From positions 319,361 through 383,360 of the forward strand of contig CAZVXT010000001.1 in assembly GCA_964631145.1 (NCBI GenBank): DNA of 64,000 bases. Direction: 5' to 3'. Below, one piece after another: positions 1-64,000 of the stretch. Below the pieces are notes generated by a model. That model was not told the origin of the DNA. It saw only the letters and a list, made by a program, of their open reading frames with translations, and made no database searches. Both the position numbers and the translations under genes were made by a program. Numbering within the stretch: the stretch's first letter is position 1; each line of letters opens with the position of its first letter. The stretch is from an uncultured Candidatus Saccharibacteria bacterium. GTDB lineage: Bacteria; Patescibacteriota; Doudnabacteria; UBA920.

Positions 1-729
1 AACCCATTTAGTTATAGAATTATTTTGTATTAGCTCGTTTATTTCATTATCTACATGATCTCCTCCTACAATGCAAACTGGATTGTAAGAATTAAACTCT
101 TTTATATAGTCATACATATTTGCAAGCATTAACAAGCCTCTTAATTGTTGTATTTCTTTAAATGTCTGTGAAAGAGTTGATAATAAATATTTATAATAAG
201 TAGGATTATTTTCATATTTTTCTATATGGAGAATGATTTTATTTGTTGTGATATCGAGTATTATTTCTTCTATACCAACGCTTATTACAGACTTATTTAT
301 TAATTGATATCTGAACATGGCATTTTGCCTTGGGTCATTGATGATAGATTTGGCTACTTGATTAATTTGGCTAGAATTTATAGTTTTATTGCCTTCTCTG
401 CCCACTAATTGTGAGACAAAATTGTAAGGGTTATATTCATAACCTTGAAATCCTTCCATTCCTATCAGTTCAGGATTTAAATCTTGTAAGATTTGGTAAA
501 TTTTGATTTGCGATTCTATAGCAGCATTTTTACGGATTTTTTCCATGTTTGGAGCTGCGTGCGTCATTCCTATTATATTTAATTTAATATTTGATAATTG
601 TGGCAAATTTTGATCTAATTTTGCCTGTAACTCAATTAATTTATCTTTTGTAATTCTTTGTGCATGAGAAAAACTATTTTTATTTATATAATTTACTAAT
701 GACTTAAACTTTTTATTTATGTTAACCAT
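1..729 (-). CDS. hypothetical protein; 3' part lies beyond the window start
   Basis: Reverse-strand frame is open from the ATG (complement of 727-729) to position 1 with no stop. GGAGG Shine-Dalgarno (complement of 734-738) sits just upstream. It is absent from the ORF track only because no in-window stop exists. Confidence 0.5.
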   Translation of the reverse strand, partial: MVNINKKFKSLVNYINKNSFSHAQRITKDKLIELQAKLDQNLPQLSNIKLNIIGMTHAAPNMEKIRKNAAIESQIKIYQILQDLNPELIGMEGFQGYEYNPYNFVSQLVGREGNKTINSSQINQVAKSIINDPRQNAMFRYQLINKSVISVGIEEIILDITTNKIILHIEKYENNPTYYKYLLSTLSQTFKEIQQLRGLLMLANMYDYIKEFNSYNPVCIVGGDHVDNEINELIQNNSITKWV

Positions 730-914
730 ATTTCCTCCTCAAATTTAATATTTATTCTGTCAAAAAAATGATGTTTTGTCAACTGGTAAAATTTAGATAA
801 AGATGATATAATTCAAACAAGTTATTAACCACGCAGTAGATTTTACTGCTACTGACGTGAAGAAAATGAAAGGATTTCTGCAAAGCTAAATATAGTTTTG
901 AGAAATATAATTAA

Positions 915-1190
915 ATGTTAAGTAAAAAAGAAAAAGACGCTATCATCAAGAAGTTTCAAACTCATAAAGATGATACTGGTTCTCCAGAAGTTCAAGTTGC
1001 TATTTTAACTAAAGAAATTGAACAAGTGAGCGAACATTTAAAAATGCATCGCAAAGATAACCATTCTCGTCGCGGACTTTTGAAGATGGTTGGTAATCGC
1101 CGTCGCCTACTTCGTTACCTTAAAGGTGAAGATGAAAAGCGTTACGAAAAAATTACTGACAAACTTAAGTTGAAGAGAGATTCTAACTAA
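915..1190 (+). CDS. rpsO: 30S ribosomal protein S15
   Basis: 91 aa. The motif [21 protein letters not shown] is diagnostic of S15. It lies upstream of pnp, the conserved rpsO-pnp arrangement. Confidence 0.95.
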
Positions 1191-1198
1191 AATATTAC

Positions 1199-1227
1199 TA
1201 CCTCATCTCTTGTAGGTGAGGTTTTGT
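1199..1227 (+). terminator. intrinsic terminator after rpsO
   Basis: Stem ACCTCA...TGAGGT followed by a T-run. Confidence 0.5.
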
Positions 1228-1260
1228 ATTGTGTGTTAGTTTTTAAGGTATAATTATATT

Positions 1261-1656
1261 ATGAGTGATCAAAAGTTAGACCCAGAACAATTTGAACAAG
1301 TTTGGATAAAGCTCTCTGAGCAGGTAATCCAAATAATGATGTCTGATAGTGTTATTAAAGAAATCAAAGATAAAGTTAGAAGCCAAGGACATATCGAACT
1401 TGAAGATCGTGAAAGTTTTATTAGTAAAGTTAATGAAATTAAAAACGATTTAATTGAAAAACAGTTTGGTAATGTAGAATCAGAACAGTATAAAAATTTT
1501 GCTCATGAGTGGCAAAATTGGCTAAAGGTGCGAGGTGTAAATCGCCCAAAGCCAGAAAATATGTTTGAAGAAAATATCGCTCATTTGTTATTTGGCAGTA
1601 CTCCAAATCCAGATTTGTTTTTGCGAGACTTTGATTTATATAAAGACGTAGAATAA
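1261..1656 (+). CDS. hypothetical protein
   Basis: 131-aa ORF between rpsO and pnp on the same strand. No recognisable motif. Confidence 0.5.
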   Translation: MSDQKLDPEQFEQVWIKLSEQVIQIMMSDSVIKEIKDKVRSQGHIELEDRESFISKVNEIKNDLIEKQFGNVESEQYKNFAHEWQNWLKVRGVNRPKPENMFEENIAHLLFGSTPNPDLFLRDFDLYKDVE

Positions 1657-1772
1657 TAATTAATATTTCTCTACTATGATTGGGATTAGGTTTCCAATAG
1701 CTTTGTATTAAATTTAAATTTGATAATAAGCTTTTGGTAATCTCCCTAAATTGTAGAGACAAGGAAAGATTT

Positions 1773-4103
1773 ATGGAGAAAAAAATAATTTCTCTTGATA
1801 TAGCTGGAAAAACTTTGCAGCTAGAAACAGGAAGACTTGCTGGACAAGCTAATGGTGCTGTCTTGGCTCGTCTTGGTGATACTGTAGTTTTGGCAACTGT
1901 GGTGATGAGTAAAACTGCTCGTGATGGTATAGACTTCTTCCCTCTTTTGGTTGATTATGAAGAACGTTTGTATGCAGCAGGAAAAATTAAAGGCAGTCGA
2001 TGGGTTAAGCGCGAAGGTCGTGCTACTGACGAAGCTATTTTAAGTGGTCGAGTAATTGATCGTAGCTTGCGCCCGATGTTTCCTGAAGGTATGCGCAATG
2101 ATGTTCAAGTGGTTGCAACTATTTTGTCTGTTGATGGAGAAAATGATCCAGATATGGTTGCTGTAAATGCAGCTAGTGCGGCTTTGCATATTTCTAATAT
2201 TCCTTTTGATGGTCCAATAGCTGGTGTTCGTGTTGGTAATATAGACGGGCAGTTAGTAATTAATCCAACTAATGAGCAACGCGAAAAATCTAATTTAGAT
2301 TTGATTGTTTGTGGTACTGCCGAGCATATTATTATGGTAGAAGCTGGTGCTGGGTTGGTTGCTGAAGAAGAGATTGTAAAAGCAATAGAATTTGCTCAAG
2401 GCTACTTAAAGCAATTATGTGGTTTGCAAGAAGATTTTCGTAAAGAGGTTGGTGTAGAAAAAACTACTCCAATCATTAAAGAGATTAATCCTCAAGTATT
2501 AGACCAGGTCAAAGCTTTTTTGACAGATGAAAAAATCGAAGCCGCTATTTATGTTAGTAGTAAAGAACAACGCGATCAAAATGTCAGAGATTTAACTGCC
2601 GAATGTTTGGATCTTGTAAATCAAGCATTGTCTTCGGAAGATTTGGATATTAATATTGCCAAAGAAGTTAATACTGCTATTGATAAGATTTTAAAGAAGT
2701 ACCAACAAAAGCAAATTTTAGAAAAAGACAGACGTGTTGATGGTCGAGCTATGAACCAAACCCGTCAAATTAGTTGTGAAGTTGGAGTTCTACCTCGTAC
2801 TCATGGCTCTGCCCTCTTTACACGCGGTGAAACGCAAGTTTTAACTGTTGTAACTTTAGGAAGCAAAGGCGATGAGCAATTGCTAGATGGTGTAGAAGAT
2901 CCAGTTGAAGGTCGCGGCAAGAGATATATTCACCATTATAATATGGCTGGCTTTAGTGTTGGAGAAGTTTCTCCAATTCGCGGACCCGGTCGTCGAGAAA
3001 TCGGACATGGCGCACTCGCGGAGCGTGCTGTTGAAGTAGTGTTGCCAGCACAAGAAGACTTCCCTTACACAATGCGTTTGGTTTCTGAAACTATGTCTTC
3101 AAATGGTTCTACATCTATGGCTTCTACATGTGGTTCTACTTTAGCTCTTATGGATGCCGGTGTTCCTATTAAAGAAGTTATTGGTGGAGTTGCTATGGGT
3201 CTTGTTATGGATGAATCTAATCCAAACAACTTTAAAGTCTTAACTGACATTGCTGGAATTGAAGATTTTAACGGACATATGGACTTTAAAGTTACTGGTA
3301 ATGAAAGCGGTGTTACTGCACTTCAGTTAGACATTAAAGTAAAAGGTTTAACTGCACAAATTTTGGCACAAGCTTTGTCTGAAGCAAAGCCAGCAAGACT
3401 TCATATTTTGAGTAAAATGAAAGAAGCTTTGTCCGAGCCGCGCCCAGACCTTTCCCCTTACGCACCTCGTATAACTAGCTTTATGATTAAGCCTGATCAG
3501 ATTCGTGAGGTTATCGGAAGTGGTGGTAAAACAATTAATGGAATTATTGCTCAGTGTCCGGGGGTTAAGATTGATATAGAAGACGATGGTTTGGTGATGG
3601 TTGCATCAACAGATGCAGAAAGTGCTACCCGCGCAGTTCAAATGATTAAAGATATTGTCCGTGAAGTTATGCCAGGGGAAATTTTTGAAGGTAAAGTAGT
3701 TCGTCTTATGGACTTCGGAGCTTTCGTAGAAATTTTGCCAGGTAAAGATGGAATGGTTCATGTTTCTCAGCTTGCAAATTACAGAGTTGGTAAACCGGAA
3801 GATGTTGTTAAAGTAGGAGATACTTTGAAGGTTCAGGTTTCTGAAATAGACGAGCAGGGTAGAATTAACTTAACTCATAAGCCTTTTGCTGCTCCGGCTC
3901 CGGAAGGTAGCCAGGATGACAGTAGAGGAGATCGTGGCTCCAGAGGTGGTTATGACAGACATGATAGAAAGCCAAGGTTTGGTGGTGGTAGAGGACGTGG
4001 CGGCGATCATCATGGCGGTAGTTCTAGGCATCATAATGACAACGAAAGATCACATGGACACGCTACTCCATCAAAACCTTCTCGCCCACCAGAAGAATTT
4101 TAG
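1773..4103 (+). CDS. pnp: polynucleotide phosphorylase (PNPase) with an unusual RGG/His-rich C-terminal tail
   Basis: The sequence is PNPase-like throughout, with two RNase PH-like halves and KH/S1 regions. I prefer the ATG at 1773 (MEKKIISLD, preceded by AAGGAAAG) to the TTG at 1734. The last 70 aa are low-complexity (GDRGSRGGYDRHDRKPRFGGGRGRGGDHHGG...). Confidence 0.92.
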   Translation: MEKKIISLDIAGKTLQLETGRLAGQANGAVLARLGDTVVLATVVMSKTARDGIDFFPLLVDYEERLYAAGKIKGSRWVKREGRATDEAILSGRVIDRSLRPMFPEGMRNDVQVVATILSVDGENDPDMVAVNAASAALHISNIPFDGPIAGVRVGNIDGQLVINPTNEQREKSNLDLIVCGTAEHIIMVEAGAGLVAEEEIVKAIEFAQGYLKQLCGLQEDFRKEVGVEKTTPIIKEINPQVLDQVKAFLTDEKIEAAIYVSSKEQRDQNVRDLTAECLDLVNQALSSEDLDINIAKEVNTAIDKILKKYQQKQILEKDRRVDGRAMNQTRQISCEVGVLPRTHGSALFTRGETQVLTVVTLGSKGDEQLLDGVEDPVEGRGKRYIHHYNMAGFSVGEVSPIRGPGRREIGHGALAERAVEVVLPAQEDFPYTMRLVSETMSSNGSTSMASTCGSTLALMDAGVPIKEVIGGVAMGLVMDESNPNNFKVLTDIAGIEDFNGHMDFKVTGNESGVTALQLDIKVKGLTAQILAQALSEAKPARLHILSKMKEALSEPRPDLSPYAPRITSFMIKPDQIREVIGSGGKTINGIIAQCPGVKIDIEDDGLVMVASTDAESATRAVQMIKDIVREVMPGEIFEGKVVRLMDFGAFVEILPGKDGMVHVSQLANYRVGKPEDVVKVGDTLKVQVSEIDEQGRINLTHKPFAAPAPEGSQDDSRGDRGSRGGYDRHDRKPRFGGGRGRGGDHHGGSSRHHNDNERSHGHATPSKPSRPPEEF

Positions 4104-4130
4104 TAATTTACTCTCCCCTTTTATGATCAA

Positions 4131-4160
4131 AAAACCAAGCAAGTATTGCTTGGTTTTTTG
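4131..4160 (+). terminator. intrinsic terminator after pnp
   Basis: 10-bp stem AACCAAGCAA/TTGCTTGGTT followed by T6. Confidence 0.65.
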
Positions 4161-4236
4161 TTGTGTGTTTTTTATATAAGGTTGAAAATTATATGATAAA
4201 TTGCTATACTGTTGTCATCAAATTAAGGAGGTTTGT

Positions 4237-4566
4237 ATGGAAACAACTAAGTTACAAAAAAGTGAACCGGTATTATCTGAAGAATTAATTAAGCCTATTG
4301 AACGGCGGATGGTGACTGCAACAGAACTTGCAGTGGTAAATGAAATTGTTGAAACAATTCAAAATGAATTGCGGTCTAAAAATTTAGACGTTACTAAAGA
4401 GTTTCATTTTTATATTTCAAAAACTCAAAGCAAAGTTTTAACCTATAATGGATTATTTTTGATTAAGCGAGCTTGTATGATTAATTTTTGGGAATGTAGT
4501 TATGAATCTGGAGATGGGTATGGTGGTGGTAAGCCTGGATTTTGGATAGGTCATAGTAACGTTTAA
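4237..4566 (+). CDS. hypothetical small protein
   Basis: ATG at 4237 preceded by AAGGAGG. The track ORF begins at an upstream TTG. Confidence 0.55.
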   Translation: METTKLQKSEPVLSEELIKPIERRMVTATELAVVNEIVETIQNELRSKNLDVTKEFHFYISKTQSKVLTYNGLFLIKRACMINFWECSYESGDGYGGGKPGFWIGHSNV

Positions 4567-4579
4567 ATAAGGAGTTGGT

Positions 4580-4882
4580 ATGGTAAAAGAATTTGTTCAA
4601 ATAAATTACACCAATTCTACCGTTGATTGTTCTGTATCTAAAGAAGAAGTTGATTTTATAAATTTAATCATTCATAAAATTAATAACTTGGTAGAATGCC
4701 AACATTTTATCAATGGTAGGACCAAAGCCTTTCGTTTAACTGCATTGGAAGATAAATTAATGACCAAAGTTGTTAATTGGAATATTAATAAAATATGTTT
4801 AGATAAAGGCATTAGTTATATGCATATTCCTTTTGATGATATTGATGGTGTCGAAGCTAAGGTTGTGATTAGAAAAATATAA
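4580..4882 (+). CDS. hypothetical small protein
   Basis: 100 aa. AAGGAG lies 7 nt upstream. Confidence 0.55.
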   Translation: MVKEFVQINYTNSTVDCSVSKEEVDFINLIIHKINNLVECQHFINGRTKAFRLTALEDKLMTKVVNWNINKICLDKGISYMHIPFDDIDGVEAKVVIRKI

Positions 4883-4886
4883 ATTT

Positions 4887-4914
4887 TAGACAAGTATTTA
4901 CTTGTCTTTTTTTG
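4887..4914 (+). terminator. intrinsic terminator
   Basis: Stem AGACAAGTA/TACTTGTCT followed by T7. Confidence 0.6.
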
Positions 4915-4972
4915 TGGTTGATTTGTCCTTAAGTTTATGATAATTTGATAAGAAATTATATTGGAGGAATAT

Positions 4973-5968
4973 ATGGATATAGAGTTATTACATTATTTAC
5001 AAAAATCTTTTAAATTGCCTGACTTACAAATTGTTAATGAAATTAATTCAGGTATGCAAACTAAAAATTGGATTGTTATAAGTAATGGGTTTAAATTTGT
5101 GCTCAAACAACATCGAACAAATAATATTAGTGAGATTGAAAAAGTTAATCAAGCGGTTAGGATGTTTGAGTGTAAGCTTCCTGTGGTCTCCGCATTAGTT
5201 ATTGAAGAGCAATCTGTGGTTGAGTTTGAAGACAATGCTTACTCGTTATATTTATATAAAGATGGTAAAATCTTTAATCGAGGAAGTGTTTCAATATGTG
5301 CTTTGGTAAATAGTGCTAAATTTTTAGCGCAGCTACATTTTTACGGACAGAAAAAATATATAGATATAGACTTACCTTGTGCTAATACAGATTTACGTAA
5401 ATATTTTTCTGAAGATCTTAACCATTTAAAGCAAATTGTTGAAACAAAACGAGCGCAAGCTTTATTAGACTCGCAAGCTTGGAGCTTAATAGAACTGCAA
5501 GAGCAATTAGCATTAAATTATCAAATTCCTAGTTATTACCATCTCCAGCCTAATCATTTCACTCATGGTGATTTTCATGATCAAAATTTGATATTCGATG
5601 ATTACGGCAATATTAATGCGGTAATTGATTTTGAAGAAGCAAAATATGGGTTTCGTTTAGTAGAAGTTGTCCGCAGTATGTTAATCATGTGCTTAGGAGG
5701 TGGCTATAATAAGCTAAATTTAATGCAAGCTGTAACTTATTTGCGGACTTATTATTCTTGTTATCAATTTAGTAGGGAAGAGCTAATAGAAGCCATTGAC
5801 TTTGTTTATACCAAGCGTTTATATTCTTTATGGGCGTTAAAACAAATATATTTGCACAATAACCGTAAAGTAGAGAAGTTGCTACCAGAAACTTATACAC
5901 ATTTGATAAGCTTGTCTCAAAACTTACCTCTTTATAAAAAGATTTTTATCAAAGAAGTTTTTGGGTAA
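4973..5968 (+). CDS. APH/choline-kinase-like phosphotransferase family protein
   Basis: The HGDFHDQNLIF (Brenner HGDxxxxN) and IDFEEAKYG motifs place it in the aminoglycoside-phosphotransferase / homoserine-kinase-II fold. The ATG at 4973 follows GGAGG. Confidence 0.7.
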   Translation: MDIELLHYLQKSFKLPDLQIVNEINSGMQTKNWIVISNGFKFVLKQHRTNNISEIEKVNQAVRMFECKLPVVSALVIEEQSVVEFEDNAYSLYLYKDGKIFNRGSVSICALVNSAKFLAQLHFYGQKKYIDIDLPCANTDLRKYFSEDLNHLKQIVETKRAQALLDSQAWSLIELQEQLALNYQIPSYYHLQPNHFTHGDFHDQNLIFDDYGNINAVIDFEEAKYGFRLVEVVRSMLIMCLGGGYNKLNLMQAVTYLRTYYSCYQFSREELIEAIDFVYTKRLYSLWALKQIYLHNNRKVEKLLPETYTHLISLSQNLPLYKKIFIKEVFG

Positions 5969-5977
5969 TTGTTTAAA

Positions 5978-6010
5978 TAAACGTAGGAAAACCTACGTTT
6001 TTTGTTTTTT
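5978..6010 (+). terminator. intrinsic terminator
   Basis: Stem AAACGTAGG/CCTACGTTT followed by T-run. Confidence 0.6.
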
Positions 6011-6036
6011 AGTGTGTTTTATTGACATTTTATCTA

Positions 6037-6065
6037 TTGACAAAAATGTTAAAATATGTTAAAAT
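6037..6065 (+). promoter_or_regulatory. sigma70-like promoter (TTGACA-17-TAAAAT)
   Basis: TTGACA at 6037-6042, 17-nt spacer, TAAAAT at 6060-6065. A second TTGACA sits at 6022-6027. Confidence 0.55.
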
Positions 6066-6071
6066 ATTGAT

Positions 6072-6436
6072 GTTCAAGATTAATTAGCTTTAATCTTATT
6101 GAACACTAAAAAATAAAACTAAATTTAGAGGAGAGACATAAATGTCAAATTTCAGAGCCAGAAAATGGGCCCGTATGTCGGGTATAGCAAAAACTTTAAT
6201 CAACAACCCAGAAATCTTTTTCGGGCAAACAACAACCACCCCGCTTTTTGAAACCAAAGAACCTGTTCTTTTGGGTTCCAAAATCAGTTTAACGCAAACA
6301 TTTCCCATTTCGGTTGAAAATAAAAAACCCGAAGGTCGCGTCATTAAAGTTTCTGCCGAACAAATGGCGGCGGTTAAAAACCGCCAAACCGGCGGCTCTC
6401 GAAGTCGCTACAAAAAATTCTGACGAAAGTCAGCTA
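6072..6436 (+). other. candidate structured leader or ncRNA; alternatively the transcript of a 93-aa ORF at 6142..6423
   Basis: It lies between a strong promoter and an intrinsic terminator. G+C and GC-ending codons are well above the flanks. ORFs are open on both strands (6142..6423 + and 6096..6344 -), as is typical of GC-rich structured RNA. AGAGGAG lies upstream of the ATG at 6142. I could not match RNase P, tmRNA, SRP or 6S signatures by eye. Confidence 0.4.
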
Positions 6437-6468
6437 CAACGCTTGAGATAATCTTGCGTTGTTTTTTT
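6437..6468 (+). terminator. intrinsic terminator 28 nt upstream of the tgt ATG (possible attenuator)
   Basis: CAACGC-13 nt-GCGTTG followed by T7. Confidence 0.6.
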
Positions 6469-6486
6469 ATGCAAAAAATTTTATAA

Positions 6487-7659
<1,173 letters not shown>

Positions 7660-7715
7660 ACTTTATTCGGCTTTTATTTATGGGTGTTAAAATAGTAGTA
7701 AATAATGATTAAAAT

Positions 7716-8006
7716 ATGAATTTACAAAACGAATTTTCTAAAATTCATCAACGTTTTGATGAGTTGGATCAAAAATTTATTACAAAAAAAGATGCTCAAG
7801 CATTTGCTACTAAAGAAGACTTAAAGCACTTTGCAACAAAGAGCGATGTTGAAAAGTTTGCGACTAAAGAAGATCTTGATAATCAGACTCGGGAATTAAA
7901 AGATTATGCTGATGAGCAAACAGAGCATTTGGTGGCTGTAATTTCTGCAACTATTGCTACGCCTTTGCAAAAACATTTTGACGAACATCATTTATATTCT
8001 AAATAA
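7716..8006 (+). CDS. hypothetical small protein with three FATK(E/S)D repeats
   Basis: 96 aa containing FATKEDLKHFATKSDVEKFATKEDL. Confidence 0.5.
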   Translation: MNLQNEFSKIHQRFDELDQKFITKKDAQAFATKEDLKHFATKSDVEKFATKEDLDNQTRELKDYADEQTEHLVAVISATIATPLQKHFDEHHLYSK

Positions 8007-8020
8007 ATTTGGACATAAAA

Positions 8021-8049
8021 AAACGCCTAAAATTTAGGCGTTATTTTTC
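8021..8049. terminator. bidirectional terminator
   Basis: Palindrome AACGCCTAAA-A-TTTAGGCGTT flanked by an A-run and a T-run, between convergent genes. Confidence 0.6.
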
Positions 8050-8923
8050 ATTTACAAGTTTTCCAAAAATCAAACAATTGTGGGGTCAGATAAATTTTCA
8101 TATTATCTGGTAAATCTTGAAAATTAGAAAAATTATTTTCTATTAATTTTGCTATTTGTTGATTGTGAAAATTTCCACCTTTAATAGCCTTGAAGTTGTC
8201 ATCATAAAAATAGCAATAAACTATAGGGCTATTTTGACTAACCATAATGGTTTTGCCAAAACTTGGGAAGTAAGTATGGATCGCTAACATGGGATTTCCA
8301 AATTCGCTAGTTAGCTCAAATGATATAAGTGGTAGAGACTGGTAATTTGAACTTACTACCGAATTTCCATTTTTACTATTTGGATCAATAAACAACTTAC
8401 CTTGATTAGTTTTTCCGATAGGAGAATAGCCATAAGTTTCTAGTTCCCAAATTCCTTTAAAGGTATTATATTCTGAAGATACTTCTCGAAGATTTAAATT
8501 GAATAGAGTAGAAAAGTTTTTTTCAAAATTTGCCAATACATTTTCATTGCACGCTCCGATGGTGATTAGGCATTGATAGACCTGCGGATTATTTTTTGCT
8601 TCTAATAATAAAGCATTTTGATAATAAGGCTCTATTATTAAACCTTCTTGCTGTATTGTTTTTGATAACTGTTTTACTTTATCTTTTTCTTTTACAAAAT
8701 CAATATTGCTGCCAAAAAATCTTAAAATAAAACTTTTTGCCGACCCTTTTGGCAGAGGTGTTACTTCGTTTTTAAAGACTGAAGTTATTCCTAGATTTTG
8801 GGATTTGGTATAGTAAATCCAACGCTTTCCAGAATTGCTGAGAAAAACATTTTGTCCTGCTATATTAGAAGTTGTAGTTAAGAACGCAAAAATCAACAAT
8901 ATAGTTAAATAGAAAATTTTCAT
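8048..8923 (-). CDS. secreted hypothetical protein with an N-terminal signal peptide
   Basis: Start at the MKIFYLTILLIFAFL ATG (complement of 8921-8923), preceded by GGAGG. The hydrophobic N-terminus is signal-like. Confidence 0.6.
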   Translation of the reverse strand: MKIFYLTILLIFAFLTTTSNIAGQNVFLSNSGKRWIYYTKSQNLGITSVFKNEVTPLPKGSAKSFILRFFGSNIDFVKEKDKVKQLSKTIQQEGLIIEPYYQNALLLEAKNNPQVYQCLITIGACNENVLANFEKNFSTLFNLNLREVSSEYNTFKGIWELETYGYSPIGKTNQGKLFIDPNSKNGNSVVSSNYQSLPLISFELTSEFGNPMLAIHTYFPSFGKTIMVSQNSPIVYCYFYDDNFKAIKGGNFHNQQIAKLIENNFSNFQDLPDNMKIYLTPQLFDFWKTCK

Positions 8924-9022
8924 TTTATCCTCCATGATTTTTAATTTGAAGTATAACAATACTAATTTTTGGTGGTTTTGTCAATTTTTGCGTAAAATAT
9001 TTGCAATTGTTATAATTTTATT

Positions 9023-10405
9023 ATGAATACAAATGATTTAATGGACAAAATAGTTAGTTTGGCTAAGCGCCGCGGTTTTGTATATCCTGGTAGCGAAATT
9101 TACGGTGGTCTTTCTAACTCTTGGGATTATGGTCCACTTGGAACCGAATTAAAAAATAATATTAAGCAGTTATGGTGGAAGCGTTTTGTGCAAGAGCGTC
9201 CAGACATGGTTGGGATTGATGCGGCTTTGGTAATGAATCCAAAAGTTTGGGAGGCATCTGGTCATGTTGCAACTTTTAGCGATCCGCTGATTGAAGATGA
9301 AAAGACCCACGAAAGATATCGTTTAGATCATTTGTTAGAATCAGCGGGGGTTAATGTTACTGGAATGGACCTAGAGGCAATGTCTGCAAAAGTAAAAGAG
9401 CTAAATTTAAAAAGTCCAAAAGGTAATAATCTTATGGAGCCAAAAAAATTTAACTTAATGTTAAAAACTTTTTTGGGTCCTGCTGAAGAGCAAGCAAATG
9501 TTGCCTACTTTCGTCCAGAAACAGCGCAGGCTATGTTCGTACAATTTAAAAATGTCCAGACAACAAGTCGCAAGCAAGTCCCTTTTGGTATAGCACAAAT
9601 TGGAAAAGCATTTCGTAACGAAATTACTCCTGGTAATTTTGTATTTAGGACTCGCGAATTTGAACAAATGGAAATTGAATATTTTATTCCAAAGCCAGAT
9701 ACTGACAAAGATTGGAATAACTATTTTGAAGATTGGCATAAAGCTATGATATCTTGGATGCAAAATGATTTGCAGTTGGATATGAGTCACGTGCACGAAT
9801 TGGAAGTACCAGCAGAGGACCGTGCCCATTATAGCAAGCGCACTGTAGACTTTGAATATGAATTTCCTTTTGGAATTAAAGAACTTTACGGCTTAGCGTA
9901 CCGTGGTGATTTTGATTTGAAAAATCATCAAGAAGCTAGTGGGGAAGATTTGCAATATTTAGATCCTCAATCAAATGAAAAATATTTACCTCATGTAATA
10001 GAGCCAACTTGGGGAGTTGATCGCAGTTTTTTGGCAGTGCTGTGCGAGCATTATCGTGAAGAAGGAGATGCGGACAGTAAGCGTATCTGGTTAAAACTTC
10101 CTCCAAAACTAGCTCCTTATAAAGCGGCTGTATTCCCTTTGTTAAAAAATAAACCAGAATTAGTAGCAAAAGCTCAAGAGATTTTTAAAGATTTGTCTGC
10201 AGACTTTATGATTGCTTGGGATGATCGCGGCAATGTTGGGAAGAGATATTATAGTCAAGACGAAATTGGAACCCCTTATGGCATTACTGTAGACTTTCAG
10301 ACTTTAGAAGATGGTACCGTTACTATTCGCGATCGCGATACTATGCAGCAAGAACGCATTGCTATAACAGAATTAAAAAACTTTTTAACACAAAAGATTA
10401 AATAA
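9023..10405 (+). CDS. glyQS: glycyl-tRNA synthetase, dimeric class II type
   Basis: N-terminal RGFVYPGSEIYGGLSNSWDYGPLG is characteristic. Full length is 460 aa. Confidence 0.92.
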   Translation: MNTNDLMDKIVSLAKRRGFVYPGSEIYGGLSNSWDYGPLGTELKNNIKQLWWKRFVQERPDMVGIDAALVMNPKVWEASGHVATFSDPLIEDEKTHERYRLDHLLESAGVNVTGMDLEAMSAKVKELNLKSPKGNNLMEPKKFNLMLKTFLGPAEEQANVAYFRPETAQAMFVQFKNVQTTSRKQVPFGIAQIGKAFRNEITPGNFVFRTREFEQMEIEYFIPKPDTDKDWNNYFEDWHKAMISWMQNDLQLDMSHVHELEVPAEDRAHYSKRTVDFEYEFPFGIKELYGLAYRGDFDLKNHQEASGEDLQYLDPQSNEKYLPHVIEPTWGVDRSFLAVLCEHYREEGDADSKRIWLKLPPKLAPYKAAVFPLLKNKPELVAKAQEIFKDLSADFMIAWDDRGNVGKRYYSQDEIGTPYGITVDFQTLEDGTVTIRDRDTMQQERIAITELKNFLTQKIK

Positions 10406-10412
10406 TTTTAAG

Positions 10413-10437
10413 GTGCTATTTAAGCACCTTATTTTGT
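10413..10437 (+). terminator. intrinsic terminator
   Basis: Stem AAGGTGCT/AGCACCTT followed by a T-rich tract. Confidence 0.5.
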
Positions 10438-10438
10438 C

Positions 10439-11458
10439 ATGGAAAAATTAAAAAAATTACAGAAGAAATTAACGGCACCTATTTTAGTTGCTGATAAAAA
10501 TAATTTGCTTTACCTGCTTGATAAGCCTGTTATGGATGGGTTTTTGTTATTAACTAAAAATGATGCAATATTTTTTGGTAATGGGTTAGAAAAAATTTCT
10601 GGAACCAAAACAGCTCGTCTGTCAGATATAGCCAGATTTATAAAAGGCAAAACTTTGCTAATTGAAGATTGTATAACTATTAGAGAGCAGCAATTTTTGA
10701 AGAAATTTTCTAAAAGTATAAAATTACAAACCATTAATGGCTTGGTAGAAGAATTGCGTCTTTATAAAGATAAAGACGAGTTAAGTATGATGAAGTCGGC
10801 TTATGATATTACTGTCAAAGTGTTTTCTAGGATAAAAATATCATTAGCAGAAAAAAAGTTTACAGAACTAGCTTTAGCTAGACAGATTAAAATTTGGGGG
10901 TTGGAATTAGGGGTTGATGATGTAAGTTTTGAGCCTATTGTTGCTAGTGGGGTTAATGCAGCTATTCCGCATCATATGAATAGCAATAAAGTGATTAAAT
11001 CAGGTGAGTGCGTTGTGCTAGATTTTGGCTTTAAAGTAAATGGTTATTGTAGCGATTTTACCAGCACAGTATTTATCAAATCCGCTTCTAAACAACTAAA
11101 AACTGTTTATAATCATATAGAAAATGCTTACCAGTTATCAGTAGAAAGTTTAAAGAGTGGTATTGCGGCAGCAGAGCCAGATGTTATTGCGAGGAATTAT
11201 TTAGCTCAAAATAAATTAGAAAAATATTTTACACATTCCTTGGGGCATGGTACTGGTTTGGCTGTGCATGAATCTCCTTATTTATATAAAACAAGTAAAG
11301 ATGTCTTGCAAGATGGTTATGTATTTAGCATTGAGCCTGGAGTTTATATAGACGGCGTTGGTGGTGTAAGAATTGAAGATCTGGTTTACTTGCAAAACGG
11401 CAAAGCTAAGTATTTTGCAAAAGTTTCTACAAAATTAGAAGACAATATTATAAAATAA
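10439..11458 (+). CDS. M24 family Xaa-Pro aminopeptidase/dipeptidase
   Basis: HSLGHGTGLAVHE and GYVFSIEPGVYIDGVGGVRIED match the pita-bread fold metal ligands. Confidence 0.85.
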   Translation: MEKLKKLQKKLTAPILVADKNNLLYLLDKPVMDGFLLLTKNDAIFFGNGLEKISGTKTARLSDIARFIKGKTLLIEDCITIREQQFLKKFSKSIKLQTINGLVEELRLYKDKDELSMMKSAYDITVKVFSRIKISLAEKKFTELALARQIKIWGLELGVDDVSFEPIVASGVNAAIPHHMNSNKVIKSGECVVLDFGFKVNGYCSDFTSTVFIKSASKQLKTVYNHIENAYQLSVESLKSGIAAAEPDVIARNYLAQNKLEKYFTHSLGHGTGLAVHESPYLYKTSKDVLQDGYVFSIEPGVYIDGVGGVRIEDLVYLQNGKAKYFAKVSTKLEDNIIK

Positions 11459-11491
11459 AAAAGACAGCGATTAGCTTCGCCGTTTTAATTA

Positions 11492-11707
11492 TTAATAACC
11501 AATTTTTATTGATAAAATATCATTTTTATGGATATGAAATTTCATGCCACTTAACAAAACACTGCGGTCATCTGCTTTTATTGCAACTCCTTTGTGATTT
11601 GCCCAACCATATTTAACTTTAATTCTTATTTTCTTGCCAATATAGTCTTGTAGTTTAAATAGTTTTGGTAGAGTATTATTTTTCTTGTTTCTTGATAACT
11701 TTGGCAT
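11492..11707 (-). CDS. hypothetical small basic protein, translationally coupled to the upstream gene
   Basis: The ATG (complement of 11705-11707) follows GGAGGATG. It overlaps the 3' end of 11676..12068 in another frame. The alternating hydrophobic pattern could be a small beta-barrel (Sm/KOW-like), which is unproven. Confidence 0.45.
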   Translation of the reverse strand: MPKLSRNKKNNTLPKLFKLQDYIGKKIRIKVKYGWANHKGVAIKADDRSVLLSGMKFHIHKNDILSIKIGY

Positions 11708-12068
11708 TGTTTTCATCCTCCAAAATTTTAAACGATAATATTTTATCTCTAGGAATCTCCGTCCATGATAAGGAGTTTTTTGGAACAATCAAAATATGAT
11801 ACATATCATAGTCAAAAATTTTACCTATAATAGTTTTTTTAGGCTCAGACAAAAATGTTAATAATCGCACGGCTAAAATATTATTATGGTCAATTTTTTC
11901 TGCATTGATTCCACTAAACCAGCTGTCTGAATAAAATATTTTAACCAGGACTTCTTTTTTTAAGCGTGACTTTATTTTGTAATCATGCACTGCAATAAAA
12001 GGCGGTCTAATAACTAAAGGTAGGTGTATAATTGTAACTGGGATATTTTCCTCCTCAAGAATTTTCAT
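11676..12068 (-). CDS. hypothetical protein
   Basis: 130-aa ORF whose last 11 codons overlap the next gene's Shine-Dalgarno and start. Confidence 0.5.
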   Translation of the reverse strand: MKILEEENIPVTIIHLPLVIRPPFIAVHDYKIKSRLKKEVLVKIFYSDSWFSGINAEKIDHNNILAVRLLTFLSEPKKTIIGKIFDYDMYHILIVPKNSLSWTEIPRDKILSFKILEDENNAKVIKKQEK

Positions 12069-12101
12069 ATATGATATTCTAAATATATACTTAAGTCAAT
12101 T

Positions 12102-13373
12102 ATGAAATATCACAAGCGAATTTTAAAAAACGGATTAACTATTTTGGAAGTGCCAAGTACAGACGCCGAAAGTGTAGTGGTAGATTTTTTTGTTAAAACA
12201 GGCAGTAGAAACGAAACGCATAGAGAAAATGGCATATCTCATTTTTTGGAGCATATTCTTTTTAAAGGGACTCAAAAATTTCCTAACTCTATGGCAATCA
12301 CCGAACTTGTTGATGGTATAGGTGGCGAGATGAATGCAAACACAGGCAAGGAGCACACACAGTATTATATTAAGGCTCATCATAGTCATTTACAATTGAT
12401 CTTTGAAATTTTAACAGATATGCTTCAGGCTCCATTATTTGATGAGCCAGAAATAGATCGCGAAAAAGGAGTGATTGTAGAAGAAATAAATATGTATAAA
12501 GATTCTCCTCGCGCTCATGTGGCAAATATTTTGGAGGAGGTTATGTGGCCGCAAGATGCGCTTGGTAGAAATATTGCTGGAGAACCTGAAGGTGTAGTCA
12601 AGTTGAATAAAAAAATGTTTATTAACTATATGAACCGCTTTTATCAGCCTGGCAATATGATTTTGGGGGTAGCTGGAAAGTATGATCGTGTAGTCCTAAA
12701 TAAATTAATAAATAAATACTGGAGTAAAGTTTCTGCTGGTAGTTTCGGTAGATATTCTAAAGTTAAGGATAAGCAGAAACAATTTGCTGTTAAATTAGAG
12801 CATAAAGATATTAAGCAAGCTGTAATTAACTTTGGTTTTAAGTCGATTGATTATAATCACAAAGATAATGCAGCCGCAGCAGTTTTGGCAAGTATTTTGG
12901 GCGGTGGTATGAGTAGCCGTTTGTTTGATGAGGTTAGAGAAAAGCGCGGACTTGCTTATTATGTAAGAGCTTCTAATAGTAATTACCAAGATACTGGAGT
13001 CTTTGATATTTCTAGCGGTGTTAGGGTAGATAAAATTGAAGATGTAATTGTTGTAATATTGGCAGAATTAAAAAAGATTAGCACCGAACCAGTTACTGAC
13101 AAAGAATTGCAAAAAGCCAAGTCTTATTTAAAAGGCAAAATAACTTTGGCTCTGGAAGATAATCAATCCCGATTAGATTGGTATTTGGAAGAGTTGGCAT
13201 TTAAAAATCATGTACAAGCTCCGAAAGATGTGTTTAAAGATATTGATCAAGTGACAGCTAAAGATGTTTTGCGATTGGCAGGAAAGCTATTTAATCCTAA
13301 TCTTATGTCTTTGGCTATAGTTGGACCATATAAATCCGCTAAGAAGTTTGAATCGCTACTTAAAAAGTTTTAA
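12102..13373 (+). CDS. M16 family zinc peptidase (insulinase-like)
   Basis: Inverted zinc motif HFLEHILFKGT (HxxEH). Confidence 0.85.
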   Translation: MKYHKRILKNGLTILEVPSTDAESVVVDFFVKTGSRNETHRENGISHFLEHILFKGTQKFPNSMAITELVDGIGGEMNANTGKEHTQYYIKAHHSHLQLIFEILTDMLQAPLFDEPEIDREKGVIVEEINMYKDSPRAHVANILEEVMWPQDALGRNIAGEPEGVVKLNKKMFINYMNRFYQPGNMILGVAGKYDRVVLNKLINKYWSKVSAGSFGRYSKVKDKQKQFAVKLEHKDIKQAVINFGFKSIDYNHKDNAAAAVLASILGGGMSSRLFDEVREKRGLAYYVRASNSNYQDTGVFDISSGVRVDKIEDVIVVILAELKKISTEPVTDKELQKAKSYLKGKITLALEDNQSRLDWYLEELAFKNHVQAPKDVFKDIDQVTAKDVLRLAGKLFNPNLMSLAIVGPYKSAKKFESLLKKF

Positions 13374-13508
13374 ATTAACTAAGACATTTCAGTATGCTGG
13401 TTGGTTACATTATTCAGTATTATCGCTCTGCGTAAATTTTAAAAAAACCTTTAGGAATTGCGAAATATTAAAGGCGCAATCACCAAGTTGTTAATTAATA
13501 TATTAAAA

Positions 13509-14378
13509 ATGAAAAAGTTAACTAATAGTTTAATAGGGTGTCATGTGTCTATTGCTGGCGGTTTGGATAAAGCTCCTGCCAGAGCAGCAGAGTTGGGTTG
13601 CGAAACCTTTCAGATTTTTAGTCGCAGTCCTCAGGGTGGTAGTGCCGCTCCTATTACTGAAGAATTGCAAGAAAATTTCAAATCAGAATTAAAAAAGGCG
13701 GGGATAGATACGTTTGTTATTCATGCCCCTTATATATTAAATTTTGGTTCAGAAAAAAAAACTACTTTTCATGGATCTATTAATCTGGTTAGGACGGACT
13801 TGGAGCGGGGAAGCTTGTTAGGTGCAAAATATGTAATGTTTCATCCTGGTAGTTTTAAAGCCCTTGGTAGAGAAGTGGGGATGCAACAGGCAAAAGAAGG
13901 CTTGCAGAAGGTTCTGGATGGTTATGAAGGAACCACAAAGCTTTTAATAGAAATTTCTGCAGGAGCTGGTGAGGTAATTGGGGATACTTTTGAAGAGCTT
14001 GTCGAGCTTATGGCTCCTATAAAAAAGCATAGAGGCTTTGGTGGTATATGTTTTGATACTCAGCACGCTTTTAGTAGCGGGTATGATTTGTCTAATTATG
14101 ATTCCGCTAAAGAAGTATTCAAAAAATTTGATAAAATTATTGGCAAAAAGCATTTTTGCATGAGTCATGTAAATGATTCTAAGGTAGATCTCGCTTCCCA
14201 TAAGGACAGACATGAGCATATTGGGGAAGGCAAAATTGGTAAAACTGGAATTTCTGCCTTTTTACAAATACTTTCAGAAAATAATTTGGCTGTTCCCTTG
14301 ATTTTAGAAACTGAGCATGATAAAGTTGAAACAGACATTAAGTTACTAAAAAACTTGCGAAAACAAGTTCAGAAATAA
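13509..14378 (+). CDS. nfo: endonuclease IV (AP endonuclease family 2)
   Basis: Supported by HAPYILNFGS, ICFDTQHAF and the TIM-barrel xylose-isomerase-like pattern. The ATG at 13509 is preferred over the track's TTG at 13458. Confidence 0.85.
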   Translation: MKKLTNSLIGCHVSIAGGLDKAPARAAELGCETFQIFSRSPQGGSAAPITEELQENFKSELKKAGIDTFVIHAPYILNFGSEKKTTFHGSINLVRTDLERGSLLGAKYVMFHPGSFKALGREVGMQQAKEGLQKVLDGYEGTTKLLIEISAGAGEVIGDTFEELVELMAPIKKHRGFGGICFDTQHAFSSGYDLSNYDSAKEVFKKFDKIIGKKHFCMSHVNDSKVDLASHKDRHEHIGEGKIGKTGISAFLQILSENNLAVPLILETEHDKVETDIKLLKNLRKQVQK

Positions 14379-14388
14379 AGGAAAAAAT

Positions 14389-14541
14389 ATGAGCGCGGAA
14401 TACGGCTTCAATCCAGAAACATACAACAAAAATCTCCCAGATTTTAAATTCGGTCGAGAGTTACCTGCTAATTTAGAAGAGTTGCTAAAATCCAAACAGG
14501 GTTTTGTTGACTTGAAGGATGCTATAGAAGCTCACGAATAG
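14389..14541 (+). CDS. hypothetical 50-aa protein
   Basis: ATG at 14389, 10 nt after the nfo stop and preceded by AAGGAAAAAA. The 51-codon frame (MSAEYGFNPETYNK...) is below the ORF-track size cutoff. Confidence 0.4.
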   Translation: MSAEYGFNPETYNKNLPDFKFGRELPANLEELLKSKQGFVDLKDAIEAHE

Positions 14542-14562
14542 CTTCACAAGTAATATACTTAT

Positions 14563-14778
14563 ATGGAAGAAAAGTTAAAAAAAATTATTCATTTAATCGA
14601 GGAGTCAGATTTAGACCAAACGATTAAAGATATTTTGATTCGCGATTTGCAAACAGAAGGTTTAACAGATTTTTTGCGCGAACAAATAAAAGCTTATTGT
14701 CTAGAGGGTATCAAGCGACTTGATGTCAAAATTGAAGAAGCCCGTGCAGCTTTGAATGAGTCCACTTCACAAGAATAA
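14563..14778 (+). CDS. hypothetical small protein
   Basis: 71-aa ORF. Confidence 0.5.
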   Translation: MEEKLKKIIHLIEESDLDQTIKDILIRDLQTEGLTDFLREQIKAYCLEGIKRLDVKIEEARAALNESTSQE

Positions 14779-14783
14779 ATTAA

Positions 14784-14813
14784 AAGCAGCTACTAAAAAG
14801 TAGTTGCTTTTTG
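14784..14813 (+). terminator. intrinsic terminator
   Basis: Stem GCAGCTACT/AGTAGTTGC followed by T5. Confidence 0.55.
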
Positions 14814-14857
14814 TATTGCGTAGTTTAAGTTATAATATAAAAACTTTAGGAGGATAT

Positions 14858-15238
14858 ATGAAAGTTTTATCAATTTTATTTATATTAGTTGGTGGTTTTG
14901 TTGGGTTTTTTACCTCACACATCTACACAGATTTAGGTATTAGTAGTTTTTGGGCAATGCTTATAATTAATATTATTTCAGTTTTGCTAGTCTTGGTTAT
15001 TGTCAGTCTTGCATCTGGAATGTATTATAATAAACTTTATCTTAATTCTTTAAGCAGAATAGAAATCAAAAGTATTGCAATATGTAGCGGGGAAGTCTTA
15101 GTATTTTTTACTGTAATGTATTTGCTACAATCTTATCGCTCTGTTAATCAACATAATGCTGGATTAATATCTAGCGGTATCATGTTTATTGCTATTTTTG
15201 CATTTTACTCGTTCTTGATTTATAAATTTGATAATTAG
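14858..15238 (+). CDS. small integral membrane protein
   Basis: ATG at 14858 after AGGAGG. Four predicted TM helices. Confidence 0.6.
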   Translation: MKVLSILFILVGGFVGFFTSHIYTDLGISSFWAMLIINIISVLLVLVIVSLASGMYYNKLYLNSLSRIEIKSIAICSGEVLVFFTVMYLLQSYRSVNQHNAGLISSGIMFIAIFAFYSFLIYKFDN

Positions 15239-15246
15239 TAAATATT

Positions 15247-15276
15247 AGCTTGGTTTTGAGCCAAGCTCTTTTAGTT
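15247..15276 (+). terminator. intrinsic terminator
   Basis: Stem AGCTTGG/CCAAGCT followed by a T-run. Confidence 0.5.
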
Positions 15277-15329
15277 TGACCTTAACTGTTAATGTCTGTA
15301 TAATTACAGAAATTTTATGGAGGTGCTTT

Positions 15330-15737
15330 ATGATACTTATTGGAGCCGGTTTAGTGGTGATATTGTGTTTATTGGGCGGCTATTTTTTAGTAGATGTTTA
15401 TCAATACTTTGGTTTGATTAACTTTATAGCTGTAGCTGTTTTAAATAGTTTGTTGTCATTTTTAGTCCTAGTTTTGGGGTATAAAGTGATGCGTATAGCA
15501 GATAAATTATCTGGTCCGAGAATAGGTTCAGGCACGGTAGAAGGAGCAATGATGCTATTTGGATTTTTAATGATAGGACTATCTTTACCTGTAGGATTTT
15601 TTGTGCATTCATTATTTTTCCCAGAATACATAGGTGGTTGGCTTTTAGGTGTATTTATATTCTTACTTAGTTTTTTCTCCTTGAACAATTTTTTAAGCGG
15701 AAAAAATATACCGAACAATCAAATATATAAAAATTAG
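15330..15737 (+). CDS. small integral membrane protein
   Basis: ATG at 15330 after GGAGGTG. Multiple TM helices. Confidence 0.6.
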   Translation: MILIGAGLVVILCLLGGYFLVDVYQYFGLINFIAVAVLNSLLSFLVLVLGYKVMRIADKLSGPRIGSGTVEGAMMLFGFLMIGLSLPVGFFVHSLFFPEYIGGWLLGVFIFLLSFFSLNNFLSGKNIPNNQIYKN

Positions 15738-15801
15738 CTATTTACCAGTCTGCATAAGTAGGCTGGTTTTCTTTTTATAAAAATTACTTTATACTTAGGT
15801 T

Positions 15802-16818
15802 ATGAACTTTCAATTAGATTATTCAACTAAAGTTATCCTAAGGGTTGTTGGTGTGTTTTTGATTTTGGGCTTTTTATGGGTAATTAGAGATATTGTTATT
15901 ATAATTTTATTATCTTTGGTTTTGGCATCAGCTTTAGAACCATTGGTGGAATATTTAAACAAGCGCAGGGTGCCGCGTTTTGTAAGCGTCTTAGGAACAT
16001 ATGTAATTGTCTTGGGTTTTGTTGCGATTATGATCGCACTACTGGCTCCGTTAGTCATTGATCAAGCTCAGGTGTTGTCTCAGAACCTGCCGAGCTATGC
16101 GGTAGAATTGCAAGCAAAATATCCAAGCATTGATTTGTTGCTTGGAGGCGCTGATTTATCTAATGTTGCCAAAGATTTGTTATCCAGTGGCTCTAGTAAG
16201 GATTTGCTATTCCATAGAACCTTGGGTTTATTTAATGGATTGTTTGCGTTAATTACTGTTTTGGTTTTGTCATTTTATTTGGTGGCGGCTGATAAAGGAA
16301 TGAAGCAATTTATTAGTGATTTAATTCCCGGACAGCATCAAGAGTTTATTGTTAACTTAATAGAAAAAATTCAACGCAAAATGGGTTTGTGGGTTGTTGG
16401 ACAGTTTATTTTAAGTGTGTTTATTTTCTTGCTAACTTACATTGGGTTATCAATTTTGGGAGTAGAATATGCATTGGTTTTGGCTATTATAGCCGGGCTA
16501 TTAGAAATTGTTCCTTATGTTGGACCATTTTTGTCAGCTGTGCCGGCAGTGTTCTTTGCTTTGATTCAAAATCCTCCTTTAGTAATTGCGGTAATAATCT
16601 TGTATATTTTAATTCAAAAAACTGAAGGTTATGTTTTGGTGCCAAAGGTTATGGAAAAGACCGTGGGTACTTCTCCTTTGGTAGTGTTGTTGGCATTATT
16701 AATCGGTTATAAATTAGCTGGTGTTTTGGGTATTTTGCTAGCAGTGCCATTGGCTGGGGCTATTACTGTGGTAATTAAAGAGTTTTTCCCACAAAAATTA
16801 GCAAATCCTGACGTATAA
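15802..16818 (+). CDS. AI-2E family transporter (PerM/UPF0118)
   Basis: 338 aa with eight TM helices and the characteristic AI-2E architecture and C-terminal conserved block. Confidence 0.8.
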   Translation: MNFQLDYSTKVILRVVGVFLILGFLWVIRDIVIIILLSLVLASALEPLVEYLNKRRVPRFVSVLGTYVIVLGFVAIMIALLAPLVIDQAQVLSQNLPSYAVELQAKYPSIDLLLGGADLSNVAKDLLSSGSSKDLLFHRTLGLFNGLFALITVLVLSFYLVAADKGMKQFISDLIPGQHQEFIVNLIEKIQRKMGLWVVGQFILSVFIFLLTYIGLSILGVEYALVLAIIAGLLEIVPYVGPFLSAVPAVFFALIQNPPLVIAVIILYILIQKTEGYVLVPKVMEKTVGTSPLVVLLALLIGYKLAGVLGILLAVPLAGAITVVIKEFFPQKLANPDV

Positions 16819-16888
16819 ATAGCTCTTGTGAGACTTATTGTATTAAAGTTATAATGAAAGAGCTTAGAACAAGCTCTTTTTTAATTTT

Positions 16889-18361
16889 ATGAACAAATTT
16901 TATATAACTACAACTTTGCCTTACGTAAATGCTGATCCTCATATTGGCTTTGCTCTGGAAATTATTCACGCTGACATTATCGCTAGGTATCATGCAATGC
17001 GCGGGCAAGATGTATTTTTTAACACTGGTACAGATGAACATGGTGTAAAAATATACCGCAAAGCACAAGAACAAGGAGTTGAGGTGCAAGAGTATGTTAA
17101 TGGTTATGCAGAAAAATTTAAAGCATTAAAAGACAAGCTTGGTTTATTTGATGGTTTAAACTTTATTCGCACTACAGATGATAATCACAAATTGGCAGCA
17201 CAAGAATTTTGGAAGCGTTGCGAGGCAAATGGCGATATTTATAAAAAAACTTATCAAGTTAAGTATTGTGTTGGCTGCGAGCTGGAAAAAACAGATTCAG
17301 AATTAATTGATGGAAAATGTCCGATTCACCCAAATATGGACATCGAGTTAATTGATGAAGAGAATTACTTTTTTAAATTTTCTAATTATACTCAAAAATT
17401 ATTAGACTTATATAATAATCAAAACCAATTTGTTGTACCTGCATCTAGACTGCACGAAATAAAAACTTTTGTAGAAAATGGCTTGCAGGATTTTAGTATT
17501 TCTAGATTGAAGGAAAAAATGCCATGGGGTGTTCCAGTTCCTGGAGATGAAGACCAGGTTATGTATGTTTGGTTTGACGCATTAGTAAATTATATTTCTA
17601 CTTTGGGTTGGCCAAATAACAATGAAAAGTTTGAGCAATTTTGGGGTGGTATAGAAGGCTCAAACGCGTTGCAAATTGCAGGTAAGGATAATTTGAGACA
17701 ACAATCTGCAATGTGGCAAGCTATGTTAATGTCTGCCGGGCTCCCTCCATCCAAGCAAATCATTATTCATGGATTTATAACTAGCAATGGTCAAAAAATG
17801 AGTAAGAGCTTAGGAAATGTTGTTTCTCCTTATGAGCTTTTACAAAAATTGGAAGATCTTGGTTTAAATAAAGAACAATCTATAGAAGCGCTGCGTTATT
17901 ATTTGTCACGTGAAGTTCCAACTTTTGAAGATGGAGATTTTACATGGGAAAGATTTGTAGAAAGTTATAATGCCAATCTTGCAAATGGAATTGGTAATCT
18001 TACTAGCCGCATCTTGAAGATGGCGGTTAGTGCAGAAGTAAAATTTAGCGCCCCTCAAATCAAAGTAGATTATAACAATCAACTATTAGATGAATATAAA
18101 ATAGATCAAGCGGCAGACAAGATTTGGAAAGATATAAAGAATCTTGATGTTTATATTCAAACTAACGAACCATTTAAAAAGATTAAGGTAGATAGAGAAG
18201 CAGCTATAGCTGACATAGAATATTTATTAAAACAGTTGTGGAAAATAGCTTTTGATTTGCATCCATTTTTACCATTTACTGCAGGGGTGATTTTCAAAGT
18301 TATGGATAGTTTGTCTCTAGATAATATTCCACGATTATTTCCAAGAATAAATATAGATTAA
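16889..18361 (+). CDS. metG: methionyl-tRNA synthetase (short form)
   Basis: HIGFALE (HIGH-like), a Cys-rich CP knuckle and KMSKSLGN. Confidence 0.92.
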   Translation: MNKFYITTTLPYVNADPHIGFALEIIHADIIARYHAMRGQDVFFNTGTDEHGVKIYRKAQEQGVEVQEYVNGYAEKFKALKDKLGLFDGLNFIRTTDDNHKLAAQEFWKRCEANGDIYKKTYQVKYCVGCELEKTDSELIDGKCPIHPNMDIELIDEENYFFKFSNYTQKLLDLYNNQNQFVVPASRLHEIKTFVENGLQDFSISRLKEKMPWGVPVPGDEDQVMYVWFDALVNYISTLGWPNNNEKFEQFWGGIEGSNALQIAGKDNLRQQSAMWQAMLMSAGLPPSKQIIIHGFITSNGQKMSKSLGNVVSPYELLQKLEDLGLNKEQSIEALRYYLSREVPTFEDGDFTWERFVESYNANLANGIGNLTSRILKMAVSAEVKFSAPQIKVDYNNQLLDEYKIDQAADKIWKDIKNLDVYIQTNEPFKKIKVDREAAIADIEYLLKQLWKIAFDLHPFLPFTAGVIFKVMDSLSLDNIPRLFPRINID

Positions 18362-18364
18362 GTC

Positions 18365-19210
18365 ATGCAGTTTATTGATACACATACGCATATTAACCTT
18401 AATGCTTTTGCGGAAGATTCTGCAGAAGTTATTAAACGTGCTGACGAAGCAGGCGTGGTTGTGGTTAATGTTGGGACTCAGATAGATACGAGTAAAGCAG
18501 CAGTTCAAATGCTTAAAGATTATCCTGATAAAGAGATTTATGCTGTTGTCGGCTTGCATCCTTCCCATACTTATTCTCACGATTTTATAGATAATGATGA
18601 AGTTGTAAATAAAACAAAAGAAGAATCTTTTGACTATCAGATGTACAAGCAGTTGGTTGTGACAGATAACCGCGTTGTTGGAATTGGTGAGTGTGGGTTG
18701 GATTATTATCGATTACCGGAAGGTGCTGATTTAGCACAGATTAAAGCTTTGCAAAAACATGCTTTTGAATCTCAAATAAAGCTTGCTTTAGAAACAGATA
18801 AAGCTTTATGTATTCATTGTCGTCCAAGCGAGAATGGCAATGATGCTTATGAGGATGTTTTGGATATGCTTAAAAATTATTCTGGCTTGCGCTTTGAAAT
18901 ACATTGCTTTACTGGCGACTTAGAAACTGCGCAAAGATTTGTGGACTTAGGTGGTTATATAGGAATTAACGGTATTATAACTTTTGATAAAACATCTCGT
19001 AGTCGCGATGTAGTTGAAGGTTTAAGTATAGAAAATATTATTTTAGAAACAGACGCACCATATCTGTCCCCCAAACCTTATCGCGGCAAGAGAAACGAAC
19101 CTGCTTTTATGGTAGAAACTGCCATGCAAATTGCCGAATGGAAAAATCTAACCTTAGAAGAAGTTGCTAATATAACAACAGCAAACGCTAAAAAATTATT
19201 TAAGATTTGA
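18365..19210 (+). CDS. tatD: TatD family metal-dependent hydrolase
   Basis: N-terminal FIDTHTHIN and the TIM-barrel TatD pattern. Confidence 0.88.
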   Translation: MQFIDTHTHINLNAFAEDSAEVIKRADEAGVVVVNVGTQIDTSKAAVQMLKDYPDKEIYAVVGLHPSHTYSHDFIDNDEVVNKTKEESFDYQMYKQLVVTDNRVVGIGECGLDYYRLPEGADLAQIKALQKHAFESQIKLALETDKALCIHCRPSENGNDAYEDVLDMLKNYSGLRFEIHCFTGDLETAQRFVDLGGYIGINGIITFDKTSRSRDVVEGLSIENIILETDAPYLSPKPYRGKRNEPAFMVETAMQIAEWKNLTLEEVANITTANAKKLFKI

Positions 19211-19212
19211 AC

Positions 19213-19815
19213 ATGGAATTAGATGGAATATTAAAATTTGTAAAATTGATTGCTGAGTTCCAAAAAATTGAACGCACTGTTTTTTTGATGGGTTCTGACA
19301 GGATGGAAAATGATGTAGAGCACAGTTATCAATTAACAATGGTAGCATGGTATGCTATTTCGGCATACAACTTGCCTTTGGATTTGGATTTGGTTTTAAA
19401 ATATTCCTTGATCCATGATTTGGTTGAGGTGTATGCCGGTGATACTAGATTGTTTGATAAAAACCAAGAGGTTCATGCTACAAAGCAGCAACGCGAACAT
19501 GACTCTTTGTTAAAGTTAGAGTCAGAATTATCAGAGTTCCCTGATTTAATATCTTTGATCAAACAGTATGAAGCTCGCGGAGATGAAGAAAGTAGGTTTG
19601 TTTATGCATTAGATAAAGTTTTGCCGCCAATCAATATATATTTGGAAGGTGGAAGGACTTTTAAAACTTTTGAAGTTACCTACGAAAATTTTTTAGCTAA
19701 AAAATTAGATAAAGTTAAAGAGCATCCAGAAGTAGAAAAATATTTCTTACAGCTAAAAGATATTTTAGAAAAGGAAAAAGAGCAATTATTTTTTAAAGAA
19801 GATGAAAAAATATAA
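19213..19815 (+). CDS. HD domain phosphohydrolase (YfbR-like 5'-deoxynucleotidase family)
   Basis: HSYQL...IHDLVEVYAGDT is an H...HD...D motif. It overlaps the tatD stop and the leuS start. Confidence 0.75.
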   Translation: MELDGILKFVKLIAEFQKIERTVFLMGSDRMENDVEHSYQLTMVAWYAISAYNLPLDLDLVLKYSLIHDLVEVYAGDTRLFDKNQEVHATKQQREHDSLLKLESELSEFPDLISLIKQYEARGDEESRFVYALDKVLPPINIYLEGGRTFKTFEVTYENFLAKKLDKVKEHPEVEKYFLQLKDILEKEKEQLFFKEDEKI

Positions 19816-22264
19816 TCCTAAAACTATAGAAAAAAAGTGGCAAGAGATATGGGATGCACAAAATACTTTTTCTGCTACAGAAAATAGTGCGAAGCCAAAA
19901 AAATATGTCTTGATGGAATTTCCCTTTCCGTCTGGAGATGGTCTTCATATGGGGCATGTTCGTGGTTATACTGCAGCAGATGTTTTGGCTAGGTATTATC
20001 GCATGACCGGTAATGAAGTTTTGTATCCAATTGGTTGGGATGCTTTTGGTTTGCCTGCAGAAAATTATGCAATTAAGCATGGTGTACAACCAGCTGTCTC
20101 TACTGCAAAAAATATTGCCAATATTAAAAAGCAATTTAAATCTTTGGGTTATAGTTTTGATTGGTCTCGCGAAATTAATACCACGGACCCTAATTATTAT
20201 AAATGGACTCAGTGGTTGTTTTTAAAGTTTTTCCAAGCCGGATTGGCGTATGAGGCAACTGGTCTTATTAATTGGTGTCCTAAAGATAAAACTGGGCTAG
20301 CAAACGAAGAGGTTGTTGGTGGTAATTGTGAGCGTTGTGGTACTGCCGTAGAAAAAAAAGAATTAAGACAATGGTACCTTAAAATTACCGAATATGCTGA
20401 AAAACTATTACAAGGGTTGGATAATTTACCAGACTGGCCAGAAGGTGTAAAGCTTCAACAAGCAAATTGGATTGGTAAAAGTGAAGGAGCAGAAATTGAT
20501 TTTCAAATTTCAAACGATCAATATTTAATTAAAGTTTTTACAACTCGTCCAGATACTATTTTTGGTACGACTTATTTAGTTTTGGCGCCAGAACATGAAT
20601 TAATTGCTACGCTTAAAGAGAAGATAGAAAATTTTGCAGATGTAGAAAAATATATAGAAGAAGCAAAATTAAAACAAGAACAAGATAGAGTTGCTGAAGG
20701 TAAGGATAAAACAGGTGTCGAGTTACGAGGTGTAAAAGTGATTAATCCAGCAACTGGCGGCGAAATCCCTGTATGGGTAGCTGATTATGTTTTGGGTGGT
20801 TATGGAACCGGTGCAATAATGGCAGTACCTGCTCATGATGAGCGGGATTTTGAGTTTGCTAAAAAGTTTGGAATAGAAGTGGTATGTGTGGTCGAACCGG
20901 ATTTTATTGGTCCATTGGCTGGGCATTCTGCAAATTTCAATCCTACTGAAGAATTAGCAAAGCTTGAGCTAGAATATAAAAATTTAGAAAAGCCTTACTC
21001 AGGACATGGTCACCTCATAAATTCCGGTGAGTTTTCTGGTATTAACTCGGAAGAAGCCAAATCTAAAATGGCTGAAAAATTTGGTACTCCAAAAATCCAA
21101 TATAAACTACGCGATTGGGTGTTTAGTAGGCAGCGATATTGGGGCGAACCTATTCCTCTTGTTCATTGCAATACTTGCGGTATTGTTGCTGTTCCTGAAA
21201 AAGATTTGCCGGTGCTATTGCCTGAAGTTAACAACTATGAACCAACTGGAACAGGGGAAAGTCCTCTTGCTGTAATTGAAGAATGGGTAAATACTATATG
21301 TCCGCAGTGCGGCAGGGAAGCAAAACGAGAGACAAATACCATGCCACAATGGGCAGGCAGTAGTTGGTATTATTTGCGTTATACTGATGCCTTAAATAAC
21401 GAAGCGTTTGCAGATGAGGATAAACTGAAATATTGGCTACCAGTAGATTTATATTTTGGTGGTATGGAGCATACTACTCTTCATTTACTTTATTCTCGTT
21501 TCTGGAATATATTTTTACATGATCAAGGGTTGGTTCCTGTAAGTGAGCCTTATACAAAGCGTGTGCCTCATGGCATTATTTTAGCAAGTGATGGCAGTAA
21601 GATGAGTAAGAGTAAGGGCAATGTTGTTAACCCAGACGAACTTGTTCAAAAATATGGTGCTGATACCATGCGTATGTATGAATTATTTTTAGGACCTCAT
21701 AGTGATAGTGTTGCTTGGAGCGATCAAGGTATAGTCGGTGTGGCGAGATTTTTGGATAAAGTTTGGCATTGGTTTAATAATGCAAAAACAGTAGAAACAG
21801 ATAATGAAGAAGTTTTACATAAGCTGCATCAGTTAATTGCAAAAGTTAATGAAGATATTCAGACTTTTAGCTTTAATACAGTGGTTTCTAGCTTAATGAA
21901 GTTTGTAAACGAAGTAAAAGATTTAGAAGTCTCTAATAATACTTTGCAGGCTTTTACTAAATTGCTTTCTCCTTTAGCTCCGCATATTGCCGAAGAGTTG
22001 TATGAATTAACCGGAGGTATAGGTGGTATAACTTACACAGCTTTTCCTCAAGCCGAAGAAAAATATTTACAAATTGCTACTGTAAAAATCGTTATTCAGG
22101 TAAATGGTAAAGTTAAAGATACTTTAGAAGTTCCTAGTGATAGTGATGAAGATCAGATTAAGCAACAGGTTATGCAGTTGGAAAAAATCCAATCAATTTT
22201 GTCCGGACAAGAACCAAAGCGAATTATTTTTGTTCCAGGCAAATTGATTAATATAGTAATATAG
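19802..22264 (+). CDS. leuS: leucyl-tRNA synthetase
   Basis: HMGHVRGYT (HIGH) and KMSKSKGN. Full length is 820 aa. Confidence 0.95.
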   Translation: MKKYNPKTIEKKWQEIWDAQNTFSATENSAKPKKYVLMEFPFPSGDGLHMGHVRGYTAADVLARYYRMTGNEVLYPIGWDAFGLPAENYAIKHGVQPAVSTAKNIANIKKQFKSLGYSFDWSREINTTDPNYYKWTQWLFLKFFQAGLAYEATGLINWCPKDKTGLANEEVVGGNCERCGTAVEKKELRQWYLKITEYAEKLLQGLDNLPDWPEGVKLQQANWIGKSEGAEIDFQISNDQYLIKVFTTRPDTIFGTTYLVLAPEHELIATLKEKIENFADVEKYIEEAKLKQEQDRVAEGKDKTGVELRGVKVINPATGGEIPVWVADYVLGGYGTGAIMAVPAHDERDFEFAKKFGIEVVCVVEPDFIGPLAGHSANFNPTEELAKLELEYKNLEKPYSGHGHLINSGEFSGINSEEAKSKMAEKFGTPKIQYKLRDWVFSRQRYWGEPIPLVHCNTCGIVAVPEKDLPVLLPEVNNYEPTGTGESPLAVIEEWVNTICPQCGREAKRETNTMPQWAGSSWYYLRYTDALNNEAFADEDKLKYWLPVDLYFGGMEHTTLHLLYSRFWNIFLHDQGLVPVSEPYTKRVPHGIILASDGSKMSKSKGNVVNPDELVQKYGADTMRMYELFLGPHSDSVAWSDQGIVGVARFLDKVWHWFNNAKTVETDNEEVLHKLHQLIAKVNEDIQTFSFNTVVSSLMKFVNEVKDLEVSNNTLQAFTKLLSPLAPHIAEELYELTGGIGGITYTAFPQAEEKYLQIATVKIVIQVNGKVKDTLEVPSDSDEDQIKQQVMQLEKIQSILSGQEPKRIIFVPGKLINIVI

Positions 22265-22287
22265 AAAATTTTATATAGCTTCCAATA

Positions 22288-22518
22288 AGCCACTTATAAA
22301 TAATTAACACTCATTTTATTTGTTATGGTTTCTTAATTTTGCTAATCGCAAAATGCAAAGCTGTGCACATAGGATTTGTTTACAATTATTTATAAGCGGC
22401 TTTTGTAATTACGTTAAAAACTAACTGAGATGATAGGGGTTTTCTATTAGTCCTCGCTCCATAAAATAAATTCATAACATAGCGCTGTGGAATTTGTTCA
22501 AAACCTTTATCATCTCAG
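22288..22518. repeat. two consecutive long inverted repeats (19 bp and 17 bp) forming a structured non-coding region
   Basis: AAGCCACTTATAAATAATT at 22288-22306 pairs with AATTATTTATAAGCGGCTT at 22385-22403 (1 mismatch). CTGAGATGATAGGGGTT at 22428-22444 pairs with AACCTTTATCATCTCAG at 22502-22518 (2 G.U-compatible mismatches). Confidence 0.6.
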
Positions 22519-22619
22519 TCTGTAATGAGAAATAAAATTATAAATAAAGCTTAATACGTTTTAAGATAATTAACGTGATATAATAAAAAAGTAAAGTTGA
22601 TTTTTTGAAACAAAAATAA

Positions 22620-23768
22620 ATGCTATTTAATTTTCATTTGCCTCATTATTTTGCTGCTAAAGTTAGAAGCGAGATCGAACATTTATATGCTTCTATGGCA
22701 ATCGGTAATTTGGCGCAGGCTATAATAACAATATTTGAACCAATTTTTTTGTTTACAGTTTTAGATTTTTCTGTTGCTCAGGTATTATTATTTTTTGGCG
22801 TAGTTTATGCCGTCTATGCGATATTAATACCCTTTGGCGGGAAAATCGCTAGTCGATATGGATATGCGCATTCTATATTTTTTAGCATTCCATTTCAAAT
22901 TTTATTTTGGATATTGCTGTTGGGTTCCGAACATAATTTTTGCCTGATATATTTTGCTCCTATAGCCTTTGCGATTCAAAAAAGTTTGTTTTGGCCGGCA
23001 TTTCATGCAAGCCTGGCAAGATTTGCCAATGGGCAGCAGCGCGGTAGAGAATTTAGTTTGATGTACGCGATCATGAATGTAATGCAAATACTTGGACCAT
23101 TAATTGGTGGTTTTTTGTCAGTGATGCTTGGAATAGGGTCTTTGCTAATTGTTGCGGCGATAATATATTTATGCAGCGCAATTCCATTGTTGTGGACTAA
23201 AGAACAGTTTGTACCAAAGCCATACAAGTTTATTGATACGTGGAATTTATATAAACAATATCCATATAAATTTTTAGGATACTTTGGTTTTGCCGAAGAA
23301 TTTTTAGTGCTTAGTATTTGGCCGATATTTATTTACATGATAGTTAGAAATTACCAAGATGCCGGAGCTTTGGTCACCGTTGCAACAATGGTGGCAACAG
23401 CTCTTGCTTTATATATAGGAATTTATACTGATGGTCATAGCAAGCAAACTGTTTTAAGAATTGGCGGATTCTTCTATATATTAGCTTGGCTTGCACGCAT
23501 CCCTGTTGTCTCGGGTTTTGGTGTTTTGATAACTGATGCGATATCTAGAACTTCAAAAAGTTTAGTATTTATTCCAATGTCAACGTTAACATATGAGCGT
23601 GCAGAAAGCACTCATATTATGCCTTATGTTATTGGATTTGAGCAGATGCTATCTTTGGGAAAGTTTTTGGCGGCAGTGATTGGAATAATAGTATTTGCAT
23701 TAACTGGAAGCTTTGTTGCTTTGTTTGTACTAGGTGCAATCTTTAGTTTGTTTTATTTTTTAATATAA
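22620..23768 (+). CDS. polytopic membrane protein, possibly an MFS-like transporter
   Basis: 382 aa with about 11 hydrophobic segments. Confidence 0.6.
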   Translation: MLFNFHLPHYFAAKVRSEIEHLYASMAIGNLAQAIITIFEPIFLFTVLDFSVAQVLLFFGVVYAVYAILIPFGGKIASRYGYAHSIFFSIPFQILFWILLLGSEHNFCLIYFAPIAFAIQKSLFWPAFHASLARFANGQQRGREFSLMYAIMNVMQILGPLIGGFLSVMLGIGSLLIVAAIIYLCSAIPLLWTKEQFVPKPYKFIDTWNLYKQYPYKFLGYFGFAEEFLVLSIWPIFIYMIVRNYQDAGALVTVATMVATALALYIGIYTDGHSKQTVLRIGGFFYILAWLARIPVVSGFGVLITDAISRTSKSLVFIPMSTLTYERAESTHIMPYVIGFEQMLSLGKFLAAVIGIIVFALTGSFVALFVLGAIFSLFYFLI

Positions 23769-23785
23769 ATTTATTTATAAAAAAA

Positions 23786-23811
23786 GACGCAAGGTTATTC
23801 CTTGCGTTTTA
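23786..23811. terminator. bidirectional terminator
   Basis: Stem ACGCAAGG/CCTTGCGT flanked by an A-run and a T-run. Confidence 0.55.
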
Positions 23812-23826
23812 GATTTGCTAGCATTT

Positions 23827-24057
23827 TTATACTTCTATATTATATTCCGCTAGTTCTTCTACCAAATTTTGATAATCTGCCGGATTAGAAGAATTATCAA
23901 TTTTTAGTTCGTAATTCTGTCCATGCTTCCTTGCACTTATTACACTCGGATGATGATGCATGGCGATTGTAAATTTTGAAATTTGTGTTATGCAAATATT
24001 CGGAATTTCGATCAACGTGAATACTTTGGCTTTAACTTTTTTATTTTCTTCTGACAT
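23827..24057 (-). CDS. hypothetical small protein
   Basis: 76 aa. AGGAGG lies upstream (complement strand). Confidence 0.55.
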   Translation of the reverse strand: MSEENKKVKAKVFTLIEIPNICITQISKFTIAMHHHPSVISARKHGQNYELKIDNSSNPADYQNLVEELAEYNIEV

Positions 24058-24210
24058 AAATTTCCTCCTGGTTTTTTTTGAATTAACTAAAGATTATAAC
24101 TAGAAAATAGATTTTTGTCAATCTATATTGAAATAAAAAACGTAGATATTTCTACGTTTATTTTCCACAGTTCTATAAATGCATACACAAAATAATTTTT
24201 GTCATATACG

Positions 24211-24570
24211 TTAAATTTCTTTGTGCATAGCTTGCAGCTTTTGATTTATAATTTTTATGACTCTAGGTTCTAAATCATTTGAATCAACTGACCAACAATC
24301 TCCCGGATTTCCAAAAGTAATCTTGATGTAATATTTCTGCTTTTTATTATATATTATCGGAAATCCTATGGTATATACATTTGTATTTACCACTGCAAAA
24401 CAAATATCAATTGTGGAGTCATGGCTCAATTTTCCTAAGTAAAGTTCTAGGGTTTGTAATAAATGAGCTAGCTTTTTCTTGGCTTTAGCTTGATGGTCAA
24501 CCTCAAGCCCAGCAATTACGATATTTGCATTTACTTTAGAGTTTTTTATAGAAACTTGTTTTTCGTTCAT
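24211..24570 (-). CDS. hypothetical protein
   Basis: 119 aa. GGGAGG lies upstream. Confidence 0.55.
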   Translation of the reverse strand: MNEKQVSIKNSKVNANIVIAGLEVDHQAKAKKKLAHLLQTLELYLGKLSHDSTIDICFAVVNTNVYTIGFPIIYNKKQKYYIKITFGNPGDCWSVDSNDLEPRVIKIINQKLQAMHKEI

Positions 24571-24656
24571 TATATAAATCCTCCCAAATTTTTTGTTAAT
24601 TTTATCAAATTTATCGATTTTGTCAATCAGTGTATTACTCTGCTAAAATATACTTA

Positions 24657-25910
24657 ATGAACTATCAAATTTTATCTCAACTTGATCCAGATGTGTATAA
24701 TAGCATAGAAGCGGAAATTACACGTCAAAAAGAGGGTTTAGAATTAATCCCTTCAGAAAATTATGTATCTCAGGAAGTTTTAGAAGCTTTAGGGAGCGTT
24801 TTTACTAATAAATATAGCGAAGGATATCCGGGAAAGAGATATTATGGTGGACAGCAAAATACAGATGTTATAGAAAACTTAGCAATAGAAAGAGCTAAGA
24901 AGTTATTTAAAGCTGAGCATGTTAATGTACAGCCTTTGTCTGGAGCTCCTGCTAATAACGCTGTATATTCTGCATTGCTAGAGCCTGGAGATACTGTATT
25001 AGGTATGGATCTTTCCCATGGAGGACATTTGACTCATGGACATCCTGTAACTCAATCAGCAAAAATTTATAACTTTATTCGTTACAAAATGAAGGATGTA
25101 GAGACAGGGGAGTTGGACTATGAAGAAATTCGAGCCCTTGCTCATGAGCACAAACCAAAAATTATTTTAGCTGGATTTTCTTCTTATCCTAGGAGTATTG
25201 ACTATGCAAAGTTAAAAGAAATTGCTCATGAAGTTAATGCTGTTACCATGATGGACGCAGCACATATTGCCGGCTTAATCGCTGGTGGTGTTTTACCTAA
25301 TCCGTTTGATTATGATTTTGATATAGTCACCACTACAACTCATAAAACTTTGCGTGGTCCTCGAGGCGGCATGATAATGTGTAAGTCTAAATTTGCAAGT
25401 AGTATTGATAAGGCTGTGTTTCCTGGACTTCAAGGTGGTCCTCACATGAACAATATTGCCGCATTGGCAGTATCCCTTGGTGAAGCTTTAAAGCCAGAGT
25501 TTAAAGAGTATGCAAAAAATATTTTGGATAACTCTAAGGAGATTGCAAAGCAGCTGATGGATCGTAATGTGAAATTGGTTACTAATGGTACTGATAATCA
25601 TTTGATGCTTATAGATACAATTGCGACTTTTAACATTTCTGGCAAGCAAGCACAAGATTTATTGGATGAAGTTTTGATTACGGTAAATAAAAATGTTTTG
25701 CCAGATGATCCTCGAGGTCCGATGGATCCAAGTGGTATTAGATTAGGAACACCGGCAATAACAACTCGCGGAGCAAGTAAATCCGATATGGAAAAAGTTG
25801 CAAACTGGATTGTGCAAACATTGCAAAACCCAGATGATGTATCACTGCGCCAACAAATTAAACAAGAAGTAAAAGCGTTTGCTTTAACATTAAAGTTACC
25901 AGGAGTTTAA
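24657..25910 (+). CDS. glyA: serine hydroxymethyltransferase
   Basis: The PLP-lysine region TTTTHKTLRGPRGG and overall SHMT sequence support it. The ATG at 24657 (MNYQIL) is preferred over the track's GTG at 24630. Confidence 0.93.
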   Translation: MNYQILSQLDPDVYNSIEAEITRQKEGLELIPSENYVSQEVLEALGSVFTNKYSEGYPGKRYYGGQQNTDVIENLAIERAKKLFKAEHVNVQPLSGAPANNAVYSALLEPGDTVLGMDLSHGGHLTHGHPVTQSAKIYNFIRYKMKDVETGELDYEEIRALAHEHKPKIILAGFSSYPRSIDYAKLKEIAHEVNAVTMMDAAHIAGLIAGGVLPNPFDYDFDIVTTTTHKTLRGPRGGMIMCKSKFASSIDKAVFPGLQGGPHMNNIAALAVSLGEALKPEFKEYAKNILDNSKEIAKQLMDRNVKLVTNGTDNHLMLIDTIATFNISGKQAQDLLDEVLITVNKNVLPDDPRGPMDPSGIRLGTPAITTRGASKSDMEKVANWIVQTLQNPDDVSLRQQIKQEVKAFALTLKLPGV

Positions 25911-25913
25911 TAT

Positions 25914-26336
25914 ATGGAATTTAATAGAGAATTTTCAAAAATTTACACTCAAGAAACTACAAGGGTAGGTGAAATTTTATATGACGTTGATAAATTAAAA
26001 AATGAAGCAGAAAATATTCCCATTCAAGAAATTTCATTAAATACCTTATTAGGTGCTGTAAGCGAAGGTAATTATTATTGGATTGATCAAAACAATGAAA
26101 AATTAGGACCATTTCAGATATTAAAAGATTGGGATGCTGCACAACGTAAGGAAGAATGGTCGGATCATATTGCTAATATCAGGCAAGCAAATTTGGATAA
26201 TCCTATTTGGATTACTAAGCAAGGATTGGTTTTTGATGGGATGCATAGATTAACTAAAGCAGTATTAGAAGGTAAGGAAAATATCAAAGTTAAAGTTTGG
26301 GATAATCTCCCTGATATTGCAATTATAAAAGAATAA
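25914..26336 (+). CDS. small protein with a ParB-like nuclease (ParBc) motif
   Basis: VFDGMHRLTKAV resembles the DGxHR core of ParB N-terminal/sulfiredoxin-like domains. AGGAG lies 8 nt upstream. Confidence 0.45.
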   Translation: MEFNREFSKIYTQETTRVGEILYDVDKLKNEAENIPIQEISLNTLLGAVSEGNYYWIDQNNEKLGPFQILKDWDAAQRKEEWSDHIANIRQANLDNPIWITKQGLVFDGMHRLTKAVLEGKENIKVKVWDNLPDIAIIKE

Positions 26337-26341
26337 ATAAT

Positions 26342-27148
26342 ATGGAAATAATACAATCTGTTATATTAGGAGCAGTTCAGGGCCTTGGTGAATTTTTGCC
26401 AATTTCTTCTTCAGCCCACTTAATTTTAACTCCTTGGTTTTTTGGATGGAAAGATCAGGGATTGGCTTTTGATGTGGCGTTGCACTTTGGAACATTGGTA
26501 GCAGTGTTGGCTTATTTTAAAGGCGATATATGGCTACTAATTAAAGGTTTTTTGAATTCTTTAAATAAGTCTACTAGAGATATAAATAATAACGTGTATC
26601 AAAAGTTAAGTTGGCTGATTTTGATCGCTACGATTCCTGCAGCAATAATTGGTAAGTTATTAGAGCAGCAAGCAGAGAATGCTTTGCGAAGTCCATTGCT
26701 TATAGCTTTTACATTATCTGTGGTCGGTGTTGCTTTATGGTTGGCAGACAAGTATGGTGCTAAGAATAAAAATCTTACTCACATCTCGTGGTTAAATAGT
26801 TTAATTATTGGACTAAGTCAAGCAGCTGCTATAGTTCCTGGTGTTTCTCGTAGTGGTGCTACTATGATCGCGGGGTTATCTTTAGGTGTAAACCGACAAG
26901 ATGCAGCTAAATTTAGTTTTTTAATGTCGATACCTATTATACTTGGAGCTGTAGTTTTGAAGTTGCCAGAAATTTTGCATATTCAAAATCATTTTGAGGT
27001 GATAGCTGGGTTTGCATCCTCAGCTGTATTTGGTTTTTTGGCAATCAAGTATATGCTTAAATATATCTCAACAAGATCATTTGCTATTTTTACCATTTAC
27101 AGGCTGGCTTTAGCAGTGGTTGTATTATTAGTTTTGTGGTTAAGATAA
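26342..27148 (+). CDS. uppP: undecaprenyl-diphosphatase
   Basis: GLGEFLPISSSAHLIL and the BacA family pattern. Confidence 0.9.
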   Translation: MEIIQSVILGAVQGLGEFLPISSSAHLILTPWFFGWKDQGLAFDVALHFGTLVAVLAYFKGDIWLLIKGFLNSLNKSTRDINNNVYQKLSWLILIATIPAAIIGKLLEQQAENALRSPLLIAFTLSVVGVALWLADKYGAKNKNLTHISWLNSLIIGLSQAAAIVPGVSRSGATMIAGLSLGVNRQDAAKFSFLMSIPIILGAVVLKLPEILHIQNHFEVIAGFASSAVFGFLAIKYMLKYISTRSFAIFTIYRLALAVVVLLVLWLR

Positions 27149-27682
27149 ATGGTCACTAAAGAGCAATATTTATATTGGCAGAATTTATTAAGCACTAATT
27201 TATTTTTTAGATATTTTTGGCAATTTTGGAGTAATTATTCTTTTATAATTTTAGGTTTAGTTTTTGTCGAAATTTTAGTCAATTATAACTTGCAAAAATT
27301 TGAATTCGCCGTAGTTTGTAGTTTAGCTTCTTTTATAATAGCTAGGATCGTGTTGGTGAGCTTGATTAATTTGTTTTATCATAGAACCAGACCATATCAA
27401 AAATATAATTTTCAACCTATCACTTCAAAATTATTTTCATTTCAGACAAAAATTCATAATTCTTTTCCTTCCAGGCATGCAGCTGCGTTAAGCTCAGTGG
27501 CTATTGTTTTGATGATTTTATTTCCATATGTAGGATTGGGCTTTTTATTGCCAATGTTGGTTTTGACGGGATTTGGAAGAGTTATTTTGGGTTACCATTA
27601 TCCGACGGATATTTTAGCAGGTGTATTTATAGGTTTGTTATCAGCTGTTTTAAGTATTTACGTATTAAATATATTTTGGTAG
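27149..27682 (+). CDS. PAP2 family phosphatase
   Basis: PSRHAA and GYHYPTDILAG, the PAP2 C2/C3 motifs. Confidence 0.8.
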   Translation: MVTKEQYLYWQNLLSTNLFFRYFWQFWSNYSFIILGLVFVEILVNYNLQKFEFAVVCSLASFIIARIVLVSLINLFYHRTRPYQKYNFQPITSKLFSFQTKIHNSFPSRHAAALSSVAIVLMILFPYVGLGFLLPMLVLTGFGRVILGYHYPTDILAGVFIGLLSAVLSIYVLNIFW

Positions 27683-27792
27683 AATATCTAAGTTAGCTAT
27701 AGTTTGCTAGTAGAATAGCCAAAAAAGCTAATAGATATCGTTAGAAAAAATAAAATATCAAAGTTAACAATTTTTTAAATATTTATGTTTAT

Positions 27793-27825
27793 GGCCGAGT
27801 GGCGGAAAAGGTATGGCGCGCACTC
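27793..27825 (+). pseudogene. degenerate 5' half-copy of tRNA-Leu
   Basis: The 20-nt TTTATGGCCGAGTGGCGGAA is identical to the 5' flank, acceptor and D-stem of the downstream tRNA. Similarity continues to ...GCGCGCAC, then no anticodon arm, T-arm or 3' acceptor follows. Confidence 0.4.
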
Positions 27826-27872
27826 TTTAGTTATTCCATCGGTCAACAATATGTATTTAAATAGTTATTTAT

Positions 27873-27957
27873 GGCCGAGTGGCGGAACTGGCAGACGCGC
27901 ACGACTCAAAATCGTGTATCTTCGGGTGTGAGGGTTCGACTCCCTCCTCGGCCACCA
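27873..27957 (+). tRNA. tRNA-Leu(CAA), class II with long variable arm and encoded CCA
   Basis: Hand-folded. Acceptor is GGCCGAG/CTCGGCC. Anticodon stem CACGA/UCGUG carries loop CUCAAAA (anticodon CAA). T-arm is GAGGG-UUCGACU-CCCUC, with discriminator A and CCA. Confidence 0.9.
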
Positions 27958-27962
27958 TAATA

Positions 27963-27992
27963 AAGACAATATCGTAATATATTGTCTTTTAT
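27963..27992 (+). terminator. intrinsic terminator after the tRNA
   Basis: 10-bp stem AAGACAATAT/ATATTGTCTT followed by T-run. Confidence 0.6.
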
Positions 27993-28086
27993 TTGTATTT
28001 AAGCAAAATTAAATTATAAAATTGGTAAATTTGCTGAGAGCCCATTTTTTTGGTAAAATTTAGATAATTATTGTGAAATTTTTGTT

Positions 28087-29445
28087 ATGGATGGAGTTCA
28101 GTGGCCAAGTGGTCAATCATTACCTTCAAATTACAACCCGCCATATCGTCCTCCTCAAAATGATGATTTGGTAGATGAAAATCAAGAAATTAATACACAA
28201 AATCAGCCAGCTGATTCTTTTTTGGTAGAAGAAGATAATTTATCTTTGCCCCCAGAGCAGTTTGTGCCTCCAGTTTATGAAGATCCTATATTAGGACCAA
28301 GTAATATTTTGCCTAGTTGGCAAATGGAAGAAGATTCTTTGCCGGAAGAGAATATCTCAACATTTACAGATAGTGATAAGGATCAATATAATTCTGTACA
28401 AGAAGAATCTAAAAATATTTTACCAAGTAGTCTTTATAATAACTCTCAGTTTGTAAAAGAAGATTCTGTGCAAAAAAATCAGGCATCGTTTGCAGAAGAA
28501 AATGTTTCTGCTCCTGCTATTTTCGCAAGCCCATTTTCACAAAATCTTAGCGCTAATAAAGAAGAAAAACAAGATCAAGTTAATAATATCAACACTTCTG
28601 AGACAGAAACTGGTGATAAAATGCATTACGCTGGCAGCACGATTAAAGAAATCGAATTAGCAAAAGTTGTTGCTAACCCTTATCAACCAAGAAGGCAATT
28701 TAATCAGGAGGCATTAGAAGAATTGTCAGAATCGATCAAGGAGCATGGAGTAATTCAGCCTTTAGTAGTAACAGAAACTCCGAATGGATATGAATTAGTG
28801 GTAGGTGAAAGGCGTTTTCGTGCTTCTGTGTTAGCAGGACTAAAAAAGGTTCCTGCAATTATCAAGCATTCGATGGAGGATCAAACTAAGCTAGAAGTAG
28901 CTTTGATTGAAAATATTCAAAGACAAGAACTTAATCCTATTGAAGAGGCTTTGGCTTATAATAAGCTCTTAAAAGAATTTAGGATGAGTCAGGATCAGGT
29001 TGCTCAAAAAGTAGGAAGGTCACGTCCTTCTGTGGCAAATACAGTGAGATTATTAAATTTGCCAGCAGAAGTACAAAGAGCAATTATCGAAGGGCGAATT
29101 ACCGAAGGGCATGGAAGGGCAATTTTAGGTTTACCGGATTATGAAAGGCAAATGCAGTTATTTCAATTGGTCTTGGACCAAGGTTTAAATGTTCGTCAGG
29201 TTGAAAATAAAGTCCGGGAAATATTAAATCGCAAAAAAAATAGTGAAGAAAATATTCCAGATCCTAAGCTTGTCGCTATGGAATCTGATTTACGTGGTAA
29301 ATTAGGCACTCAAGTAAGAATTTATAAGCAAGGTAGAGGTGGTAAAATTACCATAGAATTTTTTAGCGATGAAGATTTGGATGATATTATTTCTAAGATT
29401 TCTCATGAAAATAAATTGTCTGGAGAAAATTATCTTACTGTCTAA
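28087..29445 (+). CDS. parB: ParB/Spo0J family partition protein with a 190-aa low-complexity N-terminal extension
   Basis: GERRFRAS, the HTH region QDQVAQKVGRSRPSVANTVRLL and LIENIQRQELNPIEEA. No parA is adjacent. Confidence 0.85.
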   Translation: MDGVQWPSGQSLPSNYNPPYRPPQNDDLVDENQEINTQNQPADSFLVEEDNLSLPPEQFVPPVYEDPILGPSNILPSWQMEEDSLPEENISTFTDSDKDQYNSVQEESKNILPSSLYNNSQFVKEDSVQKNQASFAEENVSAPAIFASPFSQNLSANKEEKQDQVNNINTSETETGDKMHYAGSTIKEIELAKVVANPYQPRRQFNQEALEELSESIKEHGVIQPLVVTETPNGYELVVGERRFRASVLAGLKKVPAIIKHSMEDQTKLEVALIENIQRQELNPIEEALAYNKLLKEFRMSQDQVAQKVGRSRPSVANTVRLLNLPAEVQRAIIEGRITEGHGRAILGLPDYERQMQLFQLVLDQGLNVRQVENKVREILNRKKNSEENIPDPKLVAMESDLRGKLGTQVRIYKQGRGGKITIEFFSDEDLDDIISKISHENKLSGENYLTV

Positions 29446-29451
29446 AAATAA

Positions 29452-29483
29452 AAATACTTTCTGTCCAAAGAAAGTATTTTTTT
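29452..29483 (+). terminator. intrinsic terminator
   Basis: Stem AAATACTTTCT/AGAAAGTATTT followed by T-run. Confidence 0.6.
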
Positions 29484-29536
29484 ATCAGCACTCAAAAAGA
29501 TTAATTGGTTTAATTTTGATATAATTAACTTAAATT

Positions 29537-29962
29537 ATGGATAAGATTTTTTTTCAAAAATTATCAGAAAATGCCACTTTGCCCACGAGAGGAACTAAAG
29601 AATCTATAGGTTTGGATTTGTATTCTGCGCACGATCTGGTTATTAATCCTGGGAAATACCAATTAGTTAAAACTGGATTGGCTTTAGCGGTTCCGGCAGG
29701 ATATTATGGGCGCATTGCTGCCCGTTCTGGTTTGGCTGTAAAATTTGGTATAGATACTTTGGCTGGTGTGGTAGATAGTGATTATAGAGGTGAGTTAGGG
29801 GTGGTGTTGATAAATCATGGAAGTCAAGATTTTATTATTAATGTTGGTGACAGAATTGCCCAGTTAATTATAGAAGCTGTGGCATTTTTAGAACCAGAAT
29901 GGAACAATGATCTGTCTGATAGTGCACGAGGACAAAATGGTTTCGGGAGCACTGGCAAATAA
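29537..29962 (+). CDS. dut: dUTP diphosphatase
   Basis: AGYYGRIAARSGLAVKFGIDTLAGVVDSDYRGELGVVLINHG contains the dUTPase motifs. Confidence 0.92.
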   Translation: MDKIFFQKLSENATLPTRGTKESIGLDLYSAHDLVINPGKYQLVKTGLALAVPAGYYGRIAARSGLAVKFGIDTLAGVVDSDYRGELGVVLINHGSQDFIINVGDRIAQLIIEAVAFLEPEWNNDLSDSARGQNGFGSTGK

Positions 29963-29965
29963 TTT

Positions 29966-31726
29966 ATGAAAATATTTAAAAAAATAACTCAATTATCAGC
30001 TTTATTATTACTTGGGTTTGTATTTATATACTCTCCTGTATTTGCTCAAAATGACGAAAATAATACAGAGATTGGTACGGGTATAACAGATGCTTATGAG
30101 AATATAGAATCAATTAGAAATTACGATACTAGTATTGATGTATCACCTGACGGCACTATGTCTGTTGTTGAAAATATAGAGTATGATTTTGGTAATTTAG
30201 AAAAACACGGGATATACAGAAATATTCCTTATGCCTATAAAGCCCGTGGGGGTAACTTTAAGTTACGTTTTTCTGATTTTAAAGTGACCGATCCTAACGG
30301 TGTTGATTATAACTTTGATAAATATACAGAGGGTAGTGAGATTGTTTTAAAGATTGGAGATCCTGACAAAACTATTACCGGGCGACATGTATATGTTATT
30401 AGTTATAAAGTAAAAAGAGCTATAAACTTTTTTGCAAATGACCATGATGAATTGTATTGGAATATCATAGGCACTGGATGGCAGGTGCCTATATTAAAGG
30501 CGCAATCAACGGTTAATATGCCGGCAAACATTACTAAATCGGTATGTTATACAGGTATTGTTGGTTCCACTGCATCAAATTGTAGCATTCTCCCGCAAAG
30601 TGATAATCAGGTGATTGTCCGCAGTAGTAGCGTTTTGAATGCATCAGAAGGTTTAACGATGGTTATTGCAATTCCTTTTGGTAGCATTGCGCAGCCAACC
30701 ACAGCCGAAAAAATTAAAGACATAGTATACGATAATGGTATATTGGCTTTGCCTTTAGTTATTTTTATCATCATGTTTTTAATATGGAGGAAAATCGGTC
30801 GCGATGCTAAAGGTAGAGGAGTTATTGTGGCTCAGTATGAGGCTCCGGAAGGATTGTCTCCTATGCAAGTCGGAGCTTATTTAACAGGACGGGTAAGCAA
30901 TATCCATCTTTCAGCGGAGATCATTAATTTGGCTGCAAATGGTTATATCAAGATTAATCGTCTAGAAAAGAAAAGTTTTTTTTGGTCCCAGCCAGATTAT
31001 GAATTTATCAAAATAAAAAAACCGACTAAAATATATCATAATAGTGTAAAATTATTTGAAAGCTTATTTCAGACAGGCGATAGTGTTAAACTTTCGGATT
31101 TGAAAGATGATAAATTATTTATTGCAGATATAGAAAAAGTAAAAGATGCCTTAACTGAAGAAATGGATAAGGCTAAAATTTATAAGTACAATCCGTTTAA
31201 TGTTAGGTTTTTAATTATTTTTGTAGCATTCTTTTTATTTGTGTTCGGGTTGATACTGTTAGGTAGTTTGTTTGGGGCTTATGGAGTTTTGTCGGTATTT
31301 ATATCCTTTATTATTGCTTTAATATTTGGAATTATTATGCCTGCTCGAACTAAATTAGGGGCAGAAATACAAGAACTAATTTTAGGGTTTAAAAAATATT
31401 TAAGCGTTGCAGAGGCGGATAGGATAAATTTTCATAATGCACCCGAAAAAACACCAGAAAGATTTGAAGCTTTGTTGCCATTTGCGATGGCTTTAGGTGT
31501 GGAAAAACAATGGGCAAAGCAATTTGAAGACATTTATAAACAAAATCCATCATGGTATAGCGATGGTTCTGGGAATATGTTTAGTGCTACGGCTTTTGCG
31601 AGTTCTTTAACAGAAGTAAGTTCTAATTTTCAATCTACTATGACTACTTCCTCAGATGGGGGCAGTGGATTCTCTGGGGGTGGAAGTGGTGGTGGAGGAG
31701 GCGGTGGCGGAGGAGGAAGTTGGTAA
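29966..31726 (+). CDS. DUF2207-like membrane protein
   Basis: Signal peptide, a large extracytoplasmic domain, TM helices, and a C-terminal Gly-run (GGSGGGGGGGGGGSW) typical of the family. Confidence 0.65.
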   Translation: MKIFKKITQLSALLLLGFVFIYSPVFAQNDENNTEIGTGITDAYENIESIRNYDTSIDVSPDGTMSVVENIEYDFGNLEKHGIYRNIPYAYKARGGNFKLRFSDFKVTDPNGVDYNFDKYTEGSEIVLKIGDPDKTITGRHVYVISYKVKRAINFFANDHDELYWNIIGTGWQVPILKAQSTVNMPANITKSVCYTGIVGSTASNCSILPQSDNQVIVRSSSVLNASEGLTMVIAIPFGSIAQPTTAEKIKDIVYDNGILALPLVIFIIMFLIWRKIGRDAKGRGVIVAQYEAPEGLSPMQVGAYLTGRVSNIHLSAEIINLAANGYIKINRLEKKSFFWSQPDYEFIKIKKPTKIYHNSVKLFESLFQTGDSVKLSDLKDDKLFIADIEKVKDALTEEMDKAKIYKYNPFNVRFLIIFVAFFLFVFGLILLGSLFGAYGVLSVFISFIIALIFGIIMPARTKLGAEIQELILGFKKYLSVAEADRINFHNAPEKTPERFEALLPFAMALGVEKQWAKQFEDIYKQNPSWYSDGSGNMFSATAFASSLTEVSSNFQSTMTTSSDGGSGFSGGGSGGGGGGGGGGSW

Positions 31727-32352
31727 TGAAGTTTATAAAGTTAGGACACTCATGTGTGTTAATAGAAGATGGTCAGAATAAAATACTAATTGACCCGGGT
31801 ATTTATAGTAGTGTACAAAACATTGAACCGGATATAATTTTGATCACTCATGTTCATACAGATCATATAGATCTGCAAAATAATTTGCAATTATTACAAA
31901 GGTGCTCAAATATTATTACCAACACCGAAGTTTCTGCTGAGTTAAAGAAACATAATATTGATGCGGTTGTGGTAGAAGATGGACAGTCTATTAATGTTGT
32001 TGGTTTTGAAATAAAGGGTATCGGTAGAGATCATGCTATAATTCATTCTCAGTTGCCAAAATTTATGAATACCGGGTATATGATTAATAATAAGATTTTT
32101 CATCCCGGCGATGCCTTAACTGTACCGGAGAATACTAATCTCGAAGTCTTGTTATTACCTATAGTTGCACCTTGGAGTAAGATATCAGAAACTCTAGATT
32201 ATATGGATATGGTAAAGGCAAAGACTTTTATACCAATCCATGATGGGTTTCTAAATGATGGCGGGGCATTTTATAGATTTGCCAAAATGTGGGCGGAAAA
32301 AAATAATTCTAAATTGTTAGAAGTAAAAAACTTTCAAACTTATGAGCTATAA
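31726..32352 (+). CDS. MBL-fold metallo-hydrolase
   Basis: ILITHVHTDHID (HxHxDH). The ATG overlaps the preceding stop (TAATG). Confidence 0.75.
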   Translation: MKFIKLGHSCVLIEDGQNKILIDPGIYSSVQNIEPDIILITHVHTDHIDLQNNLQLLQRCSNIITNTEVSAELKKHNIDAVVVEDGQSINVVGFEIKGIGRDHAIIHSQLPKFMNTGYMINNKIFHPGDALTVPENTNLEVLLLPIVAPWSKISETLDYMDMVKAKTFIPIHDGFLNDGGAFYRFAKMWAEKNNSKLLEVKNFQTYEL

Positions 32353-32806
32353 TTTTATATTAATTCCTTTGATTTCAATTGCTGTGGCTTATCTGTATAA
32401 AAAATATACAGCTAGTAATTTTTTAAAATGGTATCAATCATTAAAAAAACCTTTGTGGTTACCAGGCGATAAAACTATATATGAGGCGTTGTTGTTTGTT
32501 TACGCCTTATTTGTAATAGGTGTTATGTGGTTTTGGAATATTCCAGCTTTTACTTGGTGGCATTACATTTTTTTGGCAGTTATTTCAGTATTCATACTCT
32601 CAAGTTTGATGTGGGTTAAAATGTATTTTGAAAAGAATAGCCCTAACGCTGCAAAAAAATATTCCAACTATATAATATATTCTTTAGTTATATTGTTAGT
32701 GGTAATAGTGGTTAAATCTTTAATAACAATACCTTTAGTAATGCCGTTTATGTTAACCGTATATTTAATTTTAAAGTCAGCCCATAAAACACATGAAAAT
32801 AAGTAA
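32342..32806 (+). CDS. hypothetical membrane protein
   Basis: 154 aa with four TM segments. It overlaps neighbouring genes. Confidence 0.55.
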   Translation: MSYNFILIPLISIAVAYLYKKYTASNFLKWYQSLKKPLWLPGDKTIYEALLFVYALFVIGVMWFWNIPAFTWWHYIFLAVISVFILSSLMWVKMYFEKNSPNAAKKYSNYIIYSLVILLVVIVVKSLITIPLVMPFMLTVYLILKSAHKTHENK

Positions 32807-33890
32807 AAACATAATCAAAATTATTTTTGTTTTTTTAATCGTCGGATTTTTTATTCCTCATTATTTTGTTTCGGCTCATGTGCCTGTGATGGAGCCGATA
32901 GTTGAGTCTCAGTTATCTAATTACGCTTTATATTTTAAAGCTGTAAAAATAGATGACCCTATAAAAAAATCTCAAGCAATATATGGGAGACTTTCAGGTC
33001 TTGATGAATTTGATGTATATGCATTTACAGCAGAATCTGACGCACAAATCCCAGTTTCTGTATTAGTTCCTAATTTAAAAGCTAATAGTTTATTGCAACC
33101 TCAGTTATACATTGTTGCTAAAGATTTAACTGACACGGATAATAGTTTGCAATTACCTTTCGAACTACCTCAGGGTTATAAAGTAAAAAAATATAATTGG
33201 GATCAACAAAATAAATTAACTTTTGAACCATATAGCCTAGAACGTTTGAGATCAAGCAAGGAAGTATCATTAAATGTTCATAAAAATCAAAATTATTTTT
33301 TGGTAGTTAAAGATTCTAATCATCAAATAGGGAATTATGTTTTAGCAGTAGGGGATGCAGAAAATTTTTCTGGAATTAGTCCGGTACATTTATTTTCTAA
33401 TTTAGCATTAATAAAATTAGGTTTATATAGCAATACCAATATTCCTTGGTTAAATATATTGGGCTTATTTCTTTTTATTGCTGGTTTTATTGTAGGTTTG
33501 GGTGCAGTAACAGTGATTGATTTTATAGGTTTTTTGGGAAGAAAATCATCTTATTGGACTGAAGTTGCTATTAAAGCCCACCATGTTACTAAACCTTTAA
33601 TTTGGCTTGGGATATTATTATTGGTCGTTGGAGCTGGTATTACTTATAGAGATAGTTGGCTAAGCGAGGTAGCTTTATTTCAATCAATTTTAATTTTAAT
33701 ATTAATAATTAATGGTTTGTTTTTAAGTTTTTATATTAGTCCTAGATTAAATAAACTGGAAAAGGATGGCGAGGCGGATAAATTATTGCCAAAAAATATG
33801 CAATTAAAAATCTTTATCTCCTTTATAATTTCATTTCTTGGATGGTGGTTAAATCTAGTATTTTTGGTCTGGTATATATTAATTCAATAA
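32793..33890 (+). CDS. hypothetical membrane protein (signal peptide, soluble domain, C-terminal TM bundle)
   Basis: 365-aa ORF. Confidence 0.55.
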   Translation: MKISKNIIKIIFVFLIVGFFIPHYFVSAHVPVMEPIVESQLSNYALYFKAVKIDDPIKKSQAIYGRLSGLDEFDVYAFTAESDAQIPVSVLVPNLKANSLLQPQLYIVAKDLTDTDNSLQLPFELPQGYKVKKYNWDQQNKLTFEPYSLERLRSSKEVSLNVHKNQNYFLVVKDSNHQIGNYVLAVGDAENFSGISPVHLFSNLALIKLGLYSNTNIPWLNILGLFLFIAGFIVGLGAVTVIDFIGFLGRKSSYWTEVAIKAHHVTKPLIWLGILLLVVGAGITYRDSWLSEVALFQSILILILIINGLFLSFYISPRLNKLEKDGEADKLLPKNMQLKIFISFIISFLGWWLNLVFLVWYILIQ

Positions 33891-33893
33891 TGT

Positions 33894-35372
33894 ATGGATA
33901 AAAAATTAAACATTGTTATCATAGGTTCTGGATTCGGAGGACTGTCTTCTGCTGCGCTGCTTGCTAAAGATGGACATAAGGTTACAGTTTTAGAAAAAAA
34001 TGATATGCCAGGAGGAAGAGCTAGGGTTTGGAAAAAGGATGGATTTGTTTTTGATATGGGTCCATCTTGGTACATGATGCCAGAAATTTTTGATAATTAT
34101 TTTGCAAAATTTAACAAAAAAACTTCTGATTATTATTCCATTAAGAGGCTTGATCCTTCATACAGAGTTTTTTTTGGTAAAGATGATTTTGTAGATATAC
34201 CAACTGATGTAAATAAAACTAAAGCTTTATTTGAAAGTATTGAAGCAGGTAGTGGTCAAAAGTTGCAAGAATATTTGGATCAAGCTAAATATCAATATGA
34301 GGTTTCGATGAAGGAATTTATTTATAAAGATTATAATTCTATTTTCGATCTTTTTAATTGGCGAATGCTTTCTGAGGGACGCAAATTGCATGTATTTGAT
34401 ACATTGGCTAAATTTACTCGTAGATATTTTAAGAGTGAAAAGCTTCGCAAAATTTTAGAGTATAGTATGGTATTTCTGGGTGGCGCTCCTAATAATACTC
34501 CGGCAATATATTCTGTTATTAACCATGCGGATTTGAATTTGGGTGTTTGGTATCCGATGGGTGGTTTTGGAAAAGTAGTAGAATCTTTTGTAAAGTTAGG
34601 CGATCAATTTGGGGTGAAGTATATTTATAACAGCCCTGTGACTGACTTCGAATATAAAGATAATAAAATTGTTTCTGTAAAATGTGGTGATCGTTTTTAT
34701 GATGCAGATGTGGTCATAAATAATGCTGATTATTATCACATGGACCAGCAGCTTTTAGATCCTAAATTTAGAGATTATTCTCCAACTTATTGGGGCAAAA
34801 GAACTGTCGCTCCATCTGCATTTATTTTGTATGTCGGGTTAAATAAAAAGTTAAAAAATATTGATCACCATACTTTATTTTTAGATGAAGATTGGGTAGA
34901 ACACTTTAACACTATATTTAGTAATCCTGACTGGCCTCAGCACCCTTCGTATTATGTTTGCTCCCCGTCAGTTTCGGATCCGTCAGTAGCTCCGGAAGGT
35001 TATGAAAATTTGTTCTTCTTGGCACCTATTGCCTCTGGATTAGAAGATAACGAAGAAATACATAAACACTTAAAAGAAAATATTTATAGCAGATTCGAAA
35101 ATATTACAGGTCAAAATATTAGAGATAGTATAGTAGTAGAAAGAATTTTTTCTGGGCAAGATTTTACAGAAAGCTATAATGCATTTAAAGGAACTGGTTT
35201 GAGTTTGGCTCATACATTGATGCAGACTGCATATTTTCGTCCGAGAATGAGATCAAAAAAACTCTCTAATCTTTATCATGTTGGGCATTATACTCAACCC
35301 GGTGTGGGGGTTCCTATGGTCGTTATTTCTGGAGAAATAGTAGCTAATAAAATTTTGAATGAACAAAAATAA
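33894..35372 (+). CDS. crtI: phytoene desaturase family FAD-dependent oxidoreductase (CrtI/CrtN-like)
   Basis: Rossmann IVIIGSGFGGLSSA, GGRARVWKKDGFVFDMGPSW, and C-terminal VGHYTQPGVGVPMVVISGEIVAN. Confidence 0.85.
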   Translation: MDKKLNIVIIGSGFGGLSSAALLAKDGHKVTVLEKNDMPGGRARVWKKDGFVFDMGPSWYMMPEIFDNYFAKFNKKTSDYYSIKRLDPSYRVFFGKDDFVDIPTDVNKTKALFESIEAGSGQKLQEYLDQAKYQYEVSMKEFIYKDYNSIFDLFNWRMLSEGRKLHVFDTLAKFTRRYFKSEKLRKILEYSMVFLGGAPNNTPAIYSVINHADLNLGVWYPMGGFGKVVESFVKLGDQFGVKYIYNSPVTDFEYKDNKIVSVKCGDRFYDADVVINNADYYHMDQQLLDPKFRDYSPTYWGKRTVAPSAFILYVGLNKKLKNIDHHTLFLDEDWVEHFNTIFSNPDWPQHPSYYVCSPSVSDPSVAPEGYENLFFLAPIASGLEDNEEIHKHLKENIYSRFENITGQNIRDSIVVERIFSGQDFTESYNAFKGTGLSLAHTLMQTAYFRPRMRSKKLSNLYHVGHYTQPGVGVPMVVISGEIVANKILNEQK

Positions 35373-36189
35373 CTACGCTCGCAGTATTTTTAAAAAAAGC
35401 AGCACAACCTTTTTTATATCTACATTATTTTTTCCTCGTGATAAACAAAATGATGTATTTGATTTGTATGCATTTGTAAGAATATTTGATAATTTTGTAG
35501 ATACAATTCCTCAGCAGTCAGATGATTATTATTCTTTAAAGAAGCACTATTATCAATCTTTGGCATCAGGTCATTGTGAGAATCAAATTATAAATAATTT
35601 TATAAATTTACAAAACCATTATAAGTTTGATCAACCTTGGATAGATGCATTTTTTGTTTCCATGGAAATGGATCTTAAAGATTATAAGTACCAACATTTC
35701 TCCGATACAGAAAAATATATGTTTGGATCAGCTGAAGTAGTTGGTTTAATGATGGTAAAAATTTTAGATTTATCTGAGCAATCATATTTATACGCACAGT
35801 TATTAGGAAAAGCTTTTCAGTACATGAATATGATTAGAGATATTGCAGAAGATCAAACATTTGGTAGAACTTATATTCCACTTGATATTTGCTTGCAGTA
35901 CGGTCTATCAGATTTATCATATATAACGGCACAGCACAATCAAACTGGTTTTGTAAAATTAATCAGGCAAGAAATAACTAGATATTATAGTATTGTTGAA
36001 GAAGCGGAAAAAGGGTTTAAGTTTATTCCTAATAACTATCTGGTTGCGATAAAAACTGCAGTAGACTTATTTAATATGACTATGAATAAGATTTATAAAG
36101 ATCCAATGATCGTTTATAAGACAAAAGTTAAGCCAACAAAATTGCAGGCAACTGCATATGGGATTAAAAATTATATTACGCATGCATAA
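35359..36189 (+). CDS. squalene/phytoene synthase family protein (CrtB/CrtM-like)
   Basis: Asp-rich motifs YAFVRIFDNFVD and NMIRDIAEDQTFGRTYIP. Confidence 0.8.
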   Translation: MNKNNYARSIFKKSSTTFFISTLFFPRDKQNDVFDLYAFVRIFDNFVDTIPQQSDDYYSLKKHYYQSLASGHCENQIINNFINLQNHYKFDQPWIDAFFVSMEMDLKDYKYQHFSDTEKYMFGSAEVVGLMMVKILDLSEQSYLYAQLLGKAFQYMNMIRDIAEDQTFGRTYIPLDICLQYGLSDLSYITAQHNQTGFVKLIRQEITRYYSIVEEAEKGFKFIPNNYLVAIKTAVDLFNMTMNKIYKDPMIVYKTKVKPTKLQATAYGIKNYITHA

Positions 36190-37237
36190 ATTTTTTGAAA
36201 ATAATAAACTCAAATTAGCCAAAAAAATTGATACAGTCATAACTGGAGATATGGCAAAGTGGGCTAAAATTAATCTATGGGCAAATAATTCATTGCCTTT
36301 ATTAGCAGAGTTTTCTAAACGGGGGAAATTAATAAGAGGCTTATTAGTTTTATTAGCTGCTCAAGAGGGAACAAAAACAAGTCCCGCAGCTTTGGATATT
36401 GCTTCTTGTATAGAAATTATGCATTCTAGTATTTTGGTGCATGATGATATTATGGATCGAGATCTTTTGAGAAGAGGGAGTCCAACTTTACATGCTTACT
36501 TTGCTGATAGATCTGTTAGTAAGCTTGGTAAGGAATCTCTTCATCATGGAGAAAGTTTGGCGAGTTGCATTGCAATCATTGGTTATTTTATTGCAATGGG
36601 TAGATTTTCTAAAATCAAAGATAAAGATCAAAAAGATTTATTAATCAATCTATATTCAGAAGAGATGGCTTTATTGGGTATGGCTCAGATGTCCGATGTG
36701 ACTTTAGCAGAGGATGATAAGGCTTCAGAGTCAGATGTGTTAAAAGTTTATGAGCAAAAGACTGGTAGATATACATTCGGGCTTCCGCTTTTGTCAGGGT
36801 TTATCTTGGCAGGAAAATATTCAAAAAGACTGCATAAGCAAGTGTTGGAAATGTCTATTCATCTTGGGATAATTTTTCAATTAAAAGATGATATGTTGGG
36901 TATATTTGGAGATTCTAATCAAACAGGTAAGTCTGTGGGTGGTGACATTAGAGAACGAAAAAAGACATTGCTGTATTTTGAGCTTATAAAAGCAAGTACC
37001 AACTTAGAAAAGTCTAAATTATTAAGTTTGTATAACAGTGGCAAACCTTTAAGCGAAATCAATCAAAAATTTGTTTATAGTCTTTTTAAAAAATATGATA
37101 TTGAAAAAAAAGCTGAAGCAAGATTGGACTTTGAATATCAAAAAGTAAACAAATTTTTACCTTCGCTTCCATTTTCTAAAATAGGGGAAGAAGCTTTTAA
37201 AGATCTTGTTAAATATTTATTAACTCGTAGTAAATAA
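36158..37237 (+). CDS. polyprenyl diphosphate synthase (GGPP/FPP synthase family)
   Basis: Two DDxxD motifs, ILVHDDIMDRD and FQLKDDMLGIFGD. Confidence 0.82.
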   Translation: MGLKIILRMHKFFENNKLKLAKKIDTVITGDMAKWAKINLWANNSLPLLAEFSKRGKLIRGLLVLLAAQEGTKTSPAALDIASCIEIMHSSILVHDDIMDRDLLRRGSPTLHAYFADRSVSKLGKESLHHGESLASCIAIIGYFIAMGRFSKIKDKDQKDLLINLYSEEMALLGMAQMSDVTLAEDDKASESDVLKVYEQKTGRYTFGLPLLSGFILAGKYSKRLHKQVLEMSIHLGIIFQLKDDMLGIFGDSNQTGKSVGGDIRERKKTLLYFELIKASTNLEKSKLLSLYNSGKPLSEINQKFVYSLFKKYDIEKKAEARLDFEYQKVNKFLPSLPFSKIGEEAFKDLVKYLLTRSK

Positions 37238-38073
37238 TGAATTTAAGTACATTTATAAAAATTTCCAGACCGAGATTTTGGTTATATAGTGCTGGGACTT
37301 TCTGGGTCGGGGCGATAGCAGGAGCTACTTACTTATCAGATTTATATGATTTTAGGCTGCTACTTTTTTTGGCATATTTTTTATTACCTGCAAATTTATT
37401 TATTTACGGAGTTAATGATTTGGCTGACGGAGATACTGATCAATATAATGATAAGAAAAATGTTCAAGAGCATTTACTTAAGCAAACAGAGCGTAGATTT
37501 TTGATTTTAACTGTTGTTCTATCTTTGCTATTAGGATTTGTTGTGATATATTTTTCTCCAAATTTATTAACCCAACAATTAATTTTCATATTTCTATTTT
37601 TAGCTTTTTGGTATAGTGTCCCACCATTAAGATTTAAAGCTAAGCCTATCGTAGACGCATTGAGCAATATTCATTATGCAGTAATTGGTTTTGCATCTTA
37701 TGCTTATTTTACTAATCATCTTCCCCCATGGTGGAGTATTATTGCGGCGCTTCTGTGGACTGCTGCCATGCAAATATATTCTGCAATTCCAGATATTCAA
37801 AGCGACAAACAGGCAAAATTGTATACAACAGCGATTTGGTTAGGAGAAAAATACTCCATGTATATTTGTTTAATTTTTTGGCTGACATGTAGTATCTTAT
37901 TGTATATAAATTTTTCAACTCTTTTATCTTTGTTATCTTTGTTGTATCCAGTTTATATTATTTGGCAGTTGGTAAAAAAAATTCCCATCAAACAAGTTTA
38001 CTGGTTTTATCCTTACATTAATGCCATCATGGGTTTCGTGTTATTTTGGTATTTGGTCTTCCAAAAAATATAA
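37237..38073 (+). CDS. UbiA family aromatic/isoprenoid prenyltransferase
   Basis: NDLADGDTDQ (NDxxDxxxD), nine TM helices. Confidence 0.75.
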   Translation: MNLSTFIKISRPRFWLYSAGTFWVGAIAGATYLSDLYDFRLLLFLAYFLLPANLFIYGVNDLADGDTDQYNDKKNVQEHLLKQTERRFLILTVVLSLLLGFVVIYFSPNLLTQQLIFIFLFLAFWYSVPPLRFKAKPIVDALSNIHYAVIGFASYAYFTNHLPPWWSIIAALLWTAAMQIYSAIPDIQSDKQAKLYTTAIWLGEKYSMYICLIFWLTCSILLYINFSTLLSLLSLLYPVYIIWQLVKKIPIKQVYWFYPYINAIMGFVLFWYLVFQKI

Positions 38074-38077
38074 AATA

Positions 38078-38105
38078 AAAAAGTCCCAATATTGGGACTT
38101 TTTTA
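38078..38105. terminator. bidirectional terminator
   Basis: Stem AGTCCCA-ATAT-TGGGACT flanked by an A-run and a T-run, between the UbiA gene and rpmB. Confidence 0.6.
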
Positions 38106-38273
38106 TTTACTGCGAGCTTTCATGCAGCTTGTGCAAGCTTTTACTCTGTTACCATCTTCGCTTCTCATCCATTGTAAGTTTGGTTGTAAACGCTTAATAG
38201 AAGAGCGCATACTGTGAGAACGTTTGATTGTTTTAGAGTAAGTCTTACCGCAGACGGTACACATTCTTGGCAT
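38103..38273 (-). CDS. rpmB: 50S ribosomal protein L28
   Basis: 57-aa reverse-strand ORF MPRMCTVCGKTYSKTIKRSHSMRSSIKRLQPNLQWMR..., an L28 signature. Its size is below the ORF-track cutoff. Confidence 0.85.
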   Translation of the reverse strand: MPRMCTVCGKTYSKTIKRSHSMRSSIKRLQPNLQWMRSEDGNRVKACTSCMKARSK

Positions 38274-38382
38274 ATAGTTATAACTTTTTGCTAAACCTGC
38301 GGCTCTTGCGTCAGGCTTTAATCAATAGTAAAATACTTGATAAGTATAATATACTTTATCAAAAAAAGCAAGGGAGGAAATT

Positions 38383-38811
38383 ATGGAAATTTTGCAGGAT
38401 TTAGGTTCATTTGGTAGCTTATTAGCTGTATTGGCAATTGTTTTATGTTTTGTGATATTGATATTTGCACAAGGTTCAAAATTTATGTTGCTAGATATTA
38501 TTGAATATTTAGAGAATGGATATTTTACTTTAGAGGCTGAAAATGAATCTTATGTGAATATAAGCATAGGGCGTATTAAGCTAATCTATAAGTCAAAATC
38601 TCAAAAAGAAGTTTTTGAATTCTTTAGCATTGGATGCGATAATCATTCTTATATTTATTTTGAAAACGGAACATTTAATAAATTTGTAGATAATAATAAT
38701 CAAGTAAACCCTGAAATAATTGGCAACTTAGAAGCCAAAGCTTGCCATCTTAGAAATTTATTTTTAGAAAAAGTTGCTAAGTCTAACTCTAAAAATATGA
38801 TTATCAGCTAA
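38383..38811 (+). CDS. hypothetical protein with an N-terminal TM anchor
   Basis: AGGGAGG lies upstream. Confidence 0.55.
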   Translation: MEILQDLGSFGSLLAVLAIVLCFVILIFAQGSKFMLLDIIEYLENGYFTLEAENESYVNISIGRIKLIYKSKSQKEVFEFFSIGCDNHSYIYFENGTFNKFVDNNNQVNPEIIGNLEAKACHLRNLFLEKVAKSNSKNMIIS

Positions 38812-38818
38812 TTGTTTT

Positions 38819-39148
38819 ATGGCAATCGAAGTATATCAATCGTTGCGCGTCATATCGATAGCGTTTGCATTGCAAACACTATTGTCTCTGTTGTTAGTGT
38901 CTATGACTTTAGTCTTAGCTTTTGGTTTGGGTGTATTTAGGAATATGGTTTTGCCTTCTATTTACTCATTAATAAAATATTCAATATTAAACTTCGCAGG
39001 TTTTTTATTTGCTGCAGTTATAATTTTGATGTTTAAAATTATGTGCTACATAGATGAGGGCAATTATATTTATTTAGGATCATTTTTATTCTTTTTTAAT
39101 CCAATAGTTATGATGTTTTTTTATCTTTATAACTATAAAAAATTATAG
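38819..39148 (+). CDS. hypothetical small membrane protein
   Basis: 109 aa with three TM segments. Confidence 0.5.
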   Translation: MAIEVYQSLRVISIAFALQTLLSLLLVSMTLVLAFGLGVFRNMVLPSIYSLIKYSILNFAGFLFAAVIILMFKIMCYIDEGNYIYLGSFLFFFNPIVMMFFYLYNYKKL

Positions 39149-39180
39149 TCTTACTAAAATGTAAGACTTTTTTGTTTTTT
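39147..39180 (+). terminator. intrinsic terminator
   Basis: Stem AGTCTTAC/GTAAGACT followed by T-run. Confidence 0.6.
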
Positions 39181-39223
39181 ATTATACTAATAAAAAATTT
39201 GTTAAATATGCTAAAATAATTCT

Positions 39224-39859
39224 ATGGATATAATTATTACAATAGTAATTTTACTTTTTTCAGCGATAATTCACGAAATCATGCATGGTTTAGTGGCAGA
39301 AAAAATGGGCGATAGTACTGCTCGTGATGCCGGTAGAATTACTCTTAACCCAATATCTCACATTGATCCATTTGGCTCAATTTTGTTACCGACATTAATG
39401 TACTTAACTTCACTGCCTTTAATTTCTGCTGGTACAATTAGTCATCCAATTTTATTAGCATTCGCCAAGCCTGTTCCGGTTAACTTTGCAAGACTACAGC
39501 CTCAACGTTTGGGTATGGCATTGGTGTCTTTGGCTGGACCATTAAGTAATTTTATTTTAGCTATAATTTTTATACTTCCTTATCGGTTTGGTATCGTCAC
39601 TGGAGTAGTTGGGGAGTATTGGCTACAAGCGAGTTTGATAAATATTGTTTTGGGAACCTTTAATTTATTACCTATACCGCCACTGGATGGAAGTAAAATT
39701 GTTGCATCATTTTTACCATATTCTTTAATGAATAAACTGCTAGATCTGGAGCGCTTTGGATTTATTTTGGTAGTAATTTTTATGGCGCTAGGTTTGCTGG
39801 ATAAAATATTGTATCCGGTTGTATATCTCTTTATGAAAATCTTTGGTTTAGTGATATAA
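39224..39859 (+). CDS. site-2 protease family (peptidase M50) membrane metalloprotease
   Basis: HEIMHG (HExxH) in the first TM helix and the later LDG motif (NLLPIPPLDGSK). Confidence 0.8.
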   Translation: MDIIITIVILLFSAIIHEIMHGLVAEKMGDSTARDAGRITLNPISHIDPFGSILLPTLMYLTSLPLISAGTISHPILLAFAKPVPVNFARLQPQRLGMALVSLAGPLSNFILAIIFILPYRFGIVTGVVGEYWLQASLINIVLGTFNLLPIPPLDGSKIVASFLPYSLMNKLLDLERFGFILVVIFMALGLLDKILYPVVYLFMKIFGLVI

Positions 39860-39910
39860 AAGCACTTTGCATAATGCATTGATGCATGAATTTTATTTAA
39901 TTTCATAAAA

Positions 39911-39945
39911 ATAAAAAAGCAAGTTTTTAACTTGCTTTAAATTTA
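39911..39945. terminator. bidirectional terminator
   Basis: Stem AAAGCAAGTT/AACTTGCTTT between convergent genes. Confidence 0.55.
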
Positions 39946-40353
39946 TTTAAGCCTTTTTGCGGCTTCGCTTTCTCTAACCAATTGTTTAATTTCTCCGATT
40001 AGGTTAATTTCATCTTGATTAAAAAAACTTTCTTTATTTTCTACCTCATCAAAGATTTGAATGAGAAGTTTAAATGCTTGATTGGAGAGGTTGTTTCTCT
40101 TGGCATGATTTATATTATAAAATTTAATATATCCCTTCACATATATGATTTGCCTGTCAATTATTGTGCGTGCAGTGATGGCTTTTTTTCTCCAATTTGA
40201 TCCTTTTTGTCGAACCATATCTTGATCTGTTAGTTGCGCCTGAATTTTAGAGCTTTCTCCTTGAAGCTTAATTAGCATTATTTCTGCTTCTTCTATATTA
40301 TTTATTGGTTGTATTCCTAGATTTTTATCTGGATCTGGATATTGTATGGACAT
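39943..40353 (-). CDS. hypothetical protein
   Basis: 136 aa. GGAGG lies upstream. Confidence 0.55.
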   Translation of the reverse strand: MSIQYPDPDKNLGIQPINNIEEAEIMLIKLQGESSKIQAQLTDQDMVRQKGSNWRKKAITARTIIDRQIIYVKGYIKFYNINHAKRNNLSNQAFKLLIQIFDEVENKESFFNQDEINLIGEIKQLVRESEAAKRLK

Positions 40354-40489
40354 ATTTCCTCCGAATATATTTTTTGTTCACTCCTTTTACTACAAAGGAG
40401 TGAACTGTGTAATATATCAATAATTTTGTTCTCTGTAAAGCATAAAAAAATCGGCTAAGATATGGAGGTCTTAGCCGAAAAATCAAAAG

Positions 40490-41434
40490 TTAACTTTTTT
40501 TAGAAAAACCAGCCGCTTGTAAAGCAGCACCTAAACCGTTAATCGCTGGTCCGGTATATGCTTTGCCATTCAGGGTTTTCCTTTTTCTCGCTACCGAGGC
40601 AGGCTTGCCTGGAGAAGGAAGTGGAACCGACGTAGTGGAAATTTTCTGCTCTACCTTCAAAACTGATTTTGGTTTCGGCTTTGTAGTCTTTGCAGTTTCA
40701 GTTTTTTTGGTTTGGTTACCTTTCAACTTATCAAGTTGTTGTTTGGAGCCTAATGTTTTTACCTTTGTTTTGTTTTCAACTTGTGGTTGAAACAAATAAT
40801 CAAAGGCATTAGTTGCAACGTAGCCGAATCTGTCTAACATAACTTCCTCAAACCATTTAATGGTTTTGGTTGTTGGATTGTTCGACAATATGCGTGTGAC
40901 AAAAATTTCTTCCGGGTCGTCTTCATTCGGTTTTTTATAACAAATGAAGATTTCGGCACCGGAGAACATAGTTACTTTTCTATCCTCATCCAATTTTACA
41001 GGATTTGGAATATATCTATTGTGCGGTGGAATCTTAAAGATTTCGCCTTTTTCACAACTGAATGGTGTAAATTCCTTTAATTTGTTTTGGGGAATTGTCG
41101 TTTCGCCGATGATTTCTAACAATTTATTGTCAGAAACAATTGCCGGAAAAGCAACGATTTTGGTCCGAAGTTCAGACATAAAGACATCCAGACGAACATG
41201 ATCGCCGCGTCTGCCGTTTTGCGGCAAGTTTACAACCTTGACTGTTTCGCCAAAAGTTATTTCAACTTGTCTTTGACCGGGAACTTTGTTAAATTTCAGT
41301 TCCGGCATTTGCGGGTCATTGTTTGGGCGGATCGAGGTTTGCTTGAGACCCATTAAAGTAATGATTAATTCGTCGGTTAATACGAAGCTAGCGTCTGCTT
41401 TTTTGTAAAAACTATTCGGTTTATTGGTATTCAT
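40490..41434 (-). CDS. hypothetical protein with a Lys/Thr-rich disordered C-terminus
   Basis: 314-aa ORF. Confidence 0.55.
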   Translation of the reverse strand: MNTNKPNSFYKKADASFVLTDELIITLMGLKQTSIRPNNDPQMPELKFNKVPGQRQVEITFGETVKVVNLPQNGRRGDHVRLDVFMSELRTKIVAFPAIVSDNKLLEIIGETTIPQNKLKEFTPFSCEKGEIFKIPPHNRYIPNPVKLDEDRKVTMFSGAEIFICYKKPNEDDPEEIFVTRILSNNPTTKTIKWFEEVMLDRFGYVATNAFDYLFQPQVENKTKVKTLGSKQQLDKLKGNQTKKTETAKTTKPKPKSVLKVEQKISTTSVPLPSPGKPASVARKRKTLNGKAYTGPAINGLGAALQAAGFSKKS

Positions 41435-41867
41435 ATTTTTGTTTTTGCCAAAACTATTTGCCTTGGCTATTCTCCTTCATTTTTTATATATTATTTAGAT
41501 CCGCCATGGCGGTTTGGCAAAATTTCTCCTGCCAGCAAAAACGCTAATTTGCTGTTAGCAGCTTCACAGGCAGGGGAATATAGCTAATAAAGAATAAAGT
41601 CAAAATATGAATTTAGTTAACTTTTGATTTGTAAAAGAACTTATTAAGCTAAATTAGGTTCAAATATATAACTTAAGCATAATCATAGCTTAACAAAATA
41701 GTATATCATAATTTGATAATTTTGTCAATACTTGCAATTATATGAGTATTTGTTATTATTAATTCAAATTCATTAGAAGCCCCGCGCAAGCGAAGAATTA
41801 CCGACATTTGCTCGAATATATGGGAATTACACCTTAAGGCTTCAAGGTAGTACCTTATATCGAAACT

Positions 41868-41900
41868 AAAGACCTGACTCTTTAGTCAGTTTTATTTTTT
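41868..41900 (+). terminator. intrinsic terminator inside the long region upstream of rpsL
   Basis: Stem CTGACT-TTT-AGTCAG followed by TTTTATTTTTT. Confidence 0.5.
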
Positions 41901-41981
41901 ATTAATAACGACGTCGGCGTTAAATTAAAGAAGATTTTTAAGGTTTACTTTAAAAAGCTTTTAAATCAGAAAGGCTTAATT

Positions 41982-42401
41982 GTGCCAACAATTAATCAAT
42001 TAGTGCGAAAGCCTAGAAAGCCGTTGATTGCTAAAAGCAAATCACCAGCCATGCTTCGCAGGGTCAATTTGATCAAAAATAAAGCCCTCAACATCCCAGG
42101 TTCTCCATTTGTTCGTGGTGTATGTTTGAAGGTTTATACAACTACTCCAAAAAAGCCAAACTCGGCTTTACGTAAAGTAGCTAAAGTAAAGTTAACCAAT
42201 GGTATGGAAGTATTAGCTTATATTCCAGGTATTGGTCACAACTTGCAAGAACACAGTGTGGTACTTATCCGTGGTGGACGTGTAAAAGATTTGCCAGGTG
42301 TACGTTATCACATAGTTAGAGGTAAACTAGATACCTTGGGCGTTGCGGATCGAAAGCGCTCTAGAAGTAAGTATGGCGCAAAACGCCCTAGTCAAGCGTA
42401 A
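41982..42401 (+). CDS. rpsL: 30S ribosomal protein S12 (GTG start)
   Basis: [11 protein letters not shown]... with [10 protein letters not shown] and the rest of the S12 signature. The GTG at 41982 follows GAAAGG. Confidence 0.95.
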
Positions 42402-42586
42402 TTTAATTTTTTGAAAATTTCTTTGTCAGAATCTCCGCTACTCATTCGTCGTACCTTTTCAGTACGACTCATTCGCTGCTCGATTCTTTCGCGAACTTTT
42501 CTAAAAAATTTAATTACCTTAGATACGAATATTTTTCCAATCTAGTTTTTAAATAAAACTATTTTGAATTCAGAAAGGAAACTCTC
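42402..42586 (+). repeat. structured spacer element (copy D) related to the S10-operon hairpin repeats
   Basis: It shares the TTTTTGA...CTTTGT left tail and the ...GGAAACTC right tail with those copies. The core hairpin is AGAATC...GTCGTAC-CTTTTCA-GTACGAC...GATTCT with an internal ACTCATTCG direct repeat. It fills an unusually long S12-S7 spacer. Confidence 0.5.
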
Positions 42587-43090
42587 ATGCCACGTAGAGC
42601 AAGAAGTTTTGAAAAACGCGTACCAAATCCAGATCCAAAATTTGGAAATGTAAAGTATGCAAAATTTGTAAATTATTTAATGGAACGCGGTAAGAAAACT
42701 GTCGCACAAACCATCTTTTATTCTGCCTTAGATATAGTTTCAGAAAAAATGAAAGATGCAGAAATTAGCGATAGTCGCCAAGTTTTTGATATTGCATTAA
42801 AAAATGCTTCTCCATTGATGGAAATCAAAGGACGTCGTATTGGTGGAAGCAACTATCAAGTTCCTATGGAAGTTGTAGAACCACGTCGCAGTAGTCTTGG
42901 GATGAAGTGGTTAATTGCAGCAGCGAGAGCTCGCAAAGGTGCGCCTATGGCAACCAAGTTGGCTCAAGAAATTGTTGATGCGTTTAATAAAATTGGAAAT
43001 GCTGTAAAGAAGCGCGATGATACTCATCGTATGGCTGAAGCAAACAAAGCATTCGCTCACTTTGCAAGATTTACTAGCAAGAGAAAATAA
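42587..43090 (+). CDS. rpsG: 30S ribosomal protein S7
   Basis: MPRRARSFEKR... with the S7 signature. Confidence 0.95.
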   Translation: MPRRARSFEKRVPNPDPKFGNVKYAKFVNYLMERGKKTVAQTIFYSALDIVSEKMKDAEISDSRQVFDIALKNASPLMEIKGRRIGGSNYQVPMEVVEPRRSSLGMKWLIAAARARKGAPMATKLAQEIVDAFNKIGNAVKKRDDTHRMAEANKAFAHFARFTSKRK

Positions 43091-43121
43091 ATTTGAACTT
43101 TTAAAATTTGGGAAAATAAAT

Positions 43122-43151
43122 AGAGTTACTAAGTTTTTTCTTAGTAACTCT
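43122..43151 (-). terminator. terminator hairpin for the antisense small-gene pair
   Basis: Perfect 12-bp stem AGAGTTACTAAG/CTTAGTAACTCT with a U6 loop. A U-rich tract follows on the minus strand. Confidence 0.5.
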
Positions 43152-43158
43152 CGTATGG

Positions 43159-43368
43159 TTAAGGTTTAATTAGTCCTATGGAAACTATTACAACCTTGAG
43201 TTTATTATTTTTACTTTTTATCTTGAAATCGTTAATAACTTTTTCAGATACCGCATTTATTTTTTCTGTTGTATCCAGATAATCAGTGGTTTCCATAATA
43301 ACTCCTTGCAAATCAAACTGCATTTTAAAAAAAGAATAAGCCAAGACTGTAAATAAGTAGATTTTCAT
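43159..43368 (-). CDS. hypothetical small protein with a hydrophobic N-terminus
   Basis: 69 aa. GGAGGG lies upstream. It overlaps the upstream gene by ATGA. Confidence 0.5.
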   Translation of the reverse strand: MKIYLFTVLAYSFFKMQFDLQGVIMETTDYLDTTEKINAVSEKVINDFKIKSKNNKLKVVIVSIGLIKP

Positions 43369-43607
43369 TTTTTCCCTCCAGTATTTTTCTTAAACTCTGT
43401 ATAGCCCCAAGCAATTAATCCTAATAATATAGCTAGCCCTAATCCTCTTTTGGAAAAGATAAAACTATAAAACCAAGCATCAATTGCATCGCCAACCGTA
43501 TGGGTGGACGTTGTTTCCATTATTTGTTGTAGCCCGCTGTAAAGCAGAACATAAAACACTAGAACCATAAGAAGTCCTACAAACAGATTGAATATAAAAT
43601 TATTCAT
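43365..43607 (-). CDS. hypothetical two-TM small membrane protein
   Basis: 80 aa. GGAGGAAA lies upstream. It is antisense within the rpsG-fusA spacer. Confidence 0.55.
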   Translation of the reverse strand: MNNFIFNLFVGLLMVLVFYVLLYSGLQQIMETTSTHTVGDAIDAWFYSFIFSKRGLGLAILLGLIAWGYTEFKKNTGGKK

Positions 43608-43679
43608 AAATTTCCTCCAAGTTTTAAATTTATCATATTATATCATAAAAAATTAAAAAGTCAAGTATAATTAAATTAT

Positions 43680-45803
43680 ATGCCACGAGAATATCCAATA
43701 GACGTAACCCGTAATATCGGGATTATTGCTCACATTGATGCCGGCAAAACTACAACTACCGAAGGTATTTTGTACAACACTGGTATGATTCACAAAATTG
43801 GTGCAGTGCACGAAGGTGAAACTGTTACCGACTGGATGGAACAAGAACGCGAACGCGGAATTACAATTACTTCTGCTGCTGTAACTTGTTACTGGAAGCC
43901 TCAATATATAAAAATTGAAGGCGATAAACAGTATAAAATTAATATTATTGATACCCCTGGTCACGTAGACTTTACTGTAGAAGTAGAACGTAGTTTGCGC
44001 GTCCTTGATGGTGCAATCACAGTTTTTGACGGAAAAATGGGTGTAGAGCCTCAGTCCGAAACAGTGTGGCGTCAAGCTGATAAATACGGTGTGCCTCGCA
44101 TGTGTTTTATCAACAAGATTAACCAAACAGGTGGAGATTTTTATAAGTCTCTAGATTCTATTCATACTCGTTTAACTAAAAATGCATTTCCTGTACAGCT
44201 TCCAATTGGTTTTGAAAAAGATGTTATTGGCGTAGTAGATTTGGTTACAATGAAGTCTTACACTTATAACGACTTTACAGATAAAGAATTTACAATCGGT
44301 GATGTGCCTGCAGATATGGTTGAGAAAGCAAATAAGTATCGCCAAGAATTGATCGAAAAAGTTGTTGAGTTTGACGAAGCTATGATGGAAAAATATTTAG
44401 GTGGTGAAGCGTTAAGCGAAACAGAATTGTTAGAACTTATTCGTAAAGCTACCCGTAGCGGTGAATTTTATCCAGTATTTGGTGGTGATGGTCGCGGTAT
44501 TATTGTTCGTACTTTACTTGATGCAGTTACTAACTTTTTACCTTCTCCAACAGATAAAGGACCTGTTAAAGGACATAATCCAAAAACAGGTGAAGAATTA
44601 CTTCGCAATCCTGATGATAACGAGCCGTTTACTGCTCTTGCATTCAAGATCGCGACCGATCCTTTTGTAGGTCGTCTTGCTTTTTTCCGTGTTTACTCTG
44701 GAACTCTTCAAGCAGGAAGCTATGTACTTAATGCTAGAACAGGTAACAAAGAACGCGTGGGACGTATTGTACGTATGCGTGCAGATCAACGCGACGAAGT
44801 AAAAGAAGTTTTTGCTGGTGATATTTGTGCGTTAGTTGGTCCAAAAGACACCATTACTGCTGATACTCTTTGTTCAGAAACTTCACCATTAGAATTAGAA
44901 AAAATTAAATTCGCAGAACCAGTTATTAGTATGGCTATCGAGCCAAAGACTAAAGCTGATCAAGAAAAACTTGGTATTGCTCTTCAAAAACTTGCTGAAG
45001 AAGATCCAACCTTTAAGGTTACTTCAGATCATGAAACTGGCGAAACTATTATAGCTGGTATGGGTGAACTTCACTTAGAAATTTTGGTAGACCGCATGAA
45101 GCGCGAATTTAAAGTAGAAGCAAACGTAGGTAAGCCACAAGTTGCTTACAAAGAAACCTTTAAGAAAATTGCTAAAGCAGAACACAAGTTTATCCGCCAA
45201 TCTGGTGGTCGTGGACAATACGGTCACGTTTATCTTCGTGTTGAACCTCTTGAGCAAGGAAAGGGTTATGAATTCTTGGATGAAATTGTTGGTGGTGTTA
45301 TTCCAAAAGAATATATTAAACCAATTGATAAAGGTATTCAGGAATCAGCTGCAAATGGTGTAATCGCTGGTTACCCGCTTGTAGACTTTAGAGCTGCTGT
45401 GTATGATGGTAGTTATCACGAAGTTGACTCTTCTGAAATGGCTTTCAAAATTGCTGCATCTAAAGCTTTGCAGGATGCTGTAAAAGCAGGTGATCCAATC
45501 TTGCTAGAGCCTGTGATGAAAGTTGTTGTTACTACACCTGAAGCAAACATGGGTGATGTAATTGGTGATTTAAACAGTAAGCGCGCTAAAGTCCAAGATA
45601 TGGAAGATATTACTGGACGTAAAGTAGTTACTGCTTTTGTACCACTTGCAGAAATGTTTGGTTACGCAACACAATTGCGTAGCATGACCCAAGGTCAGGC
45701 AAGTAGTATTATGGAATTTGATCATTATGAAGAAGTTCCAAAAAATGTTGCTGCTGGTATCATTGAAGCACGTGCTGGTATTAACGCCCGCAAAGGACAA
45801 TAG
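43680..45803 (+). CDS. fusA: elongation factor G
   Basis: G domain [17 protein letters not shown] and NKIN, plus the EF-G domains II-V. Confidence 0.95.
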
Positions 45804-45812
45804 AAATTTAGA

Positions 45813-45841
45813 AAACCACTCCGTAATAGGGTGGTTTTTTT
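45813..45841 (+). terminator. intrinsic terminator after fusA
   Basis: Stem ACCACTCC...GGGTGGT followed by T7. Confidence 0.6.
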
Positions 45842-45913
45842 ACTTGAATGAAGAGATTGACATTTTGTTGAATTAAATTATAATACACAAGCTAAATAGC
45901 AAAGGGGGATTTT

Positions 45914-46609
45914 ATGGAAATATATTCTAAAGGGTTAGAAATTGAACAATGCGTTGTTTATTTAGAGTCTAAAAAAATTAGAGTTAATCCTGAATTAAAA
46001 GAAGATGCCAGTTTTATTAAAAATAGTTTAACTCGAAAAGTAGTTATAAATATAATTATTGGGTTGCTTATTACTGGGATCGCAGGATATTGGAATCAAT
46101 ATTCAATACCTTATTTTTTAGTTGTGTGGTTAACGCAAGTCATTTTTACATCAATTATTTTTCAACCGATTGTCGAAAAAAAACTTAAAAAATATAGGAT
46201 AGTTGAAATGTATGAAGTTTTATCCTTACCGCTCATGAATGCTATTTTAGAGCATAATAAAAGGTTGAATAATTTGATTGATTCTATAAACTTAAGTTTA
46301 ACTTTTGATCAAACTCAAGATATGTCTGCTACTAAACAATTAATTAATCAAATCAATCAAGGTAGAGAAGTTATAGATAAAAATTTTGATAAACTATCTA
46401 GAATTAACGAAAGATATTCTTCTATTAGAAATTTAGATAAAAATACTATCGTCGATACTATGTTTGAGCTACCATTGTTAGTGGTTAATAATGAGGTTTA
46501 TTCTCATGAAGATAACGAGCTTAATTTATTAGTGGAAACTATTAATCAAGAAGTTGATCTTGTAGTAAAAAATGAAATATCTGCTCCTAAGCAGTTAAAA
46601 AGTCTTTAG
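45914..46609 (+). CDS. hypothetical membrane protein (two TM segments plus a coiled-coil region)
   Basis: GGGGGA lies upstream. Confidence 0.55.
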   Translation: MEIYSKGLEIEQCVVYLESKKIRVNPELKEDASFIKNSLTRKVVINIIIGLLITGIAGYWNQYSIPYFLVVWLTQVIFTSIIFQPIVEKKLKKYRIVEMYEVLSLPLMNAILEHNKRLNNLIDSINLSLTFDQTQDMSATKQLINQINQGREVIDKNFDKLSRINERYSSIRNLDKNTIVDTMFELPLLVVNNEVYSHEDNELNLLVETINQEVDLVVKNEISAPKQLKSL

Positions 46610-46717
46610 AAATAAAAAATGGACTAACAGAAATGTTGGTCTTTTATTATACTAGACAAACTTCTTATTTTTATATATAATGTTTTATCAGTTTAGCTGA
46701 TAAAAAGGAGGACTTTT

Positions 46718-47266
46718 ATGTCAAAAGATACCGAGTTAGAAGATGTAAAAAAAGAATGGGACGCGGCTGGTTTCTTGATAAAAACAGTAGTAGTCTTAGT
46801 AGTCTTAGTAGTTTTAGTTGTTTTATCTCTAGTAGGATTATTATTATTTCGCATAACTTGTGTTACCTTCGTGGAAAACTATGAGCTTGGCTATATGTAT
46901 GATTCTACTAATGGTGAAACCAGGTTACTAAACCGCACCGGTTATATAACGCATTATCCATTGGTTAACTCAGTTCATACAATTGACTTGCGTCCGATGC
47001 AAGTATGTATGAATGCAAATGCCAGAGTTTTAAATTGTAAATTAGTTCGATTTAATCCTGCCGGCTTTGAAGATTTTATTGCTCGTCATGGTAGAAATAA
47101 TTATGATGGCGGCAATTGTTCTACCGGAGGTAGTTCATCTAGTGGAAGCTGCGGTAATTTAAATGAAATACTAAGAAGTTATGCTTTTGAGGCAAATCCT
47201 CAATATTCGTTTTTTACTTTTGAAAACCCTAGTGGTGCTGATGTAAAAGCAAATGGTGGAAAATGA
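46718..47266 (+). CDS. hypothetical membrane-anchored protein, paralog 1
   Basis: AAGGAGG lies upstream. It has an N-terminal TM anchor and shares a Cys-containing domain of about 110 aa with the next gene. Confidence 0.6.
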   Translation: MSKDTELEDVKKEWDAAGFLIKTVVVLVVLVVLVVLSLVGLLLFRITCVTFVENYELGYMYDSTNGETRLLNRTGYITHYPLVNSVHTIDLRPMQVCMNANARVLNCKLVRFNPAGFEDFIARHGRNNYDGGNCSTGGSSSSGSCGNLNEILRSYAFEANPQYSFFTFENPSGADVKANGGK

Positions 47267-47712
47267 AAAGAAATAAAATATTAAAATATGTCGCATATAC
47301 TTTTTTAGTGATTTTAATTTTAACATTTGCTTATAAGCTTTTCTTTCACCATCAAGATGTTTACGAAGTAGGTTTGGCAAGAAATTTATTTACCGGCGAA
47401 ACATACTTACTTGATAAGCCAGGTTTTTACAGAAACTATCCTTGGGTCTGGGTTGCAATTGCAGAAACTAGACCAACTAGGGTTTGTGTTACAAGCACTG
47501 CAAGGTCTTATAATTGCAAGTTGGCACAATTTAAACCTGAACATTATCAAGAATTTTTGGAAACTGAAGGGTGGAGGTTTTATTGGCTATCTAATAGAAT
47601 TTCAATTAACTTTGGATATGATGATGAATATAGAGGTTTCAAAGATATTCTAAGAGGATATGCTTTTGGTAATAAAAAGTATAATTTTATAGAGGTGTCT
47701 GACTCTCCATAA
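47263..47712 (+). CDS. hypothetical membrane-anchored protein, paralog 2
   Basis: Alignable with 46718..47266 over YE.G...GET.LL...YP.V...P..VC....R..NCKL..F.P...F...ILR.YAF. It overlaps that gene's stop. Confidence 0.6.
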   Translation: MKRNKILKYVAYTFLVILILTFAYKLFFHHQDVYEVGLARNLFTGETYLLDKPGFYRNYPWVWVAIAETRPTRVCVTSTARSYNCKLAQFKPEHYQEFLETEGWRFYWLSNRISINFGYDDEYRGFKDILRGYAFGNKKYNFIEVSDSP

Positions 47713-47745
47713 AAAATAGCGTGCTAATAATTAGCACGCTTTTAT
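47711..47745. terminator. bidirectional terminator
   Basis: 11-bp palindrome AGCGTGCTAAT-A-ATTAGCACGCT. Confidence 0.6.
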
Positions 47746-48225
47746 TTAATAATTTTTTTGTGGGGGGAGAACTATATCTCCGATTTTTATTATCCCACTT
47801 GTTAATACGTGGGCGGTTAAGCCTCCACAGTCAAAAAATTCTTCAGCAAAATTTACTGGTTTGTTTGATAGCTTACTTGGTCTGGTGCAAGGTTCGCAGT
47901 ATTTGTATCCAAAAAATTTAACATCACCGATAGTAAATTCTTTGTTAATACAACGCATTAATTCTATTCCTTCTATCAATAAATTTCTTCTTGTTTCGTA
48001 AAACCAGAAAGTTTTATTTTTAAAGAAGTGTGCGTTCATTAAGGTTACTTGCCCGTTCCAGGTGCCTGTTTTTTTAGCATTAAGCTTGTTAAAACTACCA
48101 ATCCCTGCTGCATAGCGATCCCCTTGAAGTCCTTTACCTTCCATGCAATAAACTTCCAGTAATGCTTGCATTGGCGCTCCTGCTTTAGGAGCGATGCAAA
48201 TTTGCTTTAACGTTCCTTTAATCAT
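47746..48225 (-). CDS. MOSC domain-containing protein
   Basis: GDRYAAG, QVTLMN, NLLIEGIEL and the Cys-containing C-terminal block (CEPCTRP). Confidence 0.6.
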   Translation of the reverse strand: MIKGTLKQICIAPKAGAPMQALLEVYCMEGKGLQGDRYAAGIGSFNKLNAKKTGTWNGQVTLMNAHFFKNKTFWFYETRRNLLIEGIELMRCINKEFTIGDVKFFGYKYCEPCTRPSKLSNKPVNFAEEFFDCGGLTAHVLTSGIIKIGDIVLPPQKNY

Positions 48226-48553
48226 TATGATCCTCCAAAGTATTGTTATCAGCTTCGGGTTTTTCTAAGACAATAAAGCAGTGTGGGCAATTTTGGATTT
48301 CGTAAACTTTTTTATTGCTTGTTCGAATAGTGATAAATAACCATTTGCTTTTGTAATATATGACCTCTCCAGCAAAAAGTTGCTTATCCGATTCTCCATA
48401 CCAAATGCTAATATTATCATGACTTCTTGCTTTAAAAACTGTGCATTCATGAGTTATAAAATTATTTTCAGAATCTTTTATAATATCCGACGCATCTATA
48501 TCATCTAGCAATTTCATACGAACGTTTTGCATATTTCTATTCTCCTTTTTCAA
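48218..48553 (-). CDS. hypothetical protein
   Basis: 111-aa ORF. Confidence 0.5.
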   Translation of the reverse strand: MKKENRNMQNVRMKLLDDIDASDIIKDSENNFITHECTVFKARSHDNISIWYGESDKQLFAGEVIYYKSKWLFITIRTSNKKVYEIQNCPHCFIVLEKPEADNNTLEDHND

Positions 48554-48562
48554 GATTTATAT

Positions 48563-48919
48563 TTAAACTCGTTGTGTTTCTTTGGATAATACTTTAGTTT
48601 TTACTTTTGTATAAATCCACACATCAGCTTCAAAATCCATTTCATATACTCTATAGCTGTTTTTATCGCTTTGTAATTTCCATTTTGAATTTTCAAAATT
48701 ATGTTTCTTCCACCAGGGTAAACAATTTTCACCATTAACAATTTTATTTAATTGTTTTCTGGCAAAATATTTTGTTGGATATGGACCATGTGTTTTGGAT
48801 GCTATCGGTTTTTTTGTCTCAGCGCCTTTGCATGGTTCATCTAATAAGACATCTACATATTCTTCACGAACGTAATATTCGGTAGTAACTAGAGCTACTG
48901 TGGTAACAATTTTCTGCAT
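48563..48919 (-). CDS. hypothetical protein
   Basis: 118-aa ORF. GGAGG lies upstream. Confidence 0.5.
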   Translation of the reverse strand: MQKIVTTVALVTTEYYVREEYVDVLLDEPCKGAETKKPIASKTHGPYPTKYFARKQLNKIVNGENCLPWWKKHNFENSKWKLQSDKNSYRVYEMDFEADVWIYTKVKTKVLSKETQRV

Positions 48920-49043
48920 AAAACCTCCTTTTTGAATAACTTAATTTATCATCTTTAGCAGCATTAGTCAACGCGGTGTTTACCATGTTTTAAAAAATAT
49001 TTATTATTTAAATAATAAAAAACCAGCTAAATGCTGGTATATT

Positions 49044-49379
49044 TTAGTATAAACTAGAGTTTGGAGAGAAAGGCAGAAAATTAGATTTACCATCCATAAC
49101 ATAAGTAGTTTTAACAATCTCTTTTATATTAATAGATGTTTTAATAATTACGGTATCACCGTCTTGGCTTTGTGATAACATGGTTCCGTTTTTAATTCCG
49201 ATAGTAACAGTAACAGTGTTGTCTGTTCTAGAGACTTCATCTATTTTATAGCAATCAATAGGTTTGTCTTGATCTTTTAAATATATTTTACAAACGATTT
49301 CATGGTTACCTTGCTTGTTGGTTTTGTTTATATCTACAGTTGGTGTATTTGTTTGAATTTCTTCTAGTATATTTAACAT
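49044..49379 (-). CDS. hypothetical protein
   Basis: Start at MLNILEE (complement of 49377-49379) after GGAGGATAAT. Confidence 0.5.
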   Translation of the reverse strand: MLNILEEIQTNTPTVDINKTNKQGNHEIVCKIYLKDQDKPIDCYKIDEVSRTDNTVTVTIGIKNGTMLSQSQDGDTVIIKTSINIKEIVKTTYVMDGKSNFLPFSPNSSLY

Positions 49380-49461
49380 ATTATCCTCCTTTAGAAGATA
49401 TAAATTATCATGTATTTGGGTGTTTGTCAAGTGTGACTTTTTTATATTAATTGGTTAATAT

Positions 49462-50070
49462 GTGGTTATGAGCTTACAAGAATTATTAGATTTAACCAAA
49501 AAATTTGGACAAACAGTAGTGGTTTCTGAAAGCGGGGATGTTAAAGCGATTTTGTTATCCCCAGAAAAATACATAGATTTTGCTAAAGATAAAAAGGTAG
49601 AACGAGCTCCTTTAAATAATAATCAAAGTGCTAATTATGATTCCGCATTGGGACAAAAGCAAGGCATGCCTGTTCCTACAGATTTAGAACCCGAAGAGGA
49701 TGTTATTGCAGAACATGAACAACAAGATTTGCCAGTTGGTTTAGATTTTGATATTTCTGATAATGATTTTAATAAAGGTTTGTTTAAGAGTGTTGGTCTA
49801 AATAATGATGAAAATCTCGAAACTTTTAATGTTAATGATTCTAGTGAAATTGAAGAAAATATAGTAGACAGAGCCTCTTCCGCAGAACCGCCAAAACCAT
49901 TAAGTAGTTTATTAACTAAAAGAGCTGAAAGTTTATTTATGGACAAACCTTTTGGCAGGGTAAATACTCCGGAGTTTGATATGCGCAGCGAAGTAGTAGA
50001 TCCAAATTTTGGTAAGCCAGCTAATGTAGATGATGATGAAGAAATCCAAACCAGCTTTGAGAATATTTAA
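49462..50070 (+). CDS. protein with a Phd/YefM-like N-terminal domain and a long acidic disordered tail
   Basis: LQELLDLTKKFGQTVVVSESGDVKAILLSPEKY resembles the YefM antitoxin fold. It is followed by a D/E-rich tail of about 150 aa. Confidence 0.45.
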   Translation: MVMSLQELLDLTKKFGQTVVVSESGDVKAILLSPEKYIDFAKDKKVERAPLNNNQSANYDSALGQKQGMPVPTDLEPEEDVIAEHEQQDLPVGLDFDISDNDFNKGLFKSVGLNNDENLETFNVNDSSEIEENIVDRASSAEPPKPLSSLLTKRAESLFMDKPFGRVNTPEFDMRSEVVDPNFGKPANVDDDEEIQTSFENI

Positions 50071-50148
50071 TATATGATTATAAAAAGATTCTAGACATCC
50101 TAGGATCTTTTGGTTATAATGATCTATAAAATTACTTTAGGAGGTAGT

Positions 50149-50589
50149 ATGGAAAAAATCAAAGAAGTAATTAATTCTGTTTCTAATTTTTTTGAAAAAG
50201 GGGATAGTTACCCAGAAATGTTCTTGGCACTTAAAGAGTTTTTGGGTTTAGACGTTATTCATCTCAACATACTTGCAGAGACAGCTTCATATTTACTGTT
50301 GCAAGATTTTTTTGGAGAAAAATGCGTGCTGTTTACTTATAACAGGCTTTCTAATGCTCCAGAAAAATATCAAATGTTTTGTTTTGATGCTAGTGGTAGG
50401 CTACGGCAATTTTTTAGTCAAAATAATAAAAAAATTTTTAGCAAAAATGATTTTATAGGATGGCTAGGTGTTGAAATGCTTTCTGCGGCACAAGATTTTG
50501 TAAAAGGGGTTATAAAAAACTCCCAGCTACTAGACTCTAATGCAGAATTTGCTTTAGAAATTATTGATAATGTTTCTGATAGTTATTAA
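50149..50589 (+). CDS. hypothetical protein
   Basis: ATG at 50149 after AGGAGG. The track ORF begins at an upstream ATG at 50110. Confidence 0.5.
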   Translation: MEKIKEVINSVSNFFEKGDSYPEMFLALKEFLGLDVIHLNILAETASYLLLQDFFGEKCVLFTYNRLSNAPEKYQMFCFDASGRLRQFFSQNNKKIFSKNDFIGWLGVEMLSAAQDFVKGVIKNSQLLDSNAEFALEIIDNVSDSY

Positions 50590-50595
50590 ACAAAA

Positions 50596-50624
50596 AGCAC
50601 TAGAAATTTCTAGTGCTGTTTTTA
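50596..50624 (+). terminator. intrinsic terminator
   Basis: Palindrome AGCACTAGAAATTTCTAGTGCT followed by T5. Confidence 0.6.
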
Positions 50625-50641
50625 TTAAAAACTTAATTTAT

Positions 50642-51145
50642 CTAAATTGTTGCGCCCATCTTTTGGAGCTTGCTTTCTAAAACCAAAATTTCTAGTGCTG
50701 TTTTGGATGGTGTCTTATCTTTTAAATTTTCTTTGCTTCTTTTATATTTTAGCTGCTTTGTGTATTTTGCAATTACATTTATGAAATCATCTATCCATAA
50801 TTTTGAATCCACTAGGTATTTAAAATTTATATCTTCGTCTTTTATATAGAATAAGCCGTTCCAGTTTACTTCAAGAATATCGGTAAGTTTTGTATCTGAT
50901 CCTAAACGAGTTGATATGGTTAATGTGCAATTACCAAACATGCTTTGTCCTTCATCAAAATTAAAATTAAACCCGGCTATTGCAGCTTCGGTTTTTTTGT
51001 GAATATGGCACGAGTGTATTTGGTTATATGTTTGCACACCGAGCTTTTCTTTTAATAAAAAAGCAAAATTCATAATTTGCTCATTTTGCTTGGTTTGCAA
51101 TTTTAGTGTTCTTTTTAAGTTTGAAATATGGGTATTATCTTTCAT
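50642..51145 (-). CDS. hypothetical protein
   Basis: 167 aa. GGAGG lies upstream. Confidence 0.5.
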   Translation of the reverse strand: MKDNTHISNLKRTLKLQTKQNEQIMNFAFLLKEKLGVQTYNQIHSCHIHKKTEAAIAGFNFNFDEGQSMFGNCTLTISTRLGSDTKLTDILEVNWNGLFYIKDEDINFKYLVDSKLWIDDFINVIAKYTKQLKYKRSKENLKDKTPSKTALEILVLESKLQKMGATI

Positions 51146-51195
51146 AATTTACCTCCATAAAATTTTCCTTAGTATATGTTGAGGACAAGGAAAAG

Positions 51196-51495
51196 TCAAA
51201 CAAAAAAACAGTTGGCAGAAACCAACTGTTGTTTGGGAATGAATTGAATGTGTTTATTTGCTAAGTCAAAAATTTGCTGTTTTAAACTGTAGCAAAGATA
51301 GATTACTTTTGGAGTATTAATTGGCTTGTATGAATGTATATTATCTTTAAAAATTGCTGTAGCGATAACGTAATCAGTTACAAACTGCAAAGCATCGCTA
51401 TAATTTTTATGAAAGCTTAAATATTTTACTCCTTGATGATCAATCCAAGTTTGGGCATAAACTGCAACTTTGAATATATTCACATCGTTCTTCAT
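51196..51495 (-). CDS. hypothetical protein
   Basis: Start at MKNDVN (complement of 51493-51495) after AGGAGG. The track ORF extends further upstream. Confidence 0.5.
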   Translation of the reverse strand: MKNDVNIFKVAVYAQTWIDHQGVKYLSFHKNYSDALQFVTDYVIATAIFKDNIHSYKPINTPKVIYLCYSLKQQIFDLANKHIQFIPKQQLVSANCFFV

Positions 51496-51610
51496 AACAT
51501 TACCTCCTTTTTGGCAAGTTACTTCGAGTATACTCTTTTTATAAAAATTTGCAAATAAATTTGTTATAAAATAAAAGGCGGAAGATATATTCTTCCGCAT
51601 TGGTTTAACG

Positions 51611-51982
51611 TTATTTGGAAATTTTTGTGATTGTTAGGTGATCTAGAATATCGCCATCATTGCAATTTGATTGCTCTGTATAAAGCAATGTAATTTTGTC
51701 ATTAACAACCAATCCAAATGTTTCTATTTTTTTTGCATTGCATGGAGCTGGTGAAGTGATTATTGTTCTATTTCCGAAATTATCTTCGAGTATGGTTCTA
51801 ACAATCCATCCCCATTGATTAGTCTGTATATGCTTGACTGTATATACTTTTTGATCAAGTTCTAAAGCTTCTATCTTATGGTCATTATTTGAGCAATTAT
51901 AGTAGCAGGAACACATTATTCCGAAAAATATAATGCCAATAATTATTAGGCTAATTACCGTTTTTGTAATTTTTTCTTTCAT
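51611..51982 (-). CDS. hypothetical lipoprotein-like protein
   Basis: N-terminal hydrophobic segment followed by Cys residues. AGGAGG lies upstream. Confidence 0.5.
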   Translation of the reverse strand: MKEKITKTVISLIIIGIIFFGIMCSCYYNCSNNDHKIEALELDQKVYTVKHIQTNQWGWIVRTILEDNFGNRTIITSPAPCNAKKIETFGLVVNDKITLLYTEQSNCNDGDILDHLTITKISK

Positions 51983-52293
51983 ATTTCCTCCTAAATAAAA
52001 TGATTTTATATCATAAAATATTTTGGACTGGGTGTCAACTTTTCTTGACCTGGCTTTAAAAAAGCTTTAAAATAAGTTGTGATTGGCTCGAAGTTTTCGT
52101 GCCAGTTTTATAAATCATTAATTAGTGGTTGTATTTAGCAAAATTCTCCCTGGATTCCTAAAGCTTCCTATGTTTATAGAGAAGGCGTAGATAAAAAGAG
52201 AAACCCTCCCTCCTTTTCCGTATCGATAGGGAAAGAAGTGAGGGTATCTCGGGATTAGACTAATAAATACAACACCGAAAGGTATTTGCACAA

Positions 52294-53481
52294 ATGGCAG
52301 AAGCATTTGATCGCTCAAAGCCTCACCTTAACGTTGGTACGATTGGCCACGTTGACCACGGTAAGACCACTTTAACTGCGGCTATTACCAATGTACTTGC
52401 TAAGTCTGGTAAAGCAAAAGCAAGAGCTTACGACCAGATCGATAACGCTCCGGAAGAAAAAGCTCGTGGTATTACTATTAATACTTCTCACCAGGAATAC
52501 GAAAGTGACAAGCGTCACTACGCTCACGTAGACTGTCCTGGTCACGCTGACTATATCAAAAACATGATCACTGGTGCAGCTCAAATGGATGGTGCTATCT
52601 TGGTTGTATCTGCAACTGATGGTCCTATGCCACAAACTCGTGAACACATTTTGCTTTCTAAGCAAGTAGGTGTACCTTACATTGTTGTTTATATGAACAA
52701 GTGTGATATGGTACAAGATCCAGAACTTTTGGATTTAGTAGAAGAAGAAATTCGTGATCTTCTTACTAAGTACGAATTCCCTGGAAAAGACACTCCAATC
52801 ATCCGCGGTTCTGCCCTAAAAGCATTAGAAGGTGATACTTCTGAAATGGGTGAACCATCAATCTTAAAGCTTGTTGAAGCTTTGGATAACTTCATCCCAG
52901 AACCAGCTCGCGAAACTGATAAACCATTCTTAATGCCAATTGAAGATATCTTCACTATTGAAGGTCGTGGTACTGTAGTAACTGGTCGTATCGAACGCGG
53001 TGAAATCAAGATTAACGATGAAATTGAAATCGTTGGTATCAAAGCAACTACAAAAACTGTAGTAACTGGTATCGAAATGTTCAACAAACAACTTGATAAA
53101 GGTATGGCTGGTGACAACGCTGGATTATTGCTTCGTGGTGTAAAGAAAGAAGAAGTAGAACGCGGTCAAGTTTTGGCTAAACCAGGTTCTATTACTCCTC
53201 ACACCGAATTTGAAGCTGAAGTTTATATCTTAACCAAAGAAGAAGGCGGACGTCACACTCCATTCTTCAAGGGTTATAAGCCTCAATTCTACGTTCGTAC
53301 AACTGACGTAACCGGTGAAGTTATCTTGCCTGAAGGTCAAGAAATGGTTATGCCTGGTGATACTGTAACTATCAACGTTAAGTTGATTACCCCAATTGCC
53401 TTGGAAGAAAAAGGTAAATTCGCTATCCGCGAAGGTGGTCGTACAGTAGGTGCTGGTGTTGTAACAAAAATTGTTAAATAA
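52294..53481 (+). CDS. tuf: elongation factor Tu
   Basis: [23 protein letters not shown] and NKCD. Full length is 395 aa. Confidence 0.97.
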
Positions 53482-53514
53482 TATTTAGCACAACATTTCT
53501 TTATAGAAACATTA

Positions 53515-53545
53515 AAACTCTCCTAGCAATAGGAGAGTTTTTTTG
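53515..53545 (+). terminator. intrinsic terminator after tuf
   Basis: 10-bp stem AACTCTCCTA/TAGGAGAGTT followed by T6. Confidence 0.65.
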
Positions 53546-53574
53546 TTGACATAAATCGGTTTTTATCGTATTAT
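53546..53574 (+). promoter_or_regulatory. sigma70-like promoter (TTGACA-17-TATTAT)
   Basis: Sequence match immediately after the tuf terminator. Confidence 0.45.
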
Positions 53575-53595
53575 TGCTTGTTAAATGGAGGTTTT

Positions 53596-54114
53596 ATGAA
53601 TAAAGGTCAAAGTATTTCGTCTGAGCTACTGCGAAAATCTGCCGCAGATCAAAATTTAAATAATGAAAACACTGTAAAGTTAAAGCCGAACCCTAATGCT
53701 AATTTTATTTCAGAATTTGTTAGTTATAAGGTTGGCACCGCAGAAAGGTATCAACAAGATCAAATATTATATGATTGCAAATATGGTTCGATAAAGTATA
53801 AAAATGCGAGTTTAAAATTAGCTGCTGCACGAGAAAAATCTTTACAAGCAGAAATAAACATGCGGTTCTTAGTATCAAATCAAAAACCAGATTTGTTAAT
53901 TGATTTTTTGGACTTAATTAAAAGTCTAGAAGAGTGTATTGCTTTTAAAAATCGCGGGCTTGTAAAACTATCAAAATTTAAAGAAGGGAGTGCAAGTTGG
54001 AAGCTTCAATATAAAGAAAACGAAGAATACGACTTATTAGCAGTCAATAAAGAAGCAGAAATTATGCGGTTATTAGGGTATATTTCTAAAGATGAAGATA
54101 AAATTGATTTATAA
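53596..54114 (+). CDS. hypothetical protein
   Basis: ATG at 53596 after GGAGG. Confidence 0.5.
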   Translation: MNKGQSISSELLRKSAADQNLNNENTVKLKPNPNANFISEFVSYKVGTAERYQQDQILYDCKYGSIKYKNASLKLAAAREKSLQAEINMRFLVSNQKPDLLIDFLDLIKSLEECIAFKNRGLVKLSKFKEGSASWKLQYKENEEYDLLAVNKEAEIMRLLGYISKDEDKIDL

Positions 54115-54160
54115 TATAAAAACCTCAGATAGAATAGATCTGAGGTTTATTTATTTTTTA
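54115..54160. terminator. bidirectional terminator
   Basis: Stem AACCTCAGAT/ATCTGAGGTT with an A-run and a T-run. Confidence 0.6.
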
Positions 54161-54167
54161 TGCTTGT

Positions 54168-54617
54168 TTAATAAATTAATCGAACATTAACGTTTATGGA
54201 TAGGGAAGACTGTTTATTATTTATGGTTTTAAAATCAACAATTGATTCTTTGTATTGTTTGGATAAATTATTCTGTATAGAAAAACTAAATTTTCTACCA
54301 GAAGAATTTTTTAAGTTCATATCAAAACCGACTAATAAATTACTAGAATTATTATAGAAGTTGTTATTGAAGTAGTTTTGATTGGCGCCAAAGTTGTTCC
54401 AATAAGAGTTGCCTGTGTAAGAATTATTAGTAATACCAAAATTGCTATATATACTTGGATCATTATACATAATATTCTTCTTCTTTTGAATTGTGGCTTG
54501 GATAGTAATTTTATATTTAGATTCTGTAGATTCGTTGATATTTGAAAAACTTTCTTGCCCATAATGCGCTAAGGACAAAAAGCATAAACTAATAATATAG
54601 AAAACAATTTTATACAT
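54168..54617 (-). CDS. secreted Asn/Tyr-rich hypothetical protein
   Basis: Signal peptide. GGAGG lies upstream. Confidence 0.5.
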   Translation of the reverse strand: MYKIVFYIISLCFLSLAHYGQESFSNINESTESKYKITIQATIQKKKNIMYNDPSIYSNFGITNNSYTGNSYWNNFGANQNYFNNNFYNNSSNLLVGFDMNLKNSSGRKFSFSIQNNLSKQYKESIVDFKTINNKQSSLSINVNVRLIY

Positions 54618-54751
54618 ACTGCCTCCAAAGTGTTTTTATTTTAGTATAAATGTGTGAGGTTAAAGATATTTACAAATTTTTATCAAGTCCATTATAGATT
54701 GACTAATACTAAATTTTAAACTATTGTAAGCCTAAAAATAGGAGGCAAATT

Positions 54752-55009
54752 ATGCTGATTTTATGGTTAAAGAATAAATGGTTGCATTCTAAATTATACA
54801 TTTGGCTTTTACATGTTAAATGTATGGTGTTGCATTTTTATCTCCATGATGTAAATTATCATTACAGACCAGTTGGTAAGTATGTAATCTTGGCTCATAC
54901 TAAATATAAGATAATTTATTGTAAAAAGTGCCATCATTTTTACACAAGAGAGAGATTGGTTTATGATCACTTTGATCCAATGGATTATTATTATTATGAT
55001 AGGTTCTAA
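54752..55009 (+). CDS. hypothetical small Trp/Tyr/His-rich protein
   Basis: AGGAGG lies 7 nt upstream. 85 aa with CKKCHH and a YYYYDRF C-terminus. Confidence 0.45.
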   Translation: MLILWLKNKWLHSKLYIWLLHVKCMVLHFYLHDVNYHYRPVGKYVILAHTKYKIIYCKKCHHFYTRERLVYDHFDPMDYYYYDRF

Positions 55010-55116
55010 ATTAAATAAGTCCTGATTTATTCAGGCTTTTTATTTATCTATGCTTGGTTTGACAAAATACATAAATTTAAACATAATACTATGAAAATCT
55101 AATTTAGGAGGAAATT

Positions 55117-55845
55117 ATGATAACTGAACACTTAAAGGATTATAATAGTCAAGAAAAATTTTTACGAACTCAGATTTTTTATGCAGAAAATTTACGGGAA
55201 AAATCTCAAGATTATAGCAATGCTATCACTTCTTTAAAAGAAGTCATTGATCAATCGGTAGAATTTCCAAAAATAATGTTAGATGCTTATGCCCAATTAA
55301 TTTTGACTTGGCGACACAAGTATGAGCGTCAAGGTAAAAATATTGAGGATTTAAACAAAATGGGGTTCTGCATTGATGATGCTTTGTATTTTATAGATTT
55401 ACCTGATCAGCAAAAGCACGTGTTATTTTACCGGTTGGGAGATTGGCATTTTCTAAGAAATAACTATGAAAATTCTCTGAATAATTATCAAAAGGCATTT
55501 ACTTTTGCTATTAAAGAGCAAATGTTGTTTAGCTCTTCATCCATTGCCACTGTTGGGGAGTATGAAAAAAGCATCGCCAAAGCCCATTATATGCTTAAGC
55601 AATATCAATCAGCGTTTGAAAATATTGTAAACTCAATAGATGATATTAAAGCTGGACACTTTGAGAAATCAGAAAAATGGCGGCAAAATATCATGCTTTC
55701 ATCTAGTTATGGCGTGCTTGCAAAAATTCAATTTTTCAGATGGAGACCAAGCTGTATATACTATGCTGGTAAAGCATTTTTAATGTCTGTTTTCCTGGCA
55801 AAAAATGGTTATGGTTTGCGTCTAAAACAAGCTTTAAAAACCTAA
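55117..55845 (+). CDS. hypothetical protein, possibly a helical-repeat (TPR-like) protein
   Basis: AGGAGG lies upstream. 242 aa. Confidence 0.5.
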   Translation: MITEHLKDYNSQEKFLRTQIFYAENLREKSQDYSNAITSLKEVIDQSVEFPKIMLDAYAQLILTWRHKYERQGKNIEDLNKMGFCIDDALYFIDLPDQQKHVLFYRLGDWHFLRNNYENSLNNYQKAFTFAIKEQMLFSSSSIATVGEYEKSIAKAHYMLKQYQSAFENIVNSIDDIKAGHFEKSEKWRQNIMLSSSYGVLAKIQFFRWRPSCIYYAGKAFLMSVFLAKNGYGLRLKQALKT

Positions 55846-55864
55846 ATTTTATATGCAAAAATAT

Positions 55865-55892
55865 AACTCGGAAGTTAGTCCGAGTTTTTTAT
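55865..55892 (+). terminator. intrinsic terminator
   Basis: Stem AACTCGG/CCGAGTT followed by T6. Confidence 0.6.
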
Positions 55893-55956
55893 TTCTCAAC
55901 ATTTATATACTTTTGTCAAACATATCAAGTTTTTATAAAATATTTGCCTATTTTAT

Positions 55957-55985
55957 TTGACAAGGACAAAAATTATAGATAGAAT
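55957..55985 (+). promoter_or_regulatory. candidate S10-operon promoter (TTGACA-17-TAGAAT)
   Basis: Sequence match 95 nt upstream of rpsJ. Confidence 0.5.
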
Positions 55986-56081
55986 ATCTACAAGATTTGC
56001 TAACTTAACAGTTAGTGGTTTTATTTGGTCTTTTTTACCCTTAATTAACAGTAAAAAGACTATTAAGTTCCTTACTATTTT

Positions 56082-56405
56082 ATGGAAAAAGTCGTTAACA
56101 AGCCAAAAATCAGGATTAAAATTAGAGCTTATGATCATAAGTTAATTGATCTAAGTGCTAAACAAATCGTAGATACAGCAAAGCGCACTGGGGCAAATAT
56201 TTTAGGACCAGTACCTCTTCCAACAGAGAAGCGTAAATATACTGTACTTCGTTCGACTTTTGTACATAAAGATAGCCGTGAACAATTCGAAATGCGCACT
56301 CATAAGCGCATGATCGATATTTTGGAACCAACTCCAAAAACTATTGATTCTCTTACCAATCTCAGCTTACCTGCGGGTGTAGATATTGAGATTAAAATGA
56401 GTTAA
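56082..56405 (+). CDS. rpsJ: 30S ribosomal protein S10
   Basis: [39 protein letters not shown], the S10 signature. Confidence 0.95.
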
Positions 56406-56512
56406 TAGATTTAGTAGATATGTTCTGAGAGCTTCTAGCCTAAATAGCTACAGCATTCAGATAACTATTTACCATCATGTTTAAGCCCATCTTTTTGGTG
56501 TACTTTTATATG

Positions 56513-56540
56513 CTGGGAAATAGTCCCAGTTTTTTATTTT
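56513..56540 (+). terminator. terminator-like hairpin between rpsJ and rplC (possible attenuator)
   Basis: Stem CTGGGA-AATAG-TCCCAG followed by T6, inside a 198-nt spacer. Confidence 0.4.
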
Positions 56541-56603
56541 TATATCAGTAATTAAAGTTCTGAAGTTTGAATTTTTCCCAAACCTCTCAGTTCCAGATAA
56601 TAT

Positions 56604-57272
56604 ATGAAATTTATTGCAGGAAAAAAACTAAATATGACTCAGTTCTTTGCGGACAATGGTCAAGTTATTCCAGTAACTGTAATCAAAGCTCCTCCTGTAG
56701 TAGTTACTCAGGTAAAAACTACAGAAACTAAAGATGGTTACAATGCTGTACAAATCGGCGTTAGCAGTCAAGTTAAAGGAAGTAAAAAGTCTAACAAGTC
56801 AAAGACTGGTCATAGCAAAAACTTAGGACAATTTGGATCTTTTCAAGAATTTCGTGTAGAAAATCCTGGAGATTATCAAGTCGGTCAAAAGTTGGACGTT
56901 TCAATATTTGAAGTAGGCGACATGGTCTCTGTGGTAGGTACTATGAAAGGACGTGGTTTTGCCGGAGCGATTAAGAGACATGGTTTTGCTGGTTTTCCAG
57001 CTAGTCATGGACACGATCGTCCTCGTAGCGTTGGTTCTATTGGACAAAGATATCCTCAACACACTCGTAAAGGTTTAAGAATGTCTGGTCATATGGGAAC
57101 AAACTTAGTAACTGTAAAAAACTTACAAATTGTGGATGTGGATAGCTCTAAAGGATTAATTATGGTTAAAGGTGCTGTTCCTGGAACTAATGGCGGTATG
57201 GTAAGAATTTTATCAAACGGCGTTAACAAGCCTTTATTTGTAGAAGTTGTAGAAGCTAAGAAGAAGAAATAA
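56604..57272 (+). CDS. rplC: 50S ribosomal protein L3
   Basis: MKFIAGKKLNMTQFF aligns to the L3 N-terminus. Confidence 0.95.
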   Translation: MKFIAGKKLNMTQFFADNGQVIPVTVIKAPPVVVTQVKTTETKDGYNAVQIGVSSQVKGSKKSNKSKTGHSKNLGQFGSFQEFRVENPGDYQVGQKLDVSIFEVGDMVSVVGTMKGRGFAGAIKRHGFAGFPASHGHDRPRSVGSIGQRYPQHTRKGLRMSGHMGTNLVTVKNLQIVDVDSSKGLIMVKGAVPGTNGGMVRILSNGVNKPLFVEVVEAKKKK

Positions 57273-57282
57273 GGAGATTTAA

Positions 57283-57395
57283 TTTTTGACGAATCACTTC
57301 GTTGTTTTCTGAAAAAATTTGGAAGCGTAATAACTGTTACGTTGACAAATTTTTTCAGAAAACACCTTGTGCTTCATTCAAAAATGAAACTCCTA
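57283..57395 (+). repeat. extended-hairpin intergenic repeat, copy A (rplC-rplD spacer)
   Basis: The 17-bp outer stem TTTTCTGAAAAAATTTG/CAAATTTTTTCAGAAAA (57305-57321 and 57346-57362) encloses the inner hairpin CGTAA-TAACTG-TTACG. It shares conserved flanking tails with copies B, C and D. Confidence 0.7.
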
Positions 57396-57447
57396 GGATA
57401 AAAAACAGTTTTGATAACCTACTAAATTGAATTTATTTTTTATATAA

Positions 57448-58089
57448 ATGAAAGTAACTATTTACAATCAGAACGCGGAAAGCGTTGGTGAAATCGAAGT
57501 CAATGACAAGATTTTTGCAGTAAAGCCAAGTATTCACCTTTTAGCAGAAGCGGTTAGAATCCAAGCTTCAAACGCGCGCAAGGGTCTTGCTCATACTAAG
57601 ACTCGCGGTGAGGTTTCTGGTGGTGGTAAAAAGCCATGGAAGCAAAAAGGTACTGGACGTGCTCGTGCTGGTTCTACTCGTAGTCCTATTTGGAGACATG
57701 GTGGTATCACTTTTGGTCCTCGTAGCGACCGTAACTGGAGCTTAAAGATTAATAAAAAAGCTAAAACTAAAGCTTTGTTTATGTCTCTAAGTGATAAAGT
57801 CAAAGATGGCAAATTAATTATCGTTGAAGGTCTAAACTTAGACACTCCAAAGACTAAAGAGTTTGTTAAAGTAATGACTGCTTTCCATGCCAAGCTTAAA
57901 GATTTGGGTAAGAAGCAAATGATGATTCTTCCTAAAAAAGATGAAAGCTTGGTTAGAGCAAGTCGTAACTTACAAGAAGTTAATACAGTATTAGCAACTA
58001 GCTTGAATGTTACAGATGTACTTAAAGCAGATAGCTTAATTGTTACTAAAGAGAGTTTACCTCTTATCGAAAAAACTTATTTAAAGTAA
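57448..58089 (+). CDS. rplD: 50S ribosomal protein L4
   Basis: KTRGEVSGGGKKPWKQKGTGRARAGS. Confidence 0.95.
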   Translation: MKVTIYNQNAESVGEIEVNDKIFAVKPSIHLLAEAVRIQASNARKGLAHTKTRGEVSGGGKKPWKQKGTGRARAGSTRSPIWRHGGITFGPRSDRNWSLKINKKAKTKALFMSLSDKVKDGKLIIVEGLNLDTPKTKEFVKVMTAFHAKLKDLGKKQMMILPKKDESLVRASRNLQEVNTVLATSLNVTDVLKADSLIVTKESLPLIEKTYLK

Positions 58090-58093
58090 AGAA

Positions 58094-58495
58094 ATGGCAA
58101 TATTTTCTAAAAAACAGAATAATGAAGACGAGGTAGAGAATACAGATGCAGTTGCAGAAAATTCTACCGAAGCTCAAAATCCAGTTATGATTGATGTTGC
58201 AGCAAATGGATTGGGAAATAAAGGATTAGTTTTACCAAGATTGTCCGAAAAAGCTGGATTCCTTGGTAAAGTAAACCAATATGTATTTACTATCCACGGT
58301 AACTTAAATAAGATTGAGGTTCGTAGTGCAATCGAAAAGATGTATGGAGTAAAAATTGCAAATATTAATATGATTAATGTTGCAGGAAAAACTCGTCGTT
58401 ACGGAGCTACTAAAGGTAAGAAATCCGACTATAAAAAAGCAGTTGTTACCTTGACAGCTAATAGTAAAAAGATTGATCTAGTAGAACCTAGCTAG
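58094..58495 (+). CDS. rplW: 50S ribosomal protein L23 with a 35-aa acidic N-terminal extension
   Basis: The L23 core is LVLPRLSEKA...KTRRYGATKGKKSDYKKAVVTL. An internal ATG (MIDVA) would give a canonical length. Confidence 0.9.
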   Translation: MAIFSKKQNNEDEVENTDAVAENSTEAQNPVMIDVAANGLGNKGLVLPRLSEKAGFLGKVNQYVFTIHGNLNKIEVRSAIEKMYGVKIANINMINVAGKTRRYGATKGKKSDYKKAVVTLTANSKKIDLVEPS

Positions 58496-58505
58496 GAAAA
58501 TTCCA

Positions 58506-58600
58506 TTTTTGATTATCTACTTTGTTCTTTTCTGAAAAAATTTGTCGACGTAACAGCTATTACGCTTCCAAATTTTTTCAGAAAACCCCTAGTATATAAT
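58506..58600 (+). repeat. extended-hairpin intergenic repeat, copy B (rplW-rplB spacer)
   Basis: It has the same 17-bp outer stem as copy A (about 58528-58544 and 58569-58585). The apex TCGA-CGTAA-CAGCTA-TTACG-CTTC is the reverse complement of A's apex. Confidence 0.7.
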
Positions 58601-58659
58601 TCAAAAATAAAATTTTCTTAAAGGTTGAATTTTTAAATAACTTTATCTCACTAAATTAA

Positions 58660-59502
58660 ATGGCAGTTAAATTATACAAACCAACATCACCAGGACGACG
58701 TATTTCTAGCGTTACTGATTACTCTGTGCTTGATAAGCAAGAAAAGACTCCAAAGTCATTGATTGTTTATAAAGGACGCACAGCCGGTCGCAATAACTCT
58801 GGAAAAATTACCGTAAGACATCATGGTGGTGGGGCTCGTAAGAAAATTCGTTTAGTTGATTTTACAAGAGCAGATCGCAAAAATATTCCTGGAAAAGTAA
58901 AGACTGTAGAATATGATCCAACTCGCACAGCGTTTATTTCTTTAATCTCTTATAACGATGGTGTAAAGCGTTTTATCTTAACACCTCAAGGATTAAAAGT
59001 TGGTGATACAGTAATGTATGGTGAAACAGCAGAAATTCACCCAGGTAATCGTTTGCCAATTAGCAATATTCCAGTTGGAACTTTTATTCACGATGTTGAG
59101 TTGGTTCCAGGTCATGGTGGCAAATTGGCTCGCAGTGCTGGAAGCAGTGTGTTGTTGCAAAATACTGAAGGCGGCTATGCTTTTCTAAAATTACCATCAG
59201 GTGAAATCAGAAAAGTAAGAGAAACCTGCAGCGCTACAATTGGCTCACTTTCAAATGCAGACTGGATGAATGTAAGAATTGGTAAAGCTGGACGTATGCG
59301 TCACATGGGTGTTCGCCCATCAGTTCGTGGTAAAGTAATGAACCCAGTTGATCACCCTCATGGTGGTGGTGAAGGTCAAAACTCTATTGGTATGAAATAT
59401 CCTAAGACTCCTTGGGGTAAGCATGCACTTGGTGTTAAGACTCGTTTGAAGAAAAAAGCCTCTAACAAATTTATTGTTAAGCGTCGTACTAAAAAGAAGT
59501 AA
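58660..59502 (+). CDS. rplB: 50S ribosomal protein L2
   Basis: PTSPGRR and the [16 protein letters not shown] signature. Confidence 0.96.
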
Positions 59503-59515
59503 TATTTGATTAATA

Positions 59516-59821
59516 ATGTCTCGAAGTTTAAAAAAAGGTCCATATATAGATCCCCGAGTACTTAAAAAAGTACTTGCTGCAAAGCCTGGTGACAAGATAA
59601 AAACTTGGTCTAGAGCTTGCAGTATTTCCCCAGAAATGGTGGGTCATACTTTCGCTGTGCATAATGGCCGTACTTTTATCGATGTGTATGTTTCAGAAAA
59701 CATGGTCGGTCATAAGTTAGGCGAATTCTCACCAACCCGTAAGTTTATTGGTCATGGTGGTAAGATGGCGAAAGAGCAAGCAGCTGCTAAAGCGGCTCCA
59801 GCTCCAGCAAAAAAGAAGTAA
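59516..59821 (+). CDS. rpsS: 30S ribosomal protein S19 with a short Ala/Lys-rich C-terminal extension
   Basis: [11 protein letters not shown]...HNGR...GHKLGEF. Confidence 0.95.
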
Positions 59822-59844
59822 TTTAATCAATTCAATTATAGTTA

Positions 59845-59900
59845 GTAGAAAGTAAAGTAGAGAACGGAAAATCTTTCTATATTCTACTTTACCTTCTACT
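59845..59900 (+). repeat. 17-bp inverted repeat in the rpsS-rplV spacer
   Basis: GTAGAAAGTAAAGTAGA pairs with TCTACTTTACCTTCTAC (1 mismatch) around a 22-nt loop. Confidence 0.55.
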
Positions 59901-59916
59901 TACTAAATGTAAATTT

Positions 59917-60477
59917 ATGGCCGAAAAGTCAGTACAATCTAATAAGCTCGTTAAGGCTCACGCAAGAAACCTTCGTATCTCTCCTCGCAAGCTTAGATTA
60001 TTAACAAATCTAGTAAAGCAAAAAAATGCTGAACAAGCATTAATGCAACTCCAATTTGCTAATAAAAAAGGCGCGGACATGGTTACTAAGTTGTTACAAT
60101 CTGCATTAGCCAATGCTCGTAATAACTTCTCTATGGATCCAGCCCGCATGTTCATTAAGTCTATTACTGCAGATATGGGTCCTGTGCTCAAAAGATCTTT
60201 TCCAAGAGCACGTGGTAGTGCATTCCTTATTCGTCGCAAGTTGTCTCATTTAAGCGTTGTCTTAGAAGAAGCAGCTTTGCCAAAGAAGTCTGTACCTGTT
60301 AAAAAAGCTGCAGCTAAAACTAAAGCAACTCCAGTAAAGACTAAAGAAGGTACAGTAGGTTTGCCAAAAGAGTCATCTAAGAAAATTACTCGAGGCAGCA
60401 AGGCTTCAGAAGTTCATCACGAAAATGAATCATCTAAGCGCGCGCAAGAAACTAGCAATCAGAATTTAGTAAAATAA
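59917..60477 (+). CDS. rplV: 50S ribosomal protein L22 with a 70-aa Lys-rich C-terminal extension
   Basis: ARNLRISPRKLRL...MGPVLKRSFPRARGSAF is the L22 core. It is followed by ALPKKSVPVKKAAAKTKATPVKTK... Confidence 0.92.
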   Translation: MAEKSVQSNKLVKAHARNLRISPRKLRLLTNLVKQKNAEQALMQLQFANKKGADMVTKLLQSALANARNNFSMDPARMFIKSITADMGPVLKRSFPRARGSAFLIRRKLSHLSVVLEEAALPKKSVPVKKAAAKTKATPVKTKEGTVGLPKESSKKITRGSKASEVHHENESSKRAQETSNQNLVK

Positions 60478-60493
60478 TTTTTATTAATTAATT

Positions 60494-61126
60494 ATGGGTC
60501 ATAAGATAAATCCAACATCATTAAGACTAAAAGTGACTGACACTTGGAAATCCAAATGGTTTTCCAAAGCAAACTATGCTGAGCAGTTAAAAGAAGATAT
60601 CAAGATTCGTTCTTATTTAGAACTTCATCTTCGCAAAGCAGGTTTAAGTCGCATTGACATCGAACGTCTAAACGACGGTGTGGTAACTATAGTAATTCAT
60701 ACCAGCAAGCCTGGTGTGATTAATAGAGGTACTGGTGTCGAAGAGCTTAAGAAGAGACTAAAAGATAAAGTCGGGATTCGCAAAGAAATTCGCGTAAGAG
60801 TTGAAGCTGTTGTAAACATGAATTTGTCAGCTCAAGTTATCGCTAATAATATTGCGGAACAAATCGAAAAGCGCGCTGCTTTTAGACGCTTAATGAAGCA
60901 AACATTAGAACAAGTTATGCAATCTGGCGCTAAAGGTGTAAAGGTTGCTATCGGTGGACGTTTGAATGGTGCAGAAATTGCTCGTACAGAACACTTGTCT
61001 GCTGGTAAAATTCCTCTTCATACCATTCGTGCAGATATCGACTTTGCTCGTTCTACTGCTCATACCACTTATGGAACTATTGGTATAAAAGTGTGGATTT
61101 ATCGCGGCGACATCTTTAAGAAATAA
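60494..61126 (+). CDS. rpsC: 30S ribosomal protein S3
   Basis: MGHKINPTSLRL with the KH domain and S3 C-terminal domain. Confidence 0.95.
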   Translation: MGHKINPTSLRLKVTDTWKSKWFSKANYAEQLKEDIKIRSYLELHLRKAGLSRIDIERLNDGVVTIVIHTSKPGVINRGTGVEELKKRLKDKVGIRKEIRVRVEAVVNMNLSAQVIANNIAEQIEKRAAFRRLMKQTLEQVMQSGAKGVKVAIGGRLNGAEIARTEHLSAGKIPLHTIRADIDFARSTAHTTYGTIGIKVWIYRGDIFKK

Positions 61127-61140
61127 GTACTCTAATTTTG

Positions 61141-61245
61141 AAGAATTGCTTTGTTATTTTTTCAAAAGAATTGTCGTCGTAAAAAGTATTACGCCTCCAA
61201 TTCTTTTGAAAAAAATGCCTCGCACTTCATTCAAAATTAAAGCAC
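61141..61245 (+). repeat. extended-hairpin intergenic repeat, copy C (rpsC-rplP spacer)
   Basis: The 17-bp outer stem TTTTTTCAAAAGAATTG/CAATTCTTTTGAAAAAA (61157-61173 and 61198-61214) carries compensatory changes relative to A and B. The inner CGTAA-AAAGTA-TTACG and the shared tail CACTTCATTCAAAA are present. Confidence 0.7.
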
Positions 61246-61345
61246 TCAATAATAGTCAGTTATATTATTTTTAACAAAGTTTTCCAACTGTATAAAAATA
61301 AATCATTCAAGACATATCGTTTTTTTATAGACAAAATTTTAAATT

Positions 61346-61753
61346 ATGTTAATTCCTAAGAAAGTAAAACACCGTAAACATCATCGCGGTAATAATAAAG
61401 GTAAAGCTACTTCTGGTAATTTTATTGCTTTTGGCTCATTTGCGCTTAAAGCGTTAGAAGGATCATTTGTAACTGCTCGCCAAATAGAATCTGCTCGCCG
61501 TGCGATGACTCGTAGTGTCCAACGCGGTGGTAAAATCTGGATCAGAGTATTTCCTGACAAGCCAGTTACAGATCACGGAAACGAATCTGTGATGGGTAGC
61601 GGTAAAGGTGCAGTTTCTCATTTCGTAGCTGTTGTAAAAAAAGGTCGCATCATGTTTGAAATGGACGGTGTTACCGAAGCTCAAGCTCGCGAAGCTATGA
61701 GACTAGCAGCTCATAAGTTACCAGTCAGAACTAAATTCCTGATCAAGGAATAA
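61346..61753 (+). CDS. rplP: 50S ribosomal protein L16
   Basis: [15 protein letters not shown], the L16 N-terminus. Confidence 0.95.
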
Positions 61754-61788
61754 GGTTAAATCATTTATTTCCCAAGTTTATAATAAGT

Positions 61789-61971
61789 ATGAAATTTAAA
61801 GAACTTACAACTAAATCAGTTGATGAATTGAAGAAAGATCTTGCGGGTATGCAAGAAAAGCTTCAAAATCTCAAACTTAAGACCAAGCTTGGTCAAACTA
61901 AGAATGTACGCGAAGGTCGTCAATTAAAAAAGGACATCGCTAGAATATTAACTCATTTTAGAGCAAACTAA
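61789..61971 (+). CDS. rpmC: 50S ribosomal protein L29
   Basis: 60 aa with the L29 helical pattern, in the conserved position. Confidence 0.9.
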
Positions 61972-62210
61972 TGTCAAGTATTAAACAACAATTAACCGGC
62001 ACAGTCGTATCTAACAAAATGGATAAAACTGTTGTTGTCAAAGTGGATATTCGCAAGCGTCATCCTAAGTATCATAAGAGTTATACTAAGTCATATAAGT
62101 ATAAGGCTCATGATGAAGAGAATGCTTATGAAATTGGCGATAAGGTTGTAATCGAAAGTACAAAACCTTTAAGTCGTGATAAGAATTTCACTGTAGTAAA
62201 GAAAGCTTAA
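61971..62210 (+). CDS. rpsQ: 30S ribosomal protein S17
   Basis: [18 protein letters not shown]... Confidence 0.93.
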
Positions 62211-62259
62211 CTTTATAATATTAATTTGTTATTCGTAACTATTTCTAATTGGTAAATCT

Positions 62260-62631
62260 ATGTTACAAGTTCGTTCATTAATCAAAATTGCAGACAATAC
62301 TGGTGCGAAGATCGTAAACGTTTTCTCTGTTAACGGAAAAAACGCACGCCGCTTTGCTCGCGTTGGAGATATTATTGCTGGATCTGTACGTCAAGTAAGT
62401 CCTGGCGGTAGTGTTAAAAAAGGTGATAAGGTATACGCTGTAATCGTTCGTACCAGAAAAGAAATTCGTCGCAGCGATGGTTCTTATATCCGCTTTGATG
62501 AAAACGCTGGTGTGTTAGTAGATAAAGAAAAAGGTGAACCTAAGGGAACCCGTATCTTTGGTCCGATTCCTCGTGAAGTACGTGATGCAGGATTTACTAA
62601 AATCGCTTCATTAGCACCAGAGGTAATTTAA
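62260..62631 (+). CDS. rplN: 50S ribosomal protein L14
   Basis: [17 protein letters not shown]. Confidence 0.96.
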
Positions 62632-62671
62632 TCCATTAAACAAGTTATAGTAACTATTTATTTTTATTAAA

Positions 62672-62995
62672 ATGTCACAGATCAAGTTTAAAATTAAGAA
62701 AGGCGATACCGTTAAGATTTTAGCAGGTAAAGACAAGGGTAAGACTGGTAAAGTTTTGCGCGTGTTAAAAGACGCTGGACGTGTTGTTGTAGAAGGTGTG
62801 AATATTCATACTAAATTCGTCAAAGCTCGTCGTGCTGGTCAACCAGGACAAAAAGTTACCTTACCAAGCGCTTTGCATGTCTCCAATGTAATGATTGTAG
62901 ATCCAAATTCTGGAAAGCCTTCACGTGTTGGTTACCAAATTCTTGATAACGGTGATAAACAACGTATTGCTAAGGCAAGTGGAAAGGCAATATAA
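62672..62995 (+). CDS. rplX: 50S ribosomal protein L24
   Basis: KIKKGDTVKILAGKDKGKTGKVLRV, the KOW motif. Confidence 0.95.
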   Translation: MSQIKFKIKKGDTVKILAGKDKGKTGKVLRVLKDAGRVVVEGVNIHTKFVKARRAGQPGQKVTLPSALHVSNVMIVDPNSGKPSRVGYQILDNGDKQRIAKASGKAI

Positions 62996-62999
62996 GCAT

Positions 63000-63554
63000 A
63001 TGAACAGATTACAAGAACAATACAATAAATCAATTGCCTCACAGCTTAAAGAAAAATTTGGTTATAAGAATGTGATGGCTGTTCCTAAAGTAAAGTCTAT
63101 AACGCTTAATATCGGTGTTGGTAAGTACATAAAAGATGGACGCTATATGGAATCTATTAAAAAAGATTTAACAGCATTGGCTGGACAAGCTCCAGTAGAA
63201 ACCAAAGCTCGCCAATCTATTGCAGGTTTCAAAATTCGCGAAAACCAAGTAGTAGGATTTACAGTAACACTTCGCGGTAAGCGCATGTATGACTTCTTAG
63301 ACAAACTTATTTCTGTTGCATTTCCTAGAGTAAAAGACTTTAGAGGTGTATCAAAAAAAGGTTTTGATGGTCGCGGTAACTATAACTTAGGTCTTAAAGA
63401 ACATATTGTGTTCCCAGAAATTTCTAATGAAGCTTTGGAACACATCTTCGGACTTCAAGTTACTATTACTACAACTGCAGGTCAAGATGAACCTGCTTAC
63501 GAATTACTTAAAATGATGAACTTCCCTTTCAAGGAAGCGAAAGACAATAATTAA
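63000..63554 (+). CDS. rplE: 50S ribosomal protein L5
   Basis: The ATG at 63000 ([10 protein letters not shown]...[15 protein letters not shown]) is preferred over the track's earlier start, which overlaps rplX. Confidence 0.93.
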
Positions 63555-63559
63555 TATTT

Positions 63560-63754
63560 ATGGCAAAGAAATCTTTAATCGCAAAAGCTAATAGAAGTTT
63601 AAAGAAACCTAAATTCTCAACTCGAGTAATTAGGCGCTGCTTTAAATGTGGTCGTAAAGCTGCTTATATGAGAGATTTTCATCTCTGCCGTATATGTTTT
63701 AGAGAGTTAGCTAGCCGTGGAGAAATCCCTGGTGTAGTTAAAGCCTCTTGGTAA
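63560..63754 (+). CDS. rpsN: 30S ribosomal protein S14, Zn-binding type Z
   Basis: 64 aa with CFKCGR...CRIC. Confidence 0.93.
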
Positions 63755-63783
63755 GTTTAAGCTAAAGTTATTTATTAATTACT

Positions 63784-64000
63784 ATGTACACAGATCCAAT
63801 TTCTGACATGTTAACTCGCATTCGCAATGCACTGGCTTCTCGAAAGCAAGAGCTAGTTTTGCCATACTCTAAGTTTAAGCACAACTTGGCTAACTTGCTT
63901 CTTTCAGAAGGTTTTATTAGCGGAGTAAACGAATTACCAGGTCGCTTCAAAACATTACAAATCAACCTTAAGTATTCTAGTGACGGCAGCCCTGCAATTA
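63784..64000 (+). CDS. rpsH: 30S ribosomal protein S8 (N-terminal part, runs off the window)
   Basis: MYTDPISDMLTRIRNA, the S8 N-terminus. Confidence 0.9.
   Translation, partial: MYTDPISDMLTRIRNALASRKQELVLPYSKFKHNLANLLLSEGFISGVNELPGRFKTLQINLKYSSDGSPAI

Follow-up and report, generated by a model that had tools for sequence, protein, structure and literature searches.

The long spacers between ribosomal-protein genes at this locus raise the question of what the hairpins inside them are: a device that regulates the surrounding operons, or mobile DNA that came to rest there. The window, by which we mean the whole 64-kb stretch of DNA that was analyzed, is AT-rich (~33% GC) and includes the str (rpsL-rpsG-fusA) and S10/spc ribosomal-protein clusters. 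Judged by homologs of its L4 protein, the window belongs to the Patescibacteria (CPR), close to Candidatus Doudnabacteria. Its longest inverted repeats are four elements, called copies A to D here (Table 1), and one unrelated hairpin in the rpsS/rplV (S19/L22) spacer. The spacers that hold copies A, B and C are 175 nt (rplC/rplD), 164 nt (rplW/rplB) and 219 nt (rpsC/rplP) long. The initial annotation had described the elements as a homologous, lineage-specific family of inserted sequences, each of about 100 nt, that act on the S10 and str operons, with the rpsL/rpsG copy as a more distant member.

The architecture proposed for these elements was exact in copies A, B and C. Each has a perfect 17-bp outer stem, with no mismatch and no wobble in its arms, a 4/4 internal loop, a CGTAA/TTACG inner stem and a 6-nt loop, and the three folds had z-scores of -7.3 to -8.8 relative to dinucleotide shuffles. 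The outer stem of copy C had been said to stay complementary despite its different sequence, and it does: four positions differ from copies A and B, and four of four are compensated. The proposed tails on either side of the stem are present. RNA folding pairs the two tails of each window element with each other, giving one continuous imperfect hairpin of ~120 nt (-49.3 kcal/mol for copy A). The base of the hairpin in the window copies is the first base 3' of the upstream stop codon. The left tail motif is degraded in copies A and B (CACUUCGUU and UACUUUGUU), and the tail motifs of copy B are the most degenerate of the window copies. Copy D has a GUCGUAC/GUACGAC apex and pyrimidine-rich internal loops. 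The inverted termini of this copy are GTAATT...AATTAC, and they overlap the stop codon of rpsL (42399-42401).

Table 1. The four hairpin elements of the window, with their parts, fold z-scores (relative to dinucleotide shuffles) and matches to covariance model R1.
Feature	Positions	Strand	Location and description	Fold z	R1 match	Bits	E-value
Copy D	about 42400-42517	+	rpsL/rpsG spacer; nearest to the family consensus, AAUUUCUUUGU ... CGCGAACUU	-3.4	42388-42526	85.6	1e-20
Copy A	57273-57396	+	rplC/rplD spacer; ~124-nt hairpin abutting the rplC stop codon (TAA, 57270-57272)	-8.8	57264-57402	46.7	9e-10
Copy A, outer arms	57305-57321 and 57346-57362	+
Copy A, apex	57322-57345	+
Copy A, core		-	local match to the minus strand		57304-57364	22.9
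Copy A, possible TSD	57268-57272 and 57397-57401		AATAA and GATAA, 4/5 identical
Copy B	58496-58617	+	rplW/rplB spacer; begins directly 3' of the rplW stop codon (TAG, 58493-58495)	-7.3	58487-58625	36.3	7e-7
Copy C	61127-61247	+	rpsC/rplP spacer; perfect 5-bp direct repeat AATAA at both flanks	-7.4	61116-61255	79.2	7e-19
Copy C, TSD	61122-61126 and 61248-61252		AATAA, 5/5; the left repeat includes the rpsC stop codon

We looked for further members of the family by searching a collection of genome contigs with a pattern made from the tail motifs. The pattern matched in at least 120 stretches, and nearly all of the matches fold into one architecture. From 62 non-redundant copies, none of them from the window or its close relatives, we built a covariance model, R1. 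RNAalifold predicted no structure from a plain MAFFT alignment of the copies, because the stems were out of register, and its output was replaced by a structure drawn by hand. The hand-drawn structure was checked first by pair counts, with 76.6% of cells paired (shuffles, 54%; slid controls, 46% or less), and later by realignment to the covariance model.

With filters off, R1 found exactly four matches in the window, copies D, C, A and B, all on the + strand. That an independently built model recovers all four loci, at 36-86 bits, and nothing more across the 64 kb bears out the claim that the spacers hold a homologous family. The next match in the window, a generic terminator-like hairpin, had 17.6 bits (E about 0.1). 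The S19/L22 hairpin was considered as a fifth member and rejected (12.7 bits with R1, and no similar copy elsewhere). The rpsL/rpsG copy, thought to be the more distant member, is instead the top match to the consensus at 85.6 bits. Across 92 sources R1 confirmed 108 copies and rejected chance matches to the pattern. Twenty-five R1 matches that lack the exact search pattern retain the family motifs, and some short variants of the family have no GAAUUUC module. A strict pattern made from the core of the window copies, AAAA..TTG....CGTAA......TTACG....CAA..TTTT, had no match in the contig collection, because the outer stem varies too much and the collection does not contain the source genome.

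Read from the base upward, the family architecture consists of a variable basal stem, the module GAA-U-UUC [UUU] GU opposite GC [CUC] GAA-C-UUC, a variable stem with pyrimidine-rich loops, and the apex UCA-CCGUAC-N5-GUACGG-CUC. The unit is 115-190 bp long across the family, and no ORF was read from the sequences. A search of Rfam, at both gathering and E-value thresholds, matched no family with the window, its relatives or the canonical copies; the matches obtained were generic, microRNA-precursor-like chance ones. Searches of the literature, both on MITEs of CPR/Patescibacteria and on the motif strings, yielded no relevant paper. With no Rfam model and no paper found that describes it, the family appears to be uncatalogued.

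The hosts include many Patescibacteria classes, Thermodesulfobacteriota, several Bacillaceae, Desulfobacterales and other groups. The idea of a lineage-specific element is thus not upheld, as the 108 copies confirmed by R1 span several phyla. Two Thermodesulfobacteriota metagenome assemblies hold at least 28 near-identical copies between them; the MAG36_tar_biofilm assembly (JAXHTY01) has at least 28 copies, with the termini GACGGCTTCGTAAAAAGTCC and GACTTTTTACGAGACCATC. One IMG/VR contig carries a copy of the family, and BLAST of the canonical copies against PLSDB plasmids found nothing.

Compensatory change was not limited to the window copies. In the alignment of 108 copies, 81% of cells were paired; the figure was 55% for shuffles and did not exceed 47% for slid controls. 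Both sides had changed in 38 of the 40 pairs, and 1196 double-change cells were observed where 449 were expected. These data show that the hairpin is conserved through covariation. The initial annotation had read covariation as selection on structure. The covariation holds at the level of the family, and it does not tell structure in RNA apart from a palindrome in DNA, because G-U pairs and A-C mismatches are about equally frequent and because the core of copy A is flipped. When one conserved U-G pair is left out (the U-G pair is present in 70 of the 108 copies), the stems contain 178 G-U/U-G and 167 A-C/C-A cells. The stems do not have the excess of G-U expected of a selected RNA. In 107 of the 108 copies the complementary strand is the more stable one when folded. 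The asymmetric internal loops are kept (UUU versus CUC, and UCA versus CUC), and pyrimidine-pyrimidine mismatches outnumber purine-purine mismatches by about 2.6 to 1; together with the conserved U-G pair, these features argue against a constraint on double-stranded DNA alone.

The flipped core of copy A was found by short-word BLAST. The core is identical to that of copy B at 57 of 59 positions as the reverse complement and at 82% in direct orientation, and the tails of the two copies, unlike the cores, align directly. The cores thus match in reverse complement between tails that are in register, which means that the 24 nt between the arms have been inverted in copy A; the apical 24 nt, between its perfect 17-bp arms, are the reverse complement of those in copy B. 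Alignment to R1 showed that the apex of copy A is reversed relative to copies B and C and to the family consensus, with B and C keeping the consensus orientation. Such an inversion happens in DNA, whether the arms recombined or the template was switched between them; the perfect 17-bp arms are a further sign of rearrangement at this level.

The window was compared to S10 operons from relatives (80-85% identity in L4), in which we folded every spacer. The relatives have short spacers at positions where the window has copies (L3/L4, 34-46 nt; S12/S7, 25 nt), and their homologous hairpins lie in other spacers: S10/L3, L5/S14, L6/L18 and downstream of EF-G. The stem sequences of these hairpins are completely different from those in the window. 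The motifs common to both are AATTTCTTTGT(C/T) on the left, (G/T)CCTCGAACTTG on the right and CGTA(A/C)...(G/T)TACG at the apex. Occupied spacers therefore turn over between close relatives. We also noted that ribosomal-protein spacers in related genomes are filled by other, unrelated long hairpins.

Many copies carry the marks of transposition. In the two Thermodesulfobacteriota assemblies (MAG36/76), a perfect 6-bp TSD at fixed boundaries flanks 21 of 30 copies, and only 6% of mismatched controls agreed at 5 or more of 6 positions. The left flanks of these copies vary and recur on the right side. The unit in Thermodesulfobacteriota is 151 bp long with TIRs of roughly 26 bp. In two Patescibacteria genomes, at least 7 of 12 unique copies have a perfect 5-bp TSD, and the termini are TAGGACTTACG...CGTAAGTCCTA and CAGGACTTACG...CGTAAGTCATG. 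The termini of the element pair with each other in every lineage. A Peribacillus locus (L126) has two versions of the 16S-23S spacer that differ only by the element, i.e., a filled and an empty site. Within the window, copy C has a TSD and copy A a possible one (Table 1); none was recognizable at copies B and D. A search of 8-kb loci for an autonomous IS, in the form of terminal motifs 0.5-3 kb apart, found none, and no transposase or autonomous partner was identified in these loci. A short unit with no ORF, TIRs, a TSD of fixed length, and dispersed copies with filled and empty sites are features by which MITEs are recognized, and each of these was found. Together with the different spacers occupied in the relatives with 80-85% L4 identity, the TSDs, TIRs and filled and empty sites substantiate the suggestion that the elements were inserted and are mobile in the MITE/REP sense. 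Two specific classes of mobile palindrome were rejected. A RAYT-mobilized REP/BIME does not fit a unit of 115-190 nt with TSDs and no conserved GTAG or CGTC tag at its ends, and a PATE derived from IS200/IS605 does not fit left flanks that are variable and duplicated on the right, or a single hairpin over the whole length.

The position of the copies relative to genes is regular. At about 30 loci, a gene on the same strand ends 16-24 nt before the left motif, i.e., at the base of the hairpin. The upstream genes are varied (ndk, ppdK, rnc, greA, nrdR, rpsL, rplW and others). In co-directional contexts in Patescibacteria, 29 copies are in the sense orientation and 5 are antisense; the stop codon is mostly at most 10 nt away, and the next start codon is 20-450 nt away. 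Orientation tracks GC skew as closely as it tracks gene direction, and the two are confounded. Four Bacillaceae copies run opposite to transcription; their sites are an rRNA spacer, the interval between tRNA-Asp and tRNA-Phe in two species, and the neighborhood of rplT. Other Bacillaceae copies have mixed orientations.

All four window copies are in ribosomal-protein spacers, which make up roughly 18 of about 75 spacers (p about 0.003 by our own estimate). Confirmed copies are present in 77 loci that were derived from the pattern, and str, S10 or spc genes occur in six of these. Five of the six have copies within or flanking ribosomal-protein spacers (S12/S7, S7/EF-G, L23/L2, S10/L3 and before S14); the sixth (L093) has a copy just 3' of an EF-Tu match. 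R1 had only one match in a further set of 80 Patescibacteria S10 operons (about 635 kb in total), and the notion that the element is a general part of Patescibacteria ribosomal-protein operons was rejected on this basis. A role devoted to the S10 and str operons, as suggested initially, is not supported, given the same single match in 80 S10 operons, the mostly unrelated upstream genes, and the Bacillaceae copies that are antisense in rRNA and tRNA operons. A scan for terminators predicted none at copies A, B and C, and did predict terminators before S10 and in the S10/L3 spacer. There is no U tract 3' of hairpins A, B and C, and an intrinsic terminator or attenuator was rejected given these two results. 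No excess of promoters was predicted at the elements.

We conclude that the four elements are probably copies of a non-autonomous, MITE-type transposable element, i.e., landed mobile DNA and not a dedicated ribosomal regulator, and we put the probability of this at about 0.75. A transposase would presumably mobilize the element in trans, making cuts staggered by 5-6 bp at AT-rich targets. In a compact genome, the survivors would be insertions exactly at the upstream stop codon, or ones that duplicate it. That position damages neither the ORF upstream nor the initiation region downstream, which would allow such copies to survive, and we read the placement at stop codons as purifying selection in compact genomes. 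The surviving copies would mostly put the strand with the pyrimidine-rich loops into mRNA; this sense bias could alternatively be a preference at the level of RNA or of replication. Because no terminator is predicted in them, the copies are most likely co-transcribed with the str and S10 operons as long intercistronic RNA hairpins. These hairpins would be tolerated passengers that secondarily might serve as 3' barriers or as substrates for a double-strand RNase, as with ERIC and Correia/NEMIS, and by analogy the copies may change how stable particular segments of the mRNA are. Complementarity over the whole length would be kept because the arms are co-evolving ends or because mobility needs a fold-back, and a regulatory function specific to ribosomal proteins is unnecessary to explain it. 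We counted as points against the MITE reading the lack of an autonomous partner, the absence of a TSD in copies B and D, and the match of only 4/5 in copy A. The 29:5 sense bias and the presence of all four window copies in ribosomal-protein spacers were counted in the same way, and either could reflect selection for function.

The family resembles several known systems, and none of them completely. In size, near-total palindromy, lack of an ORF and possession of TSDs it is like ERIC/IRU, the 127-bp imperfect palindromes of enterobacteria. Those are also dispersed intergenically within transcription units, and ERIC is co-transcribed as a long RNA hairpin, with effects on mRNA stability that depend on orientation (PMC2229807). 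There is no evident sequence relationship to ERIC, which is confined to enterobacteria and their relatives and has 7-bp TIRs and TA termini, whereas the present family occurs in several phyla, has TSDs of 5-6 bp, and carries the conserved internal-loop motifs GAAUUUCUUUGU / GCCUCGAACUUC and UCA-CGUAC...GUACG-CUC. The Correia/NEMIS elements of Neisseria are likewise gene-adjacent MITEs with TIRs and TSDs, and the TIR hairpins in their transcripts are cleaved by RNase III (PMC2229807). They are the best model for possible effects of the window copies on mRNA, but they differ in having TIRs of 24-26 bp, a non-palindromic interior, a TA duplication and an IHF site, and in being restricted to a genus. 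REP/BIME sequences are also palindromic, intergenic and often intercistronic, and REPs are thought to stabilize upstream mRNA; their length of 20-40 nt, GTAG or CGTC tag, lack of a TSD and link to a RAYT gene do not apply here. The RNase III signals of phage T7 are homologous irregular hairpins with internal loops that lie directly 3' of stop codons, between cistrons of highly expressed operons as here. The T7 sites are not mobile and are much shorter. Finally, the element is like the boxA/processing stem of rRNA operons in having UUCUUUG in a 5' arm that pairs with a distal 3' arm, and unlike it in that the resemblance comes down to one 7-mer and many copies are antisense to transcription.

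Some of the same observations could be explained if the copies, whatever their origin, had been domesticated as intercistronic RNA elements, with an RNase III site or a 3'-end barrier setting the stability of mRNA segments. We think this unlikely, although in its favor are the sense bias in co-directional Patescibacteria contexts, hairpin bases at most 10 nt from the stop codon in most such cases, and the finding of four of four window copies in str/S10 spacers. The unrelated long hairpins that fill ribosomal-protein spacers of relatives, and the S19/L22 spacer of the window, are in keeping with it, and it has precedents in ERIC and NEMIS (PMC2229807), in the intercistronic RNase III sites of phage T7 and in REP. 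Against it are the single match in 80 other Patescibacteria S10 operons, the different spacers occupied in close relatives, the lack of an excess of G-U over A-C mismatches in the stems, and the reversed Bacillaceae copies in rRNA and tRNA operons. In addition, copy A has been retained even though the inversion of its apex complements its loop sequences. A more specific role in mRNA, that of a mobile antitermination module, is very unlikely. A boxA-like UUCUUUG in the 5' arm would load NusB and NusE (S10) while single-stranded, as in rRNA leaders; an untranslated insert would then cause no Rho-dependent polarity, and sense copies would be tolerated inside operons. The conserved left motif AAUUUCUUUGU does include the 7-mer UUCUUUG, which is also found within GTTCTTTGAAAAC, adjoining the insertion in the L126 rRNA spacer; we take GTTCTTTGAAAAC to be the native boxA there, with a Firmicutes-type boxA core. 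The layout is like that of a pre-rRNA processing stem, whose 5' strand carries boxA, and the sense bias in operons agrees with such a role. But the match to a 7-mer was found after the fact and is weak, the motif is partly paired in the folded element, copies A and B have been retained with degraded motifs, and the Bacillaceae copies are antisense.

If the bias in orientation arose from replication and not from transcription, the element might be recognized as folded single-stranded DNA on one replication strand, by an HUH enzyme of the REP/RAYT or IS200/IS605 type or something similar. The strand-specific mismatched loops are conserved, orientation follows GC skew as much as gene direction, the stems have no preference for G-U, and the apex of copy A was flipped at the DNA level, all of which agree with recognition of this kind. 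Regular TSDs of 5-6 bp are not produced by known HUH and Y1 systems, however, and a conserved flanking target tetranucleotide is missing. The unit is 3-5 times the length of a REP, and no RAYT or TnpA gene was seen (no systematic search was made). We judge this reading slightly less probable even than antitermination. Least probable, to the point of being hardly credible, is a ribosomal-protein autoregulatory RNA, in which hairpins resembling an rRNA binding site would exert feedback control on the downstream genes. Its appeal is the presence of copies in ribosomal-protein operon spacers, including rpsL/rpsG, the spacer that holds the S7 operator in E. coli. But the element is also found 3' of ndk, ppdK, rnc, greA, nrdR and other genes elsewhere, one genome has at least 28 near-identical copies with TSDs, the Rfam ribosomal leaders had no match, and one motif precedes four different downstream genes in the window. 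A ribosomal-protein leader was rejected because the distribution of the family, the varied upstream genes, the lack of an Rfam match and the single match in 80 S10 operons contradict it.

The pairing over the whole length, the conserved asymmetric loops and the U-G pair also count against the MITE reading: they exceed what a transposase that binds double-stranded DNA would need, and suggest a strand-specific, single-stranded structure. It is conceivable, though we consider it quite unlikely, that the family is a strand-specific single-stranded module, of RNA or ssDNA, conserved across phyla, whose invariant pyrimidine-rich internal loops and CGUAC/GUACG apex are read by a conserved factor. Two versions fit. 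One is a portable stem like that of pre-rRNA, with the boxA-like UUCUUUG, that makes insertions into operons non-polar and processable; the other is a substrate for transposition that depends on fold-back and still yields duplications of 5-6 bp. Either version would explain the covariation over the whole length, the asymmetry of the arms and the recurrent landing in translation operons (ribosomal-protein, tRNA and rRNA spacers). Should the conserved loops prove to be a binding site, the family would hold wider interest as a portable module of RNA or DNA.

Palindromic MITEs in transcribed intergenic regions are a well-known kind of element, and the hairpin family, taken as a MITE, appears to be an undescribed, unusually widespread and structurally well-conserved example. 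Insertion of a MITE explains the spacers of 160-220 nt between ribosomal-protein genes that are normally contiguous in this reduced genome, and indicates that MITEs are active, or were until recently, within the most conserved operons of even very small Patescibacteria genomes. The family is useful as an annotation model that would prevent false calls of regulatory RNAs, and it is a candidate for studying how long hairpins in polycistronic mRNAs are tolerated or exploited.

Copy A, the family member between rplC and rplD, and copy B, between rplW and rplB, have 24-nt apices that are reverse complements of each other (window 57322-57345 in A, 58545-58568 in B). Over the cores the two copies match as reverse complements at 57/59, with co-linear flanks. 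In copy A the apex has been inverted between its flanking 17-bp arms, a perfect inverted repeat with merely 24 nt between its halves.

Other hairpins were found in ribosomal-protein spacers (see table). The long hairpin between rpsS and rplV scored 12.7 bits with R1, the covariance model built from 62 family copies of other genomes, which ruled it out as a family member, and a similar copy was found in none of the fetched loci. A second hairpin-repeat family (TGTCATYCTGAGC...GCTCAGGATGACA), unrelated to the first, occupies many S10 and spc spacers of relatives, with at most 13 motif matches per locus and none in the window.

The S10-L3 spacer contains an attenuator-like leader that is conserved between the window and three other loci (L002, L003 and L005). 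In this leader, a 5' hairpin is followed by GATAACTATT(T/C)(A/G)CC, which is able to pair with the 5' half of a terminator (GCTGGGAAATAGTCCCAG or ATGTGGTGAATAGCCACAT, then TTTTTTATTT). Compensatory changes preserve this alternative pairing, TTTACC/GGGAAA in some genomes and TTCGCC/GGTGAA in others. The leader had no match in Rfam; it may control the L3-L4 block by transcription attenuation.

Between rpsG and fusA, a spacer of 589 nt (window 43091-43679) interrupts the str operon and contains a terminator-like hairpin and two apparent small ORFs; in a relative (L005), a small ORF on the minus strand is likewise located at this position. Upstream of rpsL (window 41480-41900), the otherwise AT-rich intergenic region contains self-complementary GC-rich segments, for example tccgccatggcgg and ctcctgcc...ggcagggg, for which there was no Rfam match at the gathering threshold.

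Features identified in the window and in fetched loci of other genomes
Feature	Location	Coordinates	Strand
Attenuator-like leader, S10-L3 (rpsJ-rplC) spacer	Window	56420-56545	
Leader counterparts	L002; L003; L005	1194-1345; 8911-9062; 8903-9052	
Long hairpin, ~30 bp, distinct from family	Window, rpsS-rplV spacer	59839-59910	
Second hairpin-repeat family	L003, L004, L005, L006, many r-protein spacers	e.g. L005 12183-12281, 18915-18987	
Terminator-like hairpin directly after rpsG	Window	about 43112-43150	
Two apparent small ORFs, rpsG-fusA spacer	Window	about 43175-43620	minus
16S-23S spacer, filled vs empty	L126, Peribacillus tepidiphilus	828-1040 vs 1300-1400	
Element between tRNA-Asp and tRNA-Phe	L017; L043	5202-5339; 1569-1706	
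Tandem element pairs	L036; L125, Gracilibacteria	3-251; 684-962	
Short family variants	L040; L114; L029; L075	400-524; 4528-4645; 5204-5328; 5243-5368	
Element copy, viral-classified contig	L129, IMGVR_UViG_2832792268_000001	9843-9981	

In the Peribacillus locus the same rRNA spacer is present with and without the element, an arrangement that may be part assembly artefact, as the sequence of the locus includes an N and its 16S end is repeated. The element is inserted, antisense to the rRNA, directly 5' of GTTCTTTGAAAAC, which we take to be the native boxA (the NusB/NusE site of rRNA operons). In Bacillaceae of two different genera, the element lies within the large tRNA cluster, where its site and its orientation relative to the tRNAs are identical.

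In Gracilibacteria, copies occur as tandem pairs spaced 125-142 nt. Four short variants are without the GAAUUUC/GAACUUC module on either arm and retain the GUUG...GCCU box and the UCA-CGUAC...GUACG-CUC apex. The copy on the viral-classified contig is a good one (65 bits), and represents a possible route of spread of the element between hosts.

Follow-up and report, generated by a model that had tools for sequence, protein, structure and literature searches.

An apparent in-place inversion of a hairpin apex in a strain-variable repeat of a bacterial ribosomal protein operon

Three spacers of one ribosomal protein operon hold copies of the same long hairpin, and in one copy the tip of the hairpin reads as the reverse complement of the others, which raises the question of whether this tip has turned over between its own arms and, if so, in what kind of event. 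The operon is the S10/spc ribosomal protein operon, and all three copies lie within it on the + strand of the window, i.e. the whole 64-kb stretch of DNA analysed here; the genome sequence read consisted of this window plus 4.6 kb, roughly a tenth of the genome if the 653,896-bp contig recorded with the identical L4 protein is taken as its size. The genes concerned are rpsJ (56082-56405), rplC (56604-57272), rplD (57448-58089), rplW (58094-58495), rplB (58660-59502), rpsS (59516-59821), rplV (59917-60477), rpsC (60494-61126) and rplP (61346-61753), all on the + strand. The G+C content of the window is ~33%, and its L4 protein is 55-75% identical to those of the best GTDB species representatives, the nearest kin being uncultured Patescibacteria. 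The closest proteins in a large collection are ~80-85% identical, some of them labelled Candidatus Doudnabacteria, and the host is probably a small-genome Patescibacteria (CPR) bacterium related to the Doudnabacteria. Upstream of the operon, a terminator-like hairpin (55865-55886) ends a TPR-like gene and precedes a promoter-like site near consensus, TTGACA-17-TAGAAT, at 55957-55985, ~100 nt 5' of rpsJ. A 167-aa ORF on the - strand (50645-51145) has a weak match, under the family cut-off (E = 0.0012), to UPF0236, which we take to be a transposase-related family, and may be a degraded mobile-element gene.

The spacers that hold the hairpins are unusually long (rplC-rplD, 175 nt; rplW-rplB, 164 nt; rpsC-rplP, 219 nt), and each contains one copy of a 124-nt long-hairpin repeat on the + strand, viz. 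copy A at 57272-57395 (nhmmer E = 4e-34), copy B at 58495-58618 and copy C at 61124-61247. The fold of each copy is a single long hairpin, for which comparison with shuffled sequences gives z-scores between -8.4 and -9.8; copy A, with an RNA fold of -50.4 kcal/mol and z = -9.8, is the most stable among the segments listed by a sliding 124-nt fold scan of the window. Aligned by their centres, the three copies share one layout, consisting of a 6-nt loop, a 5-bp stem of CGTAA/TTACG, a 4x4 internal loop and a perfect 17-bp stem, outside which lie tails of ~33 nt each that pair imperfectly with each other. The motif CGTAA-N6-TTACG is found three times in the window, where 0.01 occurrences would be expected by chance. 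In copy A the left arm, TTTTCTGAAAAAATTTG (57305-57321), is the perfect complement of the right arm, CAAATTTTTTCAGAAAA (57346-57362), and pairing extends to 57303, giving 19 bp. The arms of B (58528-58544 and 58569-58585) and C (61157-61173 and 61198-61214) are likewise perfect over 17 bp, those of C having four fully compensated differences from A and B.

The position of the repeat within the spacers is also regular. The element starts on the upstream stop codon, directly after it or at most 3 nt away (57270-57276, 58493-58502 and 61124-61132, and the same is seen for copy D, described below), the first base of copy A being the last base of the rplC stop codon, so that a terminating ribosome would sit on the base of the hairpin. 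The remainder of each spacer, 41-98 nt, lies entirely 3' of the element.

The sequence-only reading had described the apex of A as the exact reverse complement of those of B and C, with the tails of all three keeping the same orientation. The apex sequences that it quoted proved exact on re-reading, these being GAAG-CGTAA-TAACTG-TTACG-TTGA for the 24 nt of A (57322-57345), TCGA-CGTAA-CAGCTA-TTACG-CTTC for B (58545-58568) and TCGT-CGTAA-AAAGTA-TTACG-CCTC for C (61174-61197). The orientation signal resides in 14 asymmetric positions of the loop and internal loop, the remaining apex positions being self-complementary. At these positions A agrees with B at 4/14 in direct and 12/14 in inverted comparison (binomial probability of 12/14 or more at p = 0.3, 2.5e-5) and with C at 3/14 and 8/14, respectively, whereas B and C agree at 9/14 directly and 3/14 inverted. 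By BLAST, the 59-bp core of A matches the reverse complement of B at 57 of 59 positions. The inversion therefore stands and the word ‘exact’ does not, as the inverted apex still mismatches B at 2 positions and agrees with C at only 8/14. Gapped alignment of the tails gave direct versus inverted scores of 23 vs 13 for A-B, 24 vs 8 for A-C and 16 vs 5 for B-C; direct scores are higher in every pair, so the tails are collinear, as had been claimed. The ungapped comparison of the A and B tails gives only a modest signal (29/42 direct vs 20/42 inverted) because the tails are partly self-complementary. Across all 10 pairs of the five copies now known (A, B, C and the sister-strain copies A' and D) the tails are collinear, and the apex of A alone is inverted.

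Rotation of an RNA motif was considered as another origin of this relation and rejected, since a rotated internal loop would swap its two strands unchanged, whereas the loop strands of A are the complements of those of B; for example, the 5' strand of A, GAAG, is the reverse complement of the 3' strand of B, CTTC. The relation between the two apices is a DNA inversion and not a rotated RNA motif.

The clearest evidence comes from a sister strain. Exact-protein look-ups provided contigs of the same strain that are 100% identical to the window (L001, L002, L098, L099, L101 and L102), and cluster members of L3 led to short sister-strain contigs in three ENA assemblies. Two of these, L106 and L107, come from different assemblies, contain the same element sequence in the rplC-rplD spacer, here called A', and are ~97% identical to the window outside the tip. 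L107 aligns without gaps to window positions 56534-57492 with 35 mismatches, 11 of which fall within the apex (57322-57345), where 0.64 would be expected at the 2.7% background (Poisson P ~1e-10). The arms of A and A' have zero mismatches, and the tails are identical at 61/66 positions in direct register. The apex of A', TCGA-CGTAA-CATTTA-TTACG-CTTC, has the orientation of B and C; inverting the 24-nt apex reduces the mismatches between A and A' from 11 to 2, and at the asymmetric positions A agrees with the reverse complement of A' at 12/14. Because A', B, C and D share one orientation, the A of the window is the derived state and that of the others ancestral. This comparison of one orthologous pair, A/A', shows at the level of sequence that, in the lineage of the window, the 24-nt apex of A was flipped in place. 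An in-place flip is what the sequence-only reading had proposed, and the comparison of orthologous spacers in close relatives that it had suggested returned an apex related by inversion, not an arbitrary one. For copy B, a sister-strain counterpart in the rplW-rplB spacer was sought by an L23 homologue search and cluster look-ups, which found no near-identical variant.

One of the sister-strain contigs has a peculiarity of its own. The first part of L106 (L106:1-361), comprising the end of rpsJ and the spacer upstream of rplC, is strongly diverged from the window, and from rplC onward the contig is 96% identical to it; L107, which comes from another sample, agrees with the window in the upstream part as well. 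L106 derives either from a recombinant strain or from a chimeric contig.

The elements themselves come and go between these strains. Copy C is absent from the sister strain, where the rpsC-rplP spacer is 82 nt long (L105:407-488) as against 219 nt, and of C only the 9-mer TCGCACTTC, known from its right tail, is seen there, directly after the stop codon. Conversely, the sister strain has a fourth copy, D, in its rplF-rplR spacer (L100:2076-2199), where the window strain has 36 nt (L098:7173-7208). D is most similar to C, with agreement at 12/14 asymmetric apex positions and the highest tail score. The flanking genes are 98-99% identical between the strains that differ in the presence of C or D; the spacers with and without an element are not related by a clean insertion alone, having further differences, and a direct duplication is not recognisable. 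In the two closest GTDB relatives the orthologous spacers are short (38/4/39 nt and 18/4/26 nt), from which it follows that the elements are gains. The description of the hairpins as ‘dynamic DNA elements’ was thus borne out by a sister strain that lacks one copy and has another where the window strain has 36 nt. All five known copies lie in ribosomal protein spacers and all are co-oriented.

Taken together, our preferred reading, to which we assign a probability of about 0.78, is that the repeat of which A, B and C are copies is a hairpin of ~124 nt that varies between strains, and that the apex of A was inverted in place, sporadically, by a template switch or by recombination between the arms. 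In this scheme the 24-nt apex lying between two perfect inverted arms of 17-19 bp would have been reversed in the lineage of the window by one of two routes. During replication, an inter-strand template switch would allow the nascent strand to pair through one arm with the other parental strand, copy the apex there and return at the second arm; equivalent recombination between the two arms is the other route. The arms being perfect palindromes, such an event would alter only the asymmetric internal loop and the terminal loop, and the tails would keep their orientation. Both routes give the same product and are not separable by sequence, so the molecular route, be it template switch or arm recombination, is one that we infer from its outcome, and the flip appears to have been a sporadic mutation rather than something regulated and reversible.

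An inversion confined between perfect inverted arms bears the signature of inverted-repeat spacer inversion, a process that has been described as intermolecular template switching with two polymerase hops, which favours long arms, is reversible and co-occurs with arm homogenisation (PMC8604942). Loop inversions and multi-base compensatory changes have also been described in RNA hairpins, including those of bacterial rRNA (PMC8794818). The present case resembles this template-switch or quasipalindrome class in three respects, i.e. the changed short spacer is bordered immediately by perfect arms, in one lineage it is reverse-complemented while the sister keeps arms and flanks, and changes on both sides keep the arms perfectly complementary (PMC8604942, PMC8794818). 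It differs in that the reported cases mostly invert 2-8 nt, compared to 24 nt with a nested 5-bp stem and 4x4 internal loop here, and in that the arms measure 17-19 bp and belong to a repeated intergenic element of a CPR bacterium, the event being known from the outcome sequence. Small inversions in plastid genomes are a further parallel, as there too stem-loops lie in non-coding spacers and close relatives differ in which way round the loop reads (PMC6824564); those are organelle genomes with many copies per cell, whereas here there is one event on a bacterial chromosome. The flip adds a new and clear case to a mutation class already known, and the hairpin repeat, although undescribed, is not categorically new.

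The stems provide a second view of how these sequences are maintained. Across the five copies all 110 of 110 stem pairings are Watson-Crick, with no G-U pairs, and the arms are complementary at 34/34 positions in every copy, which fits arm homogenisation by template switching. Where stem pairs vary, five have changed on both sides and none on one side only, the changes including swaps of G-C to C-G and of T-A to A-T without a wobble intermediate. The antisense strand folds 6-14 kcal/mol more stably than the sense strand in four of the five copies (A', B, C and D), the flipped A being the sole copy more stable in the sense strand; a sense fold that is weaker in 4/5 copies gives no sign of optimisation of the mRNA strand. 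The pair changes on both sides and the weaker sense fold fit upkeep of the palindrome at the DNA level. Alternatively, selection on the hairpin may keep the stems paired, the variable pairs numbering only five. In the sense RNA, the flip lengthens the predicted apex helix from 5 to 8 pairs and takes the predicted fold from -41.8 kcal/mol in A' to -50.4 kcal/mol in A, making a selective or transcript effect of the flip possible.

Among the other ways in which the present arrangement might have arisen, one is that the apex is a programmed micro-inverton. It would then be phase-variable and reversible, with a dedicated recombinase or a regulated process turning it over so as to alter the RNA or DNA signal in the rplC-rplD spacer; the sequence-only reading had suggested a small invertible switch. 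Inverted repeats do flank an asymmetric segment, both orientations are present among closely related strains, and the flip shifts the predicted stability of the sense RNA by ~9 kcal/mol. Known switches such as fim, hin and other invertons, however, invert hundreds of bases including a promoter or part of a coding sequence, through the action of a dedicated recombinase. The likeness here extends to inverted repeats that bracket a segment found in two orientations, but the segment (57322-57345) is 24 nt long and non-coding, with no promoter-like site in it, and the neighbouring proteins, from ~4 kb upstream to 10 kb downstream, gave no Pfam match to a recombinase family or anything else pointing to recombination, consisting of EF-Tu, ribosomal proteins and four proteins with no match or weak TPR repeats. 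Moreover, one flip is seen among five copies, each assembly has a single orientation, and contigs L001, L106 and L107 cross the element unbroken. A programmed switch is consequently unsupported, and we regard it as very unlikely. Somewhat better placed, if still improbable, is the exchange of a 58-bp core made up of arms and apex, either by ectopic conversion from an oppositely oriented copy at another place in the genome or by modular insertion, in either direction, into a scaffold of tails. The cores of A and B match at 57/59 once inverted, compared to only ~65-70% identity of their tails, so that the core looks younger or more homogenised; against this, there is no other copy in the 64-kb window or in any collection searched, the tails are co-oriented in all five known copies, and the nearly identical tails (61/66) and identical arms of A and A' make a local event the simplest account.

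Insertion of the whole of element A in reverse, with the collinearity of the tails an illusion created by their self-complementarity, has in its favour that A matches B in inverted orientation over 93 nt at 84%, as against a 120-nt direct match at 76%, but the inverted match is driven by the core. Without the core, the tails of every pair align better when read directly, A and C have in common the right-tail 12-mer CTTCATTCAAAA and the left-tail pattern TTTTGA.GAAT..CTT.GTT, and the A and A' tails agree at 61/66 in direct register; the tail alignments and the A/A' comparison refute this explanation, leaving it with next to no probability. The remaining doubt is whether the inversion is real, as assembly error or chance point substitutions could mimic one, and the derived orientation is known from just two sequences, the window and a Logan contig (L001) that may share its data. 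We consider this highly improbable, given that the 17-bp arms are shorter than the assembly word sizes assumed (‘k141’ in one contig name suggests 141, and that of the Logan assemblies is presumably 31), that the 58-bp core should fit inside one short read, and that 11 clustered mismatches fall to 2 on inversion (P ~1e-10 for the clustering and 2.5e-5 for the inverted match). The sporadic in-place inversion remains the reading that we prefer.

As for the identity of the repeat, an nhmmer profile of A, B and C found no further copies in the whole window or in the corresponding loci of 80 GTDB relatives. A metagenome scan for the palindromic apex pattern gave 12 loci, all of them unrelated short hairpins, and a scan of viral contigs gave 11 pattern matches, none of which fits the element profile beyond the apex on which they were selected. 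BLAST gave no match for A among phages or for C among plasmids, and Rfam 15 gave none at the gathering score and only spurious matches to miRNA precursors at E <= 1. By sequence similarity, then, no other organism with the element was apparent in the collections searched. In its form the element resembles REPIN/REP, MITE, ERIC and Correia-type repeats, being an imperfect palindrome of ~120 nt in several copies, located in spacers within operons and variable in presence between strains (the description of REPINs used for comparison is that of PMC3337134). Unlike REPIN, MITE, ERIC and Correia-type repeats, it has no known transposase partner and no recognised target-site duplication, and its known copies are confined to one operon; REP and REPIN sequences are dispersed at high copy number, whereas the copies in the 64-kb window number three and are clustered within 4 kb of one operon. 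REP and REPIN sequences are also associated with a RAYT (Y1 transposase) gene; the proteins scanned here for Pfam matches, with the outcome given above, are the neighbours of the operon. A GTAG or CGTC tag further marks one end of the REP or REPIN palindrome (PMC3733652), and on reading the sequences no consistent tag of this kind was found at the ends of the stem or of the element. With MITEs, which have terminal inverted repeats flanked by a target-site duplication, the element shares presence/absence polymorphism at orthologous sites, as seen for C and D. ERIC-like units are imperfect palindromes of ~127 bp located in transcribed intergenic regions in both orientations. The 124-nt length and the position of the present element fit this description, while the co-orientation of its five copies does not, the comparison with ERIC being one of size, position and orientation. 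REPIN, MITE and ERIC-like repeats being the nearest known kinds, we describe the element as working like them, and place it in none of those families.

Other spacers of this operon, and of its counterparts in relatives, are also rich in structure. In the window, the rpsS-rplV spacer (59826-59918) has a fourth long hairpin with 45-nt arms that are 76% complementary and a sequence unrelated to A, B and C; it is conserved in sister strains (L103 and L104), with substitutions and no apex inversion. The rpsJ-rplC spacer (window 56406-56603) is long in relatives, at 137-377 nt (L005:3512-3775, L007:4948-5213, L009:5004-5257, L008:2278-2414, L083:1194-1570 and L085:722-980), and a structured segment recurs in these spacers, with motifs of the type GTGAATAGGTTCTG ... 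AGATAACGATTC, after which come a hairpin resembling a terminator and a run of T (in the window, 56512-56530 and then TTTTTT). This segment gave no match to an Rfam family and looks like a conserved attenuator or leader between rpsJ and rplC.

Hairpin repeats in such spacers are not peculiar to the window. In six relatives (L005, L007, L009, L023, L008 and L083), many operon spacers of 60-130 nt are filled with genome-specific hairpin repeats; L084 and L085 share a hairpin family with GTCATTCTGAGCG.AGCGAAGAATC, and L007 and L009 share another. Where a family has two to four copies, they are almost always co-oriented within a genome, and this co-orientation could come from strand-specific copying, from local spread inside the operon or from selection acting on the transcript. 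A broader reading, tentative and on present evidence doubtful, is that genome-specific, co-oriented hairpins placed at stop codons fill the ribosomal operon spacers throughout Doudnabacteria-like genomes, where they would be propagated and kept perfectly paired by self-templated replication through template switching, with apex inversion as a by-product, and may serve as signals for mRNA processing or stability in genomes that have almost no other spacer DNA.

The flip described here is an unusually clean natural inversion of a hairpin apex, with both states at one orthologous locus in strains that are ~97% identical, and the inverted segment, at 24 nt with internal structure, exceeds most reported cases. 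It means that clusters of differences of this kind in spacers are single events and not many substitutions. CPR genomes, which are well under 1 Mb and usually called streamlined, evidently tolerate fast-turnover hairpin repeats inside their most conserved operon. The putative clade-wide filling of ribosomal protein spacers by co-oriented hairpin repeats is a more interesting lead than the flip itself. Should such repeats be functional or self-propagating, they would open a new way into the study of mRNA processing or of genome dynamics among uncultured bacteria.

Follow-up and report, generated by a model that had tools for sequence, protein, structure and literature searches.

Palindromic repeats that are transcribed from intergenic DNA are, as a kind, already well known. 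In the Proteobacteria, the REP/BIME and ERIC sequences are transcribed extragenic palindromes that lie after stop codons within operons, shield the upstream mRNA from 3' exonucleases and vary in their stems in a compensated manner; REPs themselves measure 20-40 nt, have GTAG at their head, are present as hundreds of copies and go together with RAYT genes. The hairpins processed by RNase III in phage T7 early mRNA and in rRNA intervening sequences are positionally conserved and functionally required. The Correia elements of Neisseria (CREE/NEMIS) are often co-transcribed with neighbouring genes, and RNase III binds or cleaves the hairpins in their mRNA, which alters expression (PMC2649163).

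We analysed a hairpin, copy C, that lies in the spacer between rpsC and rplP (ribosomal proteins S3 and L16) within a 64-kb stretch of DNA, hereafter the window. Copy C shares with REP/BIME and ERIC sequences its place as a palindrome, presumably transcribed, after a stop codon inside an operon and the compensated variation of its stem, but departs from the RAYT-associated REP/BIME type in that the element is ~105 nt long, carries CTTTGTTA instead of GTAG, is present in three copies and has no Y1 transposase gene accompanying it in the window. Its likeness to Correia elements lies in the intergenic location, the size (~100-155 bp), the inverted-repeat ends and the presence/absence polymorphism between strains; however, the sequences showed no detectable relationship, TA target duplications were not seen here, three copies occupy one operon of the window as against hundreds dispersed in the case of Correia, and it is the 5' motif and the inner loop, not terminal repeats, that are conserved. 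As with the RNase III processing hairpins, long imperfect double-stranded RNA stems with internal loops stand between genes of one transcript, yet the present element, a putative RNase III substrate, is not positionally conserved. Integron attC sites, dif/Xer sites and TIGR arrays appear to be unlikely matches, the core-site consensus, tandem arrangement or cassette context being missing.

Taken as a whole, the evidence makes it fairly probable, in our judgement, that copy C is one of three paralogous, non-coding palindromes of ~105 nt, similar to MITE, REP or Correia sequences, that were inserted in, and lengthened, intercistronic spacers of the S10/spc operon of a Patescibacteria (CPR) bacterium. 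We found no description in the literature of such elements in the ribosomal operons of Patescibacteria (CPR). What is new is the family, its confinement to ribosomal-protein operons of a CPR clade, and the randomisation of its stem under strict Watson-Crick pairing.

Setting and anatomy of copy C

The S10/spc ribosomal-protein operon occupies the final 8 kb of the window on the + strand, in the order rpsJ, rplC, rplD, rplW, rplB, rpsS, rplV, rpsC, rplP, rpmC, rpsQ, rplN, rplX, rplE, rpsN. The GC content of the window is ~34%, and because its GC skew is positive throughout, the + strand was taken to be the leading strand. The nearest genomes by S3 protein were uncultured Patescibacteria/CPR assemblies, some of which carry the labels Doudnabacteria or Saccharibacteria, and the exact S3 protein is on record in an NCBI contig and in Logan assemblies. 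The spacer holding copy C was identical in two independent Logan assemblies, L001 (SRR12712853) and L168 (SRR12712865); the hairpin is therefore real, and the concern that its arm complementarity might be an artefact of assembly was put to rest.

Both RNA and DNA folds (z = -8.1 and -7.0, respectively) placed the whole extended hairpin at 61133-61239 on the + strand (~107 bases), so that it begins 8 nt before position 61141, where the initial annotation had started it. It starts 7 nt past the rpsC stop codon (61124-61126), and with the rplP start at 61346 the gap between the S3 and L16 genes measured 219 nt (61127-61345), in agreement with the 220 nt first reported. The 5' strand of the outer helix P1, TAATTTTGAAGAATTG (61133-61148), paired with 61222-61239 in minimum-free-energy structures; its last G is the first base of the P1c segment TGC, the C of which, at 61149, overlaps the unpaired 5' motif CTTTGTTA (61149-61156), a motif nearly invariant across the family in alignments A3 and A4. 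There follows the 5' arm of P2, TTTTTTCAAAAGAATTG (61157-61173), which forms Watson-Crick pairs at 17/17 positions with the 3' arm, CAATTCTTTTGAAAAAA (61198-61214), exactly the perfect 17-bp duplex that had been described. Between the arms lies an inner core (61174-61197) made up of the loop TCGT, the P3 strand CGTAA (61178-61182), the loop AAAGTA, the P3' strand TTACG (61189-61193) and the loop CCTC, that is, a 5-bp helix with a 6-nt closing loop. The 3' motif ATGCCTCG and then the 3' strand of P1, GCACTTCATTCAAAATTA, complete the element (61215-61239), their pairing being seen in the folds. The internal loops are thus 7 x 7 (CTTTGTTA facing ATGCCTC of the 3' strand) and 4 x 4 (TCGT and CCTC). 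A sequence read in the initial annotation as a conserved tail, CACTTCATTCAAAA, is indeed present at 61223-61236, but its conservation is partial (12/14 in copy A and ~10/14 in copy B by our own count), and in the folds it is no separate tail but the 3' strand of the outer helix, pairing with 61133-61148. From the hairpin to the rplP start runs an AT-rich, weakly structured leader with no Shine-Dalgarno sequence (61240-61345, + strand), which is part of the expanded spacer. All small open reading frames in the spacer had TTG starts and encoded 24-42 aa, and none was credible.

The predicted RNA fold of copy C (-36.2 kcal/mol) was far more stable than those of dinucleotide shuffles (-13.1 ± 2.8 kcal/mol; z = -8.1), none of 200 of which was as stable, and the covariance model R1 matched copy C at 83.2 bits (E = 3e-16) over 61149-61223. 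In a sliding 110-nt fold of the whole window copy A was the most stable segment and copy C the seventh, the segments ranked between them being richer in GC and holding several small hairpins. The four longest local inverted repeats of the 64 kb were a hairpin at 59826-59918 followed by C, A and B, all in this operon.

The S3 protein encoded here is 210 aa long and ends in ...GDIFKK (rpsC 3' end, 61109-61126). All listed S3 relatives are longer (215-242 aa), and the C-termini of the 10 relatives examined carry an extra short tail that is mostly rich in lysine and glutamate; the insertion of copy C may have replaced the final few codons of rpsC. Direct reading of the sequence before rplD, rplB, rplV, rpsC and rplP (57420-57447, 58630-58659, 59900-59916, 60478-60493 and 61320-61345) revealed nothing resembling a Shine-Dalgarno sequence, the leaders being simply AT-rich.

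Paralogous copies and the wider family

Copy A (57282-57385, + strand; R1 82.5 bits) lies in the rplC-rplD spacer and copy B (58505-58608, + strand; R1 88.4 bits; fold z = -8.2) in the rplW-rplB spacer, where it is identical in assembly L168. Both fold like C (z ~ -8), and their P2 arms are identical to each other. The inner stem, CGTAA/TTACG, is the same in A, B and C, as had been claimed; in the outer 17-bp duplex, however, an ungapped comparison of the arms gave four differences per arm between C and A/B rather than the six initially counted. These fall at positions 5, 7, 12 and 14 of the 5' arm and 13, 11, 6 and 4 of the 3' arm, exact mirror images, and every one of them is compensated by a Watson-Crick partner, the four swaps from A/B to C being C-G to U-A, G-C to C-G, A-U to G-C and U-A to A-U. 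Three further compensated pairs were read from the sequences of the outer helix of C and A (CAC/GTG to TGC/GCA; ATTTTTGA/TCAAAAAT to AATTTTGA/TCAAAATT), which brings the number to seven over the whole hairpin. Residual similarity between A and B was also present in the part of their spacers that corresponds to 61240-61345.

Two further properties of these hairpins were recorded. First, the inner 24 nt of copy A (57322-57345) are the reverse complement of the core of B (58545-58568), with 2 mismatches as opposed to 10 in direct comparison, while the arms and flanks of A stay in direct register with those of B; the difference between the two cores is a small inversion bounded by the 17-bp arms. 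Second, in A, B and C one DNA strand folds as well as the other (z = -7 to -8.7). When R1 was run over the 64 kb with filters off, nothing other than A, B and C (E ~1e-16) scored above 18 bits. A fourth copy, D, had been listed with these; the hairpin at 59839-59905, which is probably the one meant, scored 18 bits (E = 0.1) against ~82-88 bits for A, B and C, and was not retained in the family. All three copies thus sit within 57.3-61.2 kb in one operon, and none occurs in the other 56 kb of the window, a stretch that contains the str operon and numerous tightly spaced gene junctions.

Several related CPR lineages carry members of the family to which the element belongs, and the gene junctions that these occupy differ from genome to genome. 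At least nine copies were found elsewhere, in four other CPR lineages, all of them in ribosomal-operon spacers; the loci of the relatives were centred on the ribosomal operon and sampling was biased accordingly, so that operon specificity is established for the window alone. L166 has a copy in the S19-L22 spacer and a second one after L5, truncated by the end of the contig; L162 (GCA_034680565.1) has one in the L16-L29 spacer and a variant after SecY; L173 (GCA_022842405.1) and L174 have copies in the L5-S14, S8-L6 and L18-S5 spacers and a variant at L6-L18; and L008, a Falkowbacteria genome, has one on the opposite strand of the S5-L15 spacer. Eleven of 12 family copies are oriented like the genes, on the GC-skew leading strand, and the hairpins consistently stand just past the upstream stop codon. 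A loose regular expression for the core had produced many false matches in GC-rich genomes and was replaced by a stricter pattern and the covariance model; because the 3' arms of the copies in L162 and L166 came out misaligned in MAFFT, R1 was built from six cleanly aligned copies (alignment A4), and the copies outside A4 were checked by hand-segmented comparison. A single pattern match in a viral contig lay inside a GC-rich phage tail-fibre gene with no hairpin and was set aside as a chance match.

Conservation across the family was distributed very unevenly over the hairpin. Between genomes, CTTTGTTA was 96% identical and the inner loops and P3 ~69-77%, as against 36-38% for the P2 arms, which is roughly chance for this composition. 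The core is kept as TCGN-CGT...ACG-CCTC in L162, L166 and L008 and as TCA-CCGT...ACGG-CTC in L173/L174, and of the 3' motif ATGCCTCG, TGCCTCG recurs in the L173/L174 copies. P2 nevertheless was paired at 14-19 of its 17-19 positions in every copy. In A4, 92% of cells were paired, compared with 80% in shuffles and 40-56% with slid partners, and 13 of the 23 pairs changed on both sides. Extension to copies from other genomes thus bore out the covariation suggested by the initial annotation: 11 of the 17 stem pairs of P2 changed two-sidedly and none one-sidedly, and 0/500 shuffles reached the covariation score. Pairwise changes of P2 between copies were likewise all two-sided, no G·U pair occurred in P2 in any copy, and the few mismatches were pyrimidine-pyrimidine. 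The long stem, in short, is randomised in sequence yet strictly Watson-Crick, while the 5' motif and inner core are conserved and one core is inverted. Rfam at gathering thresholds gave no match on the hairpins in the window and nine related loci, a search at E <= 10 over 56-64 kb gave only sub-threshold matches to microRNA-like hairpins, and blastn of the whole spacer against plasmids and phages gave nothing.

At the orthologous S3-L16 junction, the closest available relatives lack the element. The spacer of 219 nt compares with 1-27 nt in L162, L163, L164, L166, L172 and L176, in which S3 is ~77-81% identical and the coding DNA on both sides of the spacer is clearly alignable. Moreover, the element turns over between strains that are ~98% identical in DNA: L173 and L174 have identical S3 proteins and aligned DNA that is 94.7-98.9% identical (mostly 96.5-98.9%), and they differ at six spacers by the presence, absence or replacement of the whole spacer (S8-L6, 10 vs 253 nt; L18-S5, 27 vs 198 nt; and also L14-L24, L3-L4, S19-L22 and S17-L14). 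Spacers in the clade are either tight (0-30 nt) or sporadically expanded by a hairpin of ~70-250 nt, a pattern that indicates rapid gain, loss and exchange, unlike a conserved regulatory site. By eye, no consistent target-site duplication could be made out beside A, B and C or at the junctions of L173/L174; whole spacers appear to have been replaced.

In relatives, spacers of these kinds also hold hairpins of other families, unrelated to this one. A second kind, seen here in the rpsS-rplV spacer (59839-59905) and also in spacers of L002, L003, L005, L082 and L173, has arms of periodic 7-8-nt units with TAG or GTA and complementary units in the 3' arm (L003 repeats TAGCTTGT four times, L005 repeats TAGTTGT, and the window has GTAGAAA/GTAAA/GTAGAGAA); the unit period of 7 or 8 places TAG in all three reading frames, and in L003 such a hairpin stands in nearly every operon spacer. 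A third family, TGTCATTCTGAGCG..AGCGAAGAATCTC...GATCCTTC..GCTCAGGATGACA, fills many spacers of L173, L174 and L162 (for example L173 5812-5910, 7679-7765 and 12544-12616); we know of no name for it, and sequences like it are common across the genomes of environmental bacteria. The L14-L24 spacer of L174 contains a nested piece of 55 nt, flanked by the 7-nt direct repeat CTCAGGA, that is absent from L173.

Further structured or enlarged gaps were recorded. The rpsJ-rplC spacer (56406-56603, ~200 nt) is long and contains a structured element that is conserved, GUAGAUAnGUUCUGA...UCAGAUAACUAUUURCC, with a terminator-like hairpin (56512-56530) and then a T-run behind it. Ten CPR relatives keep this arrangement, among them the ones whose spacers are tight elsewhere; no Rfam family matched the element, which is a candidate for an attenuator responsive to ribosomal protein, lying downstream and not upstream of rpsJ. 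In the str operon, unusually large gaps lie between S12 and S7 (185 nt, 42402-42586) and between S7 and fusA (589 nt, 43091-43679), the latter holding two small ORFs on the minus strand (69 and 80 aa), of which the longer looks membrane-like. Upstream of tgt, the intergenic segment 6361-6470 is GC-rich and strongly structured (-38.4 kcal/mol per 110 nt, the second most stable of the window), with three hairpins, the last followed by a T-run, and no Rfam match at the gathering threshold. In the related CPR contig L082, positions 933-1028 matched the Rfam family Alpha_RBS, the alpha-operon ribosome binding site, at 46.9 bits.

Origin of the compensated stem

The core of the earlier reading, that C is a diverged paralogue of A and B in which every arm difference is compensated, stands and is partly supported. 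The step from compensation to a selected RNA structure is not secure, since the changes are Watson-Crick only, both strands fold, the core of A is inverted, the element is absent from orthologous spacers and hops between them, and one copy is reversed. The compensatory changes probably reflect maintenance of the palindrome at the DNA level, not a conserved regulatory RNA, and RNA-level selection through G·U intermediates is unlikely. Complementarity, including the four compensated pairs of C, would be kept in DNA by template switching within the palindrome, which would homogenise the arms, and/or by selection for a hairpin or cruciform that is recognised through its conserved motifs by the machinery copying the element.

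Template switching has been shown to give rise to hairpins and preserve them, and to cause loop inversions as well as compensatory changes of several bases (PMC8794818; PMC8604942). Watson-Crick-only compensation over several bases, perfect stems, an inverted core and strand symmetry are what template switching within a palindrome produces, and the four swaps of C together with the inverted core of A show exactly the patterns of such quasipalindrome mutation. Template switching is, however, a mutational mechanism and not an element family, and it leaves the conserved motifs and the spread between spacers unexplained. The conserved 5' motif and core point to sequence-specific recognition by something, either at the DNA level by a copying machinery or at the RNA level, and the 96% conservation of the 5' motif could equally be explained as that of an RNA-level recognition site.

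Two features expected of a miniature inverted-repeat element were found. The terminal inverted repeats (AATTTTGA...TCAAAATT in C, ATTTTTGA...TCAAAAAT in A and B) pair as the outer helix, and presence/absence polymorphism at orthologous sites was seen both in the S3-L16 spacer and between L173 and L174. Many dispersed copies were not found, the window holding three in 64 kb, all in one operon, and no transposase, integrase or RAYT-type gene was among the 57 window proteins scanned against Pfam. The placement of all copies in ribosomal-operon spacers is odd for a selfish element that inserts at random and hints at targeting or function.

That placement is one of several observations consistent with a selected cis-acting RNA of the ribosomal operon, whether it signals processing or stability between cistrons or is bound by a ribosomal protein, which we regard as a possible but less likely explanation. 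Recognition would then run through CUUUGUUA and the UCGN/CCUC loops, with the long stem merely a helix, and the element would punctuate the mRNA and tune the neighbouring cistrons. Such an RNA would account for strong covariation of P2 alongside conserved unpaired motifs (5' motif 96%, core ~70-77%), for the known copies being all in ribosomal-operon spacers with none in the other 56 kb of the window, for the co-orientation of 11/12 copies with transcription, for the hairpin's consistent position right after the upstream stop codon, and for the lack of a terminator U-tract. It fits poorly, however, with the finding that no orthologous junction is conserved, the element being absent in close relatives and polymorphic between ~98% identical strains, with the opposite strand of the L008 copy, and with the inverted core of copy A, by which the RNA of that copy is left without the motifs. 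The comparison with the rpsJ-rplC leader is telling in this respect: there, 13/20 pairs covary with many G·U intermediates (e.g., UA:5/UG:5 at one pair), unlike the family studied here, in which neither G·U pairs nor one-sided changes occur. The unrelated hairpin families in the same kinds of spacers of relatives and the lack of any Rfam match further argue against it; despite strong covariation, the orthologous position, G·U intermediates and strand specificity of a conserved cis-regulatory RNA were not found. It is doubtful, in turn, that the element is more than selfish and represents an undescribed class of 'operon punctuation' RNA specific to ribosomal-protein operons of Patescibacteria, with a stem that is hypervariable yet strictly paired and with conserved loop motifs (CUUUGUUA; UCGN/CCUC) that a dedicated RNase or ribosomal protein would read, and that it spreads because each insertion is useful; if it were such an RNA, its motifs would guide processing between cistrons or would uncouple the translation of cistrons where genomes have no Shine-Dalgarno sequences.

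A specific version of the mobile-element reading, which we consider unlikely, is that the hairpin descends from a single-strand DNA transposon, whether a PATE of the IS200/IS605 type or an element of the REP/RAYT type, with a tyrosine HUH transposase encoded elsewhere in the genome and the hairpin and flanking motifs acting as recognition and cleavage signals. A conserved foot and internal loop on a variable stem would be expected for structure-specific recognition, and the strand bias (11/12 copies on the GC-skew leading strand) and the lack of a visible target-site duplication on direct reading of the sequence agree with it, but neither a Y1/HUH transposase nor a RAYT gene was found in the window, a single hairpin of ~105 nt makes up the element in place of two short subterminal ones, A, B and C are without a conserved GTAG head, and the copy number is very low.

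A terminator or attenuator that works without a U-tract and creates an expression gradient along the operon is very improbable: the hairpin is indeed very stable and directly follows a stop codon, but the stem is AT-rich where an intrinsic (Rho-independent) terminator has a GC-rich stem with an immediate U-tract, no T-run follows the stem, the terminator scan was negative, and three or four strong terminators in an essential operon of ~25 genes would leave those farther downstream poorly expressed. A chance inverted repeat or assembly artefact, for which AT-rich composition (~34% GC) alone would speak, has a negligible probability given that 0/200 shuffles fold as well, model E-values are ~1e-16, the sequence is identical in two independent assemblies and homologous copies exist in other genomes.

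Predicted consequences for the mRNA and for the clade

Copy C, for which we favour the reading as a mobile palindromic spacer element, is predicted to affect the message in which it lies. A scan for promoters and terminators left A, B and C unflagged and showed no enrichment of promoter-like sites, and their AT-rich stems are followed by ...CAAAATTAAAGC with no T-run. An element in an essential, co-directional operon with no U-tract is expected to be transcribed into the polycistronic mRNA, where it would form a hairpin of ~45 bp, 7 nt past the rpsC stop codon. That hairpin would be predicted to block 3'-to-5' exonucleases such as PNPase, which is encoded at 1734-4103 of the window, either as a by-product or as an effect exploited secondarily. 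It is also a plausible substrate for the double-strand-specific RNase III, the 17 bp of P2 and the flanking helices (~45 bp in total) exceeding the helix length of ~20 bp or more associated with that enzyme. Translational coupling between S3 and L16 would be broken, and rplP would depend on fresh initiation on the AT-rich leader of 106 nt.

Few gene clusters of bacteria are as conserved and as densely packed as ribosomal-protein operons, and CPR genomes are extremely reduced; fast-turnover palindromic inserts of 70-250 nt between essential genes are therefore unexpected. In practical terms, such inserts fragment assemblies and shift gene spacing in the block of marker genes used for CPR phylogenomics. 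They also counsel caution, because textbook 'compensatory covariation' can come from palindrome dynamics at the DNA level and is by itself no evidence for a functional RNA. For the organisms themselves, the finding means that the clade tolerates, or perhaps exploits, these inserts, and it bears both on how an operon is expressed once translational coupling is broken and on how palindromes persist in organisms with reduced sets of repair genes.
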